IMG/VR virus record: IMGVR_UViG_3300046311_000263
Coordinates: 1 to 64,000 of that record
Source of the DNA: a virus
Direction: 5' to 3' (one strand)
DNA: 64,000 bases
The translations under genes were made by a program, and so were the position numbers. Shown here one piece after another: positions 1 to 64,000 of the stretch; the first letter of the stretch is position 1; each line of letters starts with the position of its first letter. Below the pieces are notes generated by a model. It worked only from the letters and a program-made list of their open reading frames with translations, had not been told where the DNA came from and ran no database searches.

Positions 1-17
1 TGCTACAGTTCGCTAAA

Positions 18-134
18 ATGTGGAAGCCCAGCGATACTGATGTAGCTAATAGACTAACAATAAAAGTAGCTGCTTTAGAAAAAGAAGTATCAGATTATAG
101 ATGGCAAGAGAGTCCTGGACAAGGTGCCTATTAA
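18..134 (+). CDS. small hypothetical protein (38 aa, MWKPSDTDVANRL...)
   Basis: Hand-translated ATG..TAA ORF below the ORF-track cutoff. Confidence 0.4.
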   Translation: MWKPSDTDVANRLTIKVAALEKEVSDYRWQESPGQGAY

Positions 135-155
135 TCGAGCGTAAAAAATTCTCAC

Positions 156-184
156 TTGATTGCGCAGTTATATTAGTCTATAAT
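156..184 (+). promoter_or_regulatory. sigma70-type early promoter
   Basis: TTGATT-17bp-TATAAT with upstream A-tract, as in T5 promoters. Confidence 0.8.
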
Positions 185-207
185 AATTCTTTGATCGGGA
201 TAGTTCA

Positions 208-489
208 ATGAATACATATGTAGTTGCTTTTTTGTCGTTTCACACTAACGAGATCCTAATGCAAGAAGTACTTGCAGAATCTAAGCTAGAAGCCGCGCTC
301 AAGTATCTTAATGATTCCACTCAGTGGGACGAAGTTGTAGCAGACTCATTCGAAGATCTACACGAACAGCTTGCCAACGCCGATGCCGTACTAGAAGTGC
401 TTCAGATCAATAACTCGCGGGCCGGGCGGTCAGGTTCTGGATTGCAAATCCAGCTAGCGGAGTTCAACTCTCCGGCGAGTCTCCATTAA
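208..489 (+). CDS. hypothetical protein; 3' end runs through tRNA-Cys
   Basis: 93-aa ORF directly after a promoter. Confidence 0.65.
   Translation: MNTYVVAFLSFHTNEILMQEVLAESKLEAALKYLNDSTQWDEVVADSFEDLHEQLANADAVLEVLQINNSRAGRSGSGLQIQLAEFNSPASLH
412..485 (+). tRNA. tRNA-Cys(GCA)
   Basis: Anticodon arm CTGGA-TTGCAAA-TCCAG, T arm CGGAG-TTCAACT-CTCCG, U73 discriminator, encoded CCA; 1:72 mismatch. Confidence 0.85.
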
Positions 490-587
490 TGCAAGTTATC
501 TCATACAAGCCAGAAGAGCCTAAAGTATTTATTGTGTGGTACTTTGACCAGTATGGGTTTCTTTACGTTAAAACATTGCGTGTGTAG
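489..587 (+). CDS. small hypothetical protein (32 aa, MQVISYKPEEPKVF...)
   Basis: TAATG coupling to upstream ORF; stop lies inside the 5' end of tRNA-Gly. Confidence 0.35.
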   Translation: MQVISYKPEEPKVFIVWYFDQYGFLYVKTLRV

Positions 588-651
588 TTCAATGGTAGAA
601 TAGGACGTTGCCAACGTCTAGACGAGAGTTCGATCCTCTCCACCCGCACCA
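578..651 (+). tRNA. tRNA-Gly(GCC)
   Basis: Cloverleaf, anticodon arm GGACG-TTGCCAA-CGTCT, GTTCGA T loop, ACCA end. Confidence 0.92.
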
Positions 652-663
652 GCTAAGTATATA

Positions 664-1014
664 ATGACATTTGTAAAAGTTGAACAAAATTTTCTAGGAA
701 ATGTTTATGACATTTACGATATTAGTTTATTGCGAGAAACTAAGTCACTAGAAGCGATAGGACTTAAACTAACCGAAGAAGTTGGTGAAGTAGCAGAGCA
801 AATTAATGTAATTTGCGGAAATATTAACAAAGACCTAAAAGAGCCAATCGAAGGTGAAATTGCAGATCTATTAAATTGTGCTCTTTGTATTTTGTTCAAG
901 GCATACCCAGAACATAATGTATATGAGATTCTGGCAAAGCTTAATATGTCTATGGAAGCTAAAAATAAGAAGTGGGTTAGTAACCTAACTTCTACCAAAA
1001 TTACGAGTCTGTAG
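664..1014 (+). CDS. mazG: MazG-like nucleotide pyrophosphohydrolase
   Basis: KLTEEVGEVAE and GEIADLL acidic motifs of the all-alpha NTP-PPase fold. Confidence 0.8.
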   Translation: MTFVKVEQNFLGNVYDIYDISLLRETKSLEAIGLKLTEEVGEVAEQINVICGNINKDLKEPIEGEIADLLNCALCILFKAYPEHNVYEILAKLNMSMEAKNKKWVSNLTSTKITSL

Positions 1015-1095
1015 GAAGTACAACTACAGTCTGAGCTGAGGAAGTCGATCGACGGAGTGTTCAGCCCACAAATGATTAGATCGATTCGTAGTACA

Positions 1096-1166
1096 GAACA
1101 TAGTAGCTCAGTTGGATAGAGTGTCGCGACGGTGAAGGTCGGTGGTTCGAGCCCACTCTATGTTCG
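1096..1166 (+). ncRNA. tRNA-like RNA with truncated anticodon arm
   Basis: Acceptor GAACATAG/CTATGTTC, canonical D arm (TAGCTCAGTTGGATAGAG) and T arm (GGTGG-TTCGAGC-CCACT); anticodon arm reduced to TCGC-GACG-GTGA; no CCA. Confidence 0.7.
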
Positions 1167-1188
1167 TCTTACATTTAAAATTTCTTAC

Positions 1189-1217
1189 TTGAAAGTGCTG
1201 GTTTTTCAATATATAAT
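1189..1217 (+). promoter_or_regulatory. sigma70-type early promoter
   Basis: TTGAAA-17bp-TATAAT. Confidence 0.75.
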
Positions 1218-1244
1218 GTATTTATACATTGAAAAGGCAACAAT

Positions 1245-1529
1245 ATGCGCAAAATCTTTTTTACATACCATACCGGCTTTTGTGGCTCTGACGGCTACGA
1301 AATGGTCGAATTTGATGACGAGGTTACTAACGAAGAGCTAGATCAGTACGCTTACGAAGGTGCTATTTCTAACGCGGAAATGTATGGTATCTACGCTACA
1401 GAGTCTGCTACTGATAATCACGACGACGATGACGACGATGAAGAATATATCGGAGACGAGTATTCTGACAACATCGAAGGTTACTGGTGTGACTACGTTG
1501 CTGAAAAGCACAAAGGGTACATTACGTAA
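1245..1529 (+). CDS. highly acidic small hypothetical protein
   Basis: 94-aa ORF, AAGG RBS, own promoter, poly-Asp run. Confidence 0.8.
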   Translation: MRKIFFTYHTGFCGSDGYEMVEFDDEVTNEELDQYAYEGAISNAEMYGIYATESATDNHDDDDDDEEYIGDEYSDNIEGYWCDYVAEKHKGYIT

Positions 1530-1756
1530 GCAATTTTGATCTCAAGAGCGCAGTTAAGAACTCAGTAAAATTTGAAAGGTACCGTAAGGGTAACCTATGG
1601 TACCTAGCAAGGGACGATCAGTATAATATCCTGTCGTTTCCGGTTCCTATTGAAGATACGGGTGATGCTACCTTTGAAGACGTAGATAAAGGTATCTATT
1701 TTATGCGTTATATACGCAAGCATCTGGAAACAATTAACAACGGTTCCTTAGCATAG
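1526..1756 (+). CDS. phage hypothetical protein lacking a canonical start (possible GTA start or pseudogene)
   Basis: Open frame encoding VKFERYRKGNLWY...FPVPIEDTGDATFEDVDKGIYFMRYIRKHL; no ATG/GTG/TTG at its 5' end. Confidence 0.6.
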   Translation, partial: VSNFDLKSAVKNSVKFERYRKGNLWYLARDDQYNILSFPVPIEDTGDATFEDVDKGIYFMRYIRKHLETINNGSLA

Positions 1757-1818
1757 TCGGCCTAATGCAGCGGTTTCATACGCCGCGATCATGTGTTCAA
1801 ATCACATAGGAACTACCA
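1742..1818 (+). tRNA. tRNA-Met(CAT), elongator or Ile2 type
   Basis: Cloverleaf, loop TTCATAC, ACCA end; lacks initiator hallmarks. Confidence 0.88.
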
Positions 1819-1824
1819 AATAAT

Positions 1825-1899
1825 ACCTCTTTAGTTCAATGGACAGAATAGGGGTTTCCTAAACCTTTGGTGCATGTTCGATTCATGCAAGAGGTACCA
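1825..1899 (+). tRNA. tRNA-Arg(CCT)
   Basis: ACCTCTT/AAGAGGT acceptor, loop TTCCTAA, ACCA end. Confidence 0.9.
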
Positions 1900-2165
1900 T
1901 GTCAAAGCTATTCTCTACAGTAGGCACTCTGACCCTAGACTCAGAGCTAACTTTTGGTAAGTACGAAGGCTGCACTGTATATGACGCACTTAGTGCAGAT
2001 CCAACCTACATAGCCTGGTTATATGTAGAAGCAGGAAAATCCTTTAAAGAAGAAGTTAAAAAAGTTCTAGTTACCAGACTTCTAGAACTATGTAACGATA
2101 AGAAGCTCTCTAAAACTAAACACAAGAACTATGAACCTTGGAACCCTGATGATGTTCCCTATTAA
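1899..2165 (+). CDS. hypothetical protein with FGKY...YIAWL motif (DUF3820-like)
   Basis: LTFGKYEG..V.D....DP.YI.WL motif. Confidence 0.7.
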   Translation: MSKLFSTVGTLTLDSELTFGKYEGCTVYDALSADPTYIAWLYVEAGKSFKEEVKKVLVTRLLELCNDKKLSKTKHKNYEPWNPDDVPY

Positions 2166-2170
2166 ACAAA

Positions 2171-2425
2171 ATGAATAAACTACAAATGTCTACAAATATG
2201 CAATCCGCCCTAGATGCCGTTCGCGGCCGTCAGTTCATCGTAGGATCTATTGATCCTACAGGCACGTTTTCTATCAGTGCTCGTCCTACTACTCACCCTA
2301 ACAGGATTCTTGCCGACCGCGAGTCTGCGCGTCTAGCTGGTATGTATCCTGGTAAAGCCTTTATCGTGATGCAGCTGACCGGTGGTTCTATGGTTCCTGC
2401 AGCTCCTGCAATTCAGGCTCTGTAA
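2171..2425 (+). CDS. hypothetical protein
   Basis: 84-aa ORF with phage-like codon use. Confidence 0.7.
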   Translation: MNKLQMSTNMQSALDAVRGRQFIVGSIDPTGTFSISARPTTHPNRILADRESARLAGMYPGKAFIVMQLTGGSMVPAAPAIQAL

Positions 2426-2431
2426 AGTTTT

Positions 2432-2507
2432 GCCCCTGTAGCTGAGAGGTTCAAGCGCTGCTTTTACACGGCGGGGTATGTCAGTTCGAGTCTGACCGGG
2501 GGTACCA
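2432..2507 (+). tRNA. tRNA-Val(TAC)
   Basis: Cloverleaf, loop TTTACAC, T arm GTCAG-TTCGAGT-CTGAC, ACCA. Confidence 0.88.
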
Positions 2508-2510
2508 AAA

Positions 2511-2690
2511 TAAGCTGTAACCAGATGACAGTATCCGCTTTAGCGATAATTGTTACGTTCAGCCGTCGCGCATCCGCAGACGTTAAACTATGAGGAAGGC
2601 AAGCTGGAATAGACAGCCAGTCAACGTGAGACTTAAAATCCCAACAGATCATTGGGTCAACTCTTGGTAGTTATCAGACTAAACTACCAC
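2511..2690 (+). ncRNA. candidate structured ncRNA between tRNA-Val and tRNA-Phe
   Basis: Series of hairpins (about 2514-2563, 2564-2582, 2603-2617, 2665-2689); no credible + strand ORF. Confidence 0.5.
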
Positions 2691-2693
2691 AAT

Positions 2694-2769
2694 CCTGCTT
2701 TAGCTGATGTGGTCATAGCGGCGGTCTGAAGAGCCGTTGAACTTGGTTCGATTCCAAGAGGTAGGGCCA
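2694..2769 (+). tRNA. tRNA-Phe(GAA)
   Basis: CCTGCTT/AGGTAGG acceptor, loop CTGAAGA, GCCA. Confidence 0.9.
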
Positions 2770-2850
2770 TAATTTTAGTATACAGCGTAAGCGCTTACGT
2801 CTCTAATCAGGCTCAGCGACCTCCGACTGAGATTGTATACTAAAATTATG
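2768..2850. repeat. 17-bp perfect inverted repeat enclosing two hairpins
   Basis: CATAATTTTAGTATACA ... TGTATACTAAAATTATG. Confidence 0.8.
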
Positions 2851-2924
2851 GCGCATTCGTATAGAGGTCATTACTGCGGATTGTCTATCCGCTTACGGGA
2901 GTTCGATTCTCCCATGCGTCGCCA
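2850..2924 (+). tRNA. tRNA-Asp(GTC)
   Basis: GCGGA-TTGTCTA-TCCGC anticodon arm, GGGAG-TTCGATT-CTCCC T arm, GCCA. Confidence 0.9.
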
Positions 2925-2930
2925 AATAAT

Positions 2931-3004
2931 GAGAGTGCTTAGCTCATAAGTAGAGCAGACCGTAAGGTATCGCGAGCAGAATCAGAACCTGCACACTCTC
3001 GCCA
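2931..3004 (+). ncRNA. tRNA-like RNA with a GNRA tetraloop in place of the anticodon loop
   Basis: GAGAGTG/CACTCTC acceptor plus GCCA, D arm GCTC-ATAAGTA-GAGC, ACC-GTAA-GGT mini-arm, GCAG/CTGC T-like arm. Confidence 0.7.
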
Positions 3005-3011
3005 AAACAAT

Positions 3012-3086
3012 TGGTGCTTTAGTATATTCTGACAATATACACTCCGGGGTGTATATTGGGGCCCTGAAAAGGGTCGGTGCCAGCCA
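3012..3086 (+). ncRNA. tRNA-sized CCA-terminated structured RNA
   Basis: TGGTGCT/GGTGCCA acceptor-like stem (G:U rich) plus GCCA; hairpins AATATACACT-CCGG-GGTGTATATT and GGCCCT-GAAA-AGGGTC. Confidence 0.55.
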
Positions 3087-3092
3087 AACAAC

Positions 3093-3180
3093 GGAGTCTT
3101 AACGTGTATGGACCACGGTACGCTTGGAAAGCGTTACGCTTGGGCAACCGGGTGGGGTTCGATTCCTCAGATATCCGCCA
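3093..3180 (+). tRNA. tRNA-Ser(GGA)
   Basis: Loop TTGGAAA, long variable arm GCTTGG-GCAA-CCGGGT, G73, CCA; irregular acceptor stem. Confidence 0.82.
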
Positions 3181-3193
3181 AAATTAAACTACA

Positions 3194-3478
3194 ATGTCTA
3201 AACTACTTTACGAAATTCATATCACTTGCTATACTAGCCAAGCCAAGCAGGCGGCCTTCGCCGCAGCTGAACTACACTGGAAGACTAGCGAGATTATGCG
3301 TGATCCCGTTCTAGGTAATGATACATACTACTATTTAACTAAATATGCTGCTACTTTGGATCAGGCCATAGAGTTTCTAAGCGCTGCATGTCATACACTT
3401 CAATTCAAATATAATGTCATTATCGTACGAGAAAAGATTGAACATATCGTGTACGATATTAGACATAGACCAAAATGA
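3194..3478 (+). CDS. hypothetical protein
   Basis: 94-aa ORF with ATGA overlap to the next gene. Confidence 0.7.
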   Translation: MSKLLYEIHITCYTSQAKQAAFAAAELHWKTSEIMRDPVLGNDTYYYLTKYAATLDQAIEFLSAACHTLQFKYNVIIVREKIEHIVYDIRHRPK

Positions 3479-4017
3479 GCAAAAATATTTTTCTAATTGC
3501 AGACTACCATTTTGGGCACGAAAGCCCCTATGTTAAGTTTAAACGGGCCGACGGTTCTCCGTTAAGGCCCTTTTCGTGTTCTTTGGAAGCTGACGAACAC
3601 ATGGTTCAGGAACACAACAAGCTGGTAAAAGCAGGTGACCGCGTCTACGTATTAGGAGACGTAACTTTTCATAAAAAGCACCTCCACTGGCTTGAAAAGA
3701 TGAATGGCAATAAAGTCCTAATTAAAGGTAACCATGACCTCGAAGACCTATCAGTTTATCAACGATATTTTGATGATGTTAGGGGTGTTCATCAGTTTGA
3801 TGGTTTGCTTCTTACCCATATTCCTGTGCATCCTGCTAGCCTGGCTCGCTGGGGCTTCAATGTACATGGGCATCTTCATGCTAATCGTGTAATGAGAATG
3901 CACGGTAGTACTAATACCGATGCCACCGACGATAGGTACTTTTGCGTATCCGTTGAGCAAACAAATTACAAACCAATGTCACTTGAAGAGGTTAAAAAAT
4001 GGAAGCCAAAGCAGTAG
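3475..4017 (+). CDS. calcineurin-like metallophosphoesterase
   Basis: DYHFGH, LGD, GNHD, HIP and HGHLH motifs. Confidence 0.9.
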   Translation: MSKNIFLIADYHFGHESPYVKFKRADGSPLRPFSCSLEADEHMVQEHNKLVKAGDRVYVLGDVTFHKKHLHWLEKMNGNKVLIKGNHDLEDLSVYQRYFDDVRGVHQFDGLLLTHIPVHPASLARWGFNVHGHLHANRVMRMHGSTNTDATDDRYFCVSVEQTNYKPMSLEEVKKWKPKQ

Positions 4018-4163
4018 ATTTTACTGACAAGTCCTTACTGAATATTCGTAAGGATATCCTAACTGAAGAAATTAAAGAAGTTGAATATACCCTTGCCAGC
4101 ATGTATAAAGAATGGCATGAACTACTTAAGCAGTTAAAAACCTATGAGACTTGCGCTACTTAA
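3999..4163 (+). CDS. small coiled-coil hypothetical protein (54 aa, MEAKAVDFTDK...)
   Basis: Hand-translated; GAGG RBS; fills the operon gap. Confidence 0.55.
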   Translation: MEAKAVDFTDKSLLNIRKDILTEEIKEVEYTLASMYKEWHELLKQLKTYETCAT

Positions 4164-4296
4164 TAACGAAAACAATACACTCTCAATCTATGAGGGAAAT
4201 ACTTTGGTTGCAATGTTCGAGGCGCCAAACGACTACAAATACACGCCTGAAGAGATAGAGCAGGCCCGACTAGAAGAATATAAGGAATTAGCTTGA
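4144..4296 (+). CDS. small hypothetical protein (50 aa, MRLALLNNENN...)
   Basis: Hand-translated; stop overlaps the thyX TTG start (TTGA). Confidence 0.55.
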   Translation: MRLALLNNENNTLSIYEGNTLVAMFEAPNDYKYTPEEIEQARLEEYKELA

Positions 4297-4961
4297 CAGT
4301 ATCAACAAAACTAGTAGCTCTAACGGTACCTCTAGTGGAAGGCATAGAGACACCAGATGAATTCATTGCTTATGCTGCTAGAGTATCGAACCCTGCTAAT
4401 CAGCATAATACTTTGACTGCTCCAGGCCTTATTGCTTATCTTATTAACAACAAGCACTGGTCGCCATTAGAAATGGTTAGTGCCACCCTAGAGGTTACTA
4501 CGACTAGAGATATTGCTCGACAAATGCTAAGGCATCGCAGTTTCTCTTTCCAGGAATTTAGCCAAAGGTACGCAGAAGCTACGCAACTAGGACATACTTT
4601 CAGAGAAGCTAGACTTCAAGATGATAAAAATCGTCAGAATTCTATTGAAACTGACGATAAAGAATTAGAAGCCTGGTGGCAAGCCCGTCAACTACAAGTG
4701 TGGACGCTAGCTACAGAAGTTTACAGTGAAGCCCTAGCTAAGGGTATTGCTAAAGAGCAGGCACGTGCTCCTCTACCAGAAGGTATTACTAATTCTAAGT
4801 TATACATGGCTGGCACTATTCGTTCTTGGTATCACTACTGTGACTTACGAAAAGGCAACGGTACTCAGCGTGAACATGCCGCTATTGCATTAAGCGCTAT
4901 TTCTGCTCTTGCCCCCAAGTTCCCCTCAATTTTCAACAACCCTAAAATTAAATTAGTATAA
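4293..4961 (+). CDS. thyX: flavin-dependent thymidylate synthase
   Basis: RHRSFSFQEFSQRY signature, HWSPLE, TAAGGA RBS. Confidence 0.95.
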   Translation: MTVSTKLVALTVPLVEGIETPDEFIAYAARVSNPANQHNTLTAPGLIAYLINNKHWSPLEMVSATLEVTTTRDIARQMLRHRSFSFQEFSQRYAEATQLGHTFREARLQDDKNRQNSIETDDKELEAWWQARQLQVWTLATEVYSEALAKGIAKEQARAPLPEGITNSKLYMAGTIRSWYHYCDLRKGNGTQREHAAIALSAISALAPKFPSIFNNPKIKLV

Positions 4962-5359
4962 TGTCTAATAAATCGCCTAAGGGCAGCGGTCGTAAGGCAG
5001 GTCTTACTCGTTACAAAACCTCCAATTCTTACGAGACCAATCGTAAGCGTAAGCTGGCTCGTGCGCTGAAGCGCAACCCGGAAAATAAGCAAATTGAGCT
5101 GGCACTACAAGATAAGGGAATTCCTAGGAAGACTCCTAAAGTGCCGGTTTGGAGCCATTCATCTATTAGAATTGCACAACTAATGAAGCAATTCATGGGC
5201 AAGTACAATAAGAATATTCTTAGTTCCGATATTGACGCATGGCTTGTGGCTATTAAGGATCATAAGGACCAGTTTCTGCCTAAGAAAGTTATTGAAGCTA
5301 AAAAGCAAGGCAGCTTGTTTTCCATTGGTCAGCGTGTTCGTATTGTGCTACCTAGCTAA
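4961..5359 (+). CDS. basic hypothetical protein
   Basis: 132-aa K/R-rich ORF, TAATG coupling. Confidence 0.75.
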   Translation: MSNKSPKGSGRKAGLTRYKTSNSYETNRKRKLARALKRNPENKQIELALQDKGIPRKTPKVPVWSHSSIRIAQLMKQFMGKYNKNILSSDIDAWLVAIKDHKDQFLPKKVIEAKKQGSLFSIGQRVRIVLPS

Positions 5360-5616
5360 TGTTAGTAGCTTATCTAATGTTTTGTCTAACTACTGCAATA
5401 GTAGCTCATATATACTTATTTAGTCACATACTCTCCGTTGTTGAAGACGTAGACGGTAAAAAAAATAATCTCATAGAGTATAAGGGTATTACAGTTACAG
5501 TTATATTTTTACTAAGCCTTGTTCTGGCTCCCGTACTGGTAGGGATATTAGTATCTGACTATAACAGTGACGTCTTTATTGATGCTACTATTGAAGCATT
5601 TTTAAATAAGGATTAA
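5359..5616 (+). CDS. putative two-TM membrane protein
   Basis: Two hydrophobic segments; TAATG coupling. Confidence 0.7.
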   Translation: MLVAYLMFCLTTAIVAHIYLFSHILSVVEDVDGKKNNLIEYKGITVTVIFLLSLVLAPVLVGILVSDYNSDVFIDATIEAFLNKD

Positions 5617-5626
5617 AAAATATATA

Positions 5627-5655
5627 TTGACACGCAGTGGTCAATAGTCTATAAT
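5627..5655 (+). promoter_or_regulatory. consensus sigma70 early promoter
   Basis: TTGACA-17bp-TATAAT with A-tract UP element. Confidence 0.9.
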
Positions 5656-5681
5656 ATATACTTAAATCGGAAAAACTTTAA

Positions 5682-5951
5682 ATGAAAACTTTCACGTTTA
5701 CGTATACTAAAGACAACGGCGATACCTCTGAGCGCACTTTGCTAGCACTAGTTACTCCTGGTGGTACTATGTACGCTGGTATTGACCTAAGTTCTATGCC
5801 TCCGGAAAAGGCTCAGAACTTTGCAGCAGACGCAGCTAATCTGTATGATGAATACTTGGCAGATCTAAAGGCTCTTCAAGTAGAGTACGACATTAAGCAT
5901 AACTATCGTCAGTTTAAAGCCGAAAATATTTCAGATCTGACAGAAATCTAA
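5682..5951 (+). CDS. hypothetical protein
   Basis: 89-aa ORF after a promoter. Confidence 0.75.
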   Translation: MKTFTFTYTKDNGDTSERTLLALVTPGGTMYAGIDLSSMPPEKAQNFAADAANLYDEYLADLKALQVEYDIKHNYRQFKAENISDLTEI

Positions 5952-5957
5952 ATCAGC

Positions 5958-6032
5958 GACTTGCAGGTGTTACGGCAGCATACCGGCCTCCAAAGCCGTG
6001 TGGTCGGAGTTCGAATCTCTGGCTCGTCGCCA
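5958..6032 (+). tRNA. tRNA-Trp(CCA)
   Basis: Loop CTCCAAA, T arm CGGAG-TTCGAAT-CTCTG, GCCA; two acceptor mismatches. Confidence 0.8.
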
Positions 6033-6039
6033 ATAATTA

Positions 6040-6113
6040 GCTCTTATAGTACATTGGTAGTACAGTTGCCTTGTAAGCATCAGAAGTTAGTTCGATTCTA
6101 ACTTGGAGCACCA
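6040..6113 (+). tRNA. tRNA-Thr(TGT)
   Basis: Loop CTTGTAA, GTTAG-TTCGATT-CTAAC T arm, ACCA. Confidence 0.9.
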
Positions 6114-6116
6114 TAT

Positions 6117-6365
6117 ATGACAACTAAACCATTCCGAACCGTAGACTTAGATAAATTAAGTCAGTATTATGTTTTTTCTGAAAATGTAATACAGAAAACT
6201 CTATCTATTGCAGGTGAACAAGAGGTATCTCCAGAGGTCCTCCCGGATAGTTTGGTACCGACAAATTCTCTCTTGTATTTGTGTGTGTCTTATTGTATAA
6301 TGTACGACAAGCTATTAGAATATGAGCTTGTGGCTCACCCAAAACCCAACAAAACAATACATTAA
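6117..6365 (+). CDS. hypothetical protein
   Basis: 82-aa ORF; GGAG RBS lies in the tRNA-Thr acceptor strand. Confidence 0.65.
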   Translation: MTTKPFRTVDLDKLSQYYVFSENVIQKTLSIAGEQEVSPEVLPDSLVPTNSLLYLCVSYCIMYDKLLEYELVAHPKPNKTIH

Positions 6366-6373
6366 GGTAGTAA

Positions 6374-6736
6374 ATGACGACTTGGACCCCAGAACTTAAA
6401 AAAGAAATCGTAGAAGCTTATCTTACTTCGGATCCCACTGCGGAAACGAATGCAGAAATCATGAAGGACATTGCTGACAGTTACGAAGATATGACTCCTA
6501 ACGGTGTTCGTCAAGTACTGGTGCAGGCAAATGTCTATGTTAAGAAAGAAGTTGCAACAGGCACTACTGCAGGCAAGAAGACAGACGGAGAAGGCGCTAA
6601 GCGCGTATCCAAAGAATCTCAGCTAGAGACACTACGCGTGGCTATTAAGGCTCGCGGCAAGACTGTAGACGAAGAGATTGTGTCTAAGATGACCGGCAAG
6701 GCTGCTGCATATTTCGTTACCGTTCTAGGTAACTAA
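6374..6736 (+). CDS. T5 D3-like putative DNA-binding protein
   Basis: WT.E...Y...DPT.ET..EI..DIA....TPNGVR..L..A.VYVKK pattern; T5 synteny; TAAGG RBS. Confidence 0.6.
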   Translation: MTTWTPELKKEIVEAYLTSDPTAETNAEIMKDIADSYEDMTPNGVRQVLVQANVYVKKEVATGTTAGKKTDGEGAKRVSKESQLETLRVAIKARGKTVDEEIVSKMTGKAAAYFVTVLGN

Positions 6737-6743
6737 TAGATAC

Positions 6744-6768
6744 AGGCTGCCTATGTGCAGCCTTTTTT
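6744..6768 (+). terminator. intrinsic terminator
   Basis: AGGCTGC-loop-GCAGCCT followed by a T run. Confidence 0.7.
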
Positions 6769-6771
6769 GTT

Positions 6772-7360
6772 ATGGCAACACGTAAATCAAAAAACGGTGA
6801 CACCGAACGACTAGACGATGCCAGTATGGATCGTGTAATAGAACTACTTGCCAATAAAGGTACTAAGAAAGACGCCTGCGCAATACTAAATATTTCATAT
6901 AATACTACCAGGCTAGGTACCCTGATAGAGAAATACTTGGAGAAAAAGCGCAAAGACGCTGAAAAGCGTGCAGAACGTAGAGGTAAACCCGCTACGACTG
7001 CTGAAATTGTATTCGCCATTGAAGGCTATCTAGAAGGTCGTACTGTAGAGTCTATTGCAGATTCTCTTTATCGGGGCGCTACGTTTGTAAATAGCATTCT
7101 GAGAACTAACGGAGTACCTTTAAGAAGCGTGCCACAAGACTACTTCAAGCCTGGACTAGTTCCAGATGAAGCCTGTAGAGACTCTTTTAAAGTGGGAGAA
7201 AAAGTCTACAGCATGCGATATGATTCTCTGGCCGTAATTCGTAGTGAATTTAAACCTGGCATTTACTGTATTTACCTAATGTCTGATAGGCAAAAACAAT
7301 TTGCCTATCAAGAAGCTTGTGAACTAGCTTCTCTAGACCATCTTAGAAAGCTAGGCGTAA

Positions 7361-7368
<8 letters not shown>
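6772..7368 (+). CDS. putative HTH DNA-binding protein (T5-like early gene)
   Basis: TKKDACAILNISYNTTRL and VESIADSLYRG HTH-like segments. Confidence 0.6.
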
Positions 7369-8591
<1,223 letters not shown>

Positions 8592-8602
8592 AAAAAATAG
8601 AC

Positions 8603-8631
8603 TTGATTTATAAATGCTTTCGTATTATAAT
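8603..8631 (+). promoter_or_regulatory. sigma70-type promoter between the split ligase genes
   Basis: TTGATT-17bp-TATAAT with A-tract. Confidence 0.75.
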
Positions 8632-8637
8632 AATACC

Positions 8638-9423
8638 ATGACGACGCAAAAAGCAAACACAACATTTATCGACGAACCTACTGAATGCCCGGCATGTTCC
8701 TACACTCTAGATAAGGTCAAAGACCAATTATTCTGTAGGAATACTGCGTGCCCAGCTCAGATCAATAAAAAGATTGAACACTTTTGTAAAGTGTTAAGTA
8801 TTAAAGGTATGGGCCCAGTTACAGTTAAAAAACTGCAACTAAAAGAGCTCACAGAAGTGTACTATATTGATTGGGAAGAGGCCCGAAAGGTACTCGGAGA
8901 AAAAGTAGCGCTTAAACTGCAAGATGAAGTTCTAAAAAGTAGAAATGCTAGTTTGGAAACAGTGCTTGCAGCTATGTCTATTCCCTTATTTGGTGAAACT
9001 GCAGCAGCTAAGCTAAGTAAGGTAATTTCTAATATTCATGAAATTACTCCGGAAAAATGTAAAGAAGCAGGTCTAGGTGACAAAGTTACTGAAAACCTAA
9101 TGAATTGGATGAATACAGAAGGTAAGGAAATTATACCCTTTCTTCCATTTACATACCAAGTATCGAATAAAAGTAGTGCCTCAGAGAACTCTAAAACTGT
9201 GTGTATTACTGGAAAATTAAAGTCCTATAAGAAGAAGGCGGATGCTGAGGAAATTCTCAGAGCTGCTGGATTCCGTCTAGTAGACTCCGTTACAAAAACT
9301 ACGGATTATCTAGTTGATGAAGGCAATCTTGCATCTAGCAAACGACAAACCGCCGAAAAATACGGCATTACTATTATAACCGATCTAAATGATCTAATTG
9401 AAAGAAAAGCATTAAATGACTGA
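8638..9423 (+). CDS. ligB: NAD+-dependent DNA ligase subunit B (Zn finger, HhH, BRCT)
   Basis: CPAC...C.N..C Zn finger, IKGMG HhH, VCITG/SVTKTTDYLV BRCT; start moved to 8638 because 8614 lies within the promoter. Confidence 0.9.
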   Translation: MTTQKANTTFIDEPTECPACSYTLDKVKDQLFCRNTACPAQINKKIEHFCKVLSIKGMGPVTVKKLQLKELTEVYYIDWEEARKVLGEKVALKLQDEVLKSRNASLETVLAAMSIPLFGETAAAKLSKVISNIHEITPEKCKEAGLGDKVTENLMNWMNTEGKEIIPFLPFTYQVSNKSSASENSKTVCITGKLKSYKKKADAEEILRAAGFRLVDSVTKTTDYLVDEGNLASSKRQTAEKYGITIITDLNDLIERKALND

Positions 9424-10177
9424 AACTGTTAATAAGAAGTGGACTGATGAGACTGTTGCGACCCTAGTCGCTGGTGTAGGTACTGAGCGTCCGGTATCAG
9501 CCGCTATTGTAGAAAGCCTAGCTACAGCTATCGGTACTTCTGTACGTTCCGTTGCCGCTAAGCTGCGTCAAATGGACTACGAAGTAGCTTCTATGGCTAA
9601 GGAAAAGGTTCCTACCTTTAACGCTGAACAAAGTGACGAGCTTAAGGCTTTTGTTACCGAAAACAGCGGAACCTTTACCTATAAGGAAATTGCTGAGCAT
9701 TTTGCTCAAGGCGCTTTCAGTGCCAAGCAAGTTCAAGGTAAGTTACTGGCTATGGAACTAACTAGCCACGTAAAGCCCGCCGAAAAGGTGGAGGCTGCCC
9801 GTACCTATACGGAAGCCGAAGAAGTTAAGTTCCTGGCTATGGCATTGGGTGGTAGCTTCATCGAAGACATTGCTGCGGCTCTGGGCAAGGAAATTGCTAG
9901 CGTACGCGGCAAGGCTCTTTCTCTTACTCGTAGTGGTAAGCTAGAAAAGATTCCTTCGCAGAAGGAGAGCCATGCTAAGGACAACGTTGACCCTGTTGTG
10001 GCTCTTGGTGACGCTCTGTCAAAGATGACCGTGGCTGATATTGCCAAGGCAGTCGATAAGACCGAACGAGGTGTTCGTACTCTACTGACCCGTCGTGGTA
10101 TTAAGGTTGTAGATTATGATGGCGCTGCAAAGAAAGAAAAAGCGCTTGCAAATAAAGCAGCAACTGTTACTGCCTAA
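9416..10177 (+). CDS. D5: T5 D5-like DNA-binding transcription regulator
   Basis: Repeated HTH units (SVAAKLR, QVQGKLL, SVRGKALSL), LTRRGIKVVDYDG; synteny. Confidence 0.8.
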   Translation: MTETVNKKWTDETVATLVAGVGTERPVSAAIVESLATAIGTSVRSVAAKLRQMDYEVASMAKEKVPTFNAEQSDELKAFVTENSGTFTYKEIAEHFAQGAFSAKQVQGKLLAMELTSHVKPAEKVEAARTYTEAEEVKFLAMALGGSFIEDIAAALGKEIASVRGKALSLTRSGKLEKIPSQKESHAKDNVDPVVALGDALSKMTVADIAKAVDKTERGVRTLLTRRGIKVVDYDGAAKKEKALANKAATVTA

Positions 10178-10190
10178 TATTAGGTAATTT

Positions 10191-10222
10191 AAAAGGCCGG
10201 AGACTTACCCCTCCGGCCTTTT
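10191..10222 (+). terminator. intrinsic terminator
   Basis: AAAAGGCCGGAG-loop-CTCCGGCCTTTT. Confidence 0.85.
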
Positions 10223-10239
10223 AGCATTGGAGAATTATA

Positions 10240-10494
10240 ATGAGCACTAAATATACAAAGATACCCGTTGTTCTTAGTTTTGATTATAACGCTCCTATTG
10301 GCGAACTAATTATAGACACTTCACAGCTACCGAAAACAGCAGACTTCTGCTTATCAATAAGCTATAGAGCTGGAGTGGTATCTGTAGGATATCCTGATAC
10401 ATATGAAGAAATAATATGCATTTCTCCAGTTATGGATTTGGACTATATTAAATATTTGGATAATAAAAATGCATGTAACAATAAATTATCATGA
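10240..10494 (+). CDS. hypothetical protein
   Basis: GGAG RBS, 84 aa. Confidence 0.65.
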   Translation: MSTKYTKIPVVLSFDYNAPIGELIIDTSQLPKTADFCLSISYRAGVVSVGYPDTYEEIICISPVMDLDYIKYLDNKNACNNKLS

Positions 10495-10768
10495 CGATAC
10501 AATACTTACTGTTGAAGAGGCTGTAAAACTAGCCCACCAGACTTATGGCAAGTCAGCAAAAGTTCAGGTTCAACCTGACTCATTTGCGCCACACGACCTA
10601 ATATACTTCGGAATTCAGCAAGTAATTACTCATAGGCAGCTATCTATACTATATGACAGTAAGTATAGCTATCAACAAGACCTACAACTATTAAGAGCTG
10701 AAACTTTAAAGAAGTTAGAAGAACTTCTAGATGCAGTTATTATAGACAATGAAGGACGCGTAGCATAA
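10469..10768 (+). CDS. hypothetical protein
   Basis: 99 aa, TAATG-coupled to the helicase. Confidence 0.7.
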   Translation: MHVTINYHDDTILTVEEAVKLAHQTYGKSAKVQVQPDSFAPHDLIYFGIQQVITHRQLSILYDSKYSYQQDLQLLRAETLKKLEELLDAVIIDNEGRVA

Positions 10769-12150
10769 TGGACTGCAGTGCAGTTGTATTAAACAAGCTA
10801 CTGACTGAACGTGATCTAGAAATATGGAGTAAATTAAAGCTAGCGTTTGTAGACTCCTCTTATTCTAGCGTGTATAGTGCCATTTCTAAGCATTATGACC
10901 GCTACGGATTATTACCATCTTTCGAAGAGCTCGATCTAGAAGTTAGAGAAGGAGTAGCAAAAAATACTTTAGCTATTCTTAAACTAATAGACGAGCCCGA
11001 TATTAGTGCAGAAGTAGCTTTAGATGCATTAATTGATCAATATACACAGGATCAGACAGTACACTTATTAGATAAGTTTATTGATAAACTACCTTTGTAT
11101 GACACGCAGGAAATAAAAGACAACTTAGCCGATATAGTACTAAAGTTAGATGAGAAAACTCTAACTACTGAGGGTGTTTATAGCATGGCGGATATCATGC
11201 TGTTTAAGTCTCCAGACGATCTAAAGCGTGATAGAGTGTACCTTGGACTAAATAACGTATTTGACAGCGTACTAGGCGGTGTAGCTAGACAGGAACTAAT
11301 TCTTCTAGGTGGCCCGCGGGGAGCTGGTAAATCCATTACATCTAGTAATATATGTGCTAATCAGTATAGAAGTGGTAATACTGCTGTACTATTTACAATC
11401 GAAATGATTGCGCACGAAGTGTTAGAACGAAATCAAGCTATTTTAGCTGATGTGCCTTATATGGGACTAAAGCAGAATAACTTGTCTGAAGATGACCTAT
11501 TAAAGGTTATTAAGTCTAGAGCAGAAATGTTTCAGGACGCAGATGACTTAGTTCAAGAATATATATACTCGCGCGATAAGTTCAAGTTCGAATCTAGACT
11601 AGTACGAGAAAAATCTCTAAAACCAGATAATCAGATAATCATAATAGATGATAGAGCTTTGACTCTTACATCTATAGATCTACATTTAGGTAAGCTAAAG
11701 GCTAAATTCGGGGATAAACTTACAGTTTGCGTTGTTGACTACTTAAATCAGATAGTGCATGATGGTGGTGGTACAGATCAGTTTGACTGGAAACCTCAGA
11801 TAATTATATCTAAACGTCTTAAGGAGCTTGCTAGAAAACATGACGTAGTTATGTTTTCACCTTACCAGATAGATGCTTCAGGAGAGGCTAGATTCGCTAA
11901 AGGCATTCTAGACGCTGCGGATATTGCTATTGTTATGGAGTCTCACGAGAAAGAGGCTAAGGCTATGTCTTTCCATACGACTAAAATTCGTGGGGGTCCT
12001 CCTATTAGCTTTACCAGTCCAATTGATTGGGATACTTTAAATATATCCCCAATTTCTATCGACAAGCCAGAAAAAGCAGAAAAGAAAAGTGAGAAGAAAG
12101 AAAAAACTTCTCACAAAACAGGAGAAGGGGCTGTTGACGCTCCTTGGTAA
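10768..12150 (+). CDS. replicative DnaB-like helicase (T5 D6-like)
   Basis: Walker A GPRGAGKS, FTIEM, VVDYLN, SPYQ. Confidence 0.9.
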   Translation: MDCSAVVLNKLLTERDLEIWSKLKLAFVDSSYSSVYSAISKHYDRYGLLPSFEELDLEVREGVAKNTLAILKLIDEPDISAEVALDALIDQYTQDQTVHLLDKFIDKLPLYDTQEIKDNLADIVLKLDEKTLTTEGVYSMADIMLFKSPDDLKRDRVYLGLNNVFDSVLGGVARQELILLGGPRGAGKSITSSNICANQYRSGNTAVLFTIEMIAHEVLERNQAILADVPYMGLKQNNLSEDDLLKVIKSRAEMFQDADDLVQEYIYSRDKFKFESRLVREKSLKPDNQIIIIDDRALTLTSIDLHLGKLKAKFGDKLTVCVVDYLNQIVHDGGGTDQFDWKPQIIISKRLKELARKHDVVMFSPYQIDASGEARFAKGILDAADIAIVMESHEKEAKAMSFHTTKIRGGPPISFTSPIDWDTLNISPISIDKPEKAEKKSEKKEKTSHKTGEGAVDAPW

Positions 12151-12152
12151 TA

Positions 12153-13016
12153 ATGAGTGACGCGGTACTAAATCTATTAAATAATCAAAAATTAGCCTTT
12201 ACCGTCTCAGGTAGGGACTATCTAATACGGTGCTTAAACCCTAAGCATGACGATTCTAGTCCGTCCCTTAGAATTGATAAGCTTACAGGTATTGCGCACT
12301 GCTTTGCCTGCGGATGGAAAAGAAACCTATTCAGACACTATGGTATATTAACTACACCAATTCCTGTAAAAGTTTCTAAGCTAAAAGCCAAATTACTCGA
12401 GCTTGCTACAGTTTCGGAGGTCTCTTTACCAGAAGATTCTTACCCTTACACTAAAGTCTTTAGGGGTATATCCGTAAGTACTCTTAAAAAGTTTGAAGCT
12501 TTTTATACTACCGGAGAGGAAAAGCTAGAGGATAGAGTATGTTTTCCTATAAGAGATATTACTGGCAAATGTGTAGTACTGTTAGGTAGGCATGTACTTA
12601 GTAATGCTGAGAAGCGTTACGAGATATTTCCTTCTGGCAGGCCTGTACCCTGCTACCCTATGATATTTGAAGAAGCTACTACTAGCGCAGTTCTTGTAGA
12701 AGGCATATTTGATATGTTAAATCTATACGACAAAGGTATAAAAAATGTAGTTTGTTGTTTTGGAACTAATACTCTAAAAAAGGAAGCCAAGTATATGCTG
12801 CTTCCTTTAAAAGCTCAAGGTATTCATAAGCTATACCTAATGTTTGATGGGGATGACGCAGGCAGAAACTCTATGAAGGAGCTCACGCCTATTCTAGAAG
12901 ATTTAGGTTTCCAAGTGTATATTCTAGAGTTAGAAGACGAGCTAGACCCAGGAAACCTGAACCAGTCACAAGTAGACATATATAAAAAATACATACATGA
13001 AAATAGCAATAATTGA
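12153..13016 (+). CDS. DNA primase
   Basis: C..H.D..PS...C..C Zn-binding domain; TOPRIM VEGIFD and FDGDDAG. Confidence 0.92.
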   Translation: MSDAVLNLLNNQKLAFTVSGRDYLIRCLNPKHDDSSPSLRIDKLTGIAHCFACGWKRNLFRHYGILTTPIPVKVSKLKAKLLELATVSEVSLPEDSYPYTKVFRGISVSTLKKFEAFYTTGEEKLEDRVCFPIRDITGKCVVLLGRHVLSNAEKRYEIFPSGRPVPCYPMIFEEATTSAVLVEGIFDMLNLYDKGIKNVVCCFGTNTLKKEAKYMLLPLKAQGIHKLYLMFDGDDAGRNSMKELTPILEDLGFQVYILELEDELDPGNLNQSQVDIYKKYIHENSNN

Positions 13017-15288
13017 TAAAGCCCCTTCTAGAAATGACTATAGTAAATACTTTTCATTTAGTTACGAACACTTTCATATGTCCAGTGTTCCAGTACAAAA
13101 GCTACTTAAAAGGGATGTAGACTTAGAAATTGATTTAAGCTACTATGATCTAGTTATATTGGTAGGATCTGAAGCGGCTAAAGAGTACGCAAAAATTACT
13201 AGTGTTACAAATTATGCAGGGCAGTTAATTAAAGATAAATTTGTAGCTCTTACTAATCCAGCGGTGCTACTGTTTAAACCAGAAGGTAAACAAGACTTTG
13301 ATAGGGCAGTAGAACGAATTAACTTATATGTTTCTAACGGTATTAAACGTAATACTGCCGGAGACTTTAAAGGTATAGACAATAGAGAAGAAGCTAAAGC
13401 ATTCTTACTGGAAATTCTACACAGTGATGCCCCGGCAGTAGCAACAGATACTGAAACAACTGCACTTTACCCTAGGGATGGGCATATTTTAGGTATGTCT
13501 CTATCCTATAAAAAGGGTTATGGTAGATATATTTTATCAGATGTTTTAGACGACGAACTATTAGGTATATATCAAGAAATTGTTGATACCAAGGAAATTG
13601 TATTTCATAACCTGAAATTTGACTTCAAAATGATAGAATATCATTTTGGCATTAAATTTCGCAGAGACCATGTTCACGATACAATGGTTATGCACTACAT
13701 TCTAGACGAAAACGGATCACACGGTTTAAAGCCTTTGGCGCTTAAATACACGGAATACGGAGATTACGATGCGGATCTATCCGAATTTATTTCATCGTAC
13801 TGTTCTACCCATTCAATTCTTCGAGACGATTTTACTTGGGATTTAATTCCGTTTGAAATTATTTCCTTATACGCGGCTATAGACCCTACAGCTACTCTAG
13901 AACTTTATTATAAGTTCAGGCCTATTATAGATGGAAACGTAAAGTTTAGCTCGGTTTATTACAAGCTACTATTACCAGGTACTTTGTTTCTTAATGATAT
14001 GGAAGAAGTAGGTATACCTATTAGTATTAAGCGTATGAGAGTAGCCGATACCTATCTAGATAACGAGATTGATGCGGCTAGGTTAGCTATTTATGAGTTT
14101 CCTGAAATAGCTTTGTTTGAGCAAGAGCAAGGAGTGATCTTTAACCCTAACTCTGTTCAGCAGCTACGTAAGGTATTGTTTGACTATCTAAACCTTACTC
14201 CTACAGGTAAGCTAACAGCAACGGGGGCTATCTCTACTGACGCAGAAGTATTAGAACAGTTGAGTGAAGACCACCCTCTTCCGGCGGCTATTCTTAAAGT
14301 GCGTCAACTTACTAAGATTAAAAATACTTACATAAGTAAAATTCTGCCTCAGATAGATAGAGATGGTAGAATTCGTACAAACTTCAATCTTATATTTACT
14401 ACTTCTGGTAGACTGTCTAGTAGTGGTAAATTTAACGCGCAACAAATACCTAGAGACAATCCAATCATTAAGGGCTGTATCGTAGCCCCTGATGGGTATA
14501 AAATAGTCTCTCAGGACTTGCAAACAGGGGAGATGTATTACGCAGCTGTACTGAGCGGAGATAAAAATCTACAAAAAGTATTCGTGGATAAGGGTGGAGA
14601 CTTCCACAGCAGTATTGCTAAAATGGTATTTGATTTACCCTGCGAAGCTAAGGACGTTAAAGAACTATACCCAGACATGAGACAGTCTGCTAAAGCTATT
14701 TCTTTTGGTATTCTGTATGGATCGGGCCCACAAAAAGTAAGTGACACTGTTAGTAAAGCAACCGGTGAGTACTATGGTATTGATAGAGCTAAGGAAGATA
14801 TTAGCACTTATTTTACTAAATTCAATAAGTTAAAGAAGTGGCTAAAAGATAGAGAAAGTTTTATACGAGCTAATGGGTTTACATATTCCTTCTTTGGTCG
14901 TAAGCGTAGACTAATCAATGTATTTTCTTCTGATAAGGGTATTGCAGCACACGAAGTTCGCTCAGGAATTAACTCTGAAGTACAGTCTATTTGTTCCGAT
15001 GTTAACTTACTAGGAGCAATAGATACTGCTAACGCTATTAAGCATCTAGATGCTAAGATATTCATGTTAGTACACGACTCTATTGTCGCTATAGTTAAAG
15101 ATGAAGATGTTGAAGAGTATTGCGCTATACTTCGTAGAGAAACTCAAAAAGATCGAGGCTGCTCTATTCCGATGACTCCAATCGGAGTAGATCAAGAAGT
15201 AGGACAGGACTATTCATTTGGAAAATTTGACAAGTATTACAGCTTTGAGTCAGGTAGCTTATCCCGTATTCCTGTTGGGCCTAAGTAA
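12997..15288 (+). CDS. family A DNA polymerase with 3'-5' exonuclease
   Basis: DTETT, HNLKFD, TSGRLSS, RQSAKAISFGILYG, VHDS. Confidence 0.96.
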   Translation: MKIAIIDKAPSRNDYSKYFSFSYEHFHMSSVPVQKLLKRDVDLEIDLSYYDLVILVGSEAAKEYAKITSVTNYAGQLIKDKFVALTNPAVLLFKPEGKQDFDRAVERINLYVSNGIKRNTAGDFKGIDNREEAKAFLLEILHSDAPAVATDTETTALYPRDGHILGMSLSYKKGYGRYILSDVLDDELLGIYQEIVDTKEIVFHNLKFDFKMIEYHFGIKFRRDHVHDTMVMHYILDENGSHGLKPLALKYTEYGDYDADLSEFISSYCSTHSILRDDFTWDLIPFEIISLYAAIDPTATLELYYKFRPIIDGNVKFSSVYYKLLLPGTLFLNDMEEVGIPISIKRMRVADTYLDNEIDAARLAIYEFPEIALFEQEQGVIFNPNSVQQLRKVLFDYLNLTPTGKLTATGAISTDAEVLEQLSEDHPLPAAILKVRQLTKIKNTYISKILPQIDRDGRIRTNFNLIFTTSGRLSSSGKFNAQQIPRDNPIIKGCIVAPDGYKIVSQDLQTGEMYYAAVLSGDKNLQKVFVDKGGDFHSSIAKMVFDLPCEAKDVKELYPDMRQSAKAISFGILYGSGPQKVSDTVSKATGEYYGIDRAKEDISTYFTKFNKLKKWLKDRESFIRANGFTYSFFGRKRRLINVFSSDKGIAAHEVRSGINSEVQSICSDVNLLGAIDTANAIKHLDAKIFMLVHDSIVAIVKDEDVEEYCAILRRETQKDRGCSIPMTPIGVDQEVGQDYSFGKFDKYYSFESGSLSRIPVGPK

Positions 15289-15766
15289 ACCACTTACAGT
15301 AGATAAAGTAACTTTTTATGCTACAATACACGAAGAAGACGGGAAAACAATAACTAATATAGTTATTGTTGATGACAAAAATATAGAGGGGGACACTCTC
15401 GGACTTAGAAGGGTGTCCCTTCTACGCGACGGAGTACGCATGCGTAGATTAAGTAAAGCTATATTTTTTTTAGGCGACATGATTAAATTGGCTACTAGTA
15501 AAACCTGGTTTATAGATAATAATGGGATGGTTTTTAACTACAAGAAAACTCAGTCCGCTAAGCTAAACTTTAAACGAATTAGTAAAGTAATTCCTATTTC
15601 TACAGGTGGTGCCTTATTAGAATTGGAAGGTTCTACTGCCAGGTATAAATCGCTCTATGCGCCAACACCCCAAGAGAAATACGCCGGAATTCTAACAATA
15701 GGAGCAATGTCTATATTGTACGGCGTTTACGACACTAAGTATGATAACACCACTAGACGAATATGA
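15218..15766 (+). CDS. conserved T5-like hypothetical protein downstream of the polymerase
   Basis: DDKNIEGDTLGLRR motif; synteny; start uncertain. Confidence 0.7.
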   Translation: MENLTSITALSQVAYPVFLLGLSKPLTVDKVTFYATIHEEDGKTITNIVIVDDKNIEGDTLGLRRVSLLRDGVRMRRLSKAIFFLGDMIKLATSKTWFIDNNGMVFNYKKTQSAKLNFKRISKVIPISTGGALLELEGSTARYKSLYAPTPQEKYAGILTIGAMSILYGVYDTKYDNTTRRI

Positions 15767-16113
15767 AACTAATTGTAGCAGGTAGTAGAACTATTACCGA
15801 TGAAGAATACGTACATAGATTAATTTATTTATGGGATTCTACCGTTGCTCCTATAACTGAGATAGTATCGGGTGGAGCTGCGGGAGTGGATCGTTTAGGA
15901 GAATCCTACGCTAAAGCTTTCGGTGTACCTTTAGTAGTAATGCCTGCTGAATGGGCTAAGTATGGTAGAAAAGCTGGAATAATGCGTAATCTGGATATGG
16001 CTAGATATGCGGACGGCTTACTAGCTGTATGGGATGGCACTAGTAAAGGTACCGGCAACATGATTGATACTGCTAGACGTATGGGCCTTATAACTAGAGC
16101 AAATATATATTGA
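15763..16113 (+). CDS. SLOG-superfamily protein (DUF2493/YspA-like)
   Basis: IVAGSR, VSGGAAGVD, AGIMRN, WDGTSKGT. Confidence 0.85.
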   Translation: MKLIVAGSRTITDEEYVHRLIYLWDSTVAPITEIVSGGAAGVDRLGESYAKAFGVPLVVMPAEWAKYGRKAGIMRNLDMARYADGLLAVWDGTSKGTGNMIDTARRMGLITRANIY

Positions 16114-17402
16114 AAGCCGTAATATCAAATAGAATCTACTTAGGTAAGCCTAAGGAAGGTTTCGATTCTATAAAACAAGCCCTTACATATAAATTAGAGC
16201 AAAAGTATGGTTCGCAAGGTAGTGTAAAAAAGCATATAGAAATTATACGTAATTACACTAGTTTTCCTAGAGATGTGTTAAGTATACCGCAAGGTAGACT
16301 TGATCTTATTCCTGAAGACTATGAAATTGTTGACAAAAGAGTTACTAATTCTATGCCTTTTCCGACTCCGCGGCTACAGCTACGAGATGACCAAAAGCTA
16401 GTATTTGATGAGCTGGAAGACACCTGCTTTATAAATGCGTTACCTGGTTGGGGTAAGACATTTATAGCGTTATACGCAGCAATGAAACTAGGTCAGAAAA
16501 CGCTTATCATAACGCATAATACATTTCTACGAGATCAGTGGATAAGCGAAGTAGAAAAGCTATTTGGTATGCAGGCAGGTATAATAGGCTCTAGTAGTTA
16601 CGATATAGATCACGTTATTGTAGTGGCTAATATTCAGACATTTACTAAGTATGCACAAGAGTTAAGCAAAGAGTTTGGCACTGTAATAATGGATGAGGCT
16701 CACCACTGCCCTGCTTCTACATTTACTACAGCTATAGATATAATGCATGCTAGATATCGTATAGGATTAAGTGGTACAATGAAACGAAAAGACGGCAAAC
16801 ATATAATGTTTGCTGATTACTTTGGAAATAAAGTATTTGTGCCTCCTCAAAATAATACAGTAAATCCTACTGTCAAACTACTACGTACAGGAGTATCCTT
16901 AACTCCAGGAGCTGTATGGGCCAAAAAGATAAATAATCTACTTTACGATCCAGATTACCAAGAATACGTAGCTATTATAGCTAAAACGCAGGCTGCTATG
17001 GGACATAAAGTACTAGTAGTAGCCGATAGAACAGAATTTTTACAGAATATAAAGGATATTATAGGTGAAAAATGTGTGCTGGCTATTGGCGAAACCTCAC
17101 TTGAGGAACGTAACGGAATCGAATCAAAACTTGAAAGTGGCAAAGCTTCCATCGTTGCTGGTTCGAGACAAATATTCTCGGAAGGTATCTCAGTAAATAT
17201 TCTTAGCTGTCTAATTTTAGCTACTCCTATATCTAACGAGGCGCTATTAGAACAATTAGCCGGACGTATTATGAGAAGGCACCCTAATAAATTAGACCCT
17301 ATTATTATAGACCTACAGTTTTCTGGCCCCGCAGACAAGAAACAGAATAATGTTCGTCTGGGTCTTTATATGGATAAAGGCTGGGAAGTAGTTAGCATAT
17401 AA
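16110..17402 (+). CDS. D10: SF2 helicase (T5 D10-like)
   Basis: PGWGKT, DEAHH, SGT, QLAGRIMR. Confidence 0.9.
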   Translation: MKAVISNRIYLGKPKEGFDSIKQALTYKLEQKYGSQGSVKKHIEIIRNYTSFPRDVLSIPQGRLDLIPEDYEIVDKRVTNSMPFPTPRLQLRDDQKLVFDELEDTCFINALPGWGKTFIALYAAMKLGQKTLIITHNTFLRDQWISEVEKLFGMQAGIIGSSSYDIDHVIVVANIQTFTKYAQELSKEFGTVIMDEAHHCPASTFTTAIDIMHARYRIGLSGTMKRKDGKHIMFADYFGNKVFVPPQNNTVNPTVKLLRTGVSLTPGAVWAKKINNLLYDPDYQEYVAIIAKTQAAMGHKVLVVADRTEFLQNIKDIIGEKCVLAIGETSLEERNGIESKLESGKASIVAGSRQIFSEGISVNILSCLILATPISNEALLEQLAGRIMRRHPNKLDPIIIDLQFSGPADKKQNNVRLGLYMDKGWEVVSI

Positions 17403-17411
17403 AATTTATAC

Positions 17412-17440
17412 TTGCATATGCAAGTTGTAAATGGTATAAT
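17412..17440 (+). promoter_or_regulatory. sigma70-type promoter
   Basis: TTGCAT-17bp-TATAAT with extended -10 TG. Confidence 0.75.
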
Positions 17441-17460
17441 AAATGTTCGATGAGGCAGTT

Positions 17461-17889
17461 ATGGCTTTAATGTTTAACCTTTATAATTTAGAGCTAGAAG
17501 CTGCAGGTAGTGATAGTCGTTTTATATCACTATTATCGAATCACTATTATAAGAAAATACCTAAAAAACAACATTTAATACCTAAACTAAATCTATACGG
17601 AAATAGTTTCATAGTATGGCCGGAGCCTTTATTTAATGCTCCTAAACACTTTGAGACTTCTTTAATCATACAATATATAAAACTAGCAGGTAGACGAGAC
17701 TATACTCTATTCAAAGAGTACGGTGTTTTAAGTTTACCTAAGTCTTATTATCCTGATTTAGATTATTCCAGTCTAGTATTAAATCCACTATTAAAAATCA
17801 CTAGAACAGATATTCTGTTTAAATTTGAAGAGCAAATAAGGAAAGAAAATGGCATTAGCATTCGGCAATACTCAAGGCAAAGCGATTAA
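17461..17889 (+). CDS. conserved T5-like hypothetical protein
   Basis: GAGG RBS before ATG 17461; lies between D10 and D11. Confidence 0.7.
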   Translation: MALMFNLYNLELEAAGSDSRFISLLSNHYYKKIPKKQHLIPKLNLYGNSFIVWPEPLFNAPKHFETSLIIQYIKLAGRRDYTLFKEYGVLSLPKSYYPDLDYSSLVLNPLLKITRTDILFKFEEQIRKENGISIRQYSRQSD

Positions 17890-18490
17890 GTCTCAGGTAG
17901 ACTCATACAAGTACGTTGATGGCGATAACGTTGTACGTATTTTTGGCGGCATTTTGCCGCGATATCTATATTGGTTAAAGGGTACTAATAATAAAGATAT
18001 CCCTGTTGAGTGCCTAGCATTTGATCGTGAGAAGGAAAAGTTCAACAACTTAGTAGTTGATCACGTTCCAGAGTTTTACCCTGATCTTAAGTGCAGCTGG
18101 TCGTACAGTATTAACTGTATTGACGTTAAGAATGGCGGAGCTGTTAAGGTACTGAACCTTAAGAAGAAGCTGTTTGAACAAATCAAAACCGCAGCGGAAG
18201 AATTAGGTGATCCTACAGATCCTGAAACAGGGTGGGATATTGTGTTCAAGCGAGTTAAAACTGGCCCGCACACTTTCAACGTTGAGTATACCTTAGCCGC
18301 CCTGAAGTGCAAGCGTCGTGCACTAACGGCTGAAGAGCTAGCCGCAATTGCTGCGGATCCGGGTATTGACGCTAAGTACCCTAGGGCAACTCCGGAAGAA
18401 GTATTAGCCACTTTAGAAAAGATCGCTAAGGGCGCTCAAGCCGAGGAAGAAGTTCCCGCTGAAGCTGCCGAAGCCGTATCGGATCTATAA
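17849..18490 (+). CDS. D11: T5 D11-like ssDNA-binding protein
   Basis: PRYLYW, ECLAFDR, LKKKLFEQI, GDPTDPETGWD, acidic tail; TAAGGA RBS. Confidence 0.85.
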   Translation: MALAFGNTQGKAIKSQVDSYKYVDGDNVVRIFGGILPRYLYWLKGTNNKDIPVECLAFDREKEKFNNLVVDHVPEFYPDLKCSWSYSINCIDVKNGGAVKVLNLKKKLFEQIKTAAEELGDPTDPETGWDIVFKRVKTGPHTFNVEYTLAALKCKRRALTAEELAAIAADPGIDAKYPRATPEEVLATLEKIAKGAQAEEEVPAEAAEAVSDL

Positions 18491-18495
18491 AAATA

Positions 18496-18532
18496 AAAAG
18501 CCCCCTAAGGTTGAGCCTATAGGGGGCTTTTC
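18496..18532 (+). terminator. intrinsic terminator
   Basis: AAAAGCCCCCTA-loop-TAGGGGGCTTTT. Confidence 0.85.
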
Positions 18533-18549
18533 TCACTGGAGATACATAA

Positions 18550-18939
18550 ATGCACATTACTGATTTTATAAAAGATGCTAGAAAGTATATGGTGGACACC
18601 TCTAGTACTTGCAATTATATAGGTCTTACACAACAAATTCGACAATACAGAACTATAGCATTACAGCTACCTAGAGGCAGTGGTAAAACTTACGCAGCTA
18701 ATAAAATACATACCAGTACGTCTTCCTTAATGTATGGCAACTACTTAAGTAGTTATTTTGATTACGAAGTTGAAAGACGTAAATTCATGGGACGTAGTTT
18801 TAGTGGATTAAAACTAAATTGCGTTATATTTGATGAATATAGAGAGACTCCAGAAGATTTCTATAAATTACTACTTAGTGTTTTAATACCTGCTAGATTA
18901 GTGTCGGAAGACTTTCATATAATTAGATTATACACATGA
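18550..18939 (+). CDS. small P-loop NTPase-like protein
   Basis: LPRGSGKT (Walker A) and CVIFDE (Walker B) in 129 aa; GGAG RBS. Confidence 0.6.
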   Translation: MHITDFIKDARKYMVDTSSTCNYIGLTQQIRQYRTIALQLPRGSGKTYAANKIHTSTSSLMYGNYLSSYFDYEVERRKFMGRSFSGLKLNCVIFDEYRETPEDFYKLLLSVLIPARLVSEDFHIIRLYT

Positions 18940-19883
18940 AAATACTATTCACAGCAGACATTCATTTAAAGTTAGGACAGAAGGGTGTACCTACGGAATG
19001 GTCAAAAAATAGATTTAAGTTATTCTTTAGTCAACTCAAAGATCTCAGCGCCAAGGTAGATTTAACCATACTAGGTGGGGATATTTTTGATAAGATACCT
19101 AGTATGGAAGAATTAGAGCTATACTACGATCTAATAGAAGCTATACAATCCAAGTGTTTTATCTATAGTGGGAATCATGAGGCTCTTAAGAAAAATACTA
19201 CCTTTCTTACTAATCTAAAGAAAGTAACTAGTAGACTGAATCCTAAGATACAGATTATTGATGATTTCTATAGCTACGAGAATATAGACTTCATTCCCTA
19301 TAATAAGCTGAAAGAGTATCATCCGGCGGATATAGATTTTCACGGAGATATTTTATGCACTCACGTAAGAGGAGAAATACCGCCCCATGTCAAGCCTGAG
19401 GTTTCCCTGGAATTATTTGATAGATGGCAAGTGGTCCTCGCTGGTGATCTCCATTCTTATGATAATTGCCAGCGCAATATTCTTTATCCTGGATCCCCCG
19501 TCACTACTTCATTCCATCGCAGCCGTGTCGATACGGGTGTTATCATTATTGATACTACTACACTTGATCATAGGTGGGTCAAGCTCGAACTTCCGCAACT
19601 TATTCGTAAAACAATCCGAGCAGGCGAGCCAATGCCAGCCGGAGAATACGATCACGTAGTATATGAAGTAGAAGGTGATGTAAGTGAGCTTTCTATGATT
19701 GAAAGCAGCGAACTAGTTGATAAGAAAGTTTTACGTAGAGTATCAGATATAGCTCTAATACTAGCAGCTGATATGAGTCTAGCTGATGAAGTACGCGAGT
19801 ACTTACTATATATTCTAGAATTAGACGAGTACAAGGTTAACGAATTAATAATGGAGTTTTCGAAATATGTCGACCATGACTAA
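18936..19883 (+). CDS. D12: SbcD/Mre11-like nuclease (T5 D12)
   Basis: ADIH, GGDIFD, GNHE, AGDLH, YPGSP. Confidence 0.9.
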   Translation: MKILFTADIHLKLGQKGVPTEWSKNRFKLFFSQLKDLSAKVDLTILGGDIFDKIPSMEELELYYDLIEAIQSKCFIYSGNHEALKKNTTFLTNLKKVTSRLNPKIQIIDDFYSYENIDFIPYNKLKEYHPADIDFHGDILCTHVRGEIPPHVKPEVSLELFDRWQVVLAGDLHSYDNCQRNILYPGSPVTTSFHRSRVDTGVIIIDTTTLDHRWVKLELPQLIRKTIRAGEPMPAGEYDHVVYEVEGDVSELSMIESSELVDKKVLRRVSDIALILAADMSLADEVREYLLYILELDEYKVNELIMEFSKYVDHD

Positions 19884-20112
19884 TATAATTGTATGGGGCC
19901 AAGCCAATTGCAGGTATTGTGATATGGCCAAACGCCTATTAGATTCTAAAGGATTAGCTTACGAGTATAGAGCTATAATGGGTATTGATAGCAAAAAAGA
20001 GTTTTTCGAAGCTACTAACGGTGCTAAATCTATACCGCAGATACTTATCAATGGTAAGTTGATAGGCGGATACGAGCAACTAAGGGCTCTTATTAATGAC
20101 CAGATTAATTAA
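19876..20112 (+). CDS. glutaredoxin
   Basis: CRYC, SIPQI, IGGY; GGAG RBS. Confidence 0.9.
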   Translation: MTNIIVWGQANCRYCDMAKRLLDSKGLAYEYRAIMGIDSKKEFFEATNGAKSIPQILINGKLIGGYEQLRALINDQIN

Positions 20113-21886
20113 ACTTAGATGGTCTAACGCTTTTTCATATGGAGATAACAACTCCATAAGTTTAGACGCATGCCCTTTATTACAATTAGTAGGCAAAAAC
20201 GGACACGGTAAAAGCAGTATCGCTTCTATTCTAGAAGAAGTTTTATTTAATAAAAACTCTAAAGGTATAAAGCGTACCAATGTACTAAATAGATATGTTA
20301 AGTCTAAGAGCTACACTATTAGTCTTGATTTTGAGAATAATGGGAGTCTGTATACTATTACTACTACAAGAGGTAGTACGCAGACAGTAGTGCTAACAAA
20401 AGACGGAAAAGATATAAGTGGACATACCTCTACAGCAACGTACAAGCTGATAGAAGAAATACTCGGTATCGATCATAAAGCTTTCTCACAGATAGTGTAT
20501 CAAAGCGATCCATTTAGTTTAGAGTTTTTAACTGCTACAGATACTAATCGTAAAAAGTTTTTAATCGATCTACTGAATCTAACCAAATATACTAAGGCTG
20601 CCGAATTCTTTAAACTACAGCTAAAAGAGCTTAATAAAGAACTAGAGATAACACAAGCTAAGCTAAATTCAGTTAAGTCATGGATTGCCAAATTTAAAAA
20701 TGAAGACCTAATTCCTATAGAATTAGTAACAATACCAGAAAAAGATACTATAAGCCCAACTACTCTAGCCGCAAAACAGTTAGATCTTAGTAAGCTAGAA
20801 AGTACTAATAAAAAGATCGTACAAAATAATAAGTATATTCAGCTATTATCAAGTATATCTTTTACATCTGTCAGCGCCCCTAATATAGATCTTACCGAAA
20901 TAGGTGTTAGGTTAGCTACTGCTAAAAGTCATGTAACTAAGCTACAAACTGGAATATCTGGCGCAGGACCTATTTTATCCAAATGCCCTAGCTGCGGGCA
21001 GGCTATAGATAGTAGCCACAAGAAAAAAATAGTAGAAGAGTGCACAGCAGCATTGCCAGCAGCAAAACAGTTAGTATCAACTATTACTACTGAAAAACTA
21101 GCAGCAGAAAAGTTACTAGAAGAATATAACACTTCTCTAACTAAACAGGCGGAGATTGAAAAGTATCACGCATTAATAGACAAAACTTTACCGCTAACAC
21201 AGTTAGTAGCTTCTATTATCGAAGACGAAATTAAACTGTTAAAAGCAAATATAGATGCAAACTCTAGTGCTATAGATAAGGCTAGTAAGCACAATCAGCG
21301 CGCTTCGGCGCACAACGCTAGGGTAGAAGTAATGCTTACTCAAAAAGACTCTATGGAGAAAGACTTAGAGAAGTTAACGGTTCAGGAAAAGGAACAGTTA
21401 ATTAGGGTATCTAATCTACAAATACTTATTAAAACGTTTAGCCCTACAGGGCTGGTAGCATATAAGATAGAAACCTTAGTCAAAGATCTAGAAGATATTA
21501 CTAATAAATATCTATTGGATATGAGCGATGGTAGATTCCAACTAGGCTTTAAGATTACATCTGCGGATAAGTTAGATGTAATTATAACTGATAACGGTGT
21601 AGATATTGATATATTTGCACTAAGTAATGGCGAATTAGCAAGAGTCAACGTATCTACTCTGCTAGCTATCAGAAAGCTTATGCAGTCGTTGTCTAATACA
21701 ACTATTAATTTACTTATATTAGACGAAACCGTAGAGTCCTTAGATGTAGACGGAAAAGAAAGATTAGTAGAAGTTCTATTAAAAGAAGAACATTTAAATA
21801 CTATTCTTGTCAGCCATGGGTTCTCTCATCCATTACTAGAAAAAATTAATGTAGTAAAGGAGAATAATGTATCAAGGATTGAATAA
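20096..21886 (+). CDS. D13: SbcC/Rad50-like ATPase (T5 D13)
   Basis: GKNGHGKS, CPSC zinc hook, LSNGE, LILDE, SH. Confidence 0.92.
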   Translation: MTRLIKLRWSNAFSYGDNNSISLDACPLLQLVGKNGHGKSSIASILEEVLFNKNSKGIKRTNVLNRYVKSKSYTISLDFENNGSLYTITTTRGSTQTVVLTKDGKDISGHTSTATYKLIEEILGIDHKAFSQIVYQSDPFSLEFLTATDTNRKKFLIDLLNLTKYTKAAEFFKLQLKELNKELEITQAKLNSVKSWIAKFKNEDLIPIELVTIPEKDTISPTTLAAKQLDLSKLESTNKKIVQNNKYIQLLSSISFTSVSAPNIDLTEIGVRLATAKSHVTKLQTGISGAGPILSKCPSCGQAIDSSHKKKIVEECTAALPAAKQLVSTITTEKLAAEKLLEEYNTSLTKQAEIEKYHALIDKTLPLTQLVASIIEDEIKLLKANIDANSSAIDKASKHNQRASAHNARVEVMLTQKDSMEKDLEKLTVQEKEQLIRVSNLQILIKTFSPTGLVAYKIETLVKDLEDITNKYLLDMSDGRFQLGFKITSADKLDVIITDNGVDIDIFALSNGELARVNVSTLLAIRKLMQSLSNTTINLLILDETVESLDVDGKERLVEVLLKEEHLNTILVSHGFSHPLLEKINVVKENNVSRIE

Positions 21887-22338
21887 TGGTAGATGTAAGA
21901 GCTAAAGGCGCTAAAGCAGAAACGGACGTACGTAATATACTTAGGAAACACACTGGACTATCGTGGGAACGAACTCCTGGGTCGGGCGCTTTAGATCCTA
22001 AGCATCTGCTGAAAGGAGATTTATACGTACCGGGGGAATCTAACCTATATTGTGTAGAAGTTAAGCACTACGCCGAAGATCATATAAACAGTGGTATACT
22101 GACTCATAAGCTACCTCAAGTTATAGAATGGTGGCAGCAAACATCAAGGCAAGGTATTCAGGTAGGCAGAAAACCTGTCTTGATTTTTAAGTTCAATCGT
22201 AGTAAAATATTTGTTAGCTACGAGGATATGCCAAACTCCGACTACAGATACATCTTTATCAAAGTAGGTGAGCATGAATTATATATTGCACTTCTAGAAG
22301 ATTGGCTATTACATGATAACCCTAAATTTATAAAATGA
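21886..22338 (+). CDS. D14: PD-(D/E)xK nuclease / Holliday junction resolvase (T5 D14)
   Basis: RAKGAKAE, SGA, GDL, VEVKHY. Confidence 0.85.
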   Translation: MVDVRAKGAKAETDVRNILRKHTGLSWERTPGSGALDPKHLLKGDLYVPGESNLYCVEVKHYAEDHINSGILTHKLPQVIEWWQQTSRQGIQVGRKPVLIFKFNRSKIFVSYEDMPNSDYRYIFIKVGEHELYIALLEDWLLHDNPKFIK

Positions 22339-23189
22339 CAGTAAGCTTTAAACAAATGACTACCGCTGAGCCAAATACAGTAATGGTGGTAGACGCCCTA
22401 AATTTAGCATTTAGATATAAACACTCTAAAGCTAAAAGTTTCGTAGATGATTACTTACATACAGTAGATAGCTTGAAAAAATCTTATAAAGCAGCTAAAG
22501 TTATTATTACCTGCGATGCTGGTAGTAGCTCCTATAGAAAAAACTTATTTCCTGAATATAAGCAAAATCGTAAAGATAAACAAGAAACACAAACTGAACA
22601 AGAACGCGCAGAATTCGAGGTATTCTTTGAAGAGTTTATGAGAGTTATGGATGTGTATGCCGAGGGGCATGACTACCCACTACTACGTTTTGATAAATGC
22701 GAAGCAGACGACATTGCCGCTTATATAGTAAACAAGCGTAGAAAAAAGAACAAGATATGGCTTATTAGTTCAGATAAAGACTGGGATCTGCTTATAAGTG
22801 AGTCTGTATCTAGATTTTCCTATGTAACTAGAAAGCAGATAACTTATGATAACTGGCATGAGCATTATGATTATAGCATCGATGATCATATTAGTATTAA
22901 GTGTCTTACTGGCGACACTGGCGACAACATACCTGGCGTATCAGGTATTGGCCCTAAAAAAGCCTTTGCACTTGTTCAAGAATTCGGCTCTACTTACGAT
23001 ATTATTGCATCTTTGCCCATATCTAGCAAGTATAAGCATATTGCTAACCTTAATGACTTTGGGGCTGAAGCACTACTTCTTAACTATAGGCTAATGGATT
23101 TACAGTCTAATTGTGCAGAAGCGTTAGGCGAAGAAAACTGTGCCACTATTGATAAAGTCTTAAAGGAATATTTAGATGGAAATAATTGA
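22335..23189 (+). CDS. D15: flap endonuclease / 5'-3' exonuclease (T5 D15)
   Basis: VDALN, YKQNR, EADD, SSDKD, GDTGDNIPGVSGIGPKKA. Confidence 0.94.
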   Translation: MTVSFKQMTTAEPNTVMVVDALNLAFRYKHSKAKSFVDDYLHTVDSLKKSYKAAKVIITCDAGSSSYRKNLFPEYKQNRKDKQETQTEQERAEFEVFFEEFMRVMDVYAEGHDYPLLRFDKCEADDIAAYIVNKRRKKNKIWLISSDKDWDLLISESVSRFSYVTRKQITYDNWHEHYDYSIDDHISIKCLTGDTGDNIPGVSGIGPKKAFALVQEFGSTYDIIASLPISSKYKHIANLNDFGAEALLLNYRLMDLQSNCAEALGEENCATIDKVLKEYLDGNN

Positions 23190-23499
23190 TAACGCTATTA
23201 AAAAAGCAATTCTATTAAGACAGGATTACGCAAATCATGTAGTATACGGAGAATTGCTGGCTACTTGCCTAATACTAGGATCCCTAGTATTAATGTTATT
23301 AGCTAGGTCTATGTCTGATTTATGGTGGGTGCCTCCGGCGGTGTCTATGACTATCGTAGCTGCCTTAGCTGCTTTTAAAGAAGTCTATAGTGTTTATAGT
23401 GGCAAAGGCGAAGCCTCTGGAAAAGATTTTTTATACACTATGTACGGAGCAGTACTAGTTAATTTAGTGTACATATTAGGAGTTGTAGTAGTTAAATGA
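23176..23499 (+). CDS. putative membrane protein (about 3 TM)
   Basis: Hydrophobic segments; AAGGA RBS. Confidence 0.65.
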   Translation: MEIIDNAIKKAILLRQDYANHVVYGELLATCLILGSLVLMLLARSMSDLWWVPPAVSMTIVAALAAFKEVYSVYSGKGEASGKDFLYTMYGAVLVNLVYILGVVVVK

Positions 23500-23927
23500 A
23501 TATAGATATTAAAGTAAGTAGTCCAATGCTGACGCCGGTTAGAGCCCATCCGTCAGATGCAGGAGCAGACCTAAAATGCACTAGTGACTATGTATTAATG
23601 CCAGGTCAACATTCCTCTATGTTAGATACGGGAGTAGCTGTTAAAATACCTGTTGGTTATGTAGGATTGGTGTTTAGTCGATCTAGTCAAGGAGTAACTG
23701 GAGTAAGGCTAGCGAATAGCGTAGGCGTAATTGATTCCGACTACAGAGGTAATATAAAAGTAATTCTAGCTAATGACGGTACTGTTCCGTATAAAATAGA
23801 AGCAGGTTCAACAAAAATCGCCCAACTAGTAATAGTACCTATTGTACTAGCTAATTTTATTGTACAGAATGATTCTGATTGGAATAATACTGTTCGTGGA
23901 GTTAATGGGTTTGGGAGCACTAATTAA
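23496..23927 (+). CDS. dut: trimeric dUTPase
   Basis: AGADL, SRSS, GVIDSDYRG, IAQLV, RG..GFGST. Confidence 0.95.
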   Translation: MNIDIKVSSPMLTPVRAHPSDAGADLKCTSDYVLMPGQHSSMLDTGVAVKIPVGYVGLVFSRSSQGVTGVRLANSVGVIDSDYRGNIKVILANDGTVPYKIEAGSTKIAQLVIVPIVLANFIVQNDSDWNNTVRGVNGFGSTN

Positions 23928-26014
23928 TGGCAGTAAGTACAAGAGCACAAGTAATAACACGTCGTACGTATAATAGGCCTTTAAACGCTGAAGGTACAGT
24001 ATTTGAAACGTGGGCGCAAACGGTAAATAGAGTTATACTGCACCAGACCTTTTTATGGGAAAGAGCAAAAACTGCTAATGTACTAGAAGGCATGCCGCTG
24101 CATGATGTTACTCCTGATTTACAAGAATGGGTATATCTTAATAGTACCGAAATTCAGGAACTAGAAGAATTACGAAAATTGCTGCTAGCACGTAAGTTAG
24201 CAGTAGCAGGTCGTACCCTATGGCTTGGTGGTACGGATATAGCGCGTCGCCGCGAAGCTAGTATGTTCAACTGTAGCTTTACTAACGTGGAAACGGTATA
24301 TGACGCCGTTGATGTGTTCTGGCTACTATTGCAGGGGTGCGGTGTAGGCTTTAGGCCAGTTAGTGGTACTTTAACTGGTTTTCGTAACTATATTCCAGAA
24401 TTAGAAATTATTCGTAGTAATAATTCTACCAGTAAAGGTAGGGAAAATAACGAAGAAAACTGGGATGCCACAAACAAGATATGGACCCTTAGCGTAGGCG
24501 ACTCGGCTGAAGCATGGGCCAAAAGTATTGGAAAAATGCTAGCCGGCAAGTACCCAGCAAAGAAACTTATTCTGGACTTTAGTCAGATTCGTAAGCCTGG
24601 AATACGTTTAAAAAATTATGGTTGGCTGAGTCAGGGCGACGTAGGCATGGCCAAAGCTTACACACAAGTATATGATCTTCTAAACGCAAAAGCAGACTCC
24701 TTACTTACCGAAATAGACATTCTGGATATTATGAACCTATTAGGTACGGTGCTATCCACGCGCCGAAGTGCGCAAATTGCCGTAATGGATGACTACAATG
24801 CTGCTGTATACGAATTTGCGGAAGCTAAGGTAGGTATCTGGGATAATGGTAAACAGCACCGTAGCCAGAGTAATAATTCTATTATTTTCTGGAAGAAGCC
24901 TACTAAACGTGAACTTACTACTTGGTTCGAAAAGATAAATCGTGGCGGAAACGGAGAACCCGGTTTAATTAACGGACAACAGCTTCGAGCTAGAGCTCCT
25001 TGGGCTCAAGGTATGAATCCTTGTGCAGAAATTCTATTACCCAATAAAGGGTTCTGTAATTTAGTAAGTATTGACTTACTTAAATTTAAAGGAAACGTAT
25101 TAGGATTACATGCTGCTGCTAGAATAGTTGCTAGAGCTAACTACAGACAGACGGTAGTGGATTTCCGAGACGGTATTCTACAAGAAGCATGGCACCTTAA
25201 TAATGAGCATCTACGCCTATGTGGTGTGTCTCTAATGAGCGTAGCTGGACGTACCGATATGCGTTCATATGAATATCGTAGATTAGAAAGATCTGCTACA
25301 GCTGCTGCATATGAAATGGCGGATGAGCTAGGACTACCAAGGCCTAAAAACGTAACAGCGCTTAAGCCTGAGGGTACTCAAAGTAAATGTTACGACGCGT
25401 ATGAGGGAATGCACAAACCGCTAGGTAAATTCATTCTCAACAATGTGGCGTTCAGTAAATATGATCCTTTAGTAGAGCAGTTGCGTGCGGCTAACTATAA
25501 TGTATTTAATCATCCATATGATGATTCAGCTACGTTAATTACATTCCCTGTTAAAAACGAGGGGGTCGATTTCGACATTGTAAACGGTAAAGAAGTTAAC
25601 AACGATACTGCTATACAACAGCTAGAAGTATATAAAATGCTAATGGATAGCTACTGTCAGCAAAACGTAAGTTGCACTATAAGTTATAGTGTTGATGAAA
25701 CTGAAGAAATTGTAGACTGGTTATACAGTAACTGGGATAGCTATGTTGCTGTAAGCTTCTTATTTAGAAATGATGCTAGCAAGACTGCGGCGGATTTAGG
25801 TTATCCATATCTGCCGCAAGAAGTGACTACTAAGGAAATCTATGAGGCTTATGTAGCCAAACTTCTACCTGTATATATAGACGAGCAGTCTCCGCAACTA
25901 GAAGACAGTGTTATAATGGAATATAACGTAGTTGCTAAAGATAGTACGGAAGACGAGAATTTCTTTGAACTAAGCGATGCAGATTGCGCAACGGGCGCTT
26001 GCCCAGTAAGGTAA
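23927..26014 (+). CDS. nrdJ: class II (adenosylcobalamin-dependent) monomeric ribonucleotide reductase
   Basis: RRTYNR, FNCSF, GCGVG, NPCAEI, KPEGT, C-terminal CATGACPVR. Confidence 0.92.
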   Translation: MAVSTRAQVITRRTYNRPLNAEGTVFETWAQTVNRVILHQTFLWERAKTANVLEGMPLHDVTPDLQEWVYLNSTEIQELEELRKLLLARKLAVAGRTLWLGGTDIARRREASMFNCSFTNVETVYDAVDVFWLLLQGCGVGFRPVSGTLTGFRNYIPELEIIRSNNSTSKGRENNEENWDATNKIWTLSVGDSAEAWAKSIGKMLAGKYPAKKLILDFSQIRKPGIRLKNYGWLSQGDVGMAKAYTQVYDLLNAKADSLLTEIDILDIMNLLGTVLSTRRSAQIAVMDDYNAAVYEFAEAKVGIWDNGKQHRSQSNNSIIFWKKPTKRELTTWFEKINRGGNGEPGLINGQQLRARAPWAQGMNPCAEILLPNKGFCNLVSIDLLKFKGNVLGLHAAARIVARANYRQTVVDFRDGILQEAWHLNNEHLRLCGVSLMSVAGRTDMRSYEYRRLERSATAAAYEMADELGLPRPKNVTALKPEGTQSKCYDAYEGMHKPLGKFILNNVAFSKYDPLVEQLRAANYNVFNHPYDDSATLITFPVKNEGVDFDIVNGKEVNNDTAIQQLEVYKMLMDSYCQQNVSCTISYSVDETEEIVDWLYSNWDSYVAVSFLFRNDASKTAADLGYPYLPQEVTTKEIYEAYVAKLLPVYIDEQSPQLEDSVIMEYNVVAKDSTEDENFFELSDADCATGACPVR

Positions 26015-26018
26015 CGAA

Positions 26019-26333
26019 ATGGACGAAATTGAATCAATGATCAAGTCTAAAGGACTCAACGCCCCTAGGGTTACTCCTGCTGACATTGATGCGGCCATTA
26101 CAACAGTAACGTATACTATGCTACCTAGTGGTAAAGTAATGGTATGCGAAATTACGCTACGTAATGGATTTACCGTTAGAGGAGAGGCCAGCACTGTTAG
26201 CCCCGAAAACTTTGATGAAGAAATAGGTAGAAGCATTTCGTTTAGGAACGCCAGAGATGCAATTTGGCAACTAGAAGGATACCTTCTTCAGGAAAGTCTG
26301 TACTTAGCTAAATTAAACAGCCGATACTCATAA
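26019..26333 (+). CDS. N4 gp49/Sf6 gp66-family protein
   Basis: PRVTPADI, CEITLRNGFTVRGEAS.VSPENFDEEIG, IWQLEGYLL. Confidence 0.8.
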   Translation: MDEIESMIKSKGLNAPRVTPADIDAAITTVTYTMLPSGKVMVCEITLRNGFTVRGEASTVSPENFDEEIGRSISFRNARDAIWQLEGYLLQESLYLAKLNSRYS

Positions 26334-26335
26334 AG

Positions 26336-26375
26336 AAAAAAGCCCCTACAGCACTATACTGTAGGGGCTTTTTTT
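26336..26375. terminator. bidirectional terminator between the early and late arms
   Basis: AAAAAAGCCCCTACAG-loop-CTGTAGGGGCTTTTTT between convergent genes. Confidence 0.92.
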
Positions 26376-27369
26376 ATTTTAAGAACTTATTAAGAAAATC
26401 TACGGTGGTTTCTTGAATAGGCTGAGAAGTCCAGGGGAAGGTTCCTCTATTACCGTGACTAGCTCCCTGTACAACTCTACGAATAGCACATCTATTAACC
26501 GAATCAATAGCTTCTTTTAATAATTGACTTTGTCCCATAGGTACCGTACAATCTTGATCTCCGTGTAATATATACATAGGCGGAGGTACAAAAGTACCAA
26601 CATAACTTATAGGATTAGCGCTTGTTATCTGTTCAGCACAGGTAGGGTCTAATAGACCTGCCTCGCAGCCTAATACTCTAGATTCCGCGGAGGTAGCATC
26701 GTTATGATTACTTCCTCCAGTAGAGCAGCCTTGCAACTGTAGCTGACTATCCATTTCGTCAAACTTTGTAGGCCCATACCAGGAAATTGCAGCCTGTACA
26801 GAACTGGAGACCCCACTATTACCTAAAGTAGTGTCCTCAAACTCTGGTACCACTCTAGCTGTAGCGGCTAAGGCGGCTAAGTGCCCACCGGCAGATGATC
26901 CGAAAGTAGCTATTCTAGTACCTTTTACATTTAAAGTACTTGCATTAAGTTTAATGTATCTAATAGCTGCTTTTATGTCCTGTATTTGCGCAGGAAATAC
27001 CGCTTCTCCGGATAATCTATAGTTAATAGAAGCTACCGCGTATCCGGCACATACTAAACGTTTTACCTGCTGAATATTGCTTTTATCTCCATTAGCCCAG
27101 CCTCCCCCATGAATCCATATTACTACTGGAGCAGGATTAACAGCTGGTCTGTATAGATCAAACTTATGAGCAAGATTACCTGTAGTAGTATAAGATATGT
27201 CCTTTATAGCGTCTAAATCATGAATACAGTTAGGAGCTTCTGTAAATTCAGGTACCAGTATCACATTATCTTTTAGATTGGTTTGTACAGTAGGGCAACT
27301 AGAGGTCTGTGCTATAGCTATGTTTACTGTTAATAAACTAGCTATAAGATATAATAGTATCTTTTTCAT
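26374..27369 (-). CDS. secreted alpha/beta-hydrolase (HSL/BD-FAE-like esterase)
   Basis: Signal peptide MKKILLYLIASLLTVNIAIA, HGGGW, NYRLS, GSSAGG, HGDQD..VP, GASH. Confidence 0.9.
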   Translation of the reverse strand: MKKILLYLIASLLTVNIAIAQTSSCPTVQTNLKDNVILVPEFTEAPNCIHDLDAIKDISYTTTGNLAHKFDLYRPAVNPAPVVIWIHGGGWANGDKSNIQQVKRLVCAGYAVASINYRLSGEAVFPAQIQDIKAAIRYIKLNASTLNVKGTRIATFGSSAGGHLAALAATARVVPEFEDTTLGNSGVSSSVQAAISWYGPTKFDEMDSQLQLQGCSTGGSNHNDATSAESRVLGCEAGLLDPTCAEQITSANPISYVGTFVPPPMYILHGDQDCTVPMGQSQLLKEAIDSVNRCAIRRVVQGASHGNRGTFPWTSQPIQETTVDFLNKFLK

Positions 27370-27378
27370 TAATAACTT

Positions 27379-28074
27379 TCAATTGTTATACGCTAGAATT
27401 ATTTCTTTACACATTCTACTACGTACAATGTCGGAATCTTCAAATTTTATAGTAGACACTCCAGCAATATGCTTTAATCTATCTACTGCGTCTTGTAGGC
27501 CAGATCCTGGAATATCGGCTTGGCTAGGATCGCCCGATAAAATAAACTTGCAGTTTTTACCTATACGGCTCAACATCATCTTGAACTCTGTCTTAGTCAT
27601 GTTCTGGCATTCATCGACTAACACTATACAATTGTCAAAAGTAGCTCCACGCATGTGTGTTAAGGGCCTAGGGTCTATACTCTTGCTCTTTAAACAATAC
27701 TCATAAAAGCCTTTACCCAGAAACTTACTAAATATTGCGTCAAAAGGTTCTAAGTATGGTTCATACTTTTCTTCTATAGTTCCTGGCAAGAAGCCCAGGC
27801 CTCGTCCAACTTCAACGTTAGGTCTGGTTAGTATTACTCTTTCAATTCGTTTATGATACAATTGATTAGCAGCATAGTGAGTAGCTATGAAAGTCTTACC
27901 GGTACCAGCACTACCAATTCCAAAAATTATCTCGCTATCTTCAATAGCTTCCACGTATAGTTGTTGAGCATAATTTAGAGTAGTGATCTCTTTGAATTTA
28001 TGCGCTACGTACTCTTCAGCCCTATTATCACTTTGCAATACTTTTCGTGACTTCTTACCAGAATTTACAGCCAT
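27379..28074 (-). CDS. phoH: PhoH-family ATPase
   Basis: GSAGTGKT, LGFLPG, MRGATF, DECQN, GDPSQ.D. Confidence 0.95.
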   Translation of the reverse strand: MAVNSGKKSRKVLQSDNRAEEYVAHKFKEITTLNYAQQLYVEAIEDSEIIFGIGSAGTGKTFIATHYAANQLYHKRIERVILTRPNVEVGRGLGFLPGTIEEKYEPYLEPFDAIFSKFLGKGFYEYCLKSKSIDPRPLTHMRGATFDNCIVLVDECQNMTKTEFKMMLSRIGKNCKFILSGDPSQADIPGSGLQDAVDRLKHIAGVSTIKFEDSDIVRSRMCKEIILAYNN

Positions 28075-28087
28075 TAGAATCCTTATA

Positions 28088-29626
28088 TTACTTAATACTA
28101 AATTTAGAAACAGTATAATTACCAGCGTATTTTCTACCTTGTTTACCTTCTACATCTCTAACGTAACCTAAATCATTACGACCTGTCAATGCTATAGATC
28201 CAGGTAAAGGTCTGAAAAACTCGTTAATGTTACTTATGCCTTCGGTATTGCCAGTGGCCGCGCTATGTGCTGCTTGAAGAGTAGTAACACTATTATATTG
28301 AGTACCTGCCCCCTGAGCCCCTACGTATCCAGGTACCCCTACTGAATCTAATATATTACCTCTAATCTTCCATCTAGCATCGTTTAGACTGCCTGTAGGT
28401 AGTCTGATGAATGCGCTGGATGTCCCTTTTACTATATTATTATCTATAAACGCAGTGGCTGTACCGGCTATAGTTCCGGTACTATACAGTCCTACAAACC
28501 CTCCCCAGCTAGTAGGGGATAAAGTAGAATCCCCTATACAAGTGTTATTATTAATATATACTGTACCAGCTATGGTTCCTGTACTTGGTGCCCAGGAAAA
28601 TAGACCTGCGTAAGTATTAAACTTACTAGAATTATACTCAATATCAATAACAGTAGATACTGTTGCATTACCTGTACCTCCATCTCCGGTAACTAAACGT
28701 ACTAAAGGGTTCCCGTTTGAAGATTCAGCATTCCAATGATTGTATTTAATATTAATTCTACCAGTATCCGAAATACCTGCTATACCTATCTGTATATTGC
28801 CGCTAGTTTCTCCATATAGATGATTTCTAAGAACGTTAACAGTACCGGAAACATCTCCTAGCATTATGCCTTGCTTTACTTGAACATTTCTACGAATATA
28901 GCACTGCTCAATATTTAATGTACCTGCAAATCCTGTACTGTTATAAAGCTGAATAGGGTCACCAATTGCGGATACTTCATCAATACCGTTATTAACGCAC
29001 ATTGCACGTCTAATAGTTACAAACCCACCAGCGTGCAGAGACTGAGTAGCACTTGTACCTATAGCAATACCTTCGTCCTGCGTATTACTTACTAGAACGT
29101 CTTCTATAAGTAGGTTTGGCCTATATGCGGATATGCCAACCCTGGCATTATCTATTTTTGCGCGTTTAATAGTAGCACCTATCTGAGCCTGTGCACTAGT
29201 ACCAATACTAACCGCGGAAGCCATGTCTCTAGCATTTACGATGCATACGTCTTCCACTGAACAACCAGTTCTACTAGAGTAATTGATTGCTCCTTGTAGG
29301 GTTTCGCCTGTTGCATCAATAGTCCACATTCCTTCGTGAACACCTGGAGATCTAACAACTTTGTACGTACTAGTTATATTTGGGTACTTCCAATAAGGTA
29401 TAGTTAACATTAAAATATTATCAGCTAACCCATACCCCCTGTATATCAGATTGTTGGCAGGTAGTACCAATCTACCAAATACTGTAGTACCATTTCTAAC
29501 ATTTATTATATCATTAGCTACAACAGCATTACCACCAGTCATACCCGGTACAGTACGCCACGGATCTTGTTGTGTACCTGTCCCTGCGTCGGACCCAGTT
29601 ACAGGATTTACCCAGTATTCACTCAT
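28088..29626 (-). CDS. right-handed beta-helix protein (possible polysaccharide lyase/depolymerase)
   Basis: YWVNPVTGSD..GT...PWRT N-terminus; N/G/I-rich parallel beta-helix repeats. Confidence 0.7.
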   Translation of the reverse strand: MSEYWVNPVTGSDAGTGTQQDPWRTVPGMTGGNAVVANDIINVRNGTTVFGRLVLPANNLIYRGYGLADNILMLTIPYWKYPNITSTYKVVRSPGVHEGMWTIDATGETLQGAINYSSRTGCSVEDVCIVNARDMASAVSIGTSAQAQIGATIKRAKIDNARVGISAYRPNLLIEDVLVSNTQDEGIAIGTSATQSLHAGGFVTIRRAMCVNNGIDEVSAIGDPIQLYNSTGFAGTLNIEQCYIRRNVQVKQGIMLGDVSGTVNVLRNHLYGETSGNIQIGIAGISDTGRINIKYNHWNAESSNGNPLVRLVTGDGGTGNATVSTVIDIEYNSSKFNTYAGLFSWAPSTGTIAGTVYINNNTCIGDSTLSPTSWGGFVGLYSTGTIAGTATAFIDNNIVKGTSSAFIRLPTGSLNDARWKIRGNILDSVGVPGYVGAQGAGTQYNSVTTLQAAHSAATGNTEGISNINEFFRPLPGSIALTGRNDLGYVRDVEGKQGRKYAGNYTVSKFSIK

Positions 29627-29627
29627 A

Positions 29628-30116
29628 TTATCCTACCAGTATATTAACAGTTTGTACACCGCTAAGAACTACGTGGCATCCAATAGCTAAGGCACGTTTC
29701 CAGGCAAACTCAACTCTACCTAGAACTAAGGTAGTAGTAGGTACAACGATAGTCCCGGCCGCACTAGTGTTATCGTAAATAGTTATAGTAGGAGAAGCAG
29801 TAACGGCAATACAATCATATCCAGCTAATTCACACGGACCTGTAAATACAGTACCTGTAGCTGTTCTATTAACATAGGGGGTGGATTCGGCTAATGCTAA
29901 TAATTGATTATTAGCATATAGCCCACCGTTATATGGATTATACTGTACAGGGAAAAATACCTGAATTCCGTCCTTATACTTGGCTAATCCCGCTCCTACT
30001 AACGCATCTAGTTCTGGTATTTCGTTATCTGATACTACCTCGGTAAGTCCTGGTAGTGTATATCCTACAGTAGTTATAGTAGATAAAGTTAAATTTTGAT
30101 AACTAAATTGGCTCAT
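29628..30116 (-). CDS. hypothetical beta-rich (virion?) protein
   Basis: 162 aa, TIYDNTSAAGTIV motif; late operon. Confidence 0.6.
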   Translation of the reverse strand: MSQFSYQNLTLSTITTVGYTLPGLTEVVSDNEIPELDALVGAGLAKYKDGIQVFFPVQYNPYNGGLYANNQLLALAESTPYVNRTATGTVFTGPCELAGYDCIAVTASPTITIYDNTSAAGTIVVPTTTLVLGRVEFAWKRALAIGCHVVLSGVQTVNILVG

Positions 30117-30457
30117 ACTTTTCTTTCAAAATGAGGAACATCTTTAAAAGACTTCCAAAACCCACCCCAATCATTCTTGGAGTCTAAAGATACCCAATAA
30201 TCTCCTAGAGGTTTTAATATAGTTGTATCATATATTAAAGTACCATTTAGAAAGAAATTCAAATCAATTGCGCATCTACGTAAATGATTACTATTCATAG
30301 TCTTGCTTCTGCCAGACTTAACATATATTTGCTGCTGTTCTGTAGTGCGGAATAGCTCTCCACCTGTTACTACAAAACCAAGCTCTTCTGCTTTAAAAAT
30401 TAACTTACATACATCTAGTAAGAATTTAGATTGTGCTTGCACTAAGGAACTATACAT
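30113..30457 (-). CDS. endolysin, M15-family peptidase
   Basis: R...Q, SNH....AID, WGG, DVPHFE. Confidence 0.9.
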   Translation of the reverse strand: MYSSLVQAQSKFLLDVCKLIFKAEELGFVVTGGELFRTTEQQQIYVKSGRSKTMNSNHLRRCAIDLNFFLNGTLIYDTTILKPLGDYWVSLDSKNDWGGFWKSFKDVPHFERKV

Positions 30458-30986
30458 TTTGTTGTCCTTTTATAGCATTTGCTAAGGAAGCATCTTTATC
30501 TCTAGAGCCCTTACTGCTGCCAAAGAAATAGTTGATTATAGTGGCTACAATGCTGCCTAGCAAGAATCCTAGTATAGTATCTACAAATCTAACATTGGTA
30601 GGAGGTATAGTCACCAAGGTAATAACGGTTATATAAACTATTGAAAATAGACTCCATCCACCTGCTAAGTAGTAAACAAAACGTTTACTAAATTTATCGT
30701 CTTGCGCCAGCGCTGCTTTTTGCATGTCTCTAGCATTGGCTGTATTACTGTGTTCTAGCTTTACTTCTTCTAACTCTTGAGAACGTCGTTCAATAGCATA
30801 TTTTTGCAAAGTCTCTTCGTGATGCATTTCTAGCTGAGCAAGCTTAATCTTACCTTCCTCAGAGCCCATTAATTTAGTAATATCTACTCCGATTTTTTCT
30901 TCAATGAAGTCTTTACCTTTTGTTGCTACCGCATTTCCTAATATACCTAGGCCGGCATTTAATAAAGTTGCTACTATTGGAAGCAT
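30450..30986 (-). CDS. putative holin
   Basis: Coiled coil, ANARDMQ, two TMs, YFFGSSKGS; adjacent to the endolysin. Confidence 0.75.
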   Translation of the reverse strand: MLPIVATLLNAGLGILGNAVATKGKDFIEEKIGVDITKLMGSEEGKIKLAQLEMHHEETLQKYAIERRSQELEEVKLEHSNTANARDMQKAALAQDDKFSKRFVYYLAGGWSLFSIVYITVITLVTIPPTNVRFVDTILGFLLGSIVATIINYFFGSSKGSRDKDASLANAIKGQQNV

Positions 30987-30987
30987 A

Positions 30988-31446
30988 TTATTTTAATCCT
31001 AAAAATTTAGCTATAGTCAATAGCTTAGACACAAACGAATGCTGCCATACAGCGGTAGCTACTTCGGATGCAGAAGGGCCTGTACTTCCAGAAGTAGAGA
31101 TACCCTGCGCTAATACTGGTACGGTAAGCTGTACCAGTACGTTAAAATTGCCTAAAGTAGATACCACGGGGGAACCTCCGCCATCTACGAATAGGTTACC
31201 AGTTATTACCAGTAAGTGGTTAGCCTCCATAGGTCTTACCCTCCATCCATTTAATAAAAATATGTATGGAGGAATAAGAAGGCCGCTACCTAGGTCATCT
31301 CCACCTACCTGCTTAAGTGCAGGTAGGTATTTGCTATTATCTGATACAACCAGCCAATCTATCCAGCTGGACCATATTTCGGTCGTAGAGGTAGTAGTAG
31401 AGTCTAATATTATTACCTTATTAACTGGATCAAATGAGATCGCCAT
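30988..31446 (-). CDS. hypothetical late protein
   Basis: 152-aa ORF in the late operon. Confidence 0.75.
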   Translation of the reverse strand: MAISFDPVNKVIILDSTTTSTTEIWSSWIDWLVVSDNSKYLPALKQVGGDDLGSGLLIPPYIFLLNGWRVRPMEANHLLVITGNLFVDGGGSPVVSTLGNFNVLVQLTVPVLAQGISTSGSTGPSASEVATAVWQHSFVSKLLTIAKFLGLK

Positions 31447-31478
31447 AATGACCCTTTATTTAGTAATAGTACCATCGC

Positions 31479-33113
31479 TTAAGCGTATACTCTATCTGCT
31501 TCGGCTACTAATGATAATGAAATAGCCTTACTACGAGTAAGAGTACCTGTAGCCGCCACGAATTTTCCAGTACCTGGACGTACACCTATTAATGTAACGG
31601 GTCTATCTGTACCTCCGGCAAAGCCTCCCTGAGTATTACCATCATAGTCATAATCAAACGAAATTGAAGATGTAGAGATAGTACCAGTAATAGGACTACC
31701 CGAAGCATTATTCACAGTAATAGCTCCTGACTCGCCATAATCGTTACCGGCACCAGGAGGTGTAGTAAACATTAGTCTATAGCTAGATCCAGCCCCTACT
31801 AATGGGGCGTTAAATGTAATTACACCTGCCGCAGCATATGGGTAATTACGAGCCGTGGTAGTATTATCATAAGAAGCAAAACTATTAGTATCCGCAGTAC
31901 GGTATCCTAATATAGTAACTCCGGCACCTCCTCCGTTAGGGTTTACTGGAGAGTAAAAGCCTGCTTTTAGGTCAGATCCAACAAAGTTAAGTAGAATAGA
32001 AGCAGTCTTGCCAGTAACACTGCCTGCAGAAGCTAATCCATTAATGTTAGTAGCTTGTCTTAATAGATACTGTATCTTAGTATAAATTTGCTGCAAAGTA
32101 GCACTAATAGGTGTAGCTCTTTGTAAAGTAAAACTTAGGTTAGAAGCTGAACCTGTCACTGCTACTGTTGTAGTTATACTAGTACTTGTAGGTGTTCCAG
32201 AAATACTGTATACTCCCTTACCGGCACCTTCGTGTACTATTAAAGTACCCCCTGCATAAGTGGCTCCAACTATACCTGCAGCTGCAGTTGTAAAAGTTGT
32301 AGTACCGTTAGATACTCCATCTACCCCTGAATGTGTACCTACATCTACTACTATACCAAAATCTCTGGCAGACCCAGCAGTATCAATATCCTTACTAAAT
32401 GTAGTTGGAAAATACTTAACATTTATTTCGCTATAAGGAGAAGCTGTGATACCCGCGTCGTTTGAAGTTATATCTAGATCAGATTCGTTTGATAGTAGTA
32501 AATTAACTAAGTTAGCCCCTGTAGAGGTTTTACCAGTATCAGCAAGAACTGAATCTTTATACTTGTAATTATACTCTCTTACAAATCCTTTAAAATAAGT
32601 TCTATTATCAAAAGTAGAAGTAGTACCATCCGCTGCAGCGTCCCCGTATACTTGAATACCTTCATTACATTGATCTGTGAAGGTAAAATTAGTAGGGGAG
32701 TCTGAGGAAGTACGCTGCCAATATAGCTGGGCTCCAGAAGATACAGATCCTAGTCCTACTATACCTACGTATTGTCTAGCTAAAGTACCTGACGAATTAA
32801 ACTCTGACCATCCGCCATCTCTAAGTCTTTGTCGAGTAGTATCGTTAGCAGGTTTCCACCCACTAAAAGTGTTTCCGTCTGTACCAAACTGAAACTGACC
32901 CGATAACGCGTCGATAGCGTACATAGGGAAAGGGCTATCTTGATAAGTAGACGTAGCCCATAATTCTACAAATTTACTATATAGAGCTTGTAGTGTGACT
33001 CCATCCTTAGCTACTAAGTTACCTGCAACGTTTAATGTAAAAGTTTTGGCAGTTTCGTCAATAGTAAGTTCCGTACCTACGTTTAAACTAGCCCTGGAAG
33101 TGATTTTTGCCAT
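31479..33113 (-). CDS. putative virion structural/fibre protein
   Basis: 544 aa, G/S/T-rich; AAGGA RBS. Confidence 0.7.
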   Translation of the reverse strand: MAKITSRASLNVGTELTIDETAKTFTLNVAGNLVAKDGVTLQALYSKFVELWATSTYQDSPFPMYAIDALSGQFQFGTDGNTFSGWKPANDTTRQRLRDGGWSEFNSSGTLARQYVGIVGLGSVSSGAQLYWQRTSSDSPTNFTFTDQCNEGIQVYGDAAADGTTSTFDNRTYFKGFVREYNYKYKDSVLADTGKTSTGANLVNLLLSNESDLDITSNDAGITASPYSEINVKYFPTTFSKDIDTAGSARDFGIVVDVGTHSGVDGVSNGTTTFTTAAAGIVGATYAGGTLIVHEGAGKGVYSISGTPTSTSITTTVAVTGSASNLSFTLQRATPISATLQQIYTKIQYLLRQATNINGLASAGSVTGKTASILLNFVGSDLKAGFYSPVNPNGGGAGVTILGYRTADTNSFASYDNTTTARNYPYAAAGVITFNAPLVGAGSSYRLMFTTPPGAGNDYGESGAITVNNASGSPITGTISTSSISFDYDYDGNTQGGFAGGTDRPVTLIGVRPGTGKFVAATGTLTRSKAISLSLVAEADRVYA

Positions 33114-33122
33114 AGCAAATCC

Positions 33123-35696
33123 TTAAATAAAATTACGATCAGTAGTCATTGCTACGGGTATAGAAGAATCGGTAGTGGTTAGAGACAGCCCACGGATATA
33201 CAGGGGAACATATCCTGTTTTGATAAAACCTACGTCAACTGTTTGTGCTCCACTATAGCTATAGTTATAGTTAGACAGCCCGTGGCTATCTTGCTGTGCA
33301 AGAATTGTACTAGTACCTGCTGTTAGAACTACTACGTCTGTACCAATAGGTAACCCTGTAAATGTTACTACGTTGGTATCTAAAGGATACAAATTATCAA
33401 CTTGAGCTGATGTAGTGGTAGTAATAGCAATACGAACATTTGTAAGTGCATTACCAACAGATGCAACTGCACAAGTTGCTCGTAACTTCAACTTAAATCC
33501 AGTCGAGGGACTAATCGATACTACACTAAGGTTAGCCGCACTAGCTGTTAACCATGTACCGTTCCATCCACTACCAATATTATACTGGAACTCAAAAGTC
33601 ATATTAGCAGTATTATTGCCAGTTAACGTAGGAGCAGTATTTGATAGTGCTGTACAGCCTAGAGCGTACCATGGTAACTCCCAAGTTACCTGATCACCTA
33701 TACTAGTTAATAGTACTTGTCCTAAACTATTGAAACGTGGGGTGCCTCCAGATATATAACACTCAGTAGCAGTTTCAGTAGTAGGTTCATTACCTGCTAC
33801 TGATAAAAACCCGGCGGTATTACTAGTAAAATGTAAGTGCCAGTGTGTGCCGTATATAGCAGTTTGACCGGTTACCGCAGAAGTTAAACGATTACCACGA
33901 TGTATGCTATTAAGAGAGACAAGAGCACTAGTATCTGCATCATCGCCTTTTACATGTTCTATTAATATACGGTTATCGCTGTTAGAAAACGCCCAGGCCC
34001 CTGTGCGTGTATTACTACAATATAAACGTTGAAATTTACAGTCAGCATTCAGACCGTTAGTTGTAACAATAAGGCCTGTTTGGTTTGCTGAACCTAAATT
34101 AAGTGAAGTAGTGGGAGTACCAACATTACGAAACTTTAAACCAAACGAACCAGAAGTTACCATTAATGCTAAATATGGGTGTACATTTGTTGAACCAGAC
34201 AGAAAAGATATCCCATCTACTGTAATGTTTGATGTACCCGTGGCTACGTTAACACAGGCTACTGGATTTGTAGCGGTTGTAGCTCCCGAAAATATATCAG
34301 CATAAATTAAGTTATTAATATTTATACGTTGGCACCCAGCAGCAACCTGAATTCCGCCATTTATACTCTCTAACCCATCTAATGTAAAGTCTATACAGTT
34401 AGATAGGCCCAGAGTATACGCCCCGGCGTTACCTCGATTCAACAGGCCTACAATACGACATCCATTAAAGGATATACCAAATGCATTAGAACACTGTACG
34501 GGGTTAGCTCCACTTGATGCCATACTGAAGCGAGCAAATAGACAGTTATCAATTTGTCCTCCAGAGAAATGAGACGATAGGTTTAAAGCAATGGATAATA
34601 AGGAGCCTATAGGAGAAACAATTAAATCGTCCCAAACTAGCGGGGCGGCAACTTCAGAAATAACAATAGTATCAGAAATTGCGCTATGTGCAAAGTCGGC
34701 CTGAAACGCCTGTGCCATATTTAAGTACCAACTACAAACGACATTAGTCATGCTAATACTGCCCGCAGCGCTAACAATAAATTCTTGACGCGTAGCAAGC
34801 GTGGTATTTGGTGATACTCTGGGACCAGAACCGCTAACAGTACGAGTACAGCATGTTAATATAATATTTGGTATGCGAACTCGGCAACCTGTTGGAGGTA
34901 AAAATCCTACGTTGTTAGTACCGTCACTACCAATACGAATGCCACTAGTAGTATGCCACACAATTTTACCTCGAGCATCTGTAGGAGTAGTAGCAGAGTT
35001 AACCATAGCGCCACATCCAGTAAATTTCTCAAACACTCCTGAGCCGCTAGCGGTTTCAATCCATACACCGGGGAATACTGAGGCAAATGTGGCAGTAGTA
35101 GGACAAGGCAGTATCTGCCCTCTAGTACCACTTGTTGTACCTAACTCAAACCAATCTCCAACGGTTTCAAAAGTACCAACACGTGGAACAGTTATTGTGG
35201 CTGTATCGGCACCTCGTACTTCAATCCAACCTACTACATCGGGTCCAGTAGCGCTAGCACTAATACCTGTTAAAGCTCCGGAAGCAAAAGCTCCACCTGT
35301 TACGGATTTAATTTTAATATACCCGCTAGCGGGCATCGCTGCTGCGGCTGCTATGGGTTCACTTTGCCAATTCTCCCATACGCCTAGCAGGGGTCCACTA
35401 ACACCTCCTTGTACTATAGAAGTACCAATAGCAGGTACCGTGCCGGTGCCTGTATTAAAAGGTATAACTCTCACAGTAGTACCGTCAATACGAACAGTAC
35501 CGCCAATACCAGCATAGGCTACGGTATCAAGAGAACCAAAAGCCGTACTATGTCCAGCACATTGATAGCTATCAGTATTAATAAGCAAAGTTGAAGCGTT
35601 ACTGATAGTATAAACATCTAAAGTAGCATTAGTAGATCCACTAACTAAGCTATCCCATGAAGTAGTTCCACCACTATTAATGTTAAATGCTGACAT
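33123..35696 (-). CDS. large beta-helix-containing protein (putative tailspike/fibre)
   Basis: 857 aa with beta-helix-like central repeats. Confidence 0.65.
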   Translation of the reverse strand: MSAFNINSGGTTSWDSLVSGSTNATLDVYTISNASTLLINTDSYQCAGHSTAFGSLDTVAYAGIGGTVRIDGTTVRVIPFNTGTGTVPAIGTSIVQGGVSGPLLGVWENWQSEPIAAAAAMPASGYIKIKSVTGGAFASGALTGISASATGPDVVGWIEVRGADTATITVPRVGTFETVGDWFELGTTSGTRGQILPCPTTATFASVFPGVWIETASGSGVFEKFTGCGAMVNSATTPTDARGKIVWHTTSGIRIGSDGTNNVGFLPPTGCRVRIPNIILTCCTRTVSGSGPRVSPNTTLATRQEFIVSAAGSISMTNVVCSWYLNMAQAFQADFAHSAISDTIVISEVAAPLVWDDLIVSPIGSLLSIALNLSSHFSGGQIDNCLFARFSMASSGANPVQCSNAFGISFNGCRIVGLLNRGNAGAYTLGLSNCIDFTLDGLESINGGIQVAAGCQRININNLIYADIFSGATTATNPVACVNVATGTSNITVDGISFLSGSTNVHPYLALMVTSGSFGLKFRNVGTPTTSLNLGSANQTGLIVTTNGLNADCKFQRLYCSNTRTGAWAFSNSDNRILIEHVKGDDADTSALVSLNSIHRGNRLTSAVTGQTAIYGTHWHLHFTSNTAGFLSVAGNEPTTETATECYISGGTPRFNSLGQVLLTSIGDQVTWELPWYALGCTALSNTAPTLTGNNTANMTFEFQYNIGSGWNGTWLTASAANLSVVSISPSTGFKLKLRATCAVASVGNALTNVRIAITTTTSAQVDNLYPLDTNVVTFTGLPIGTDVVVLTAGTSTILAQQDSHGLSNYNYSYSGAQTVDVGFIKTGYVPLYIRGLSLTTTDSSIPVAMTTDRNFI

Positions 35697-35699
35697 TTA

Positions 35700-35909
35700 T
35701 CAAGGTTCCTGATATGGGGGGAAAATGTCTTCATTAACCCCCATGGTTTCATCTGGGTATATAGCTGGGATACTATGGGCATACAGCTCGCTATATGCTT
35801 CTAAGGTAATTTCCCAGGATTTATCATAATGTGTAGGAGGAGGGGTTAATGCTAAGTCTACAGAAATAAAATCACCACCTACCTGATATGTTCTATACGG
35901 AGCACTCAT
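35700..35909 (-). CDS. hypothetical protein
   Basis: ATGA-coupled 69-aa ORF. Confidence 0.6.
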   Translation of the reverse strand: MSAPYRTYQVGGDFISVDLALTPPPTHYDKSWEITLEAYSELYAHSIPAIYPDETMGVNEDIFPPYQEP

Positions 35910-36340
35910 GAGTATACCTTAATTAGTCTATCTGACCAAATATTATCAAATAAAGTGTTACCATCTGCCCAGGTTTCAGTAACGTCTCCATCATTAGCTA
36001 GATCTATACGACGAAGTCTCCATACAGCAGAGCCTTCACTACTACCGGGAGACGCTTCGCCTTTATATATTAAGAACTCCGAAACAAAATCCACTCTTTT
36101 TGAATACATATCTAAATCCTCGGCAGAGTCTCCCTTAGGGCCTGCTATACCTGCACTAGTATGTACTGTATCCGTTTTTGTAACATCTGATACAACATTA
36201 TTATTTACAGTATTTACAACTAAATTATACGGTAAAGAAAAAGAGACTATGTTAGAAGTATTGTCCTTTACAGTAACTGTATCTGTAGCCATATCACTAT
36301 TAACTACAACAGATGTAGAATTTAATTGTACTATTGACAT
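35906..36340 (-). CDS. hypothetical virion-associated protein
   Basis: GIAGPKGD collagen-like triplets; YKGEA.PG.......WRLRRI...WADG..FDNIW motif. Confidence 0.65.
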   Translation of the reverse strand: MSIVQLNSTSVVVNSDMATDTVTVKDNTSNIVSFSLPYNLVVNTVNNNVVSDVTKTDTVHTSAGIAGPKGDSAEDLDMYSKRVDFVSEFLIYKGEASPGSSEGSAVWRLRRIDLANDGDVTETWADGNTLFDNIWSDRLIKVYS

Positions 36341-36930
36341 TATCTAGTAACTTCTTTTTCTACGCTTATAGTTCCGGAGGCTAACTGTAGGACGTACCCT
36401 GCAACTGTATAAAGTTCCAAGCTATAAACTGCGGATGTAAATGTAAACTCAGAACTCTGTACTGCGGATATATTTATAGTAATAGTTTTATTAGTATTAT
36501 CTAAAACTATTCCGCCGTTTGAAGTAGTAAGCTCCAGTAAAATATCTGCTGAATCTATTTTTGCTCTTATTTGAAGCCTGGCGCTATATGTTGATAAATC
36601 AGTAGGGAAATTATATTCTAGTACTCCTCCTGAAACATATGCAGTAAAACCTATGGCGTTTATATTGTTTATAGAAAGAGTGTCAGAAGTAACATCTGAA
36701 GCTATATGATAAATATCGGCGGAATTAAGCTCTTTCATGCCTACTACGTTGGTTACCTTAAATCGCCATCCCGGAGGTATAGCATGCCCAACAGAAGTTA
36801 TAACTACAGGAGCCGCATTGGTTATTCCTGTTATATACTTATATACTTTTGTACTACTTTCCCAACGTAGTACTTCGCTAAAAGTGCTACCCTTATATAT
36901 CTTATAGTTTAGTTTTACTGGGGCTGCCAT
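36340..36930 (-). CDS. virion protein with FCCH-like insert and BppU-like C-terminus
   Basis: ITGITNAAPVVITSVGH; DLSTYSARLQIR...AVYSLEL. Confidence 0.6.
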   Translation of the reverse strand: MAAPVKLNYKIYKGSTFSEVLRWESSTKVYKYITGITNAAPVVITSVGHAIPPGWRFKVTNVVGMKELNSADIYHIASDVTSDTLSINNINAIGFTAYVSGGVLEYNFPTDLSTYSARLQIRAKIDSADILLELTTSNGGIVLDNTNKTITINISAVQSSEFTFTSAVYSLELYTVAGYVLQLASGTISVEKEVTR

Positions 36931-36938
36931 ACTTATCC

Positions 36939-37229
36939 TTACTTACTTATTAACGCCAGAAAGGGGTCTAAATAATTTCTAGCTAGTGCGCTAGCTACTA
37001 AAGTTATTAAGCCTATAATGGCCCAGGTTATTATGTTACGCTTAAATTCTGTTAAAGACTCTAAGGATCTTTTTTCCGAATCACTCTCTTTTCTATGAAA
37101 GGTACGATGCCCGGTATAGTCTATGTTACCGTCCTCATCTTTAGGAAATGCACTTTCTAGTGATTTCTTTAGATCGCCCACTGTAGACTCTAATGCTATA
37201 AGTTTTTGCGAATCTAATGGATTATTCAT
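36939..37229 (-). CDS. small protein with C-terminal TM (holin/antiholin-like)
   Basis: AAGGAG RBS, coiled coil, C-terminal hydrophobic helix. Confidence 0.6.
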   Translation of the reverse strand: MNNPLDSQKLIALESTVGDLKKSLESAFPKDEDGNIDYTGHRTFHRKESDSEKRSLESLTEFKRNIITWAIIGLITLVASALARNYLDPFLALISK

Positions 37230-37251
37230 AAGGTCTCTCCTTCATAAATTA

Positions 37252-37689
37252 TTACTCTATTATGTAGGATTGGTCTACAGTTATTCTTCCAAACCCTATT
37301 CTAACTCGTCGCCTCCCAGCAGCCTGTATAGTAGCTTCTAGCAACTCCGAGCAGTACCATTTTGATACGTCTTCCCAAGAATGCTGTCTAGCTACCATAC
37401 CAAATATTGCTCCCCAATCGTAAGGTTTACCTATCTGAGCCTCAATAAATGCTAATCCCTTATCTGGGTTAGGACACTCTATTTCCTGTACTTCGTATTT
37501 ACTGGAGCCTTGTATGAATAGGGTTAAAGGTATACGGACCACACCTTTAAAAGCTGAGGCTTCTATTACGTGACTACCGTCCGCAGTTAATACTCCTACA
37601 TGAGAGTAAGGGCCAAACCAAGAAGCCAGCCTAATTAAAACTGAGCCTATAGTATGACTACGTCGATAGATAGCTATTAATTTCCCCAT
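37252..37689 (-). CDS. permuted papain-like NlpC/P60 (YiiX/YebB-like) protein
   Basis: YSHVG, VIEA, GKPYD, WYCSEL; AAGG RBS before ATG 37689. Confidence 0.85.
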   Translation of the reverse strand: MGKLIAIYRRSHTIGSVLIRLASWFGPYSHVGVLTADGSHVIEASAFKGVVRIPLTLFIQGSSKYEVQEIECPNPDKGLAFIEAQIGKPYDWGAIFGMVARQHSWEDVSKWYCSELLEATIQAAGRRRVRIGFGRITVDQSYIIE

Positions 37690-37739
37690 ATAGACCTTTA
37701 ATTTTAGCTGCATAAGCTATACAGCTATATTTTGATACT

Positions 37740-37768
37740 ATTATACCACTATACCAAATCTTTTGCAA
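37740..37768 (-). promoter_or_regulatory. late sigma70-type promoter
   Basis: TTGCAA-17bp-TATAAT (extended TG) on the minus strand. Confidence 0.75.
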
Positions 37769-37788
37769 GCTAAAAATTAAATAGGGTA

Positions 37789-39393
37789 TTATATTTCTTC
37801 TATTTCTACAGACGTAGCATACATGCTAAGATAAGGATGGGATATACCACTACTAGGAGCTAGCTTTCCATATATTTGATATAGATTTTCTTTACCTGGA
37901 TCTAAATCTTCAGGAAATAAGCTTATATACACACCCAATCTTGAACCGTATATTTTTAATAGCTTTACTAATTGATCCCTATCAGTACCAGTCATCCAAT
38001 CTAGGTCAAAGGATAACTTATTGTATACGACACCATTAGTAGTTATTAAATCTCCGGCCTCACTACGCTCACTAGTACTAGTATCAGTAATATCAGTAGA
38101 CATACCGTACCCGGTATTGTACGCCGGGGACCAATAGGTACCTAGTATTAGCCTACTAAACTCAAGATAGCCGGAAGTATTAACTAAATCCATGATCTCT
38201 ATAGCCAAATACTTGGTTGAACTACTAGGTATATACGCTCGTATATACGCTCTATCTAGACCAAAAGTATTAGTAGCATAAGAAGGTAAACTACTCTCTT
38301 TTGTAGAGTTCCATGGGGCTCCATTTATATTCTTACCATCAGCTAATATAGTAACACCAGTAAGATTTAAGCCTAAAGCAGTTGGAGAACCTATAATAGT
38401 AGGTGCAACATTAAAGGAACTAAATCTTATATTAGCTCCTTTACTAATATTGCCTAACGTTAATACCACAGCATTAATGGAACTAGCAGTATCTAATGTA
38501 ACGACAGCTGCGGCATATACTACTGTACTATATATAGTAGTATACACATTGTGAGCGAACGTTACGCCGGATGCAAGTTTAGATAAAGTTTGAGTAGTGA
38601 CGTTACCTCCTGGAATAGCTGTACCCTCTCTTAAAGTACCTGTAACAGTATATGTAATTACCGTGTTTGTTGCTGATGCATTAAAAGGTATACCAGAGTG
38701 ATCCACATAGGCAGCAAAAAACGTGTTTGCATCTCCTACCGACACACTGCCTACAGTAGCCGTACCACTAGTTACTGCAGCACTTATATTAAAAGTGCCT
38801 AATGCAGTACCTATCCCGTCGTATCTGAGAGGGGTACAGCCCTCAAATACCCATACATTACAACCTGTACCCGCGTAGCTAGTTATGGCTCCTGTATTAT
38901 CTGACTGCAATCTATGTGTACTATTAGAGCATACTACTGTGATTTGATTCAGTAAGGATAATATTACAGGAACTACTTGTACGTCTCTTAATGTACTTCC
39001 AGAACTAGGAGTGGAGGTGGTATAGGTTCTAACTGTGTAACTAGTATTAGTACTATTATCGTCAGGTACAAAAGTATATGGTAATGGTACAGCTACTGCA
39101 GCTTCGGTTTCCCCTGAACCTGTAACAGTACAGAAAGTAGCAGGGCTACCCGTTACTGCTGTTGAAGTGACTGTAAAACCACTATGGGCTCCTGGAATTG
39201 CATATGAAGTAGATGTTTTAAAAATAACTGGAAAGTTAGAAGATACTCTAGATCCTGTTCTCCATACTGCGGACCTAGTGTCTTTCTTTAAGTTTGCGGT
39301 AGATGTAGCTGCGCTAGCTGTAGAACTACCTAATATAGTAGTCGTCGAAGCGTCGGCTTTGTTTATATGTATAATTCTTAAATTATTTGCCAT
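37789..39393 (-). CDS. distal-tail-like protein with large inserted domains
   Basis: MANNLRII N-terminus and EFSRLILGTYWSP...SERSEAGDL C-terminus flanking a T/S-rich insert. Confidence 0.65.
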   Translation of the reverse strand: MANNLRIIHINKADASTTTILGSSTASAATSTANLKKDTRSAVWRTGSRVSSNFPVIFKTSTSYAIPGAHSGFTVTSTAVTGSPATFCTVTGSGETEAAVAVPLPYTFVPDDNSTNTSYTVRTYTTSTPSSGSTLRDVQVVPVILSLLNQITVVCSNSTHRLQSDNTGAITSYAGTGCNVWVFEGCTPLRYDGIGTALGTFNISAAVTSGTATVGSVSVGDANTFFAAYVDHSGIPFNASATNTVITYTVTGTLREGTAIPGGNVTTQTLSKLASGVTFAHNVYTTIYSTVVYAAAVVTLDTASSINAVVLTLGNISKGANIRFSSFNVAPTIIGSPTALGLNLTGVTILADGKNINGAPWNSTKESSLPSYATNTFGLDRAYIRAYIPSSSTKYLAIEIMDLVNTSGYLEFSRLILGTYWSPAYNTGYGMSTDITDTSTSERSEAGDLITTNGVVYNKLSFDLDWMTGTDRDQLVKLLKIYGSRLGVYISLFPEDLDPGKENLYQIYGKLAPSSGISHPYLSMYATSVEIEEI

Positions 39394-39402
39394 TACATTT
39401 CC

Positions 39403-40056
39403 TTAAGTGGGCCATTGAACGGCATCTAATTCTTCAACAGTAGTAGCTGCAAATACTTGGGCATGTAGAGATCTAGATATTTGATGTAATGAGATTACAT
39501 GTGTACCCAGAGCTATCCCTACCTGTACCATGTCACTACCACTTAGAGTTCTCACAGTATTATCAAATAAAGTCCAATCTACGGAATATGGCTGTCCAGC
39601 TAAAGCAGCCTGCATGGCCAATATTACCGCTCCTTGAATTCTACTTTGACTAATAGGTATAGAATCAAAATGCGAGTTATTCCAATAAAAGCCTCCAAAC
39701 TCTAGTGCTAGTCTCTTAGCTTTAAATTCATCCCATTTTAGTTGCTGTAGAGCAGGTAGTGAATTACCTGCAGTAGTACTAACTGTAGCCCCTAGCCACG
39801 GTTCCTGATTAACTATATAATTCAATATACCCAGCTTTATGTTATTATCAGTTATAGTAATTCCACTAATAGGAACTGATATATAGGTACTACTATTGTG
39901 GCGAAGGCCACCAGCTTTAGCTGTTTCTGATACCCATGAATTAATATTAACTCTAAAGGAGTTATCTGCAATAGATAAGTCTATTGCAGCCACTGAGTGG
40001 TACCCATAGACTGCTCCATTTGCTTGAGTTATTTCTTTAATTATGTTCATATTCAT
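39403..40056 (-). CDS. DUF4376-like tail fibre-associated protein
   Basis: KWDEFKAKR...FDS...SQSRIQG...WTLFDNTV...ELDAVQW. Confidence 0.75.
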   Translation of the reverse strand: MNMNIIKEITQANGAVYGYHSVAAIDLSIADNSFRVNINSWVSETAKAGGLRHNSSTYISVPISGITITDNNIKLGILNYIVNQEPWLGATVSTTAGNSLPALQQLKWDEFKAKRLALEFGGFYWNNSHFDSIPISQSRIQGAVILAMQAALAGQPYSVDWTLFDNTVRTLSGSDMVQVGIALGTHVISLHQISRSLHAQVFAATTVEELDAVQWPT

Positions 40057-42515
40057 GGTTCGTATACTCCACCTCCACCAGAGGCATATTTTTCAGCAAT
40101 TATGTTTAAACTACCTGTAGCTACCACTACGCTAGTATCTGCTGCGGTAGCTATGGCGAAATCAGCTGTAAGAATGCTTTCTCCATTACTAGCTCTACTA
40201 GCGGCAAATACCGGTACAGTGCTAATTAAATGCCATACTCCTGCAGAAGCGGAGTCTCCGGTCAGCGTACCTGATGTTAGTATTACTCGTATCTTGTATG
40301 CAGTACCTATATCTGTTATATTAGCTAGATACCAATCCTTACCGGAATCTGAATAAGAAGATACAGCGGTTCTTTTAGATATAGATCCATTACTATTAAA
40401 TCTAATACCTGCGTATGTTGTGGCATCTGAGTTAGATACTACTGAATATAGTACTCCAATAGTAGGTACTGGGCCATCAAACACTAAGGCAGCCGACTTA
40501 TTTTTACTAAGAGTAAATCTTTGAGTAAGTGCTACGTATCCCAGGGCTAATAAAGCCGCATTTGGAGTAGCGGTAATATCTACATATCCAGTGTCTAAAC
40601 TACTAGATATAGCTGTTACTGCTACGGTTCTAGTAGTTAAAGTAGTTGTAATAGAACCATCGGAAGCAGTCCTACTATATGTCCAGTTTGAAGAATCATC
40701 TAATCCTTTTCTGTACATATTAATTGTGGCGTTAGCCCCAGTAAACCCCGCACCAGCAGCAACTACGCCAGTAGAGTCCGCTGGCAACACCCAGCTATAC
40801 TTATCTAGTTCTGCTACAGCTGGGTTAGATTCTGCGTCTGACTGTTCTATATAAAAGTCAATATTATCAAAACATACAGTTCCAGTAAACGTAGCGGGAA
40901 AACTAGTCCAGGAAGCCATAGCATATATTCTAATACCATATATTCTTTGGTCTTTTCCAACTTTAGCAACCCATGGAATACGTTGCCATACACCAGTAGT
41001 AGAAGATAAAGGTTGAATTTTAATATCTACTAAGTTAGGGCTTGCCAGTCCAGAACTGGTATATAATCTTATTAGTATACCTGGTAACCCTGAAGTAACT
41101 GTAGCTAGATAAATATCTACAGTACCGGATAAGTATGAACCTAAAGGTAAAGGATTAGTAGATAAATCTATAGTTTCCTTTAATAGCCCTAGATCTGTAC
41201 CTACTGCATTATACTTAATGGAGTATTTACCGTTTCGGGTAATAGTAGTTTCCTTTATAGGAGCAGCTCCTTGCCAGTAGTCCCAACCGGTAGGTAGAGT
41301 AGACGGCCAATTCTCAAAAGAGCCATTTAACCCCAATGTTACTGCGTCCCCCACCCCCAACGAAGTAGTTATTGTAACTTTATCTAAAAGTATCTGTCTA
41401 TCAGCGTAAGCATTAGCCCAATTTGTTCTAAATGTACTTCCTACAATATCTGTAGTAGTGTTTATATTAGCATCATTAATCCAACTAGGTACGGTACTGA
41501 ACGGATATATCATTGCAGCATCAGATCCATCGTTCATGTATCCCGCAAGACTTTCTAACTCTGCAACATATGTAGTTAGTTCAGTAGTAAGTCCTAGAGT
41601 AGTAGAGGTTGGATATAGACCTACTATTTCTTTTACTAAAGCGTCCCATTCTCTACGAATTGCTTGCTTCTCAGAAGCCGTAAGTTTACTATCATTTGAT
41701 ATATCAGATAGTAAAGAGGCGGAAAGAGTGATACTACTCATTTCTCCGCTACTTAATTGGTTAACTTTACTAAATTTTTGAACTATAGAATAACTGGTAG
41801 TATTACCTGAGGCATCCCTAATATCTACTTGATACGTAACATTAGCTAAAGATTCTGAACTGGACATAGCCGATATGTTACCAACAGTATATGTATCCGT
41901 TGCAGAGGACCCAGCCGGAACAGTAACTGCTCCGCTAGGTACTACACTTACGGAGCTAATACTAAAGGTATTAGCTCCACTAGCACCATAAGTTAAATAG
42001 GAAGTTCCTCTGAGAACTTTTATAGTATTACCAGTATTACTAAATACGGTCACTACTCCTGCTGATGATGCCGGTACTATAACAGTACCATTGGTTATCT
42101 GTACGTCTAAGGAGTCATCTGCCTCTTTTAGATAGTAAATGTCGTAGTAAGCGTAAGTAGTTAGTCTTAAACTTTCAGTTACCGTACATCTATATCTAAC
42201 ATACACATTTGTACCTATGTAGCCTGAATAAGTTGAATTAGTTACAGCTAGTGTAGGACTAGTTGACGCGCTAATAGCAATCCAGGATAACGGTGCGGAA
42301 CTAAGAGAGTACTCCCACGTGTATATAGCTGAGGCCGAATATACTCCCGCTGTTAGTAAAGTAGCAGTCAAAGTTATACTAGAAGGGCTCACGGCCCCAT
42401 TATTTTTAGCTTTGGTAAATCTAGAAGAAGTAGTTGTTAAATTAACCTCACTGACCAGTAGTCTAGGTACTGTATTTTGTAGAGCTAATTCTCTACTATT
42501 TATAATCGCTGCCAT
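40053..42515 (-). CDS. tail fibre/tail-tip protein
   Basis: 820 aa; DISNDSKLTASEKQ motif, CBM-like LNGSFENW domain, Ig-like repeats. Confidence 0.7.
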   Translation of the reverse strand: MAAIINSRELALQNTVPRLLVSEVNLTTTSSRFTKAKNNGAVSPSSITLTATLLTAGVYSASAIYTWEYSLSSAPLSWIAISASTSPTLAVTNSTYSGYIGTNVYVRYRCTVTESLRLTTYAYYDIYYLKEADDSLDVQITNGTVIVPASSAGVVTVFSNTGNTIKVLRGTSYLTYGASGANTFSISSVSVVPSGAVTVPAGSSATDTYTVGNISAMSSSESLANVTYQVDIRDASGNTTSYSIVQKFSKVNQLSSGEMSSITLSASLLSDISNDSKLTASEKQAIRREWDALVKEIVGLYPTSTTLGLTTELTTYVAELESLAGYMNDGSDAAMIYPFSTVPSWINDANINTTTDIVGSTFRTNWANAYADRQILLDKVTITTSLGVGDAVTLGLNGSFENWPSTLPTGWDYWQGAAPIKETTITRNGKYSIKYNAVGTDLGLLKETIDLSTNPLPLGSYLSGTVDIYLATVTSGLPGILIRLYTSSGLASPNLVDIKIQPLSSTTGVWQRIPWVAKVGKDQRIYGIRIYAMASWTSFPATFTGTVCFDNIDFYIEQSDAESNPAVAELDKYSWVLPADSTGVVAAGAGFTGANATINMYRKGLDDSSNWTYSRTASDGSITTTLTTRTVAVTAISSSLDTGYVDITATPNAALLALGYVALTQRFTLSKNKSAALVFDGPVPTIGVLYSVVSNSDATTYAGIRFNSNGSISKRTAVSSYSDSGKDWYLANITDIGTAYKIRVILTSGTLTGDSASAGVWHLISTVPVFAASRASNGESILTADFAIATAADTSVVVATGSLNIIAEKYASGGGGVYEP

Positions 42516-45286
42516 TATACCATCACCTCTACTTCTATTGTACTTTTAGACCAATTAGGACTTAAAGATATAACTTGACCGGTTTTACCACTACCTAAGC
42601 CAAACCTTGGATGGGTTAAAGTTACTTGTTGTCCTAACTTAAGTCCTAATAATTTGGACGTTCCTGTGAAGGTGTAAACAGTTCTAGGTAACTTGTAGTA
42701 ATTTAGCAATCTAGTTGCTTCCTCGTTTGCTGCAAGAGTAGTTATTAAATACGAATCTCTTTGTATAGGTTCGGTTGTTAATCTGTAGGTTGAAACAGTA
42801 AGAGGATCAGTAACTGTTTCTATTAACCATTCTGTGGACATAGCATCTTTATTTGAATCTGGAATAGCAGTAGTAATATTTGACTGTACTGTCCAATTTT
42901 TGCAGTAAGCCAACTTAATACTTCCTAATATATCTGGCCTATTACTAATAGAGAAGCTACCTGCGTACATATCACTAGCTGTTATATCGGTAATGTTGGG
43001 ATTACTAAAAGGGCTACCTAATCTAAGTAACTGCAGCAATCCTTGTCTATTTATATATACTTGACAGCCTATACTATAAGCCAAAGTTTGTATAGTTTCC
43101 AGTAGATTTTCTCTATCTAGAACTACGTAACCCATTGCAGGAATATTAACAAAACTTGCAGATAGGGCGCTAAGACCACTAATATCTATTTCGCTCTCCG
43201 CGAAACGCTTAGTAGGTTGTCCGTAGGATGTTACTAATAGTTGAATAATATCCACTACATTATTTGTATATCCTATGTTTGATTTATAAACACCCTGTAC
43301 AGAGCAAGTGATAGTACCAGATGCGGGGGAAGTTAGAGTAAAGGTACCCTGACTATTGTTAACTACGGCCCCGGTTTCTATACCACCTCTTGTGTAAATA
43401 GGATAGCCATTATCTCTAATTTCTGTAATACCTTCACTATATCCATCATTAAATAAATAAGTCAAAGTGCTAGGATCTATTAGTATTGGAGTTATGTTAT
43501 GCACTTCACCAAATACTATCGGGCGAACTACGTCTTGATTTGTTTGTCCAGATGCCCAAGTACCTGTAGTGCCTATTAAGCGTTCAGTAACTGGACCATT
43601 TAATCTTTCCTGTTTATCTCTCAGTACCAGATTTACAGTATCTCTAGATCGGGATTTACATTCATCTATAACGCCATTGTAAATTAGACTAAATATAGAA
43701 TCTATATCATCTATAGTAGCTAGCTCCCACGTAGGGTCCCCGAAATAAATCTTTATCTCTCTATTACTCCATACGTATTTGCCAGAGTCTAACCAATCGT
43801 CAATGGCTCCATTTGGGTTACTAAGTTCTATATCTCCATAAGAAACACTAGGTGTATTATCTAGTCCTAGTGCTTCTGAAATAATGAAATTTTTACTTAT
43901 TAAAGGTTCAAATACTACAAGACTATCCTGTGTGATTAAACTACTATTAGATAAATATACATTTTCTTCTTCAGTAGTTATAATATCTAGCGAGGTAGTA
44001 GGTATTGCAGTAGCATAAACAGATACTTTTTGTACCCATTGCTGACCTTGCTGGCCCCCACTAGAGCTCCATCCGGCGTTACCTATACCTAGCCTACTAT
44101 TAGATACAGGCATACTTCCGGTAACATCAGTAGTTCCTAGTATACCATTTGCTGCTACATTAAACAAGGTTGCTTTAGCTGCCCATGCTGCAGATAGTAC
44201 CTCACCGGAAGTAAATGTAACTCCAGAAGTAATGTTTGCACTATTTACTCCGGCAGATTTAGTAGTACCCCAAATAACTCCTGAAGCATCTGTGTACAAG
44301 TACGAAGTATTATTAATGTTGGCTCCGCCAATACTAAGCAATACCATGTCATTAGTATTATACTTTATGGTGCCCTCATATGCTAAAGTATATTCGGTAG
44401 CGTTGAACCAAGGAGACAGTGTATTTACTAGCACCACATCCGCGGATCTAGTAACAGCGGCGTTAGTTGTTTTAATAGAACTTGTAGGGAACGTTCCTAT
44501 TTCTAGCTGAGGTAGTCCTATAAGAACAGTTAAGTCTATAGCCAATCCGGAAGTCAGGCCTATAGAGAATAACATATAAACTCTATCTGATGTGGCTTCA
44601 GTAATGTAATTATTACTAAATTTAAGTAAATTATTTGTTAGAGCTACTGCTTCTACTTGCTGAGATATAAATCCACCACTATCATAACTCATTAACGTTA
44701 TTCCAGTAGAACCTACGTTAGTTAAGGAACCCGCAGCTAACTGTAAATACGCCGATCCAGATACATTAGTACCTGGACTGAACAACAAATTGGCAGTAGT
44801 GTCAAATGATATAAAAGTAGTGCCGTTAGCAGACGGGGTGCCGCTAATACGTAGTTCTATACAAGGTACCCCATTATATGTGGATATAGACACAACAGTT
44901 GTGCTGATGCCTGTAGCTCCATTGGTAAAACTATTCCAGTTGGTTGGAAGCGTGCCGGGTACCCCCACGACAGCTCCCACCATAGTATTATTTCTAATAT
45001 AGTTAGTTCTTGTTTCTTCTACTAATAAGCCTAACGGAGCTAAAGTAGTAGGATCATGATCTATTCTAGGTACATTTGCTTCTGCAAACTCTAGTAGGCC
45101 TTTAGAGTTTGTAAAGGCCGCTGAAGAGGCTCTAGTAAATGTGATTCTAGGATCTATAGTGCCGCCGCTATTAATAAAATCTAGAAAAAGAGAAGGTACT
45201 TCCGGCGCTTGCGGTTTCCTTTTAGCAATAACAAATAACCCTCTGGCACGGGTACTATCTTCTAACCATTCCTGCGAATACGCCAT
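42515..45286 (-). CDS. tail hub/tip protein with inserted LamG-like domain
   Basis: RITFTRASSA...GLLVEETRTN...VTRSAD insert; PIVFGEVHNITP hub motif; follows the tape measure. Confidence 0.7.
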   Translation of the reverse strand: MAYSQEWLEDSTRARGLFVIAKRKPQAPEVPSLFLDFINSGGTIDPRITFTRASSAAFTNSKGLLEFAEANVPRIDHDPTTLAPLGLLVEETRTNYIRNNTMVGAVVGVPGTLPTNWNSFTNGATGISTTVVSISTYNGVPCIELRISGTPSANGTTFISFDTTANLLFSPGTNVSGSAYLQLAAGSLTNVGSTGITLMSYDSGGFISQQVEAVALTNNLLKFSNNYITEATSDRVYMLFSIGLTSGLAIDLTVLIGLPQLEIGTFPTSSIKTTNAAVTRSADVVLVNTLSPWFNATEYTLAYEGTIKYNTNDMVLLSIGGANINNTSYLYTDASGVIWGTTKSAGVNSANITSGVTFTSGEVLSAAWAAKATLFNVAANGILGTTDVTGSMPVSNSRLGIGNAGWSSSGGQQGQQWVQKVSVYATAIPTTSLDIITTEEENVYLSNSSLITQDSLVVFEPLISKNFIISEALGLDNTPSVSYGDIELSNPNGAIDDWLDSGKYVWSNREIKIYFGDPTWELATIDDIDSIFSLIYNGVIDECKSRSRDTVNLVLRDKQERLNGPVTERLIGTTGTWASGQTNQDVVRPIVFGEVHNITPILIDPSTLTYLFNDGYSEGITEIRDNGYPIYTRGGIETGAVVNNSQGTFTLTSPASGTITCSVQGVYKSNIGYTNNVVDIIQLLVTSYGQPTKRFAESEIDISGLSALSASFVNIPAMGYVVLDRENLLETIQTLAYSIGCQVYINRQGLLQLLRLGSPFSNPNITDITASDMYAGSFSISNRPDILGSIKLAYCKNWTVQSNITTAIPDSNKDAMSTEWLIETVTDPLTVSTYRLTTEPIQRDSYLITTLAANEEATRLLNYYKLPRTVYTFTGTSKLLGLKLGQQVTLTHPRFGLGSGKTGQVISLSPNWSKSTIEVEVMV

Positions 45287-45313
45287 ATAAATCCTTACCT
45301 TTATAATATAGCT

Positions 45314-45342
45314 ATTATAACATACACCAAAATTACTGTCAA
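45314..45342 (-). promoter_or_regulatory. consensus late promoter
   Basis: TTGACA-17bp-TATAAT on the minus strand. Confidence 0.85.
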
Positions 45343-45361
45343 GAGTAATTTTGGTGTATGG

Positions 45362-45395
45362 ACAAACAGCCCAATATTTCTATTGAGCTGTTTGT
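45362..45395 (-). terminator. hairpin after the tape measure gene
   Basis: ACAAACAGCTCAATA-GAAA-TATTGGGCTGTTTGT. Confidence 0.6.
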
Positions 45396-45396
45396 A

Positions 45397-48300
45397 TTAT
45401 GAACCCTGGTACTCTGTTTGAGTTCTCCAGAATTCTTCTTTAGATGTTTCTTCCACGGTTTTAGCAATTACAACCGCAGCTGCTTGTGTTGATTGATCGT
45501 TAGTAATTATTATTGCATTAGTTTGTGCTTCTTGTTCTTCGCGTAACAGGCGTAGGGCTTCTTTTAAACCAACTATTTCATTAACTAGAGGTTGTAAATC
45601 TATAGTTATCTGAGGTACAGGAGGCTGAACAGTTACTGCTGCTAACATGTCTTGTTGCCATACTAGCATTGCGGAGTCCGAAACTAGTTTTGCTTCGTCG
45701 CTGACTATTTTCTGTGCCTGTAGTTCGTTTATTAGTTGTCTTGTATAGTCTATGTTTAATTTAGAGGTGTCGTCGATTGAGTCTAAAATTAAGTTACTAG
45801 TCTTAATTTCTTCAAGTTGCATATCTGCGGCGGATTTCTGTTCAGATAATATTGAAGTATTACTGTCCAGAGTATTCAGTACAGAATTAAAATCTGTAAT
45901 GTACTTATCTCCGCTTGCAAATAGCAATCTAGAACTATCAAGGAACTTATCCGCAGCTGTAGGCAGTTCGCTAAGGGCTTTAGTTTTTTCTTCTTCTGAC
46001 GAAGTAGTTGAAGCAGCTACAGCTCTTAAACGTTCAAATTCTGACTGTACTTCTTGGTATTTCTGAAGAGGAGTTAAAATAGATTTATCTCCTGCTAGTA
46101 GTACCTCTCTATAGTTAGTAAGACTATCAAGAGAAGTTTGTAAGGACTTTGACAGTTTGTCTAGAGCGTCTCTTTGTTTAATTAGTTTATCTTTTGATCG
46201 TTTTTCGTCTTCTAATGCATATATATACTCTTGATTAGCTATTAGTATTTCCGACTGAGCAGCCGGGTACTTCTTTAACTCTTCAATTTCGGCAGCACGT
46301 CTAATTGCGACTATCTTTAGCTGACTTTCTTCGTCGCCTAGAAGCTCCAGAATTTTAATCTGTTGGGCTTCTACTTTTTGACGCATTTCCAGTACTGACA
46401 ATGCTTCTTGCGCAGACTCATATACTTTAGCAAATGCTGGAGCTAAGTCTAGCAATGTATTATATAGTTCTCTAGCGCTAGGGTTACTTAAATCTTTAGC
46501 TAAAGTTAACGTTAAGGCTTTAAATTCTTCTTTTGTATCAATTGAGCTTAAGCCTAGTTCTGCTAGTCTTTCTGTTAAATCTTTCTGAATTGGAGCTAAA
46601 CGTTCAGCTTCGGACAAGAAATTATCAAGGAAAAATCTTTGCTTATCTAGGAACTCATCCAGCCCACCTGCTAGTGAGGCCAAAGCTTCAGTGATTTCTA
46701 TACTCTTAAGTTTAATTTGCTCGGTGGTAATACCTTCCGAAATTATCTCACTTAAAGCACTAACTGAATCAATACCTAGGCTTTTGAACGACAACAATAC
46801 TTTTTCATTTGTGTCTAGTACACGCAGAACTGTCTCTGCCATACCTTCTCCAAATTTACGGTACTGAAGCAAGGAGTCAAAAACTGCCCCGGCTGCACTA
46901 TCCATCATAGCACTAATTATATTACCTAGCTCTTCCTCTAACTCCGCGCCTTTTAGACCTCTTAGTGAGGCCAGCATGGCTACAGGTACAGAAGCTAATC
47001 CTGCTAAGATATCCTCTTTAGCTCTACCTAACTTATCTCCTAATTCTAGGAAAAGGTCTGTGGCATTACTAAATATATTTGAAATTTCTGCTGCCACACC
47101 GGCATCAAGATCCTTAAACTGATCACTAGTTTTAACACTAGTACTGCCACCAATTCCTAAGAATCCGCTCTTCTTCTTAGTAGTTTGTAAGGTTTCGTAC
47201 TGTTGAATACTTCCGGCTTTGTTAAGAGCTAGGTCAATGAAACTTCCTACGAACTTAACTCCACTATCAATAATATTCTTACTAGTAGTGCTTCCGAATA
47301 GTCCTGTAATTCCACTAGTCTTAGTACTTTCCTTTGTACCAAAACCTGTACCAGTCCTTAAGCCTGCTACTCCATATAGGTTTCTAGCGGCTCCGCCTAT
47401 AGCTTCGTTAATGCTTTCTAGTAGCTTTACTGTCTTGCTATCATAAGTTAAACCTTCAATGCTTGTCTCTTTAATTCTATCTAAAGAATTTTGAATTGAC
47501 TTGCTCTTAGCGTCTGCATCTCCAAAAACACCGCCACCGTTTTCAACTTTCTTACCGTCTACCCAGGACATTCCTGTACCTTGAGTTTCCTGTCTGTCAG
47601 CTGCAGAAGATCCGGCCTTTATATTTACGCTAGAGCCGCCACCAAGTACGGAGGCAACAGCTGCTGCAACTAGAGCTCCAATAGCAATTTTCATAAACCA
47701 AGGGCTATCCTTCATAGAGTCTACTACAGCTTCTTTACCTTTTACGGTAGCTCGTGTAGTAGAGTTAGCAACAGCACTAACAGTTGCCGAGGCGTCCATA
47801 ACCATTTCTCTGATAGAGTTAGCTAATTTAATAGCAGCCAGGCCTTTTTCAAGTCCAGCAAATAGTTTGTATGCTGCGGTCTTTTCTTTAAATAGTTTCT
47901 TTGTAGAACCTATTGCCTTAATAGCAGTTTCGTCCTCCAATTTTACACGCTTTTTAGCGAACTTATCTTCTATTTCTGCCTGCTCTTCGGCACTCTTACC
48001 AATTTTCTCATTATCACGTTGCTTAGTTAGTTCTTCGCTTTTCTTAGTAGCTTCAAACATCGAGGCCGCTAAGTCCCCTACAGCGGAACCTAAACTACCA
48101 AAAACTACTTCTAGTCCTTTGATAATATCCTCTTGATTTTTTAGTTCAAGATTTAACTTAATCTGCTCATCTGTCTGTTGTTTTGTAAGTTCTATGCCAG
48201 AAACCTTGAAGGCATTAATTCGTGTAATACCAGATACCTGAGTAGCGTAAGCTGCTTGAGCTGCCGCAGCCTCAGCTTCTAGAAACTGTTTTTCTCTACT

Positions 48301-51300
48301 ACCATCTTCGGCCTTAGATAGTTTATTATCAATACCTAGTTTAACCTCTCTGTAGGCTAAAGCTGCTGAACGTAGTTGGTCAAAATAATCTAACTCTAGC
48401 TTTGATAAAGATATTCTTTCTTGCTCTTTAGCATAGTACTCTTCCGAAATTAAATTTCTTTGTTGTAAGCTGGATAATTCTTGTAGTCTAAGATCGGATT
48501 CTTGCAGTAAACTTTCTTTTGTAATACTACCTACTTGATTTAATCTGTCTGTCTGTATAGCCCTAAGTTGAGTCTCAAACTCAAAACTCTTAGTATAGTA
48601 ATTATCATTGATCTGGCTACGTTTTTGCGCAGCCTCTCTCTCCGCTAAGCCTTTATCTGCTTCTACAGACTTAATTTTTTCAGCTATTTTACCGTCTCTG
48701 TCTCCAGCTGTTTTTCTTACTTTTTCTAGTTGATCTAATTCAGATTGAAGCTTTATTTTTTGCTTGAGTTCATCGCTAGCTACCTTATCTAACTCAAATT
48801 GTTTTTGCTTTTCTAAGGTGAAATTACCTGCTACTCCTAATAAGGACGCGTAACTACCTAGAGCGGCACTATCAATATTAGATTGCTTATCTTTAGAAAC
48901 GGCAATATCTACTTCGGCCGCTGCCTTTATTGCCACGGATTCTAGAGAGTTTTGTAACAATTTACCAAACTCTGCTGCTTTAAGTTTAACTAACTCTAGT
49001 TGTTTATTAAGCGTTTGTGCCACATATGTCTGCAATATAGCGGCCCCACCTGCTTCGTCTGGATTATTACTAGACATTGCTGCTGTAATACTTTTAATAT
49101 TACCGGATTTCTTTAAAGCTTCTGCTATTCCTAATTGTTTTAGTGACGCAACAATTTGAGCTAGTTGTGCTCTATCTTCATCATTTTTGTTATTTTTCGC
49201 GTTTAATAGCTTTTCTTTTTCAGTTAAAACTAATTTCTCTAGTTGTAGACTTAAATTAGTAGTAGCTTCTACGTTAGCATATAAAGCATTCACAGATGAA
49301 ACCTGTGCAGCTGTTTCCGCTTTAATTACTTCGCGATCTCTTGCTGTAGTATCTACGCCTAGATTTTTAGCAGCAGATAGCGCTGATTTTTGTACCTCTA
49401 AACCAGCTTGTCTTATACCAACACTAAAGGATTGTAGAAGTTTCTCGTTTCCTTTTACAACAAGCTCTTGCCCTATTCTTGCGAATTCGGCATTTTTTGC
49501 GGAAATTACTCCTAATAGTCTTGCTTCGTCTCTTTGTAGTCTATCAAGTTCCGCTGAGGCAGTACTGCGTACTTTAGTGGTACTTCCCGTACGGCTTAAC
49601 TTTTCAGTCTCTCTAATTTTATCTCTTAATTCACCAAGAGATTTAAGTAGGGCGTCTATATTATTTTTACTATTTAGTAGTAATGTAACCGAATCAGTAG
49701 GTAGGATACTAAGCGAGTTAATATCCTTAAGAAGTACGCTTATTCCAACAAGGCCTTTTTGTGGATCTTTTAAGGCTTCGTTAAAGCTTTTGCCTGCATT
49801 AACGGCTAAGGTACCAATTTTAGACATTTCGTCCTTAGGTAACAATTTGGCCATTGAAGATGACATCTCTGTAGATAGCTGGTCTAAGCCGCTCTTAAAT
49901 GAAGTCAGTGCCGCGGCGGAAGTGTTAACTTCCCCACTAATAAGCTTAAACACCGAACCTACTTCTTTAGAAGTAGCCAGGGCGTCTTTTAGATCTAGAT
50001 CGTCAATAAATTCTGCTACTGCTTCTTTATCTCCTATATCTATACCCTTAAATAATTTGGAAATCTTTCTTTCTGCTTTTGCCTTAATTTTAGGGTCTTC
50101 AATAGCATCTAAAGAAGCTAAGATAGAAGTTGCTAGACTATTACCTAAATCATCGGTTGCAGAAAAACCAAATATATCAAGGAACTTATCCTTGAATCTA
50201 TCGTAGGTTCTTTGGCTATCAACTAGCTTCTGTAAACCAGAGATAACACTTTCCACAGCATCCGAAACACCTAGCAATGAAGTAGCTAGAGCTTGGCTGC
50301 TTTCGGTACTAATTTTGTCTGCAGCACTCTTTTTAGCAATAGCTTGTAAAGAACTCTGTACTGTAGTAGAAGCACTATTTAAGGTTTCTAAAGAGTTTGA
50401 GTAGTCTTCTAATTGCTTAGCTGACTGAGAAAATACAGAGTCAAGAATCTGAAAAGCTGCTGCAACAATACCCGCGTACATAAACATACTACCAAGTGAG
50501 CTTATAAGAGTACCTGCCGCTTGACCAACAATTCTAAACGCTCCTGCCGATTTAGTAAGAACAGCATTAAAATTGGTCATATTCTTACGACCGTCTTCAA
50601 ACTTTTTACCTGTTATATCTATACCGTTTTGTGCGTCTCTAACGTTAGCATTTAATTCTCTAAGCGCTCCGGCCACTCCTAGAATAGGGGCCTTATCAGT
50701 TATATTATTTAATATATCTAATCTTTGGGATTTTTGTGAGGCTTTATTAGCAATACGCTCTTGCTGAGCGGTTACTGAAAAATACTCCTTTAACTTTGCA
50801 GGCCTATCTTCAATTAATTTGTCTAACTGTGTTTCCGAAACTAATTGTTCTTTTTTTGCAGCTATAATAGCTCGTATACCTGCAACTTCGTCAAGTCTAG
50901 CTTGTTTAGTTTTATCTGTTAAATTACTACGCGATAGAATATTATCTATACGCTGAGCCTGCTTATCTAGCTTATCAATCTCTTCTTGGGATGCTAAAGC
51001 TCCAGAGGTAGGTAATATTTCTACCGTTCCTTTTAAGGCTTTCTTAAGATCTAACTTATTTATAGCTGCCTGTGCGGAAGCCTTAGCTTGCTCTAATTTA
51101 GTAATTAGAGGGGCTATTATTTTATCTTCTTTATCTATTTCACGAAGTCTTGCAGCCTGCTTTCTAGCATTAGCACTTTCAATAACAAACTTACGCTGAG
51201 ATTCGGCAGCTTTATCTAGCCTAGCTCTCCAGTCTGTTAATGCAGGAATAGCTTGCTTTAATAAAATACTGGCTATACCCGCTAAAGCCACACTTAAAGC

Positions 51301-52206
51301 GGCAGGACTAGCATTCAATATACTAAGAACTGGAGATAAAGCAGTATTTAATAACTGCCCGAAAGCAATACTTAAGTTCTGTACTGTAGCTAGAAGTTTT
51401 GAGTAGGGGTTAGCCGCTAAATCAATAGCTCCGAATTTAGCTTCACCTTGTGCTAGTACAGCATTCGCGAATGCTTGTCTACGCTCAAAATCTGTTAAGC
51501 TAGTAGAAGTCTTACCAATGCTAGATGCGTACTTACGGGTTGCATCGTCTAGACGTACCATAATACCGATTTCATCTAATAGTTCGGGTTCTAGCTTTGT
51601 AATACCTCGGGTAAGACGGTTAACCGCATCAGGCATAGATACACCTAACGCCTGGGAAGCAGTCTTAGCAACTTTACCTAAACGTAATATATTAGTTGCA
51701 CTCAATCCTCCGGCGCTAGCATTAGCGGTCGATCTAAGAGCATCTTCTAACGAAATAGCACCGTCAGTAACTTTTACTAAGTCTTTGGCTAGAGAACCTA
51801 GATTTTTACCAGATGCGGCACCTAACTGATCTAAGCCTTTTACTAGGTTAGATACGTCTGCCGCTTTTGACAAGGCGCTGAAAGCAGCTGTAGCCGCAAA
51901 TAAGTTTGCAGCAAACGTAGCGTAAACCTGTACAAGGCCGCCAAGTCCCTGAGATTGCTTAGCAAAATCTCGACCAGCAGCACCAGTACCTGGACCAATA
52001 CTGCGAGTAAGACCAGACGCTTCACCGTCTTCTCTGCCACGCGCAGACGCAGCTACGCCGCGCCTAGCTGCCTGTACAGCAGGAGACACAGAACTAGCGG
52101 ATGCTGCAGCCCTTCTTAATTCGGCTGTTAACGCTTTGGCTTCATCAGTAGTCCTACCAATAGAGCCGTTATCGGTAAGATTAATATTTACATTTGCTGT
52201 TGCCAT
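45397..52206 (-). CDS. tape measure protein (T5 pb2-like)
   Basis: 2269-aa helical A/L/K-rich ORF; GLGGLVQVYATFAANLFA and KLEPELLDEIGI T5-like motifs; follows the chaperones. Confidence 0.93.
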   Translation of the reverse strand: MATANVNINLTDNGSIGRTTDEAKALTAELRRAAASASSVSPAVQAARRGVAASARGREDGEASGLTRSIGPGTGAAGRDFAKQSQGLGGLVQVYATFAANLFAATAAFSALSKAADVSNLVKGLDQLGAASGKNLGSLAKDLVKVTDGAISLEDALRSTANASAGGLSATNILRLGKVAKTASQALGVSMPDAVNRLTRGITKLEPELLDEIGIMVRLDDATRKYASSIGKTSTSLTDFERRQAFANAVLAQGEAKFGAIDLAANPYSKLLATVQNLSIAFGQLLNTALSPVLSILNASPAALSVALAGIASILLKQAIPALTDWRARLDKAAESQRKFVIESANARKQAARLREIDKEDKIIAPLITKLEQAKASAQAAINKLDLKKALKGTVEILPTSGALASQEEIDKLDKQAQRIDNILSRSNLTDKTKQARLDEVAGIRAIIAAKKEQLVSETQLDKLIEDRPAKLKEYFSVTAQQERIANKASQKSQRLDILNNITDKAPILGVAGALRELNANVRDAQNGIDITGKKFEDGRKNMTNFNAVLTKSAGAFRIVGQAAGTLISSLGSMFMYAGIVAAAFQILDSVFSQSAKQLEDYSNSLETLNSASTTVQSSLQAIAKKSAADKISTESSQALATSLLGVSDAVESVISGLQKLVDSQRTYDRFKDKFLDIFGFSATDDLGNSLATSILASLDAIEDPKIKAKAERKISKLFKGIDIGDKEAVAEFIDDLDLKDALATSKEVGSVFKLISGEVNTSAAALTSFKSGLDQLSTEMSSSMAKLLPKDEMSKIGTLAVNAGKSFNEALKDPQKGLVGISVLLKDINSLSILPTDSVTLLLNSKNNIDALLKSLGELRDKIRETEKLSRTGSTTKVRSTASAELDRLQRDEARLLGVISAKNAEFARIGQELVVKGNEKLLQSFSVGIRQAGLEVQKSALSAAKNLGVDTTARDREVIKAETAAQVSSVNALYANVEATTNLSLQLEKLVLTEKEKLLNAKNNKNDEDRAQLAQIVASLKQLGIAEALKKSGNIKSITAAMSSNNPDEAGGAAILQTYVAQTLNKQLELVKLKAAEFGKLLQNSLESVAIKAAAEVDIAVSKDKQSNIDSAALGSYASLLGVAGNFTLEKQKQFELDKVASDELKQKIKLQSELDQLEKVRKTAGDRDGKIAEKIKSVEADKGLAEREAAQKRSQINDNYYTKSFEFETQLRAIQTDRLNQVGSITKESLLQESDLRLQELSSLQQRNLISEEYYAKEQERISLSKLELDYFDQLRSAALAYREVKLGIDNKLSKAEDGSREKQFLEAEAAAAQAAYATQVSGITRINAFKVSGIELTKQQTDEQIKLNLELKNQEDIIKGLEVVFGSLGSAVGDLAASMFEATKKSEELTKQRDNEKIGKSAEEQAEIEDKFAKKRVKLEDETAIKAIGSTKKLFKEKTAAYKLFAGLEKGLAAIKLANSIREMVMDASATVSAVANSTTRATVKGKEAVVDSMKDSPWFMKIAIGALVAAAVASVLGGGSSVNIKAGSSAADRQETQGTGMSWVDGKKVENGGGVFGDADAKSKSIQNSLDRIKETSIEGLTYDSKTVKLLESINEAIGGAARNLYGVAGLRTGTGFGTKESTKTSGITGLFGSTTSKNIIDSGVKFVGSFIDLALNKAGSIQQYETLQTTKKKSGFLGIGGSTSVKTSDQFKDLDAGVAAEISNIFSNATDLFLELGDKLGRAKEDILAGLASVPVAMLASLRGLKGAELEEELGNIISAMMDSAAGAVFDSLLQYRKFGEGMAETVLRVLDTNEKVLLSFKSLGIDSVSALSEIISEGITTEQIKLKSIEITEALASLAGGLDEFLDKQRFFLDNFLSEAERLAPIQKDLTERLAELGLSSIDTKEEFKALTLTLAKDLSNPSARELYNTLLDLAPAFAKVYESAQEALSVLEMRQKVEAQQIKILELLGDEESQLKIVAIRRAAEIEELKKYPAAQSEILIANQEYIYALEDEKRSKDKLIKQRDALDKLSKSLQTSLDSLTNYREVLLAGDKSILTPLQKYQEVQSEFERLRAVAASTTSSEEEKTKALSELPTAADKFLDSSRLLFASGDKYITDFNSVLNTLDSNTSILSEQKSAADMQLEEIKTSNLILDSIDDTSKLNIDYTRQLINELQAQKIVSDEAKLVSDSAMLVWQQDMLAAVTVQPPVPQITIDLQPLVNEIVGLKEALRLLREEQEAQTNAIIITNDQSTQAAAVVIAKTVEETSKEEFWRTQTEYQGS

Positions 52207-52261
52207 AATCTCTCTTTATTCAATGTGCCGAAAAAATTCGTCACCACTTTAGCATGCTCCA

Positions 52262-52290
52262 ATTATATCACTATACCAACGCGGTGTCAA
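52262..52290 (-). promoter_or_regulatory. consensus late promoter for the tape measure gene
   Basis: TTGACA-17bp-TATAAT. Confidence 0.85.
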
Positions 52291-52310
52291 TAAGTAAAAT
52301 TTTAGAGCAT

Positions 52311-52346
52311 AAAAAAACCCCGTAAGTTTTATCTTACGGGGTTTTT
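52311..52346 (-). terminator. intrinsic terminator
   Basis: AAAAACCCCGTAAG-loop-CTTACGGGGTTTTT. Confidence 0.8.
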
Positions 52347-52727
52347 AGTTTCTGGCTTCTTACTCTCGCTAAACATCTTTTTACGTATAGCATCGATTAC
52401 ACTTACCATATCGAAAGTAAAACGTCGATCCTCCTCCGGTACTTCTAGAATATTAAATATATCCACTATACCGTTAAAATTCTTACCTAGATACCTACCA
52501 TTAAAGTAGTCCCAATCATCTTTTAGTTTATCATAAAGATATAAAATATGCTGGACGCTAGGATGTAGATCGGAGTACTCTATAGGCATGTCCTCTTCTC
52601 TAATAGCTTCTCCTAGAGCTTCGCAGGCTTGTATATAACCCTCACGGGTCATACCAAGCTTGCTATTTTCAAAATAAGAAGTTAAGTCAGCAGTTACTTG
52701 GTTTCGCTGCGCTTCGAAAAGTTTCCC
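52329..52727 (-). CDS. tail assembly chaperone, -1 frameshift extension (GT-type)
   Basis: Frame is open from the GGGAAAC slippery site through the 52652 ORF. Confidence 0.8.
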   Translation of the reverse strand, partial: GKLFEAQRNQVTADLTSYFENSKLGMTREGYIQACEALGEAIREEDMPIEYSDLHPSVQHILYLYDKLKDDWDYFNGRYLGKNFNGIVDIFNILEVPEEDRRFTFDMVSVIDAIRKKMFSESKKPETKNPVR

Positions 52728-53113
52728 AGTTCTGTCACAATTTCAGAAACAAATGCGTCGAAATTAGAAGACGATTGCATTAGGAACAATGCGTTTTCGT
52801 CGGTGAAGTCTAATTCAGATTCTTTATCATTAGTACCTAGATCTACCGGAGCTAGCTGCTCTAGATAAGACAGCTTAAGGCCCTTCCAGCCCTTAATAGC
52901 TGCAGCTACGTATAGCTGTAAGAATAACTTGTCATCTAATTCTTCAATTTGCTGACGATTCTTGAATACCTGCTTGGTAGATTTCTTGCGAATGTTAATT
53001 AACGTTTCGCGAGATAGGAACGATAGATTCAATGTGAAGCCCGGCATACCTGGGTAGTCAACTTCCACGCTCTTGCTTGGAACTAACAGGGTCTTCAGTG
53101 ATAATTGTGACAT
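52694..53113 (-). CDS. tail assembly chaperone (G-type)
   Basis: AAAGGA RBS before ATG 53113; IKGWKGL; lies between the major tail and tape measure genes. Confidence 0.85.
   Translation of the reverse strand: MSQLSLKTLLVPSKSVEVDYPGMPGFTLNLSFLSRETLINIRKKSTKQVFKNRQQIEELDDKLFLQLYVAAAIKGWKGLKLSYLEQLAPVDLGTNDKESELDFTDENALFLMQSSSNFDAFVSEIVTELGNFSKRSETK
52721..52727 (-). promoter_or_regulatory. programmed -1 ribosomal frameshift heptamer G-GGA-AAC
   Basis: XXXYYYZ site in the correct phase near the chaperone 3' end. Confidence 0.85.
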
Positions 53114-53143
53114 ATTGGATTTTATCCTTTTGTAATGGTATGG

Positions 53144-53172
53144 AAAAAGAAGGGTGGTGATCAAGCCACCCC
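53144..53172 (-). terminator. terminator after the major tail gene
   Basis: GGGTGG-loop-CCACCC followed by TTCTTTTT. Confidence 0.7.
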
Positions 53173-53183
53173 TGTAAAACTAA

Positions 53184-54614
53184 TCAGGCAGAGAAGTAAC
53201 GAATACGTAGATCGTTAGCAGCTGCAATATCGTAAATAGCTGTAGCTCCTGCAATGTTGCTGTGTCCCTGCGCGGTAAAATTAATAGTAGTGGAAATAAC
53301 GTCAGCAGTTTCTACTGTAGGTACTTGTAGTAAGCAACCTGGCATTAACACTTCTACCTTAGTAAGGTTAGCTAAGCCGCCGATTTCAATCTGAGTGTAA
53401 AACTTAGTTTCCGAAGCGTTTAGGGTCAGAATGTCCTTTAGTAGCTGCGCTGATAGGTTTGTACCTACTCTTAAATACGCAGTAACGTTACCACTGATAG
53501 AACGCGAACCAGTAAAGTAACCAATAGGCTCGTTAACAACTCCAAGGTTACTAGGAGTAATATAGTTAACGTTGTTGGCGATAGTAATATTACCACCTGT
53601 CAACGCTACTGTGTAAGTAGTACCACCACTTCCACCAATGTTACCCTTTAGCTGCATTGTGGACAGCTTATTAGTAATATAGTTAGCAGTAGTTTCCTTG
53701 GCTTTAGCAGTACCTGTAGCTAAACCGGTTCCACCGAATACGGCAGGGTTAGCTGTAGAGATAGTAGCAGTATCAATATAGTTAAGCTTAGTGCCCTTGA
53801 TAGTCCAAGCAATCGTTGCAATACCGTCTAGTGAGAAGTCGATTGACGCCTGATCTACAACGCAGTTGTCGATGGCGTATACTGCGTTATCTACTAAGAA
53901 AATCATACCAAACTTTTGTAGCTGGTTCTTATTAGATAGAGCTGAAGTTACTTGACCGAACGCAGCGTTACCTGCTTGGGCGATATTATCTGTCCATGCT
54001 GAAGTGTTAAACTTAACAGCAGTAGTTGCACTAGGGGCTGCGCTTGTAGGAGCATCTAGGTAAGTTAATACGATGCTGGTAGCGGTTAGAGTTTTAACCC
54101 TTGCTGGGGCGTTATAGTCGGGGCCAGAGGCGCCTGTAAAGCCGCTCATGTTGTATACTTCACCTACCACAACACCAGCAAAGGTCATCGCAGTTCCAGC
54201 AATAGTAAGTTCGCCAGTACCAGCGCTATAAGTAGTTGCCAGGGTTACTGTACCACCTAGAGCTACCGAAGTGCCCATAGCTACATCGGAGAATATTGCG
54301 TTCCATAGAACGCTTTCTTCTGCATTAACGGAGGTAGAGGGTTTGTGAGGGCGAATATATGTAGAGAAAGTAATATCTACCGGATCTAGAGTAACGTTGA
54401 ATGCTCTCTGTCCACGAACAGGGGCGCTACCTGCTTCAGCAATCTGAATGGTAGTTTGCTGAGTTGACTGTGTAAAGCTAAATCCGTCTAATACCTGAAT
54501 TTCAGTGGTATTAGCGCTGGTAACTGTGGCACCGGAACGTTCAATAACACCAGTACTGGCGTTTACGTTTGTAGTGAAGAATAGTCTACTATTACGTACT
54601 AAGTTAAATGACAT
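53184..54614 (-). CDS. major tail tube protein (T5 pb6-like)
   Basis: NLVRNSRLF, EIQVLDGFSFTQ, FSTYIRP, FTGSRSISG; TAAGGA RBS. Confidence 0.9.
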   Translation of the reverse strand: MSFNLVRNSRLFFTTNVNASTGVIERSGATVTSANTTEIQVLDGFSFTQSTQQTTIQIAEAGSAPVRGQRAFNVTLDPVDITFSTYIRPHKPSTSVNAEESVLWNAIFSDVAMGTSVALGGTVTLATTYSAGTGELTIAGTAMTFAGVVVGEVYNMSGFTGASGPDYNAPARVKTLTATSIVLTYLDAPTSAAPSATTAVKFNTSAWTDNIAQAGNAAFGQVTSALSNKNQLQKFGMIFLVDNAVYAIDNCVVDQASIDFSLDGIATIAWTIKGTKLNYIDTATISTANPAVFGGTGLATGTAKAKETTANYITNKLSTMQLKGNIGGSGGTTYTVALTGGNITIANNVNYITPSNLGVVNEPIGYFTGSRSISGNVTAYLRVGTNLSAQLLKDILTLNASETKFYTQIEIGGLANLTKVEVLMPGCLLQVPTVETADVISTTINFTAQGHSNIAGATAIYDIAAANDLRIRYFSA

Positions 54615-54715
54615 AATGTCTTCCTTATTTATTGTATATACGTTAGTACGCTAACTAGATAATTATCTGTGATTGGTACATGTGTATATATTTTCGTACT
54701 AAGAGGTACGATAAC

Positions 54716-55159
54716 TCATTTCATTATTTGGTAGCGTACAAGGAGATTTATCTCTCCTACGCCGTACGGAGCAAGTAGTCCTTCATCCGTAGTAATAGAG
54801 GTTATAGAAATTTCGGAAGTAGTATGGTTATTAGTAGAGTCGTAGGTTATAACACCCAGAGTACTGTCTAATACTTTTTCTACATCCTCTAGTAATAATT
54901 CTAGCTCGTCTTGAGGGTTCTCTCCCTTAGTGTACACTTTTATAGATACACTAAGGAAGCCCCAGGAGAAGTTGGAAGGCATATAGTCTCTCGATTCAGA
55001 CCCTGCAACTACATATACGCAGGGAAAATCATTGACTTCGTCCCAGAATTTTAACTTTGCGAATACATTACCATACAGATTAGAAGTATATGTAGAGTTT
55101 CCATCAATCACCTTTAACTGTTCAGTTATTGCTTTTACAATACTTGTTCTTTTACTCAT
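54716..55159 (-). CDS. tail terminator protein (T5 p142-like)
   Basis: KFWDEVNDFP, ITTDEGLL.PYG; synteny. Confidence 0.8.
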   Translation of the reverse strand: MSKRTSIVKAITEQLKVIDGNSTYTSNLYGNVFAKLKFWDEVNDFPCVYVVAGSESRDYMPSNFSWGFLSVSIKVYTKGENPQDELELLLEDVEKVLDSTLGVITYDSTNNHTTSEISITSITTDEGLLAPYGVGEINLLVRYQIMK

Positions 55160-56622
55160 ACTAGTACTGCCCTTAGTCTATTACCTACCTGCTCAGCGGC
55201 TATATCTCGTACACTTCTAGAAATTAACAACTTAGGGTCTCTTGTTTTGGGAAATTCTTGACGCCCTCCTTGAGAGAACGTAGCATAAGGATTGCGCATA
55301 TAACTATAAAACGCTGTAACCATTCCAGCTCTGGATTCGCTTAGGCGCTCTACTCTCACGGACTCAGCAAATCTACCTGATTGTAGATTAAGTACGTTTG
55401 AGGAGCTTCCGTCGCCCATGTTCTGTTTAACTTGCTGAACTATATTAGCTTGTAGTAGTACAAGTAAGCTTGGTAGGCTAATTAAACTGGTTGTACTGAT
55501 AGAGTTTATAGCTTGTACAACTGGACTCGCTGAACTAGTTGTTTTTAATTTAGCTTTAATACCTTTTAACTTAGATATTAAAGTCTTATTATTAGCTGGC
55601 TTATCAACTTTAATAGTTCTAGCAGCTATTTTTGTTTTAGGTACTCTATAAACTTTTTTACTTACGGGAGTACCTTCTACAATATTAGCTAGTTTTTGTG
55701 CTAGTAAATCTATGAAAGAAGGAGATCCTTTGGTATTTAATAGAGATTCACCTAAAGCTGGAGACTTAGCTATAACCGCTTCCAGATCTTTATTATTGAC
55801 AGAAAATATAGAGCGCAATTCCGTAACGGCTAATATTGACTTTCTACCAGATTCTTGGTTCAAGGCCTGGCCTTGTATTTCTACTAAATATTTGTCAGAG
55901 CTTTTAATGTAGCTTGCGTATAGTTCCTGATTTACAGCGTCCGGTAGGTTAGCCGAAGCTAAGTCGTCCGCCTGTAATTTAGCAATATATTTATCTAGGA
56001 CTTCTACCAGAAGCTTTCGCTGACCTTCTGCTAACTCGGTAGCAGAAGCAACTTTATCTCTAAATTCTTTAGATAAGTTAGTAGCAATACTAACTACGTG
56101 ACCTTTGTTAAAATACTTACCAAAACCTATTTCTTTAGCTGCCTTTTCTATAGCGTTAAAACGCTTTTTACGTTCTGCCGCTGATATTGATTTATCTGCC
56201 GCTAAGGAGGCTTTGTTTTCTAACTCAAATTTATCTCTAGCTTCAAAGTAGGCTTCTTGTACATCGTCGTACTCATCTATTAAATCTCTAACTTTTGTAG
56301 AAATAGTATCAAAGCCAATAGAGTCAAACTTTACTGCTCTATCTTTACCGTTTATCTTAATAATAGAGTTTGGAGTCTTATCTCCTGCGGCTATTTTGTC
56401 AATAAATAATTTAGCTTCAAAACTAGGTAGTGACTTACCCGTAATAGTTTTAAATATATCTTGTACGTTTTTCTCAGATAATATAAAAGACGTCTTGCTA
56501 GCACTCTGCTGACTGGCACGTAGAGCATCTACTGTGCTATTAACTATATTAGCGTCCAGTTTTTCTAGCCAGTCTGTATAGACTTTGCTCTTAATTACAG
56601 CGCTAAATGCATCAACAGACAT
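55156..56622 (-). CDS. tail completion protein (T5 p143-like C-terminus) with long N-terminal region
   Basis: LNLQSGRFAESV, YSYMRNPY, RDPKLLISRSVRDIA; synteny. Confidence 0.7.
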   Translation of the reverse strand: MSVDAFSAVIKSKVYTDWLEKLDANIVNSTVDALRASQQSASKTSFILSEKNVQDIFKTITGKSLPSFEAKLFIDKIAAGDKTPNSIIKINGKDRAVKFDSIGFDTISTKVRDLIDEYDDVQEAYFEARDKFELENKASLAADKSISAAERKKRFNAIEKAAKEIGFGKYFNKGHVVSIATNLSKEFRDKVASATELAEGQRKLLVEVLDKYIAKLQADDLASANLPDAVNQELYASYIKSSDKYLVEIQGQALNQESGRKSILAVTELRSIFSVNNKDLEAVIAKSPALGESLLNTKGSPSFIDLLAQKLANIVEGTPVSKKVYRVPKTKIAARTIKVDKPANNKTLISKLKGIKAKLKTTSSASPVVQAINSISTTSLISLPSLLVLLQANIVQQVKQNMGDGSSSNVLNLQSGRFAESVRVERLSESRAGMVTAFYSYMRNPYATFSQGGRQEFPKTRDPKLLISRSVRDIAAEQVGNRLRAVLV

Positions 56623-57192
56623 TTAATCATAACTCCCTCGATATAGATCAAGCACGCGCTTAATATGTGCAGGTAAATTAGTGCTGGTTACGTACTCTAT
56701 CTGTACTGAATTTGTACCTGGAGCCTTAGGGCTATGAATAGCCATGTCGTTCTTTAGATAGTATCCAACTAAGTCTAATACTGCTACTTTTAAATCTTCA
56801 GGTAGTATTTCGTAGCCGCCTGTATAAGTTATCTTGTATCCGTTTATGTACTTAGGGAACGTTTCCGAAGCTGTACAATATAAAGCGTCGTCTTCCTGGT
56901 CAAATACATATTGGTTATACAGTTCTAATTCTGTGTAGGTCTGACCGTAATCGTAACTAATCTCAACGGAGGATAAATTAATTACAGGATATTCTTTTAG
57001 ATATATCTTAGAGCTTCCATTACCGCTAGTAACTTCAATTTTAGCGTCTGAAACATAATCCACAAAAGTTCTACGACATAGATTCTTTACTAGTGCAGAA
57101 ACTTTAGGAATTACGTTGTTAATTGCGGCATCTTGAGTACTACTAGATATACCAGCGTATGCCTTATATTCTGCTAGAGTAACTAGATCCAT
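56623..57192 (-). CDS. head completion / head-tail adaptor
   Basis: LVTLAEYK, YTGGY..LPEDLK.A, LPAHIKRVLDLYR. Confidence 0.85.
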   Translation of the reverse strand: MDLVTLAEYKAYAGISSSTQDAAINNVIPKVSALVKNLCRRTFVDYVSDAKIEVTSGNGSSKIYLKEYPVINLSSVEISYDYGQTYTELELYNQYVFDQEDDALYCTASETFPKYINGYKITYTGGYEILPEDLKVAVLDLVGYYLKNDMAIHSPKAPGTNSVQIEYVTSTNLPAHIKRVLDLYRGSYD

Positions 57193-57245
57193 TTTTATTA
57201 TCCTTTAGTGTCTTTTATAAACTGTCATATCTGGACAGTTTATAA

Positions 57246-57271
57246 AAGACAAGGGCCGAAGCCCTTGTCTT
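57246..57271 (-). terminator. terminator after the capsid gene
   Basis: AAGACAAGGGC-TTCG-GCCCTTGTCTT followed by TT. Confidence 0.8.
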
Positions 57272-57277
57272 AAGATA

Positions 57278-59248
57278 TTATACTAACCAACGGAAGGTAG
57301 AAACACCTAAGCCGTTTACAGTACTGATCTGAGTCATACCCATACGTAGACTTGCTACTAGAACCTTACGCTGTTCGGCAACGATATCATCAGTGTCGAA
57401 ACGTAGACCACGTTGAGTACCAAGCAAGAAGTTACTTGCGTTAATAGCGATCGCGCCAACGTTGGTAACGATACCAGGAGCAGTGTTTGCACCCGAAGTC
57501 TTAGCAGGTAGTTCAGCGCTAACTACAACAGGAGATCCACCTACCATACCAACCTGACCAGTTAGGATAGTAGCCTTATCGCCCACTTTATCCATTGTCT
57601 GGAATAGTGCGTCTTCCATTAGATCGTAATATGCTTCGGTGTTAACAACGTAAACAACTTCCGAAGGATCAAGACCCCATGCACCTAAGTCTTTACGTAG
57701 AGCACGTAGATGAGCAGTGGTGAACGCGTTAGCAACCTGAGCAGTAACGGCCGAAACTTCGTCGTACTTAGCTAAACCCTTGATAGGATCGGTAGTTCCG
57801 TTCGCTGTACCTAAGAAGATAGCACGATCAACTGAACGAGCTGTACGACGAACCATAGCGTCGCGCACGATAGGAAGAATAACGATTAGTGAATCTTCTT
57901 CTTCTTCAAAGTTCATGTACTCTTTAGTAGCTAGCTTGTAGGTATTTAGAGTCACTTCTTTCAGAGCGTGAGTAGCGGCAGCACCAGAGGAGTTATCGGT
58001 ACCGAACTGAGCGTTAGTAACCCATGTTCCTAGACCAGCTTCAGGGTTAACTGGGAAGCTCATCACGTTAGTCTGCATAGGTACCGAGCGAATTCCTAGA
58101 TCGCCAGACACTAGACGACGACGGATTTCAGCTTCCATAGTCATAGAAACTTCGTGTTCCCAGGTCTGCGAAGGTAGGTGAGCACTAGTAGCAGCACCGG
58201 CACCCAGAGCCTTAGTAATTACGCTCTTACCGAAATTAGTATTTTCGATAGACTTACCCATAATCTTAGCTAGGAAAACGGCCTTTTCCTTATCAGCATA
58301 GGATACTGCATCTTTCTGGCTGCCTTCGGCAAAGGTCATCTTGCTACGCTGTAGTGCTGCAACTTCAGCAGCCTTTTCAGCGATGGTAGCGTGTAGACCG
58401 TCTAGAACGTTCTTTGTCTTTTCGGCTTCGTCGGAGAAACGCTTCTCGATCTCGGCCAATAGCTTTTCGCTACCAGTTGTCGAAGGAGTAACTTTAGCTA
58501 CAGCTTCAGCGATACGCTTTTGCATAATAGCTTCTTCTTCAGCTGCTTTTTCACGAGCAGCAACTTCAGCCTTTTGGGCGTCTAATATGCTCTTAGTAGC
58601 AGTTTCGGCAGCATTTTTAGCTGCGGCATCAAGCATAGCTTGTAATTCTTTTGGATCCATTCCAATTTCCTTATGATTTTTGCTCTTTACCGAAGCGGGA
58701 TGTTCTAGCCCTTTAGCTGAGCTGTCCTCTTTCGTAAATTGCTGTTTAAATAACTTATATTCTTCGTCGGTTTCAAACGACTTAGATAAAACAAAAAGTG
58801 TATCTTGATTACACGGAACTGCTACTATCGAAATCTCTAATAGCTCTAACTCTTTAATTACAAATAGTTCAGTAACAGAATTATATTCTGCGTCCTTTAC
58901 TCTAAACCCTATACTAAGGGCTGTTAATACACCGTCTTTAACCAGGTTAAATACTTCTGAAGCGGCAGAAATTCTGGCCTTTATCCATAATCCCTTAGAG
59001 TCTATTTTATGCTCTACCATTCTACCGACTGGATCGTCGTGGTCATGATATGCAAGAATTATAGGATTTTTTAGATAATTCTGAAGACCTTTTTCCCAGA
59101 CAGAGCTAGGAACCACGTCCCCATCTCTATCTGGTTCATTTGAACTAGCATATCCAGTAATATAAATACTGTCAATAGGCTCGTCAGCTGTAGGTAGTTC
59201 TTTTGTAAACTGGCTATCTAGATGGATTATCTTATTCTTATAGTCCAT
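57278..59248 (-). CDS. HK97-type prohead protease fused in frame to the major capsid protein (internal capsid start at 58660)
   Basis: N-terminal ITGYAS..DRDGD, LAYHDH, SIGF, EISIVAVPCN; coiled-coil scaffold domain; T5 pb8-like capsid C-terminus. Confidence 0.9.
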   Translation of the reverse strand: MDYKNKIIHLDSQFTKELPTADEPIDSIYITGYASSNEPDRDGDVVPSSVWEKGLQNYLKNPIILAYHDHDDPVGRMVEHKIDSKGLWIKARISAASEVFNLVKDGVLTALSIGFRVKDAEYNSVTELFVIKELELLEISIVAVPCNQDTLFVLSKSFETDEEYKLFKQQFTKEDSSAKGLEHPASVKSKNHKEIGMDPKELQAMLDAAAKNAAETATKSILDAQKAEVAAREKAAEEEAIMQKRIAEAVAKVTPSTTGSEKLLAEIEKRFSDEAEKTKNVLDGLHATIAEKAAEVAALQRSKMTFAEGSQKDAVSYADKEKAVFLAKIMGKSIENTNFGKSVITKALGAGAATSAHLPSQTWEHEVSMTMEAEIRRRLVSGDLGIRSVPMQTNVMSFPVNPEAGLGTWVTNAQFGTDNSSGAAATHALKEVTLNTYKLATKEYMNFEEEEDSLIVILPIVRDAMVRRTARSVDRAIFLGTANGTTDPIKGLAKYDEVSAVTAQVANAFTTAHLRALRKDLGAWGLDPSEVVYVVNTEAYYDLMEDALFQTMDKVGDKATILTGQVGMVGGSPVVVSAELPAKTSGANTAPGIVTNVGAIAINASNFLLGTQRGLRFDTDDIVAEQRKVLVASLRMGMTQISTVNGLGVSTFRWLV

Positions 59249-59282
59249 AATTTTCCTTTGATAGCATTTTTATGTTGTTCCA

Positions 59283-59311
59283 ATTATAGCATTGTAGCAA
59301 CAGGTAGTCAA
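59283..59311 (-). promoter_or_regulatory. late promoter
   Basis: TTGACT-17bp-TATAAT. Confidence 0.8.
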
Positions 59312-59327
59312 GGTGTATTTTTTCTAC

Positions 59328-60515
59328 CTATTCTTTTGGTTTTGTGACGGGACGGCCGCCTTTAGAAGGATCCACAGCTGATCCAGCAATATTAGCAGGT
59401 ATTCTAAGCGTGTCACTCTCTGCATCCTTATCTTTTTCATATCTCAGTTCTGTACGTGCCTCGTTAACTGTTAATATACCACCGTTAACTAGGGTTGTAT
59501 GATATGCTGCGATATCTTTAAGTTCTGGCTGCAGTGCTGAGATATTTGTGGTTATGGCCTCTATGTCATAGCCGTACATTTGTTCTATACAAGAAACAAA
59601 TTTACGTACTATAGGCAGTACGGTCTCCAAGTAAAATAGGCGCAGGTTTGGAGAAATATTGGCTTGGTTTCCTCCATCCAGTAAAACTGGGGGTACGCCA
59701 AGTGTTTCTAGGACTTTAACATTATGAGTTTTAATGCTGGTGTCAAAATCCAGATCTTTAAAGTTGGAAGTAAATAGCTGAACGGGCTTAAGTCCACTAT
59801 CAATAATAATAGGTCTGCGTGCAGAATTCTTTACATTGTACTTGGCAACCCAGTTATTGATTGTACGTTCCTTAGCTTGAGCGCTAAGTGTATTATCAGT
59901 AGCTAGTGCAAATCCTGGAATAGCGCCGTTATCGAAGAAAGTTTGCTGAAAGTCAGTCATCTTTGTAAGGATGGTTAGTGACTTAGTAGCAGCGGACAAT
60001 CTACTAGTACCTCTGTAGATGCTAGTAGAACTGGCGTCTCGGAAGTAAAATACCTCATCTGCCCTAAATTCAGTCTGACCCGCGTAGCGGTAGCCAGCAA
60101 TAAACGTCTTAGGATCAGGTAGTATTTCTACGTCGCTAGCAGGCAAGTGGTATAGGAACGCTCCGTCATAGTAAATGAATGCATTACCTTCCAGCAGGAA
60201 ATCAGTAAATAGTGCAGTTCTAAATGCTTGTACTGATTGGTAAGGATTAGGACGATAGTTTAACAAGCTATTAAGAGTCTTTACTCGCATAGCTGGAATA
60301 GTACCTTCCGAGTGCTTATCCTTAATATCGTAGTCTAGAGAGGCACACGCAGAGACTATCATGTTTATTCCGCGGTTTACAACCTCAACTGTACTAAAAG
60401 CAGTTAGATAAGAGGTAGGTTGTGTAGTCCCTACCTGGGTGCCCTCATCAGAGTATATGTGAGGCTGAGCTGGATTCATCTTTTCTTTGATCCAGCCCAT
60501 AATAGTATTAGCCAT
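59328..60515 (-). CDS. portal protein (HK97 family)
   Basis: LLNYRPNPYQS, LLEGNAF, FFDNGAIPG, GVPPVLL, ILTVNEAR. Confidence 0.93.
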   Translation of the reverse strand: MANTIMGWIKEKMNPAQPHIYSDEGTQVGTTQPTSYLTAFSTVEVVNRGINMIVSACASLDYDIKDKHSEGTIPAMRVKTLNSLLNYRPNPYQSVQAFRTALFTDFLLEGNAFIYYDGAFLYHLPASDVEILPDPKTFIAGYRYAGQTEFRADEVFYFRDASSTSIYRGTSRLSAATKSLTILTKMTDFQQTFFDNGAIPGFALATDNTLSAQAKERTINNWVAKYNVKNSARRPIIIDSGLKPVQLFTSNFKDLDFDTSIKTHNVKVLETLGVPPVLLDGGNQANISPNLRLFYLETVLPIVRKFVSCIEQMYGYDIEAITTNISALQPELKDIAAYHTTLVNGGILTVNEARTELRYEKDKDAESDTLRIPANIAGSAVDPSKGGRPVTKPKE

Positions 60516-60523
60516 TTTGTTCC

Positions 60524-60955
60524 TTACGTGAAGTCGCTAAAGAACGAACCTAGTATCTTAGGCTTGTCTGATACTACTCCCGACTGTTTATCGATCTGTT
60601 TCTGTATCCAACGCGATTGTTTATCTGCAGTACCTAGAGGAGGCTTCTTGCCGTAAACACCATGAAGCATCACGTGGTGCTTATTGCATAGTGTAAATAC
60701 GTCTTCGTAAATCTCTTTATGGTGACTCTCAATAAACTCGTCTCGTACAGCCAGAATACCTTCGTCAGTAGATATATCGTAGCCATTAAGTCTAGCCCAG
60801 TTCTCTAACAGTATTGTTATTGAGTGAGTATGATGTAACTCTAAATCTTCAGTAGTTCCGCAAATATGGCAAGTATCTTTCTTATCATACGCAGCTTTCG
60901 CTCTATCACGTACCCACTTAACAGGAATTCTGTTATTTCCAGTATTCTTAGCCAT
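60524..60955 (-). CDS. HNH nicking endonuclease (T5-like, between TerL and portal)
   Basis: CHICG...LELHH...TLCNKHH; start moved downstream of its promoter. Confidence 0.85.
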   Translation of the reverse strand: MAKNTGNNRIPVKWVRDRAKAAYDKKDTCHICGTTEDLELHHTHSITILLENWARLNGYDISTDEGILAVRDEFIESHHKEIYEDVFTLCNKHHVMLHGVYGKKPPLGTADKQSRWIQKQIDKQSGVVSDKPKILGSFFSDFT

Positions 60956-60982
60956 TTTTGTAACCAAAGTTTCAGTAGTTAA

Positions 60983-61011
60983 ATTATAGCAGCATGCATA
61001 AACAATGTCAA
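60983..61011 (-). promoter_or_regulatory. consensus late promoter
   Basis: TTGACA-17bp-TATAAT. Confidence 0.85.
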
Positions 61012-61029
61012 GCTCTTTTTTGCGGACGT

Positions 61030-61060
61030 AAAAAAGCCCGCGTTTTACTGCGGGCTTTTT
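61030..61060 (-). terminator. terminator after terL
   Basis: AAAAAGCCCGC-loop-GCGGGCTTTTTT. Confidence 0.85.
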
Positions 61061-61062
61061 AA

Positions 61063-62379
61063 TCATAAAGTATACGTATATACTGCGTACCTTATAGCGT
61101 CGGGTATGTGACTGTGCGTATGCAAAGGCTTTTCCTTTGTCAGCGTAGCTTTAGTATCCCATTGATACTGATCAAGAGCAGCTAGAGTATGTACGCAATG
61201 AGGAGAAATCTTTAGTCGATTATTATCTATTAAAGACTGCACATATGCAATACCTGGCAATACGTCTTTCTTAGCTTTGATAGTGGAAATGTTATAAATG
61301 TGTGCTAAATCGGACGCAAATTGTGGCGCTGCTGAGTCTATAAATATGGAGTCTATTTTCCATTTGTCTACAAACTCAGCAATAGAAGCAGCGTGCTCTG
61401 GTGTATTACGCTCGGCTTCTAAATACTCGTCCACGATATGAAATACGTCGTCTAGTGGGCTATACACTATTACTACGAAAGCCGTAGGGTCGCGATACCC
61501 AGGGTCTAGGCCAGCTATTACTTCAGTGCCATCAACTGGTAAGTACTCGCAAACATTAGAGTCTACAACGCTATAAATCTGACCCTCGAATGAGTTAAAT
61601 GACGCCATGTACTCTTGTTCAAATTCGTTCTTTGACATAGAGTTACGAGCTTCAGCAGCGTCAGACTCAAGCATTCTATGGTTCTCACGATAGTCAGCTT
61701 TAATAGATACCCACTCAGGATACTTATCAGAATACCCACGCTGGAAGAATGTACTGAACCAGTTATTCTTACCGCGGGGAGTAGAGATAAATATAGCTTT
61801 AGAATTCTTACGATCTAGCGTGGGTCGTAGAGATACGTTGAAAGCTGCTTCGCCATCAGCACCTAGAGCAGCTTCGTCGAAGATAATCAAATTATACGAA
61901 CGTCCAACTGAAGAGTCTACTGTGGATAAAGATCCCATTCGTACTGAAGAGCCGTTAGATAGCTCAATTACCTTATCTTTTAAGTTATCTCTAGCAACCT
62001 CTAAATCAAAAGAAGCAATCAAATGACGCTGTATTTCGAACGAGATGGAAGATAGACTGAAGTTAGGAGACATAATCAGTACGTTACAGGAAGGTACTAG
62101 AGCTACTAACTGCCCAATAATATTAGAAATATAAGTTTTACCCAATCGGCGCGCTAGTGCAGCACAAACAAATCTAATCCTAGGATCGTTGATTGCATTA
62201 ATAAGCGCAATCTGGGGGTCATTGATCTGATCCCACGCAGTGGAAGGCTCGTCTGTTACAGGATCGCGCGCTGGTAATAACTTTAAATACGGTGTGATAG
62301 GTAATTTGATAAACCTATCCGCCATTGGAAACTCAGTAATTTCAGTACTAGAGATTCCTGGTCTGCTAATTTCCAGCAT
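61063..62379 (-). CDS. terL: terminase large subunit
   Basis: ARRLGKT, IIFDEAA, ISTPRG, GLDPG, DAIRY. Confidence 0.95.
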   Translation of the reverse strand: MLEISRPGISSTEITEFPMADRFIKLPITPYLKLLPARDPVTDEPSTAWDQINDPQIALINAINDPRIRFVCAALARRLGKTYISNIIGQLVALVPSCNVLIMSPNFSLSSISFEIQRHLIASFDLEVARDNLKDKVIELSNGSSVRMGSLSTVDSSVGRSYNLIIFDEAALGADGEAAFNVSLRPTLDRKNSKAIFISTPRGKNNWFSTFFQRGYSDKYPEWVSIKADYRENHRMLESDAAEARNSMSKNEFEQEYMASFNSFEGQIYSVVDSNVCEYLPVDGTEVIAGLDPGYRDPTAFVVIVYSPLDDVFHIVDEYLEAERNTPEHAASIAEFVDKWKIDSIFIDSAAPQFASDLAHIYNISTIKAKKDVLPGIAYVQSLIDNNRLKISPHCVHTLAALDQYQWDTKATLTKEKPLHTHSHIPDAIRYAVYTYTL

Positions 62380-62503
62380 ATAGATAGAGAGCCGTTAAAC
62401 CAACGTATATTATAGAGGCTTTTATAATATCGTACAAAGGGAATAAATGCGATAAGCCTAAAGCTATAACCATAGGTATCAGTAAAAGGTAATTCTTATT
62501 CAT
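62366..62503 (-). CDS. small membrane peptide (45 aa, MNKNYLLLIPMVIALG...)
   Basis: Hand-translated; overlaps both the terS stop and the terL start. Confidence 0.55.
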   Translation of the reverse strand: MNKNYLLLIPMVIALGLSHLFPLYDIIKASIIYVGLTALYLYAGN

Positions 62504-62975
62504 TGTTAATTATCCCTGAAGTAAGCTGACGAATAAGGTTATCATACTTGGATCCGCCATTGTTAACCTGCACATTTAGCTGGTTTTTAATATTAGCTGA
62601 ACGTGCTTTCTCTAGATCTATTTGTTTAGACATCTCATCCATGGTCATCTTGTGGCTTAGGGCCAGCAATTCAGCAATATCCTTAGCCGATCCAGTTTCT
62701 GATTCTTCCAGTTCCTGAAATTTCTTCTGAATAATAGCATCCATAGCTCTTCGCATTTTGAACCTATTATTAAACCCCATATTGAAGAATACGTGATCTA
62801 TGTAAGCTTTCACTTCTCTGCGATTTAGAGTTTCTGTGACAATTTCGGGAGGAAGGTCTAATTCTTCCGAGGTCGCTCGTATATCCTGGAGCTGAAGATA
62901 ACTATTAGCAATTTCCAGGTACTCTGGGCTAATTGCTAGAACTTCGGCGGGGGTGTGTGTTGGTAGATTAGCCAT
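62496..62975 (-). CDS. terS: terminase small subunit
   Basis: ISPEYLEIANSYLQ...EVKAYIDHVF...KDIAELL T5-like pattern; upstream of terL. Confidence 0.8.
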   Translation of the reverse strand: MANLPTHTPAEVLAISPEYLEIANSYLQLQDIRATSEELDLPPEIVTETLNRREVKAYIDHVFFNMGFNNRFKMRRAMDAIIQKKFQELEESETGSAKDIAELLALSHKMTMDEMSKQIDLEKARSANIKNQLNVQVNNGGSKYDNLIRQLTSGIINNE

Positions 62976-63001
62976 GGTGTAAAATAAGTGCGATTGGTAC
63001 A

Positions 63002-63030
63002 ATTATACCACCTAGGGTAATCACGTGCAA
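63002..63030 (-). promoter_or_regulatory. late promoter for terS
   Basis: TTGCAC-17bp-TATAAT with extended TG. Confidence 0.75.
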
Positions 63031-63185
63031 GTGTATTTTTCTAGGGTTTAAAGCTTACTTGAATAATCTAGGTTATTTTGTTAAAATAATGGCTTGGCAC
63101 CGTAATTGTTTTCTAAAATTTTCTAAATAGGCCTTGGTGGTGGGTGTATAGGCATGGGTGGACATGTTAGTCAAGTATCCCCCCC

Positions 63186-63287
63186 AGTATACCACAGTCT
63201 CATGGCCCACGGCAAGCTAAAAGATGTAACAACCTGTAACTTATAAGGTTATTGTTGTAGGTTAATTTTCGTGTTATACTACGTTCA
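63186..63287. repeat. divergent-promoter module, copy 1
   Basis: Blocks TATACCACA, GGCCC, GTAACAACCTGTAACTT and TATACTACGTTCA all recur exactly 544 bp downstream. Confidence 0.85.
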
Positions 63288-63309
63288 CGCAATCAAAAAG
63301 GACTCCCAA

Positions 63310-63693
63310 ATGAACCGCGATACCGTTCTGCTCTCGATCATCAAGCAACTTATGCTGTCCCTCGACTCCTATGAGATGAGGGCTCTTCTGGAAAAGGTTC
63401 TGGACAAGGAGCCGGAAGCTATTGCTCGCGGCCTGGGTGTTCATGTCCCTGTCCCTGTGACTGTAGAGGCGACCCCGGCATGGGCGTATGAGACGGTTGC
63501 CTTTCTGCGGAGCGCACACAAGGTGTCAGCTATCAAGGCTGTGCGTGCCGCTACCGGCATGGGCTTGAAGGAGGCAAAAGACACGATTGATTACTTCAGC
63601 GGGTACGGGGACGTTACTCACTACGGCCTATGTTACAAGGGGCAGGAGGCTGTTGCTGCCCTGCGTCGTGTTACCGGTACACTCTATATCTAA
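63310..63693 (+). CDS. protein with ribosomal bL12 (L7/L12) C-terminal domain
   Basis: KVSAIKAVRAATGMGLKEAKDTID matches the bL12 CTD signature; AAGGA RBS. Confidence 0.8.
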   Translation: MNRDTVLLSIIKQLMLSLDSYEMRALLEKVLDKEPEAIARGLGVHVPVPVTVEATPAWAYETVAFLRSAHKVSAIKAVRAATGMGLKEAKDTIDYFSGYGDVTHYGLCYKGQEAVAALRRVTGTLYI

Positions 63694-63700
63694 GTAGAGC

Positions 63701-63720
63701 AATAGGGGTTAGCCCCTATT
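63701..63720. terminator. hairpin after the bL12-like gene
   Basis: AATAGGGG-TTAG-CCCCTATT. Confidence 0.55.
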
Positions 63721-63729
63721 GGCGCCTAA

Positions 63730-63831
63730 ATTATACCACATAATTTAGGCCCGTGTCAACGTGCAGGACGTAACAACCTGTAACTTGTAAGGTTGTTGCA
63801 TTCCTAGAATTTTGCTGCTATACTACGTTCA
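63730..63831. repeat. divergent-promoter module, copy 2
   Basis: Minus-strand TTGACA-18-TATAAT, plus-strand TTGCAT-17-TATACT, central inverted repeat. Confidence 0.85.
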
Positions 63832-63848
63832 TTGTATAGGAGATAGAG

Positions 63849-63980
63849 ATGAGCAACCCGAACCAAGCCCGCTACCTGACCCTGATCTGCGAAGCTGAGC
63901 GTTGGGGGAATCAAAGGGCATGTACGAAGTTGCCGCTATCTACTACGCTGCTGCTAACAAGCTGGAGATTAACTGAATGA
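63849..63980 (+). CDS. small hypothetical protein (MSNPNQARYLTL...)
   Basis: AGGAG RBS after module 2; 3' frame ambiguous at a G5 tract. Confidence 0.5.
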   Translation: MSNPNQARYLTLICEAERWGNQRACTKLPLSTTLLLTSWRLTE

Positions 63981-64000
63981 AACTCTTTCGCATCGCCTAC

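Follow-up and report, generated by a model that had tools for sequence, protein, structure and literature searches.

What can genes with a tRNA outline and an encoded CCA end, but no anticodon, be doing in the tRNA operon of a phage? Today most readings of such arrays invoke codon supply or an anti-defence role in which cleaved host tRNAs are replaced, and neither the supply nor the replacement role fits such genes. Two of them stand side by side on the plus strand (unit 1 at 2931-3004 and unit 2 at 3012-3086) in the 64-kb stretch of DNA analyzed here (the window), which is the first part of a 77,375-bp IMG/VR viral contig that is linear and approximately 73% complete. Several freshwater metagenomes contain DNA near-identical to this phage record. 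An earlier note on the window had described the two units as non-decoding tRNA mimics and as the best candidate for an undescribed system.

The units belong to a plus-strand tRNA operon of the early region (400-6100), in which the tRNAs recognized by ARAGORN (Cys, Gly, Met, Arg, Val, Phe, Asp, Trp and Thr) alternate with small ORFs and genes of nucleotide metabolism. The genes of the operon include those for a MazG-like protein, an ExoX-like C-terminal domain, ThyX, a metallophosphoesterase and a helicase. The pair has a tRNA on either side. Upstream lies tRNA-Asp(GUC) (2850-2924, plus strand), which is called by ARAGORN, scores 51.4 bits against the Rfam tRNA model and has an encoded CCA, and downstream lies a tRNA-Ser(GGA) (3093-3180, plus strand); the first ORF downstream of the pair starts at 3194. 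The A-rich spacers AAUAAU (2925-2930), AAACAAU (3005-3011, between the units) and AACAAC (3087-3092) measure 6-7 nt and lie on the tRNA strand, so the earlier description of two tRNA-sized units between tRNA-Asp and tRNA-Ser, spaced like tRNA genes, holds.

The operon contains other structured stretches. In the gap between tRNA-Phe and tRNA-Asp an element was found (2770-2849) that recurs in related phages (L011:3812-3896, L013:3350-3421 and L101:3021-3119). All four phages have its terminal stem of 14-17 bp, in which 6 of 14 pairs differ on both sides, and its interior is not conserved; the element might serve for RNase III-type processing or be released as a small RNA. The Val-Phe spacer (2508-2693) has a conserved core, GUCGCGCRUCCGCRGAC ... 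AUGAGGAWGGC ... GGAAUAGAC, in common with L012:3330-3563 and in part with L013:3152-3273, and this core has no Rfam match. Elsewhere, at G000 74283-74671 (L095:11283-11671), a perfect 193-bp tandem duplication, either real or an assembly artefact, comprises tRNA-Glu(UUC) and a 118-nt spacer; the words CUGAUGA ... GAAAC in that spacer recall a hammerhead core, and it has no Rfam match.

The minimum free-energy (MFE) folds of the two units are independent cloverleaf shapes of 18 and 28 pairs with zero mismatches. Unit 1 is a 74-nt four-way junction (-22.3 kcal/mol). Its acceptor stem GAGAGUG/CACUCUC consists of seven Watson-Crick pairs followed by G73 and CCA, its D stem GCUC/GAGC closes the loop AUAAGUA, and its T-like arm GCAG-AAUCAGAAC-CUGC has a 4-bp stem and a 9-nt loop. 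At the place of the anticodon arm stands ACC-GUAA-GGU, and the MFE fold reproduces the 3-bp stem with a GUAA (GNRA) tetraloop that had been noted there. The D arm had been called normal, which is true of its stem but not of its loop, where G18G19 is missing. In addition, the T-like loop AAUCAGAAC is without the T54/A58 signature and therefore the tRNA elbow of unit 1 is gone. A reading of AUCAGAA in unit 1 as an anticodon loop (CAG) was considered and rejected, because stacking of this arm on the acceptor stem gives the wrong geometry and a U33/R37 pattern has a 1-in-8 probability of arising by chance.

Unit 2 is a 75-nt four-way junction (-29.8 kcal/mol) with only one unpaired base in the junction. 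The 7-bp acceptor stem UGGUGCU/GGUGCCA (four Watson-Crick and three GU pairs) is again followed by G73 and CCA, in agreement with the acceptor-like stem and encoded GCCA end reported for both units. The first arm, UUAG-UAUAUU-CUGA, has a 4-bp stem and a 6-nt loop, the middle arm an 11-bp stem and a CCGG loop, and the last arm a 6-bp stem and a GAAA tetraloop. The arms are thus the stable hairpins with CCGG and GAAA loops that had been described, although CCGG is no special tetraloop. Unit 1, being all Watson-Crick, folds alike on both strands. For unit 2 the minus strand stops at -17.9 kcal/mol (z -1.0); owing to six GU pairs, the plus-strand RNA has an advantage of 12 kcal/mol over it, a gap that points to a structure at the RNA level and on the tRNA strand.

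Neither unit has a 5-bp anticodon stem with a 7-nt loop (U33, anticodon, R37), and neither has the G18G19 / T54-Psi55-C56...A58 elbow, the corresponding loops of unit 2 being UAUAUU and GAAA. As tRNA-shaped, CCA-ending sequences with no 7-nt anticodon loop they are unable to decode, as the earlier note had maintained. Its expectation that tRNA finders would pass them over was also correct: neither unit is called by ARAGORN or matches any Rfam family even at E<=10, and on 2931-3086 a 7-kb search at that limit gave no tRNA-clan match (criterion 29 bits). The minus-strand ORFs 2939-3091 and 3019-3147 have no PHROG match.

Could the two units have arisen by chance, or be tRNA genes in decay? We have scanned 937 kb of related phage loci on both strands for closures of 60-95 nt with a 7-bp acceptor stem and NCCA. 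The scan returned 26 cloverleaf-shaped units that adjoin tRNAs yet are missed by ARAGORN, and all of these but unit 1 have an ordinary 7-nt anticodon loop. Of the comparably stable closures that do not adjoin tRNAs, only about two seem to be due to chance, and the others are reverse complements of tRNAs, irregular tRNAs, and unit 2. Stable cloverleaf-plus-CCA closures outside tRNAs thus occur about once per Mb, and two such units, in tandem and in phase with the tRNAs, are not a product of chance. The fold z-scores against shuffled sequences (-2.62 for unit 1 and -3.43 for unit 2) are better than those of the neighbouring real tRNAs (-2.29, -0.41 and -0.20). Simple decay of tRNA genes is unlikely as well. 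All 46 base pairs of the two units are intact, there are two GNRA caps, and G73-CCA is kept in both; such clean helices and caps are unlike the point-mutational decay of a tRNA gene, and the same had been argued before. They imply that the units were shaped by selection somewhere, or, in the case of unit 2, that it never was a tRNA. As a separate observation, the arrays of related phages contain CCA-ending genes of 71 nt that resemble tRNA-Met(CAU) and whose D arm is reduced; ARAGORN misses these as well (L044:8665-8735 and L062:696-766).

The two units appear to differ in origin. Unit 1 retains the sequence of a D stem and position 26, UAGCUCA..GUAGAGCA. A covariance model built from it (R1) picks up ordinary tRNAs (Gly, Lys, Asp, Met, Val and others) with scores of 20-28 bits and E-values of 7e-5 to 0.01, the matches resting on the acceptor layout and on this D-arm sequence. 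This retrieval of ordinary tRNAs indicates that unit 1 descends from a tRNA. Unit 2 has nothing of a tRNA but the outline. No paralogue of either unit was detected by blastn against the phage's own 77 kb, and the units are unlike each other. An origin from neighbouring tRNAs was also considered, as the acceptor stem of unit 1 has a 6-mer in common with the phage tRNA-Ser(GCU) and the 3' end of unit 2, GCCAGCCA, agrees with three tRNA-Asn. It was rejected, for the bodies fail to align and matches so short are expected by chance among 834 tRNAs.

How the pair came to lie in the operon is clear from the relatives. Syntenic loci, found through the flanking phosphoesterase (57-72% amino-acid identity), retain the order Cys-Gly-...-Met-...-Val-Phe-Asp, and the part 3' of tRNA-Asp varies. 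In L011 there is nothing, whereas in L013/L014 and L101 tRNA-Ser(GGA) follows after a 6-nt spacer; the relatives' equivalent of the third spacer of the window, AACAACT, stands directly 3' of tRNA-Asp, and AAUAAU marks the start of a block that they lack. The locus L012 has peculiarities of its own: a tRNA with anticodon CUA, amber-reading and labelled 'Pyl' by ARAGORN, directly after tRNA-Asp (3911-3990), an 85-bit Rfam match to a permuted (two-piece) tmRNA within the tRNA array (1066-1319), and after the latter a tRNA-Sec-like match of 48.5 bits (1423-1509).

A related population that co-occurs with the phage gives the same picture. Its contigs were found in the runs X5 and X6, with a loose end in X7, and differ from the window at 18-19 positions plus gaps over approximately 370 nt (2247-2614). 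They join 2915 to 3093, the tRNA-Asp 3' end ...AUCCCGCCA being followed by AACAACU and then by position 3093. Since both the relatives and this population have tRNA-Asp, a spacer and tRNA-Ser, that arrangement represents the ancestral state. The 162-nt block AAUAAU-unit1-AAACAAU-unit2 hence evidently entered as one piece at a GCCA/A-rich junction, right after the CCA of tRNA-Asp, and the pair is, by this comparison of loci, a recent and lineage-specific block insertion. Its absence from every syntenic relative and from the co-occurring population makes the pair dispensable in nature. The block is identical in the runs X5, X6 and X8 (public contigs aligned on 900-3700), so that it carries no population signal.

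The downstream flank had been named as a tRNA-Ser. It is an irregular 88-nt tRNA-Ser(GGA) gene (3093-3180) with an encoded CCA, a bulged A in the 3' strand of the acceptor, a 4-bp T stem, a U-U atop the anticodon stem and a long variable arm. It is recognized by its fold and by a 19.5-bit Rfam match to tRNA-Sec. Its orthologues have either a clean 8/4 layout (L013:3731-3819) or, as in the window, 7 bp plus a bulge and a 4-bp T stem (L101:3201-3291), and ARAGORN overlooks the copies of the window and of L101. The L013-like layout is the irregular 8/4 tRNA-Ser type of phages (Mukai et al., PMC5389517). The variable-arm differences in the related population (3141 U>C, 3142 G>U and 3149 C>A) keep or improve the pairing. 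These compensatory changes, together with the shared irregular layouts, argue that tRNA-Ser(GGA) is functional, and as it is kept by compensatory change, the stretch around the pair is under structural selection.

The earlier note had proposed that homologues be collected from related phages; none was found for either unit, and no syntenic relative has the pair. Over 86 related loci, model R1 found no homologue of unit 1, with ordinary tRNAs instead, and the corresponding model of unit 2 (R2) found itself alone in the same loci and five whole related records. An exact and degenerate pattern of the unit 1 core was not found in viral_contigs or metagenome_contigs, nor was a pattern with fixed loops and free stems in metagenome_contigs; neither the hairpin pattern of unit 2 nor its variant with fixed loops and free stems occurred in viral_contigs. 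A blastn search of 2925-3092 against 50,697 GenBank phage records gave merely three 24-nt chance matches (E=6). Pattern and model searches depend on conserved words or a close model, and distant relatives may have been missed. With no homologue found for either unit, there is neither covariation nor evidence of persistence.

A partner gene of the two units is not found nearby, the neighbours being MazG, ThyX, the phosphoesterase and small ORFs. Within the 77-kb record (73% complete), no CCA-adding enzyme, RtcB or peptidyl-tRNA hydrolase was detected, and neither PF01981 (PTH2) nor PF01195 (PTH) had a match; a search of the record for an RNA ligase (Rnl1) ran without a working control. To speak of an undescribed system was consequently an overstatement for what are two orphan RNA genes in a dispensable block without a partner gene. 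The roles suggested in the same note (decoy, aminoacyl carrier or modulator of uncharged-tRNA sensing) are hypothetical.

Lineage-specific, lacking in all relatives including the co-occurring population, and with no homologues in the collections searched, the pair may seem to be a mere passenger. The block would then have been gained by tRNA-cassette recombination at conserved GCCA/A-rich junctions, and although transcribed and perhaps processed it would have no function in this phage, its units having degenerated or their function having been the donor's. The tRNA arrays of the clade indeed gain and lose units freely, and the tertiary-contact nucleotides are lost from both units. Neutral decay, however, does not give helices such as these: all 46 pairs are matched, two of the loops are GNRA caps, and both units keep G73-CCA. 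Moreover, the gain in one event of two units that were already anticodon-less implies maintenance in a donor. Relics of this kind are, in our judgement, an unlikely but serious explanation of the pair.

That the anticodon arm of a tRNA-like gene can be sealed and kept so is evident from another gene in the same operon (1096-1165, plus strand; Rfam tRNA 40.7 bits), in which no CCA is encoded. Its D and T loops are canonical, G-1:C73 extends the acceptor stem to 8 bp, and the anticodon arm is replaced by UCGC-GACG-GUGA, a 4-bp stem with a GACG loop. Orthologues are located at L013:1535-1603 (identical to L101:1617-1685) and L021:2820-2889; throughout the family the loop is GRCG, and G-1:C73 and A1:U72 are invariant. 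In the three distinct sequences 63 of the 63 pair cells are paired (slid controls, 32-54%), and 11 of the 21 pairs are changed on both sides, which in the mini-arm holds for three pairs out of four. This covariation indicates that one sealed-anticodon family in the operon is under purifying selection. The claim that an anticodon-less design has been selected, made for units 1 and 2, is thereby borne out in this clade for a conserved and covarying gene that is separate from them. G-1:C73 is the identity pair of HisRS, so that histidylation of the 1096-1165 RNA without decoding may be put forward as a testable idea.

The likeness between this family and the pair lies in a short, tetraloop-capped stem instead of an anticodon arm and in the shared tRNA operon. 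In contrast to the family, with its canonical D and T loops, G-1:C73, covariation and lack of CCA, units 1 and 2 are without the elbow and without orthologues, and their CCA is encoded. A model of the family (R3) matches 1096-1165 alone in the window at E<=0.001 and not units 1 and 2. Among the 86 loci, R3 matches of at most 71 nt were inspected as candidates for further sealed-arm units, and all turned out to be ordinary tRNAs.

A spacing-constrained pattern (the D arm of 1096-1165, 16 nt, GTC and its T arm) brought up analogues in 22 viral and 8 bacterial-genome stretches. They amount to 23 distinct sequences including the copy of the window; three belong to this phage clade and some 20 are further ones (L102-L127). 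A perfect 7-bp acceptor stem is present in 17 of the 23. None of the 23 encodes CCA, and most have a 12-nt mini-arm (a 3-4-bp stem plus a 3-4-nt loop) at the place of the anticodon arm. Their hosts are unrelated phage contigs and bacterial MAGs (Prevotellaceae, Clostridia, Alistipes, Gaiellales and Peribacteria); some are part of phage tRNA arrays, and many stand alone. As far as can be read from these genes, sealed-anticodon tRNA-like genes are a real and recurring design, and by analogy this recurrence lends plausibility to a non-decoding role of units 1 and 2.

Our preferred reading, to which we give somewhat less than an even chance, is that units 1 and 2 are excised, non-decoding, tRNA-shaped small RNAs, alike in kind to RNAC and RNAD of phage T4 and with a putative function. 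Their transcription, processing and stability, and any role in trans, we infer as follows. The units would be transcribed together with the flanking tRNAs in the polycistronic tRNA operon, and each would fold alone into a four-way junction in which the acceptor stem stacks on the adjacent helix of 4-6 bp. Host RNase P would cleave at the 5' ends of the units, and 3' exonucleases would trim the 6-7-nt A-rich trailer, left by the 5' cleavage of the next unit, to the encoded G73-CCA. Stable CCA-ended RNAs of 74 and 75 nt would be released. As a minimal substrate, bacterial RNase P needs an acceptor stem that stacks with another helix, plus a 3' RCCA; given their stacks of 7+4 and 7+6 bp and their 3' RCCA, both units would be expected to serve as substrates.

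With neither an anticodon loop nor a D/T-loop elbow, such RNAs would not act on the ribosome, and any activity would have to run via the acceptor stem and the CCA end. They might for instance compete for enzymes or toxins that read this end. Because the elbow nucleotides are lost, they would be poor mimics for factors that read the L-shape of tRNA. A bolder proposal places units 1 and 2 in a broad, unpublished class of phage non-decoding tRNA mimics with sealed or replaced anticodon arms, which would be excised by the tRNA machinery and act via their acceptor/CCA ends, e.g. by soaking up host toxins or enzymes, so that presence or absence between co-occurring phage populations would reflect a continuing arms race. 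We consider a class of this breadth improbable.

The units might, alternatively, act in cis, as extra entry sites for RNase P and 3' trimming or as insulators against misfolding of tRNA-Asp and the irregular tRNA-Ser, in the manner of plant-mitochondrial t-elements and tRNA punctuation. An RNase P-compatible stack of acceptor and helix with CCA would suit such modules, and the operon has other conserved non-tRNA structured spacers (the post-Phe element and the Val-Phe spacer). However, the flanking tRNAs have processing signals of their own and the pair is not at the ends of ORFs; moreover, the relatives process Asp-Ser with a spacer of 6-7 nt alone, so that an extra module is unneeded there. 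A role of this type seems to us decidedly improbable. That the 26-bp near-palindrome of unit 2 (3033-3058) is instead an operator or promoter for tRNA-Ser and the early genes, with an incidental RNA shape, is very hard to credit. In its favour are a minus-strand match of the palindrome to itself and a sigma-70-like CTGACA-17-TATATT (10/12) at 3029-3057. However, 7 kb contain 31 promoter-like sites where chance would give 15, no second copy of the palindrome occurs in the window (0.77 expected by chance at 3 mismatches), and the acceptor stem, CCA, GU pairs, GAAA hairpin and unit 1 are all left unexplained.

If units 1 and 2 are taken as excised small RNAs, the closest parallel may be found in phage T4. 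RNAC and RNAD (species 1 and 2 RNAs) are small RNAs from the tRNA region of that phage that are made along with the tRNAs, and their role is unknown (PMC3014915, PMC9697503). Like the units, they are encoded by non-tRNA small RNA genes inside a phage tRNA cluster and on the tRNA strand. Differences are that the units have no sequence similarity to them (blastn, 50,697 phage records) and are known here from their genes alone. Furthermore, RNAC and RNAD are longer (approximately 120-140 nt) and are not known to copy a four-way cloverleaf. With canonical tRNAs (RF00005) the units share the size, the cloverleaf topology, the 7-bp acceptor, the discriminator plus CCA and the gene spacing, but not the 5-bp/7-nt anticodon arm, the elbow signature, the Rfam match or the ARAGORN call.

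Irregular tRNAs (8/4, G-1) and allo-tRNA-like polycistrons have been described from phage and bacterial clusters (Mukai et al. 2017, PMC5389517), and some of the irregular tRNAs are charged, unused in translation and proposed to be regulatory RNAs (PMC5389517). They resemble the units as non-canonical tRNA-shaped genes in tRNA clusters, yet they keep the anticodon loop, whereas units 1 and 2 do not. In YrlA, the tRNA-like domain of tmRNA and t-elements, too, part of a tRNA is copied (the acceptor/T arm and sometimes the D arm) and there is no decoding. Neither YrlA (RF02553) nor tmRNA matches the units, whether at the gathering threshold or at E<=10, and unlike these RNAs the units have free 5' and 3' acceptor ends, no Ro-binding helix and no G3:U70. 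They also differ from plant mitochondrial t-elements and tRNA punctuation in not being located at the ends of mRNAs.

What this would mean for phage biology depends on which of the genes is considered. For the pair itself the claim is weak, since both units are orphan and dispensable, and the conserved 1096-1165 gene with its scattered analogues offers the better entry point. If, nevertheless, the RNAs of the pair are made and act via their acceptor ends, they would constitute a new kind of phage small RNA directed against proteins of tRNA processing, charging and tRNA-targeting defence, and they might provide a handle on the 50-year-old puzzle of RNAC and RNAD of phage T4.
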